Positions 1 to 10,009 of a DNA stretch of 10,009 bases are shown in pieces. Positions within the stretch are counted from its first letter, which is position 1; each line of letters starts with the position of its first letter. Location: positions 1-10,009 of the forward strand of contig LRSL01000114.1 of the NCBI GenBank assembly GCA_001563335.1. Direction: 5' to 3'. The notes under the pieces were generated by a model. The model saw only the letters and a program-made list of their open reading frames with translations. It was not told the origin of the DNA and made no database searches. The position numbers and the translations under genes are program-made. This DNA is from Candidatus Thorarchaeota archaeon SMTZ1-45. Lineage in GTDB: Archaea; Asgardarchaeota; Thorarchaeia; Thorarchaeales; Thorarchaeaceae.

Positions 1-192
1 GGCTTAGGAGACCCAAGTATGGTAAGCTGGGGCACTATGCTCTATCAAGCCTTTGGAGCTGGTGCGATGTCAAGCAATCTATGGTGGTTGGTCTTCCCAC
101 CGGGAATTGCAGTCGTAGTTCTATTGATGGGTGTTTCAATGGTTGGTTATGCTATGGATGAGATAGCTAATCCAAGACTAAGGAGGAGGTAG
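1..192 (+). CDS. oppC: Peptide/nickel ABC transporter permease (OppC/DppC family), C-terminal fragment, truncated by window edge
   Basis: Frame +1 reads GLGDPSMVSWGTMLYQAFGAGAMSSNLWWLVFPPGIAVVVLLMGVSMVGYAMDEIANPRLRRR, stop TAG 190-192. GLG..SWG.ML, WW...PPG and G..DE..NPRL are the typical DppC/OppC C-terminus. Lies directly upstream of two Opp/Dpp ATPases. Confidence 0.92.
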   Translation, partial: GLGDPSMVSWGTMLYQAFGAGAMSSNLWWLVFPPGIAVVVLLMGVSMVGYAMDEIANPRLRRR

Positions 193-199
193 ATGTAAC

Positions 200-1171
200 T
201 TGACTGAATCAGAACCTGAGATTGTCTTGGAAATACAGGATCTTGGTATCTCATACATAACAAAACAAGGGAAGGTTAAAGCAGCTGAAAATGTAAGCTT
301 CAAAATACACTGTGGCGAGTTTGTAGGATTGAGTGGTGAATCGGGATGCGGTAAGACAACGACCGCGTTGGCATTGATGCACCTGCTTCCAAAGGAAGGT
401 ATCATTGAGAGTGGAAAGATATTCTTCAAGGGGCGGAATATTCTAGAATTTACGAAAAGTGAGATACTCGAGTATCTGTGGCGAGATATTTCCATGATAT
501 TCCAAGGTGCTATGAATGCCCTGAATCCGGTGCATAAGGTAATTGACCAAATGACGACTGCGATTAGAATTCATGAAAATGTTTCTGAAGAAGAAGCAAG
601 GGAGCGATCTCTAGAACTCATTGAATCTGTTGGTATTGATATTTCTCGCGCTGATGGGTATCCGCATGAAATGAGCGGAGGTATGAAGCAACGACTAATG
701 ATTGCACTGGCATTAGTATGCCATCCATCATTGGTAATTGCTGACGAGCCAACAACAGCTTTGGATGTTATGGTGCAGGCTCAAATACTTGACCTGATGA
801 ATCACCTCAGAGATAGGACAAACCTATCTCTCCTTCTTATCACACATGACTTGTCTGTAATTGCAGAAACATGTGACTATGCCATAATCATGTACGCTGG
901 TCGTATTGCAGAGATGGGGTCGATAAAGACGATTTTCTCAAATCCCGAACATCCATACACTATGAAATTAATCTCATCCTTCCCTAGCATTTTATCTGAG
1001 AAAGGAATCGATTTTATTCCTGGCAACCCTCCTGATCTAATTAATCCACCAAGTGGATGCAGATATCATGAGCGTTGTGACTATGTCATTGACAAGTGTC
1101 GACAAGAAGTACCTCCTCTTGTTGATGAGGAAGGTCATATGGTAGCTTGCTGGAGGAGGCATGATATCTAG
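200..1171 (+). CDS. oppD: Oligopeptide/dipeptide ABC transporter ATP-binding subunit (OppD/DppD)
   Basis: Walker A GESGCGKT, Q-loop IFQ, signature YPHEMSGGMKQR, Walker B IADEPTTALD, H-loop ITHD, C-terminal HPYT and GCRYHERC..C..C domain. TTG start with AGGAGGAGGT at 181-190. Confidence 0.95.
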   Translation: MTESEPEIVLEIQDLGISYITKQGKVKAAENVSFKIHCGEFVGLSGESGCGKTTTALALMHLLPKEGIIESGKIFFKGRNILEFTKSEILEYLWRDISMIFQGAMNALNPVHKVIDQMTTAIRIHENVSEEEARERSLELIESVGIDISRADGYPHEMSGGMKQRLMIALALVCHPSLVIADEPTTALDVMVQAQILDLMNHLRDRTNLSLLLITHDLSVIAETCDYAIIMYAGRIAEMGSIKTIFSNPEHPYTMKLISSFPSILSEKGIDFIPGNPPDLINPPSGCRYHERCDYVIDKCRQEVPPLVDEEGHMVACWRRHDI

Positions 1172-2181
1172 TGTCTGATGTCATATTGGAAACTAAGAAC
1201 ATCAAGAAGTACTTCATGATAAGAAGCGGTCTCTTCTCTTCCATATTCACTAGAAGGGAGCCTACTTACATAAGAGCTGTGGATGGGATCGACTTGACAA
1301 TAGATCGTGGTGAGGTATTTGCATTGGCTGGAGAGAGTGGATGTGGAAAAACTACAACAGCCAGATTAATCGTTCAGCTTGAACAGCTTACTGACGGACA
1401 AATCTGGTTTGACGGTGTTGAGATATCCAAACTAAAGGCTTCTGAATTTAAGCCATACAGACGAAGAATTCAGATGATATTTCAAGATCCTTATGGTTCT
1501 CTAAGTAATAATATGACTGTCGCAGAAATAATCGCTGAACCTTTGAAGCTTCATAAGATTTGTAGTAGTGTGGAAGAAGAGGAAGAGTTGGTTGTCACAA
1601 CTCTCGAAGATGTTGGTTTACGTCCAGCTTCTGATTTCGTAGATAGGTTGCCTCATGAATTATCAGGTGGACAAAGACAGAGAGTTGCAGTAGCAGCTGC
1701 ACTTGTCCTTGGACCAGACCTTTTGATAGCAGATGAACCTGTTTCGATGCTTGATGTTTCAATGAGAGGTCAGATTCTTAAACTATTACTTGAATTGAGG
1801 GAGAAGAAAGGAATTACCATAGTGATTATCACACATAATCTTGCTGTGGCAAAACAAATCTCTAATCGCATCGCAGTTGCATATCTGGGCGAGATTGTAG
1901 AAACTGGTGAAACTAAACAGGTGATTGATGATCCACAACATCCCTATACAAAGGCACTCCTATCAGTAGTGCCCGTTCCTGAAATCGATGTAGACCGGAA
2001 ACGTATACTACTCACTGGTGAAACTCCGAATCCGGTAAATATACCTCCTGGGTGCAGATTTCACACACGTTGTCCATTTGCAAAAGTTAAATGTAGTATT
2101 GAAGAGCCATGTCTCACTACTCTTCCAGATGGTCGGCAAGTTCGTTGCCATGATTTAAACGGAGAGCAAGTGGCTAATTAA
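1171..2181 (+). CDS. oppF: Oligopeptide/dipeptide ABC transporter ATP-binding subunit (OppF/DppF)
   Basis: RAVDG, GESGCGKT, IFQDPYGSL, PHELSGGQRQR, ADEPVSMLDVS, HPYT, GCRFHTRCP. The GTG start overlaps the oppD stop (TAGTG). GGAGGAGG at 1152-1159. Confidence 0.95.
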   Translation: MSDVILETKNIKKYFMIRSGLFSSIFTRREPTYIRAVDGIDLTIDRGEVFALAGESGCGKTTTARLIVQLEQLTDGQIWFDGVEISKLKASEFKPYRRRIQMIFQDPYGSLSNNMTVAEIIAEPLKLHKICSSVEEEEELVVTTLEDVGLRPASDFVDRLPHELSGGQRQRVAVAAALVLGPDLLIADEPVSMLDVSMRGQILKLLLELREKKGITIVIITHNLAVAKQISNRIAVAYLGEIVETGETKQVIDDPQHPYTKALLSVVPVPEIDVDRKRILLTGETPNPVNIPPGCRFHTRCPFAKVKCSIEEPCLTTLPDGRQVRCHDLNGEQVAN

Positions 2182-2196
2182 GAGCCCAACTTTTTC

Positions 2197-2254
2197 TGTT
2201 CACAATTGAACATATATGTTGGCCACTCTTTTCTAGATGTTCACTTTTTATATG
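2197..2254 (+). promoter_or_regulatory. Putative archaeal promoter/operator region of the corrinoid-MtmB operon
   Basis: Palindrome TGTTCA-caat-TGAACA (2197-2212), overlapping perfect palindrome AACATATATGTT (2209-2220), a third TGTTCA (2238-2243), then TATA-like TTTTTATATG (2245-2254) about 30 nt before ATG 2284. The T-run at 2191-2195 may terminate the opp transcript. Confidence 0.55.
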
Positions 2255-2283
2255 CCTATAACAGAGCTGGATGTGAATCGAAG

Positions 2284-2931
2284 ATGAGTAAAGAGATTGA
2301 GGTACTGAAGCAAGCTGTCATAGATGGTGATGCAGATGCAGTAATAGATTCAGCCAAGAAAGCGCTAGATGCGGGGATAAATCCTATTGAAATTTTAGAG
2401 AACGGAATTTCTCGTGGTGCCCAGGTTGTGGGTGATCAATTTGAAAAATTGGAGATATTCTTGACAGAACTCATGCTCTCAGGAGAGGCTATGATGGCTG
2501 GATTAAATGTGGTTCTTCCTCATCTCAAGACTGAGGATGTTCCCCAGAAGGGGAAGGTTGTTGTTGGTACAGTACGGGGCGACGTGCATGAGATTGGTAA
2601 GAATATTCTCAAGTCACTCCTCGTTGCAAATGGTTTCGAAGTTAGTGACTTAGGGGTTGATGTTCCCACATCGAAATTTGTTGAGGCGGCTGAAAAAATT
2701 CATGCTGATATTATTGCACTATCTGCTCTCATGACCTCCACTCTTGGTGGACAAAAGGACGTGATTGACTACCTTGAGCAAACCGGTAACCGCAATAAAT
2801 ACATCATAATGGTTGGTGGTGGTCCCACAAATCAAGGCTGGGCTGATGAGATAGGGGCTGATGGCTTCGCTGAAACTGCTCCTGAAGCTGCTAGACTAGC
2901 AATAGAACTCATTGAGAAACGGAGGAATTAA
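2284..2931 (+). CDS. mtmC: Methyltransferase cognate corrinoid (B12-binding) protein, MtmC/MtbC/MttC family
   Basis: N-terminal cap domain (VGDQFEKLEIFLTELMLSGEAM), B12-binding motif GDVHEIGKNI (DxHxxG), DLGVDVP, SALMTST, MVGGG, IGADGF. Start placed at ATG 2284 (MSKEIEV, 215 aa) rather than TTG 2206, whose extension runs through the TATA-like region. The symbol is assigned from adjacency to mtmB. Confidence 0.9.
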   Translation: MSKEIEVLKQAVIDGDADAVIDSAKKALDAGINPIEILENGISRGAQVVGDQFEKLEIFLTELMLSGEAMMAGLNVVLPHLKTEDVPQKGKVVVGTVRGDVHEIGKNILKSLLVANGFEVSDLGVDVPTSKFVEAAEKIHADIIALSALMTSTLGGQKDVIDYLEQTGNRNKYIIMVGGGPTNQGWADEIGADGFAETAPEAARLAIELIEKRRN

Positions 2932-2934
2932 AGT

Positions 2935-4314
2935 ATGATACCAATCATTGAGATTACAAATCGAGCTCTAAATGGGAAACCTATCTTAGAGAAAGACTAT
3001 GATATGCGTGTATTCTCTCCTAGAGTGCGAGAGCTAGTCAAAGAGTATGGTATACATTATGATCCAGCTGCTCTAGTTCCATCTGATGACGGATTGGCTG
3101 ATTCAATCTTTAAAGCTGCAATTGACCTTATCTGCGATGTAGGAGTCTATTGCAAAGATACTGAACGGATAATTGCGTTTGAAGAGAAAGAAGTACGTAA
3201 TGAACTCAAGACATCATTTAACCATGCTATGTTAGGAGAAGGAATGGAACAGCGAACATTGCTACCACGTAAGCCTGAGTCAAAGGAACGTCCGTGGATT
3301 TTTTCAGGTGCAGGTGGTGTAACTGTTTCTAATGAGAATATCTTCTTGCGACTGGTTGAGAGCTATGCTCGTAAAATTCCAATAGCCAATGCAATTACAA
3401 CACCCTGCTTATTGTCTGTGGATGGAATCAATATCCGTGCCAAGTCTCCTTTAGAAATTGAGGGATCTATCAGAACAGTAGTCTTGGGAAGAGAGGCATT
3501 GAGACGAGCTGGACGTCCTGGACTTCCAATCATGAATGCGATTGGAACAGCAGAGTCAGCTATCGCACTTGCCTCAGGTCTTCATCCTGATTTTGGCTTA
3601 AGAAAGACTGATGGCTACATGATTGCTGAACTTGCTGAGTTGAAGACAGATTTTGACTTGCTCAACAGAGCAGCGCTTCTTCAATCATTGAATGTACCAA
3701 TTGCTGGTATCTATGGACCAATCTATGGCGGATTTGCAGGTGGAGCCGAAGGTACAGCAATTACTAGTACTGCTTTTCATATCCAAGGAATCCTAACCTA
3801 CGGTGCTTCTTGGACACTATGTTTCCCAATTCACATTAAATATACTTCAAGTTCGTCATTAGAACTCATTTGGGTGGCAAGTGCTTATTCTCAAGCTGTA
3901 TCTAGAAATACAAACGTACCTGCTCTTTACTATAACTACACTGCGGCTGGTCCTTGCACTGAAATGGTCCTTCAAGAATTTGCAGCTGAGTTTATTGCCG
4001 CTGTATCATCAGGCGCCTCCATAGAAACTGGAGGTGTTGCGAAGGGCAAGTATTTTGATTATCTAACACCAATCGAACCAATGTTCGCATCGGAGGTCGC
4101 ATATGCATCAGCAGGACTGAAAAGAACTGATGCAAATGAAATTGTGAAGAAGATAATACCAAAGTTTGAGGATAGAATCCCTGATCCACCAAAGGGAAAA
4201 CGTTTCCAAGAGTGCTGTGACCTCAAGACTGGTGAGCCTTCGAAGGAATGTTATGATATATACAACAAGGTCAAGAAAGAGGTTATTGATTTGGGTATTG
4301 AATTTCAATATTGA
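2935..4314 (+). CDS. mtmB: Monomethylamine:corrinoid methyltransferase (MtmB) family protein, non-pyrrolysine variant
   Basis: 459 aa. Recognisable MtmB motifs: D..AD..F.A, GVYCKDTERII, AGRPG, ELK.D, PIYGGFAGG.E, AGPCTEM, A.KG, P.GK.FQEC.D..T..P, DLG. No internal TAG. Starts 3 nt after the corrinoid gene, with GGAGGA at 2921-2926. Confidence 0.9.
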   Translation: MIPIIEITNRALNGKPILEKDYDMRVFSPRVRELVKEYGIHYDPAALVPSDDGLADSIFKAAIDLICDVGVYCKDTERIIAFEEKEVRNELKTSFNHAMLGEGMEQRTLLPRKPESKERPWIFSGAGGVTVSNENIFLRLVESYARKIPIANAITTPCLLSVDGINIRAKSPLEIEGSIRTVVLGREALRRAGRPGLPIMNAIGTAESAIALASGLHPDFGLRKTDGYMIAELAELKTDFDLLNRAALLQSLNVPIAGIYGPIYGGFAGGAEGTAITSTAFHIQGILTYGASWTLCFPIHIKYTSSSSLELIWVASAYSQAVSRNTNVPALYYNYTAAGPCTEMVLQEFAAEFIAAVSSGASIETGGVAKGKYFDYLTPIEPMFASEVAYASAGLKRTDANEIVKKIIPKFEDRIPDPPKGKRFQECCDLKTGEPSKECYDIYNKVKKEVIDLGIEFQY

Positions 4315-4326
4315 TAATCAACAAAC

Positions 4327-5457
4327 TCACACCCATAACCTATGCCCAAAATGCAGAACTGCAGTGGACTCTCCATCCTCCCGAGATATCTCTTCGACGC
4401 CATCAAGTGCTACCAAGTTCAGTATAAGCTTGATTGCAAAATCTTTGAATGACGGCGTTCTAGCGCCAATTTGGACCCTAACTAAGTCGCCATCCAACTT
4501 CACATCGCATCTTTCTAATAGTCCGGTCGAGGAGATATTAAGAGCTGCTTTCTGTACATGATCAAACACTGACACTTCTTTGTCCGGTGGGGATGGAATA
4601 TACTGCGGTCCAACATTTCGAATGCTTATGAGTGTCTTTTCGCTGATTGGGTCGTTGATTGTGTGAGTTATCAACCAATCGAGAAGAGGAGCTGGAAGCG
4701 TGGCATTTCCTGCCCTACCTGATTTCATAAGAAGTTCCTCTCTCCGTTCCTTCCATGCACCAAAGATTCGTTGATTCCGATTCTCTTTCTTTATACTAAA
4801 CTCTTTGTCATCTAGCCAATGAATACTAATTTTATTTGCTGCTATTATCTCTACATCAACTGTGTATCCAGCTTCGTCCCAACTGGAAAGTAGAAAAAGA
4901 ATGATTACTTCTGGAATAGTTCGTAGCATTTTCACTGTTGCGAGAATTGTCTTTCGTTCGGGGAAAAACTCTGCAGATCTCAATATTCCCATCTTTTCGA
5001 GTAATTTGATATGTTCTGCAAACGCATGGTATGTGTTCTTCCAAGTATCATTCTCAATTACGCCAAGTCCACGTAGAAGTTTTGTTTGTTGAACTCCTAC
5101 TTTTGAAATGTTCTCAATGAACTCATTTGATGATTGGTTTGCATGTCCCAAATTCATGAAAGCCTCGAGAAACTCCGAGTTCATTAATCCCATCTCTGCA
5201 GTTGTCACAAGAGAAGAGAGCAATTTTGATGATACTGATGCTTCGCACGTTTCACAATCCGGATGATCTTTTCTCTTCGAGAAGTATCGCACTGCCTCCT
5301 CTAGAGTGTCATTTATACGACCTGATTCTCCACTAATCTCATTCAGCATTTCCCTAGTTGAAACAGAAATTGTAGTGTGTAAATGAACACGTGAATTCTT
5401 TCTCCTAATTTCTTTGAGACTATCCGCCTTTGAGCTCCAACTTCCTTTCATGAACAC
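4327..5457 (-). CDS. Hypothetical protein; probable ribbon-helix-helix transcriptional regulator with CxxC linker and duplicated V4R-like domains
   Basis: 376-aa ORF filling the gap, convergent with mtmB (12 nt apart). N-terminal RVHLHTTISVSTREMLNEISGESGRINDTLEEAVRYF has a beta-alpha-alpha RHH pattern, followed by CETC and two similar C-terminal modules. Start is GTG 5457 or ATG 5451. The domain calls are by eye. Confidence 0.7.
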   Translation of the reverse strand: MFMKGSWSSKADSLKEIRRKNSRVHLHTTISVSTREMLNEISGESGRINDTLEEAVRYFSKRKDHPDCETCEASVSSKLLSSLVTTAEMGLMNSEFLEAFMNLGHANQSSNEFIENISKVGVQQTKLLRGLGVIENDTWKNTYHAFAEHIKLLEKMGILRSAEFFPERKTILATVKMLRTIPEVIILFLLSSWDEAGYTVDVEIIAANKISIHWLDDKEFSIKKENRNQRIFGAWKERREELLMKSGRAGNATLPAPLLDWLITHTINDPISEKTLISIRNVGPQYIPSPPDKEVSVFDHVQKAALNISSTGLLERCDVKLDGDLVRVQIGARTPSFKDFAIKLILNLVALDGVEEISREDGESTAVLHFGHRLWV

Positions 5458-5507
5458 ACTTCCCTAGTTATGTTCAAGGAGTATCTACTATATTTACATT
5501 ATGAACA
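5451..5507 (-). promoter_or_regulatory. Putative promoter/operator of the RHH-like gene
   Basis: Minus-strand TAAATATA (5489-5496) is flanked by TGTTCA (5471-5476) and TGAACA (5502-5507). A third TGAACA (5451-5456) lies at the start codon. Confidence 0.45.
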
Positions 5508-5621
5508 AAGAACTTGTTGCTCGTAAATAAGGTGTACATAATTCCAAGAGAATGTATTTCATTGAATCAATCTTTTTTCTCATCTTGAGATCTGAGGTAT
5601 CATAGTATCTTCTGAATAATC

Positions 5622-5669
5622 CCTACCAATCCAATTAGGAACCTTTTTCCAATAGAACTCTATAGGAAA
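5622..5669. promoter_or_regulatory. Operator-like inverted repeat(s) upstream of the deacetylase
   Basis: TTTCCAATAGA-ac-TCTATAGGAAA (5646-5669; 11-bp arms, 1 mismatch). A degenerate upstream copy CCTA-N10-TAGGAA lies at 5622-5641. Both copies are CC-N14-GGAA. Confidence 0.45.
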
Positions 5670-5685
5670 GTAAGGTGCCAAATTA

Positions 5686-6513
5686 ATGGAATGGAAAAAT
5701 GGAGCTAAATGTGCTGTCTGTCTTACTTTTGACTTTGATGCAGACACTTCGTGGAGAAACATACTTCGTCGCTGCAATATTGAGCGGGATAACCCAGTTG
5801 TTATCTCCATCGGTGAATATGGTCCACGGGCTGCTCTACCTCGCATTTTAAGGCTTCTCAAGAGTCACGATATCAAGGCAGGATTTTTTGTTCCAGGTGA
5901 AGTAGCTGATCGTTTCGCAAATGCAGTAAAGGACATTCATAATGCTGGTCATGAGGTTGGGCACCATGGATATCATCACAAGAATCCCGCACGCCTCACA
6001 CCCTCTGAAGAGATAGAAGAACTCGAGCGAGGGTCAACCGCGTTAGAGAACATCACAGGGTACAAACCTGTTGGATATCGCGCACCTGCAGCGGATTTGA
6101 GCCCACATACTTACTCACTTTTGGCTAATCACGGACTGATTTATGATAGCACTATGATGAATGATGATATACCATACATTGTTGAAATCGAGGGCAGAAA
6201 GATTGTTGAGCTACCAATAAGATGGATGCTTGATGACTGGGTCTATTTTGGTTTCAATATGTTTCCAGCTCTTGCCTATCAAAGTGGCATAAGTAGTCAG
6301 GAAAAAGTCTTTGAGATCTGGTCAGCTGAGTTCGAGGCTATCTATGATGAGGGACTGTATTTTATGTTGACAATGCATCCGCAAATAATGGGTGTTCCAT
6401 CTCGAAGTAAGATGCTTGATAGGTTAATACATCTTATGAAGTCGAAAGGTGATGTGTGGTTTGCCACGCCTAGAGAAATTGCTGAGTTTTGGCTTGAACA
6501 TGGAGGAGATTAA
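5686..6513 (+). CDS. Polysaccharide deacetylase family (CE4), PuuE/HP0310(PgdA)-like metal-dependent amidohydrolase
   Basis: TFDFD, GEYG, FFVPG, HEVGHHGYHH metal-binding motif, GYRAP, YDST...DD.PY, ELP..W.LDDW, LTMHPQ.MG..SR, VWFAT..EIA. No signal peptide, so probably cytoplasmic. Confidence 0.9.
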   Translation: MEWKNGAKCAVCLTFDFDADTSWRNILRRCNIERDNPVVISIGEYGPRAALPRILRLLKSHDIKAGFFVPGEVADRFANAVKDIHNAGHEVGHHGYHHKNPARLTPSEEIEELERGSTALENITGYKPVGYRAPAADLSPHTYSLLANHGLIYDSTMMNDDIPYIVEIEGRKIVELPIRWMLDDWVYFGFNMFPALAYQSGISSQEKVFEIWSAEFEAIYDEGLYFMLTMHPQIMGVPSRSKMLDRLIHLMKSKGDVWFATPREIAEFWLEHGGD

Positions 6514-6515
6514 TC

Positions 6516-7274
6516 ATGAAATGACTAGAAGGTAGGGTTGCTATCATCACTGGAGTTGCATCAGGTATTGGACGCGCAACAGCCAACCTATTCGCAAAAG
6601 AAGGAGCCCGAATTGTGGGTGTTGATATTGATGAGGAAGGGGGCAAGTCCATCACAGAGAAGGTTCAAGCATTTGGAGGTAGTATGACATTTGTGAAAGC
6701 AGATGTATCAAATGAAAATGAAATTAGTACATTCTTTGATATTGCTCAAGAAATGGGCGGAGTAGACGTTTTATTCAATAATGCTGGTGTTGAGGTAGCC
6801 AAGAGTCTCTTGGATACATCAGAAGAGGACTGGAACAAGAACATAGATGTAAACTTGAAGTCTGTCTTCTTCACTTGCAAATATGCCATCCAACAGATGA
6901 AAGAAAAAGGAAAAGGTGTGATCATTAATAATTCGTCAGTTGCAGGTCTGGTCGGATCATTCTCTCCTGCCTACTCTGCAGCTAAGGGCGGAATCATTGC
7001 CTTAACAAAGGCACTGGCCACAGATTTTGGACAGTATAACATCCGTGTGAATTGTATCTGTCCAGGAGCTATTGAAACTCCTATGTTGGAACGTGTCATA
7101 AAGTTTCAAGGTGAACCATCTGAGGTCCGTGAGAGAAGATTGAAGAACTATCCACTTGCTCGTTTTGGCTATCCTGATGAAGTTGCCCAGACTGCATTAT
7201 TCCTGGCATCAGATGACTCGTCCTTTGGGAATGGAGCTACCATTCCTGTCGATGGCGGTTTCACTGCTAAATGA
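6516..7274 (+). pseudogene. Classical short-chain dehydrogenase/reductase (SDR, FabG-like) with in-frame TGA at codon 3
   Basis: ATG 6516 (GGAGGAG at 6502-6508) reads M-K-*(TGA 6522-6524)-LEGRVAIITGVASGIGRATANLFAKEGARIVGVD, in frame with the 6615-7274 ORF. That ORF has NNAG, SS, YSAAK, IRVNCICPG and VDGG. The 6615 ORF alone lacks the essential TGxxxGxG motif. The SDR identity is firm; pseudogene status versus sequencing error is unresolved. Confidence 0.75.
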
Positions 7275-7558
7275 TCCAAATTAAAAAAAACAGACTCTTA
7301 TCCAAAAATAGCAAAACACCTGCATCTTGGGCGTTAAATGGCTCACTCAATATTTAATACCATTCCTACGCAATTATTGGTTTAAGGCGAATGCAGATAT
7401 CATGACAAGACTTATGCAAAAGGTCATACGATATATCCATAGAGTTCGATTCTGGAAGATAGGATACTCGCCCACATCTAGTTGTTTTCTGTATCAAATT
7501 TTATTGAGTGATCCCAGTAATTTTGTATTCGGTTCACAGTTACAAGGGAGGTGAGATT

Positions 7559-7669
7559 GTGGGCAGACATAACAACTCCAGAGGACCTCGAAATAGGAAT
7601 CGGAACTCTCACCGAAGACACATTCCTGTGATAGAAGATAAATTGGATATAGGCTGGTCAGGCGCTTAG
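7559..7669 (+). CDS. Candidate 36-aa Arg/Asn/His-rich small protein
   Basis: GGGAGGTGA (7546-7554) lies 4 nt before GTG 7559. Reads MGRHNNSRGPRNRNRNSHRRHIPVIEDKLDIGWSGA*. No family recognised. Confidence 0.3.
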   Translation: MGRHNNSRGPRNRNRNSHRRHIPVIEDKLDIGWSGA

Positions 7670-8003
7670 ATCCAAACCCTATTCCGAATCCTAGTGTTTC
7701 TCCATTTCATAAGAATGAGGACGCACTAGTAAGAAGACACAACGGTATAGACTAGTACGGTAGTGATTTCCAGAAATCGTCAAATCTCTGCGCGGTGCCA
7801 AGAATCCCTGAGCTATAGCTAGGCTGACGAACGCCAAACACGCAACAACTATGCTTGCTAATTTATAACTACCTGAAGAGCTTCGTATCAGCTACTCTTG
7901 TTATTTAGTGAATTCTAGAACATCGAAGGACTTATTAGGAACTAGTTAAAGAGTTTAGGTTAATTATGTTAAGGTATTCGCGTTAACTCAGAAGGCTGGA
8001 GAA

Positions 8004-8474
8004 ATGTTTAGCTACCTTCGATATCCTACCAGGCAACAGGGGCTTATCTGGCTCAGGCGTCGCCAGAAGGAGAGACCTTCAGAGATTGCCAAGGATCTGA
8101 GGGTATCACGACCATTTGTCACCATGGCCCAAAAGACAGCAGAGGAGCGAATCCTCAAACTCCTTCAACATACAGCATCAGTCAATCGAGTGAAGATTGA
8201 GCGACTAAGCACACGATACGGCATTGCCAAAGGGTATTGCCATGCTTACGATACAGACACATACATCTTCTATTCTCCAAAGATTGGTCTTCAAATCTGG
8301 TATGAGCACAAGCGCGATTGTGGCACATGCGAGATGCAGGACCAATGTCTAAAGACTCTTCGAACACTGGCAGAGGAGTGGGAGATCCCTCTTCCAGATG
8401 ACAGGCCTCCAACAGAACTCGGCGGTTACCTAGTTGATATAATTAGGAGGCGATTGAAGTGGAATCAACAATAA
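8004..8474 (+). CDS. Hypothetical archaeal HTH DNA-binding protein with C-terminal His/Cys metal-binding motif
   Basis: PTRQQGLIW...RPSEIAKDLRVSRPFVT...AEERI resembles a sigma70-region-4/LuxR-like HTH. H-x3-C-x2-C-x5-C motif (HKRDCGTCEMQDQC). GGAG precedes the ATG. Overlaps the next gene by 16 nt. Confidence 0.75.
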   Translation: MFSYLRYPTRQQGLIWLRRRQKERPSEIAKDLRVSRPFVTMAQKTAEERILKLLQHTASVNRVKIERLSTRYGIAKGYCHAYDTDTYIFYSPKIGLQIWYEHKRDCGTCEMQDQCLKTLRTLAEEWEIPLPDDRPPTELGGYLVDIIRRRLKWNQQ

Positions 8475-9580
8475 AAAACAGTCAGAGAATATGTCCTGTT
8501 CCTCCAGGTTCCAAGATGGGACTGAACTGGCGATTGAGACCTAGAACTATCATGGCTGTGGGTCTTACGTTCATGTTGACAACAACCGGTCTGGCGTTTT
8601 ACTTGATCCAACCAACTCCCATTGGGGGAATAATAACAGACCCAGTGCTTAAAGTATACAACCCACAAGCTGCCATAGTGATCGATGGGGATGCCAACTT
8701 CTCTGACATAGCTCTGCTAGAGGGATGGCCTGGTGATGGTTCTCCTGAGAACCCGTTCATTATTGACGGGTTGAACACTGCCCCAGGCGGTGGATGGATT
8801 GAAAGTATATACATCAGAAACACTCGAGTAAACTTCATCATATGCAACTGCAATTACATTGGAGCTCCTGAGGATACGTTCGGGTTCTCATGGGAACCTG
8901 GAATCTACCTAAATAATGTCACCAACGGTGAGCTAGTCAACAACACCTGCAAAAAGAACCCCATCGGCATCCTCCTCGACTCCTCGAATTCCAACACCGT
9001 GGTGAACAACACGTGCATCGACAACTTCCATGGCATCTACCTCAATGAATCAGTTTCCAACACCGTGGTCAACAACACGTGCACTGACAATTCCGAATGG
9101 GGAATGAGCGTCGCTGGGTTTGGCATCTGCCTAGAATACTCAGACTCCAACACCGTGGCGAACAACATCTGCAACAACAACAATGCAATTGGCATCTGCC
9201 TTGATGGATCGAGTTACAACACCGTGGAGAACAACACCTGCAACAGCAACGACATTGGCATCTCCCTCAATAGAAAACTGCTAGTTATTCCAAGCAATAA
9301 ATTCGAGTATTGGACCTATTCACTTTCCAACACTGTTGTGAACAACACCTGCAACAACAACAGGGTTGGCATCTACCTCCTAGATCCACATTCGAACACC
9401 GTTGTCAACAACATCTTCTTGGGCAACACTGAACATGATTTACTCGAGGATTTCACACCCAGGAAGTTTGATACTAAAGTTCTCCAGTCTATTGGGTTCT
9501 TCGGCTTAATGGGGTTCGCAGGAATCATAATGCTGGGTGCAGCATGGAGAATGTTGTCAGGAATAAGAAAATACGACTAA
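8459..9580 (+). CDS. Membrane-anchored right-handed parallel beta-helix (NosD/CASH-like) surface protein
   Basis: GTG start with AGGAGG at 8445-8450. N-terminal hydrophobic segment, cap motif IDGDANF...GWPGDGSPENPFIIDGL, repeated GI-x-L-xx-S-xx-NTVVNNTC-xx-N coils, and a C-terminal TM helix with basic tail. Confidence 0.85.
   Translation: MESTIKNSQRICPVPPGSKMGLNWRLRPRTIMAVGLTFMLTTTGLAFYLIQPTPIGGIITDPVLKVYNPQAAIVIDGDANFSDIALLEGWPGDGSPENPFIIDGLNTAPGGGWIESIYIRNTRVNFIICNCNYIGAPEDTFGFSWEPGIYLNNVTNGELVNNTCKKNPIGILLDSSNSNTVVNNTCIDNFHGIYLNESVSNTVVNNTCTDNSEWGMSVAGFGICLEYSDSNTVANNICNNNNAIGICLDGSSYNTVENNTCNSNDIGISLNRKLLVIPSNKFEYWTYSLSNTVVNNTCNNNRVGIYLLDPHSNTVVNNIFLGNTEHDLLEDFTPRKFDTKVLQSIGFFGLMGFAGIIMLGAAWRMLSGIRKYD
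8936..9430 (+). repeat. Intragenic ~66-nt tandem repeats encoding beta-helix coils
   Basis: Core TCCAACACCGTGGTGAACAACACxTGC and variants start at 8990, 9056, 9146, 9215, 9326 and 9392 (spacings 66, 90, 69, 111, 66), each preceded by a GGCATC(T/C)xCCT element. Confidence 0.85.
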
Positions 9581-9596
9581 AAAGGGAATGGTTGAA

Positions 9597-10009
9597 GTGG
9601 AATCAGAAGTAGAAAGCAAGTCAAGAATATGCCCTGTTCCTCCAGGCTCCAAGATGGGTCTGAACTGGCGATTGAGACCTAGAACTATCATGGTTGTGAG
9701 TCTGACATTCATGTTGACAACTGGTCTAGTGTATGTTTGGTTACCAAGACCACAGCCGATTATAATAATTGACCTACCAGAGGATGATCCAATCATCGAA
9801 TATGGCTTCATAACTATTGATGGGGATACCAACTTCTCGGATACAGCTCTGGTAGAGGGCTGGGAAGGTGATGGTTCTCCTGGAAATCCGTTCATAATTG
9901 ACGGGTTGCACATTGACCTTGGCGTTGAATTTGGTCACTGCATAATGATTAGCAATACACGAGTCAGCTTCACCATCAGCAACTGCAATCTCACAGGGGC
10001 TAATGTGAC
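9597..10009 (+). CDS. Second NosD-like beta-helix surface protein paralog, N-terminal part, truncated by window edge
   Basis: Absent from the ORF track because it has no stop in the window. Reads (M)ESEVESKSRICPVPPGSKMGLNWRLRPRTIMVVSLTFMLTTGLVYVWLPRPQP...IDGDTNFSDTALVEGWEGDGSPGNPFIIDGL...ISNTRVSFTISNCNLTG. GTG 9597 is chosen by homology with copy 1; in-frame ATG 9588 is an alternative. Confidence 0.88.
   Translation, partial: MESEVESKSRICPVPPGSKMGLNWRLRPRTIMVVSLTFMLTTGLVYVWLPRPQPIIIIDLPEDDPIIEYGFITIDGDTNFSDTALVEGWEGDGSPGNPFIIDGLHIDLGVEFGHCIMISNTRVSFTISNCNLTGANV

Follow-up and report, generated by a model that had tools for sequence, protein, structure and literature searches.

A pyrrolysine-free MtmB homolog and its gene neighbourhood in a Thorarchaeota-type locus

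The 10,009-nucleotide stretch of Thorarchaeota DNA analysed here (the window) encodes a full-length MtmB homolog that belongs to a large clade from Asgard archaea, Bathyarchaeia and Thermoplasmata, a clade with Met-Asn fixed at the columns of pyrrolysine (Pyl)-Gly in Methanosarcina barkeri MtmB. The best explanation for this gene and its surroundings, to which we give an even chance of being correct, is that it specifies a Pyl-independent substrate:corrinoid methyltransferase (MT1) feeding the methyl group of an imported methylated compound to tetrahydromethanopterin (H4MPT).

The non-Pyl homologs of MtmB are a very large and varied family in which only MtqB is known to have an assigned activity, and genome papers usually count such genes as 'monomethylamine methyltransferase' in support of methylamine use by Asgard archaea, Bathyarchaeia and Thermoplasmata. 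For the clade of the window this label is probably wrong. The initial annotation of this DNA knew of no characterised substrate for a non-Pyl MtmB protein, a statement overtaken by MtqB (ACT9XH_RS04775), a non-Pyl MtmB homolog of Methanococcoides methylutens Q3c that, in a 2026 report (PMC13044021), demethylates tetramethylammonium and choline, methylating cob(I)alamin at 37 and 42 nmol/min/mg, respectively, and with monomethylamine weakly, at 11 nmol/min/mg.

Results

The features of the window are as follows.

1..192, plus strand: 3' terminus of a permease gene (ABC type), corresponding to the OppC-like end of the OppB-OppC fusions of related loci (blastp)
200..1171, plus strand: OppD-like ABC ATPase with stop codon TAG (Pfam ABC_tran and oligo_HPY; NCBIfam OppD, 323 bits against a cut-off of 575)
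1171..2181, plus strand: OppF/DppF-like ABC ATPase (Pfam ABC_tran and oligo_HPY; dipeptide ATPase model, 334.7 bits against a cut-off of 408)
2197..2212: perfect 16-bp palindrome TGTTCA-N4-TGAACA, a candidate operator 72-87 nt before the ATG of the corrinoid protein gene
2284..2931, plus strand: cognate corrinoid (B12-binding) protein, 215 aa from the ATG at 2284 (Pfam B12-binding and B12-binding_2)
2935..4314, plus strand: Pyl-free MtmB-family substrate:corrinoid methyltransferase (MT1), 459 aa (Pfam, phmmer, AlphaFold, Foldseek)
3532..3537, plus strand: codons of Met200 and Asn201, at the columns of Pyl202 and Gly203 in M. barkeri MtmB (phmmer alignment)
4327..5457, minus strand: conserved partner of 376 aa, convergent with the mtmB homolog, a putative ligand-sensing regulator (conserved adjacency)
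5686..7274, plus strand: polysaccharide-deacetylase/PuuE-like hydrolase (5686-6513) and an SDR oxidoreductase frame from 6516 (Pfam, NCBIfam)

An MtmB-family protein with methionine at the pyrrolysine column

The mtmB homolog opens with ATG, closes with TGA and has no internal stop, which bears out the initial annotation of a full-length MtmB-family gene of 459 codons free of in-frame TAG. Its product matches Pfam PF05369 (MtmB) with residues 4-455 on positions 3-450 of the 450-position profile (334 bits, cut-off 25; E = 1.8e-99) and the M. barkeri MtmB chains 1l2q and 1nth by phmmer (E = 7e-67). An AlphaFold model of the protein (pLDDT 94.9) superposes on M. barkeri MtmB: Foldseek returned TM scores of 0.95/0.96 against 1tv2, 1l2q and 1nth, with an rmsd of 1.4 Å and 31% identity. 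The full-length profile match and the superposable TIM-barrel fold thus place the protein in the MtmB family, while a search of NCBIfam gave no equivalog match.

A representative search for non-Pyl MtmB homologs yielded 1057 clusters (50% identity); of the best 150, 132 are 430 aa or longer. Among genomic relatives the best 80 of 338 were kept, all at least 44% identical, and gene neighbourhoods were compared across 78 related loci, 15 of Thorarchaeota type and 63 others, with motif counts made on 16 Thorarchaeota-type sequences. The 15 loci are close kin (74-90% identity), so the gene order and motif that they have in common partly reflect shared descent. Scores against 1L2Q were similar for the window protein (229 bits) and for P0174 (211), P0170 (235), P0193 (230), P0231 (263), P0156 (206), P0172 (236) and P0210 (195); within this range of 195-263 bits no non-Pyl clade stands out as nearest to Pyl-MtmB, and the attempt gave no placement.

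Uninterrupted mtmB ORFs of at least 440 aa occur in 77 of the 78 loci, the exception being a gene cut by a contig end (L028), and 67 homologs, down to 46% identity, share 45 invariant columns with barrel-end residues among them. That the window gene is what is left of a former Pyl enzyme, decaying or no longer catalytic, a reading for which the early in-frame TGA of a neighbouring SDR gene could be cited, is hardly credible given the intact ORFs, the invariant columns, the high-confidence model and the conservation of both the operon partner and the upstream motif.

Methanosarcina MtmB has pyrrolysine at residue 202 (AGRPGMGV-O-GPET), and Glu205, like Glu229 and Glu259, is implicated in methylamine binding or catalysis. 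In the phmmer alignment X202 (Pyl) of 1l2q pairs with M200, whose codon is ATG at 3532-3534, exactly where the initial annotation had placed it, E229 pairs with M229 and E259 with I259. The protein accordingly has no UAG-encoded Pyl at the residue-202 position, where ATG stands in an uninterrupted ORF, and no equivalents of Glu229 and Glu259. A misread TAG at 3532-3534, which that annotation had named as a way in which it could fail, was also considered; because Met200 is present in 67/67 aligned homologs and 78/78 genomic loci, it is genuine and not a sequencing slip. Asn201 is present in 77 of the 78. Since UAG is absent and Met is invariant at the Pyl column, the protein is incapable of Pyl chemistry, as had been proposed from the outset. 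TAG is the stop codon of two of the ten window genes examined, and Rfam and tRNA scans of the 10-kb window returned no match.

The earlier picture of a de-acidified active site, with all three glutamates replaced by non-acidic residues, survives in part. It stands for E229 and E259, now Met and Ile, but the equivalent of Glu205, which had been put at I203/G204, differs between alignments and is ambiguous because the loop has indels: phmmer introduces a 4-residue insertion near Glu205 and pairs E205 with E207, a transitive alignment via P0174 would pair it with T205, and nowhere is the model less confident than in this loop (pLDDT 77-83). Other acidic residues also count against the picture, as D226 and E364 are invariant (78/78 loci), E207 is found in 67 of the 78 and most members of the Thorarchaeota-type subclade have E232 (13/15). 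Across the wider clade positions 229 and 259 vary, and several subclades have D or E at the latter, so that the Thorarchaeota-type pocket need not typify the clade as a whole. The loop after the AGRPG motif is hypervariable, diverging strongly between clades of the family as would be expected of a specificity determinant.

These replacements bear on the name carried by the homologs in their source databases, 'monomethylamine:corrinoid methyltransferase', under which the window protein would be a true enzyme of that kind coping without Pyl. We consider this very unlikely: Pyl, E229 and E259 are all replaced, the names derive from family-level annotation without an NCBIfam equivalog match, and the SBP5/Opp importer and the peptidase and deacylase neighbours described below would be unneeded for monomethylamine. 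Besides the names themselves, it has on its side a fold nearly identical to that of MtmB and the fact that MtqB turns over some monomethylamine (11 nmol/min/mg; PMC13044021). A substrate other than monomethylamine, bulkier or already activated, is plausible and fits the gene context.

A conserved neighbourhood of corrinoid protein, importer and hydrolase genes

An MT1 and its corrinoid protein are a textbook pair, and the mtmB homolog begins 3 nt after the stop of the corrinoid gene, a gap that makes co-transcription of the two very likely. A corrinoid homolog lies directly upstream of mtmB on the same strand in 56 of the 78 loci. The window corrinoid protein has the DxHxxG motif as GDVHEIG and is of the His-on type; its best NCBIfam match is MtgC (221.6 bits, cut-off 310), pyl_corrinoid scores 213.6 (cut-off 215.3), and at 193.8 bits on NF041607 (MtbC, cut-off 350) it does not qualify as MtbC-type.

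Of the methyl-transfer module the window contains MT1 and the corrinoid protein, with no MT2 or activator. In L012, an ortholog locus with 80% identity, genes for MtrH (Pfam E = 2.3e-69) and RACo (E = 1.2e-78) follow directly, and the same pair is found in three loci from Bathyarchaeia (L016, L018, L019); these four are the loci in which MT1, corrinoid protein, MT2 and activator occur together. MT2 and activator thus adjoin mtmB in 1/15 Thorarchaeota-type and 3/63 other loci. For the MtrH of L012 the MtrH-family model gives 277.5 bits, against a cut-off of 287, and the MtgA model 193 bits, against one of 550.

Upstream of the corrinoid gene lie importer genes. The fragment at 1..192 retrieved long permease ORFs by blastp in 13 loci, the fused OppB-OppC permeases of related loci measuring about 906-910 aa, and one of these (L011:4543-7269) has two BPD_transp_1 stretches and OppC_N in Pfam and falls short of the cut-offs of the Opp/Nik/Dpp permease models that it matches in NCBIfam. 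An OppD/F-like ATPase is encoded within 7 kb of mtmB in 14 of the 15 Thorarchaeota-type loci, and an SBP5 protein or fused OppBC permease within 7 kb in 10 of 15, the contigs of three of the remaining five ending too early. The importer of L012 has been inverted and moved downstream, yet lies inside the cluster, while two of the 15 have no working importer nearby (a 233-aa OppF remnant in L005, none in L015). An SBP5 protein or fused OppBC permease is likewise encoded within 7 kb in 6 of the 63 other loci, all of Thermoplasmata type and in several different arrangements.

Transporters of the SBP5/Opp family carry peptides, nickel and opines and, in archaea, also sugars. With such varied cargoes, and with the SBP5 binding protein scoring far below cut-off even on its best NCBIfam models (NikA, 125 bits against 393), the family tells little about the ligand. 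SBP5/Opp importers are not known as the customary carriers of choline or tetramethylammonium, which counts against equivalence with MtqB, a reading taken up below.

Hydrolase genes recur alongside. An M20 ArgE/DapE deacylase is encoded within 7 kb in 7/15 Thorarchaeota-type and 4/63 other loci, and M28 peptidases and a BPL_N/GATase1-like gene are recurring neighbours. The hydrolase/SDR pair at 5686..7274 is more loosely associated, an accessory pair found beside the cluster in 3 of the 15 loci (L001, L010, L015). The SDR gene of the window has an early in-frame TGA, which indicates some decay in this region.

Outside the Thorarchaeota type, neighbours include Lrp/AsnC regulators (8/63), class-III aminotransferases (5/63), saccharopine-dehydrogenase-like genes (11/63) and non-Pyl MttB homologs (18/63), and aldehyde:ferredoxin oxidoreductase genes are nearby in 5 loci. 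The last of these could point to a non-amine donor, with the barrel re-tooled for another leaving group and acting on a compound whose methyl group is bound to O or S (a methoxylated aromatic, methanethiol or a DMSP-type molecule, for instance). The wide spread of the clade in Bathyarchaeia and Thermoplasmata, and a pocket with two fewer Glu and with added hydrophobic, sulfur-containing and aromatic side chains, are compatible with such a donor. We nevertheless regard it as improbable, as the invariant D226 and E364 and the frequent E207 suit a cationic substrate better, both known activities of the family (MtmB and MtqB) are on amines, and the other recurring neighbours listed above are tied to amino-compound metabolism.

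A dedicated partner protein and a candidate operator

Convergent with the mtmB homolog is the gene for a 376-aa protein, a homolog of which adjoins mtmB in all 15 Thorarchaeota-type loci and in none of the 63 others. The protein had no match in Pfam or NCBIfam, and in a Pfam search of 15 homologs at E <= 1, 14 had no match and one had a chance-level hit to AllH (E = 0.48). Its AlphaFold model is of moderate quality (pLDDT 70.7, pTM 0.46), and Foldseek against the PDB gave weak matches only, to de novo designs, H-NOX and TRAPPC3/Bet3. The ESM Atlas supplied two leads, AF_0136_C clusters (0.94) and a CopG/RHH cluster (0.85), and the latter, together with the N-terminus as judged by eye, suggests a putative DNA-binding role. 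A tie to the Msr regulators of Methanosarcina is a speculative idea. An AmzR-type regulator was rejected as a counterpart, since AmzR has PAS and GAF domains (bioRxiv 10.1101/2025.05.05.652248).

The palindrome at 2197..2212 is followed by a third half-site at 2238-2243, beside which we read an A/T-rich stretch (2245-2253) as possibly TATA-like. The exact palindrome matches once in the window, at least one match also occurring in 15/200 shuffles, and only three times across all loci; the conserved element becomes visible only with a degenerate motif (at most one mismatch). In this form it precedes the corrinoid gene in 16/16 Thorarchaeota-type sequences, at 660-775 nt before the mtmB start in each, and totals 33 matches in 240 kb of these sequences against 2.1 +/- 1.4 in shuffles. 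In 6 loci the motif also lies close to the 5' end of the gene for the 376-aa protein, and in L001, L004, L010, L011 and L017 it precedes BPL_N-like or SBP (importer) genes. The other 63 loci yielded two matches in 904 kb, none of them upstream of a corrinoid gene.

Discussion

The Pyl-independent MT1 favoured here would work as follows. The SBP5/Opp importer would take up a methylated compound or its precursor, peptide-like or acylated; the compound would most likely carry a positive charge and an N-methyl group and probably be something other than monomethylamine. The acidic D226, E364 and E207 fit a cationic substrate. The MtmB homolog would present the substrate methyl to the attacking Co(I) corrinoid protein, MtrH would hand the group to tetrahydromethanopterin and the Wood-Ljungdahl pathway, not to coenzyme M, and RACo would re-reduce oxidised cofactor, while the 376-aa protein may sense the substrate and control the regulon via the palindrome.

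A more detailed Asgard methylotrophic route is offered tentatively, as a possibility with less than an even chance: SBP5/Opp uptake of a methylated amino-acid-like or peptide-like compound, demethylation in a Met-Asn pocket, transfer by MtrH to H4MPT, and the 376-aa protein as an AF_0136-like one-component regulator of a new family, governing the entire regulon from TGTTCA-N4-TGAACA operators. Trimethyllysine or another amino-acid betaine would be a candidate substrate, as would an N-methylated peptide freed by the neighbouring M20/M28-type hydrolases.

The window protein might instead be an ortholog or functional equivalent of MtqB, demethylating tetramethylammonium, choline or both, which we hold to be unlikely. 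The two have family and Pyl absence in common, and PMC13044021 states in its Discussion that non-Pyl MtmBs occur in Asgard archaea and describes an MtqB pocket rich in sulfur-containing and aromatic residues, to which M200, M229, Y228, Y260, Y264, F297, Y333 and Y335 at the barrel ends of the window protein would correspond if the strand ends of the model delimit its pocket. Methanosarcinales genomes are, however, absent from the best 80 of the 338 genomic relatives, so MtqB is probably less than about 45% identical, with the proviso that the scan patterns may have missed it. The hypervariability of the post-AGRPG loop between clades, the MtrH-type MT2 of the relatives in place of a CoM methyltransferase, and the failure of the window corrinoid protein on the MtbC model, when MtqC is annotated as MtbC-type (PMC13044021), likewise stand against equivalence.

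MtqB itself was sought in several ways. P0165, picked as a guess from its 'GMC' loop motif, led to a Chloroflexi/marine clade, and a profile of the clade scoring best against Pyl-MtmB brought up only Chloroflexi/Anaerolineae names; the ESM Atlas returned generic MtmB clusters only, and tblastn against plasmids gave no match.

Along with the Pyl-independent enzyme, the locus offers further handles toward its real substrate: the binding protein of the conserved importer, a putative sensor protein and a candidate operator. The identity of that substrate would reveal on which methylated compounds sediment archaea akin to the ancestors of eukaryotes draw for acetogenic or methyl-oxidising metabolism.

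Comparison with known systems

MtmB1 of M. barkeri (1L2Q, 1NTH, 1TV2) and the window protein share their Pfam family, TIM-barrel fold and length (458 and 459 aa), the AGRPG, GGxxGG and AGPCTEM stretches, and a corrinoid protein gene directly upstream. They differ in Met200-Asn201 for Pyl202-Gly203, in Met for E229 and Ile for E259, and in indels in the loop after residue 201. The MT2 of the window relatives is MtrH-type, whereas MtmB pairs with the CoM-specific MtbA (PMC13044021).

MtqB is, like the window protein, a Pyl-free MtmB-family member with an adjacent corrinoid protein, and is proof (PMC13044021) that this family can act on quaternary amines without Pyl. It is a methanogen enzyme from which MtbA hands the methyl group to CoM, with a corrinoid partner that is MtbC-type by annotation, unlike the window corrinoid protein, which fails the MtbC model. 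The window clade, in contrast, occurs in archaea other than Methanosarcinales, together with MtrH, RACo, an SBP5/Opp importer and a dedicated 376-aa partner.

The glycine betaine systems of MtgB/MtgC/MtgA type and those of other non-Pyl MttB homologs follow the plan seen in the window and its relatives, in which an MT1 without Pyl is combined with a corrinoid protein and with an MT2 of MtrH/MtgA type for delivery to a C1 carrier. MtgC is the best-scoring model for the window corrinoid protein (221.6 bits, below the cut-off of 310), and the L012 MtrH homolog also matches MtgA (193 bits, below the cut-off of 550). The MT1 itself is of a different family, MtmB here, with Foldseek TM scores of ~0.5 to MttB and MtgB structures.

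A pyrrolysine-free MtmB homolog paired with a corrinoid protein

The window protein is paired with a corrinoid protein, and the genes and sites around it are arranged as follows.

1-192: 3' end of an ABC permease gene
200-1171: OppD-like ATPase
1171-2181: OppF-like ATPase
2197-2212: perfect palindrome TGTTCACAATTGAACA, in the 102-nt gap between oppF and the corrinoid gene
2238-2243: third half-site, adjoining an A/T-rich stretch
2284-2931: corrinoid protein with a DxHxxG motif, 3 nt ahead of the next gene
2935-4314, + strand: MtmB homolog (459 codons, ATG start, TGA stop, no stop inside)
4327-5457: 376-aa gene without family assignment, convergent with the MtmB homolog

The initial annotation of a full-length MtmB-family ORF lacking an in-frame TAG is borne out by the Pfam MtmB family (PF05369), which matches the whole protein (334 bits, E 1.8e-99); the NCBIfam scan returned no equivalog claiming it. 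Among all PDB chains, phmmer matched solely MtmB1 of Methanosarcina barkeri (1l2q/1nth, 1tv2-4; E 7e-67), pairing residues 8-457 with MtmB1 residues 13-458. We also carried out the superposition on the MtmB crystal structure that had been suggested as a check, using an AlphaFold2 model built from 67 homologs (mean pLDDT 94.9, pTM 0.93). Foldseek aligned the model to the three MtmB entries at TM 0.95-0.96, rmsd 1.4 Å and 31% identity, with the next-best matches, MttB and MtgB, at a TM of only ~0.5. Judged by sequence and predicted fold, the window protein belongs among the MtmB proteins.

In the phmmer alignment to 1l2q, the pyrrolysine (X202) pairs with Met200 (ATG, 3532-3534) and Gly203 with Asn201, while Glu229 and Glu259 pair with Met229 and Ile259, in agreement with the earlier reading by eye that Met200 replaces pyrrolysine and that these two positions are non-acidic. 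The protein lacks the defining pyrrolysine feature of MtmB proper. The equivalent of Glu205, previously assigned to I203/G204, is less clear-cut: phmmer opens a four-residue insertion there and pairs Glu205 with Glu207, whereas a transitive alignment through the representative homolog P0174 would pair it with Thr205, and the surrounding loop is the lowest-confidence stretch of the model (pLDDT 77-83). P0174 is itself a full-length member with Lys at the pyrrolysine column (AGRPGTPIKG), which could be a true lysine or pyrrolysine rendered as K by the source. Another representative, P0122, is a 260-aa fragment with 68% identity to the window protein that begins exactly at the Met200 equivalent and is probably a partial gene call.

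A scan of species-representative genomes with alignment A1 gave 338 relatives, the best 80 of which, none from a Methanosarcinales genome, correspond to 78 loci (15 Thorarchaeota-type and 63 others). Because Met200 is invariant in 67/67 aligned homologs and 78/78 loci, it is not a sequencing slip. D226, F297, H300, W313, Y335 and E364 are likewise invariant over the 78 loci; N201 is kept in 77, E207 in 67 and M229 in 66, the remainder having Leu or Phe at position 229. Position 259 is Ile in all 15 Thorarchaeota-type loci and Cys, Asp or Glu in other subclades; the Thorarchaeota-type subclade is further marked by E232, A257-G258-I259-Y260, Y264, Y333 and G366.

Phylogenetic distribution

A word-indexed search recovered 658 homologs, the best named of which belong to Thorarchaeota, Sifarchaeia, Hermodarchaeota and Promethearchaeota MAGs (86-89% identity); Bathyarchaeia come next (52-64%). 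Exhaustive searching of 50%-identity representatives yielded 1057 clusters with a cut-off of E <= 1e-3, of which 235 reached E <= 1e-30. Among the best 150 representatives, 132 have lengths of 430 aa or more and so show no split at a UAG; with 1057 clusters the pyrrolysine-free MtmB homologs therefore make up a very large and deep family. Compared by phmmer with M. barkeri MtmB, the window protein and seven representatives drawn from different clades gave scores of 195-263 bits, so near to equal that no nearest non-pyrrolysine neighbour of the pyrrolysine enzymes could be picked.

The family phylogeny envisaged in the initial annotation was built twice, and the window protein fell in a well-supported 17-row clade each time. 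With FastTree (149 rows) this clade (support 99) lies within a 38-row clade (support 100) sharing an 'xxN' pattern after RPGxx; the loop after the conserved AGRPG diverges strongly from clade to clade. With IQ-TREE (quick, LG+G4; 85 rows, the truncated L028 being omitted) the 17 rows form an Asgard clade (SH-aLRT 100) that has a long stem (0.52 changes per site) and lies inside a Bathyarchaeia group (23 rows, support 97); a separate 43-row clade is mostly Thermoplasmata-type (support 100). The long stem within Bathyarchaeia suggests transfer and/or rapid change at the time the cluster acquired its importer and 376-aa partner.

A conserved cluster with an importer and a 376-aa partner

The MtmB homolog, an SBP5/Opp importer and the 376-aa partner form a conserved cluster, tied together by a common motif. 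The corrinoid gene is immediately upstream on the same strand in 56/78 loci, and other neighbours are distributed over the two groups of loci as tabulated.

Neighbours within 7 kb (Thorarchaeota-type loci; other loci)
Homolog of the 376-aa protein: 15/15; 0/63
OppD/F-like ATPase: 14/15; 6/63
SBP5 or fused OppBC permease: 10/15; 6/63
M20 ArgE/DapE-type deacylase: 7/15; 4/63
MtrH: 1/15 (L012); 3/63 (L016, L018, L019)
RACo: 1/15 (L012); 3/63 (L016, L018, L019)
Uninterrupted MttB-family gene: 0/15; 18/63

The full Thorarchaeota-type order is seen in L011 and L017: a divergent M28 peptidase, a BPL_N/GATase1-like gene, SBP_bac_5, fused OppBC, OppD, OppF, corrinoid protein, MtmB homolog, the convergent 376-aa gene and an M20 deacylase. 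Three of the five Thorarchaeota-type loci without SBP5/OppBC end too early to reveal either; L015 is without any ATPase gene, and the OppF-like gene of L005 is a remnant only. This 233-aa C-terminal remnant stands ahead of corr-mtmB on a complete Thorarchaeota chromosome (L005:7051-9245), with a GltD-like oxidoreductase gene where the remaining importer would stand. MtrH and RACo adjoin the MtmB homolog in some orthologs, as in L012 (80% identity), where the order is AFOR, corrinoid protein, MtmB homolog, MtrH, RACo and 376-aa homolog (here on the same strand), followed by OppF, OppD, OppBC and SBP5 on the opposite strand; the importer is thus relocated and inverted, yet retained in the cluster.

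Outside the Thorarchaeota-type group, SBP5 or OppBC occurs in six loci, every one of them Thermoplasmata-type, in several arrangements; these are not the six with an ATPase (L013, L020, L044, L051, L052, L075), none of which has SBP5 or OppBC within 7 kb; the ATPase match in L013 and L020 reaches just 24-32% identity to the window OppD/F. Lrp/AsnC regulators, class-III aminotransferases and saccharopine-dehydrogenase-like genes recur here, and in the Bathyarchaeia loci L013, L014 and L021 a single corrinoid gene has an MtmB-family paralog on either side, the paralogs sharing 56-63% identity with the window protein. The neighbouring MttB-family genes (e.g. L074:6186-7640 and one in L018) are uninterrupted and so non-pyrrolysine; that of L074 scores 369.6 bits against TIGR02369, below the cut-off of 525. 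Such pairs may represent two enzyme families demethylating one compound stepwise.

A palindromic motif and its candidate regulator

The perfect palindrome occurs once in the window, and at least once in 15/200 shuffles; the A/T-rich stretch beside the third half-site can be interpreted as a TATA box. With up to one mismatch permitted, the degenerate motif TGT[AT]CA-N4-TG[AT]ACA has 33 matches in the 240 kb of the window and the 15 Thorarchaeota-type loci, against a shuffle expectation of 2.1 +/- 1.4 (maximum 5 in 50 shuffles). All 16 sequences carry a site 660-775 nt ahead of the mtmB start, just upstream of the corrinoid gene, with half-sites kept and spacers varying. Six loci have extra sites close to the start of the 376-aa gene, and others stand ahead of BPL_N-like or SBP genes in L001, L004, L010, L011 and L017. 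Across the 904 kb of the remaining 63 loci there are two matches, and no site precedes the corrinoid gene in any of the 58 with sufficient upstream DNA, among them L020, a paralog at 68% identity that shares its MAG with L003. Given this distribution, the motif accompanies the 376-aa gene, and the importer, corr-mtmB and the 376-aa gene probably constitute one regulon; as the 16 sequences are all relatives, this link is suggestive and not proven. Ahead of the window 376-aa gene, the gap at 5458-5685 holds no full palindrome and has three half-sites (5471, 5502, 5533) at 31-nt spacing.

Neither Pfam nor NCBIfam matches the 376-aa protein, even at E <= 1. An N-terminal block, RVHLHTT.S...R.N...E.A, is invariant among its homologs, and we read this block as ribbon-helix-helix-like. 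The model is moderate (pLDDT 70.7, pTM 0.46) and shows two copies of a helix-strand-strand-helix-strand-strand module; Foldseek matched it no more than weakly, to de novo designs, H-NOX and TRAPPC3/Bet3. In the ESM Atlas, archaeal 'AF_0136 C-terminal domain' clusters match the protein at a score of 0.94 with 207 shared features, and a CopG/RHH cluster matches less strongly at 0.85; both serve as leads only. Identity with AmzR was rejected, AmzR being described in the accessible part of its report as a PAS-GAF methylamine sensor of Methanosarcina (bioRxiv 10.1101/2025.05.05.652248).

Other features of the window

6516-7274: SDR gene reading ATG AAA TGA CTA GAA..., with an in-frame TGA at codon 3 (6522-6524)
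8004-8474: 156-aa ORF without a family match, sharing 16 nt with the beginning of the first beta-helix gene
8459-9580 and 9588-10007: tandem NosD/beta-helix repeat genes with near-identical N-terminal stretches (ICPVPPGSKMGLNWRLRPRTIM...), the second extending past the window end

The related locus L010 has CGA in place of the SDR TGA, and the next usable start, GTG 6615, falls only after the Rossmann motif; the TGA reflects either a nonsense mutation, an error in sequencing or recoding of the stop. No long ORF occupies 7275-8003.

Proposed pathway and comparison with MtqB

We propose that an imported, probably cationic N-methyl compound would donate its methyl group to Co(I) via the MtmB homolog, that MtrH would pass the methyl group to H4MPT, and that the 376-aa protein would regulate the set. 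The substrate could instead, as rival readings, be an O-methyl or S-methyl donor or monomethylamine. MtmB is listed in Sifarchaeia as a methylamine enzyme in the accessible portion of one paper (PMC9723677). MtmB phylogeny is treated in general in the available text of another (PMC9635834). Our full-text literature search, beyond which subscription journals and supplements may hold more, turned up nothing on the substrate of the window clade, on its tie to an importer or on its regulator.

The earlier statement that non-pyrrolysine MtmB proteins have no characterised substrate is outdated, given the activity of MtqB, a homolog from Methanococcoides methylutens Q3c. According to the accessible part of that article, partially purified MtqB methylated cob(I)alamin from tetramethylammonium and choline, and to a weak extent from monomethylamine; its authors' tree, with 1,061 sequences, groups Methanococcoides, Methanosarcina and bacteria in the MtqB clade, and the function of the remaining non-pyrrolysine MtmBs is described as unknown (PMC13044021). 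As a further rival reading, the window homolog may act, like MtqB, on tetramethylammonium or choline.
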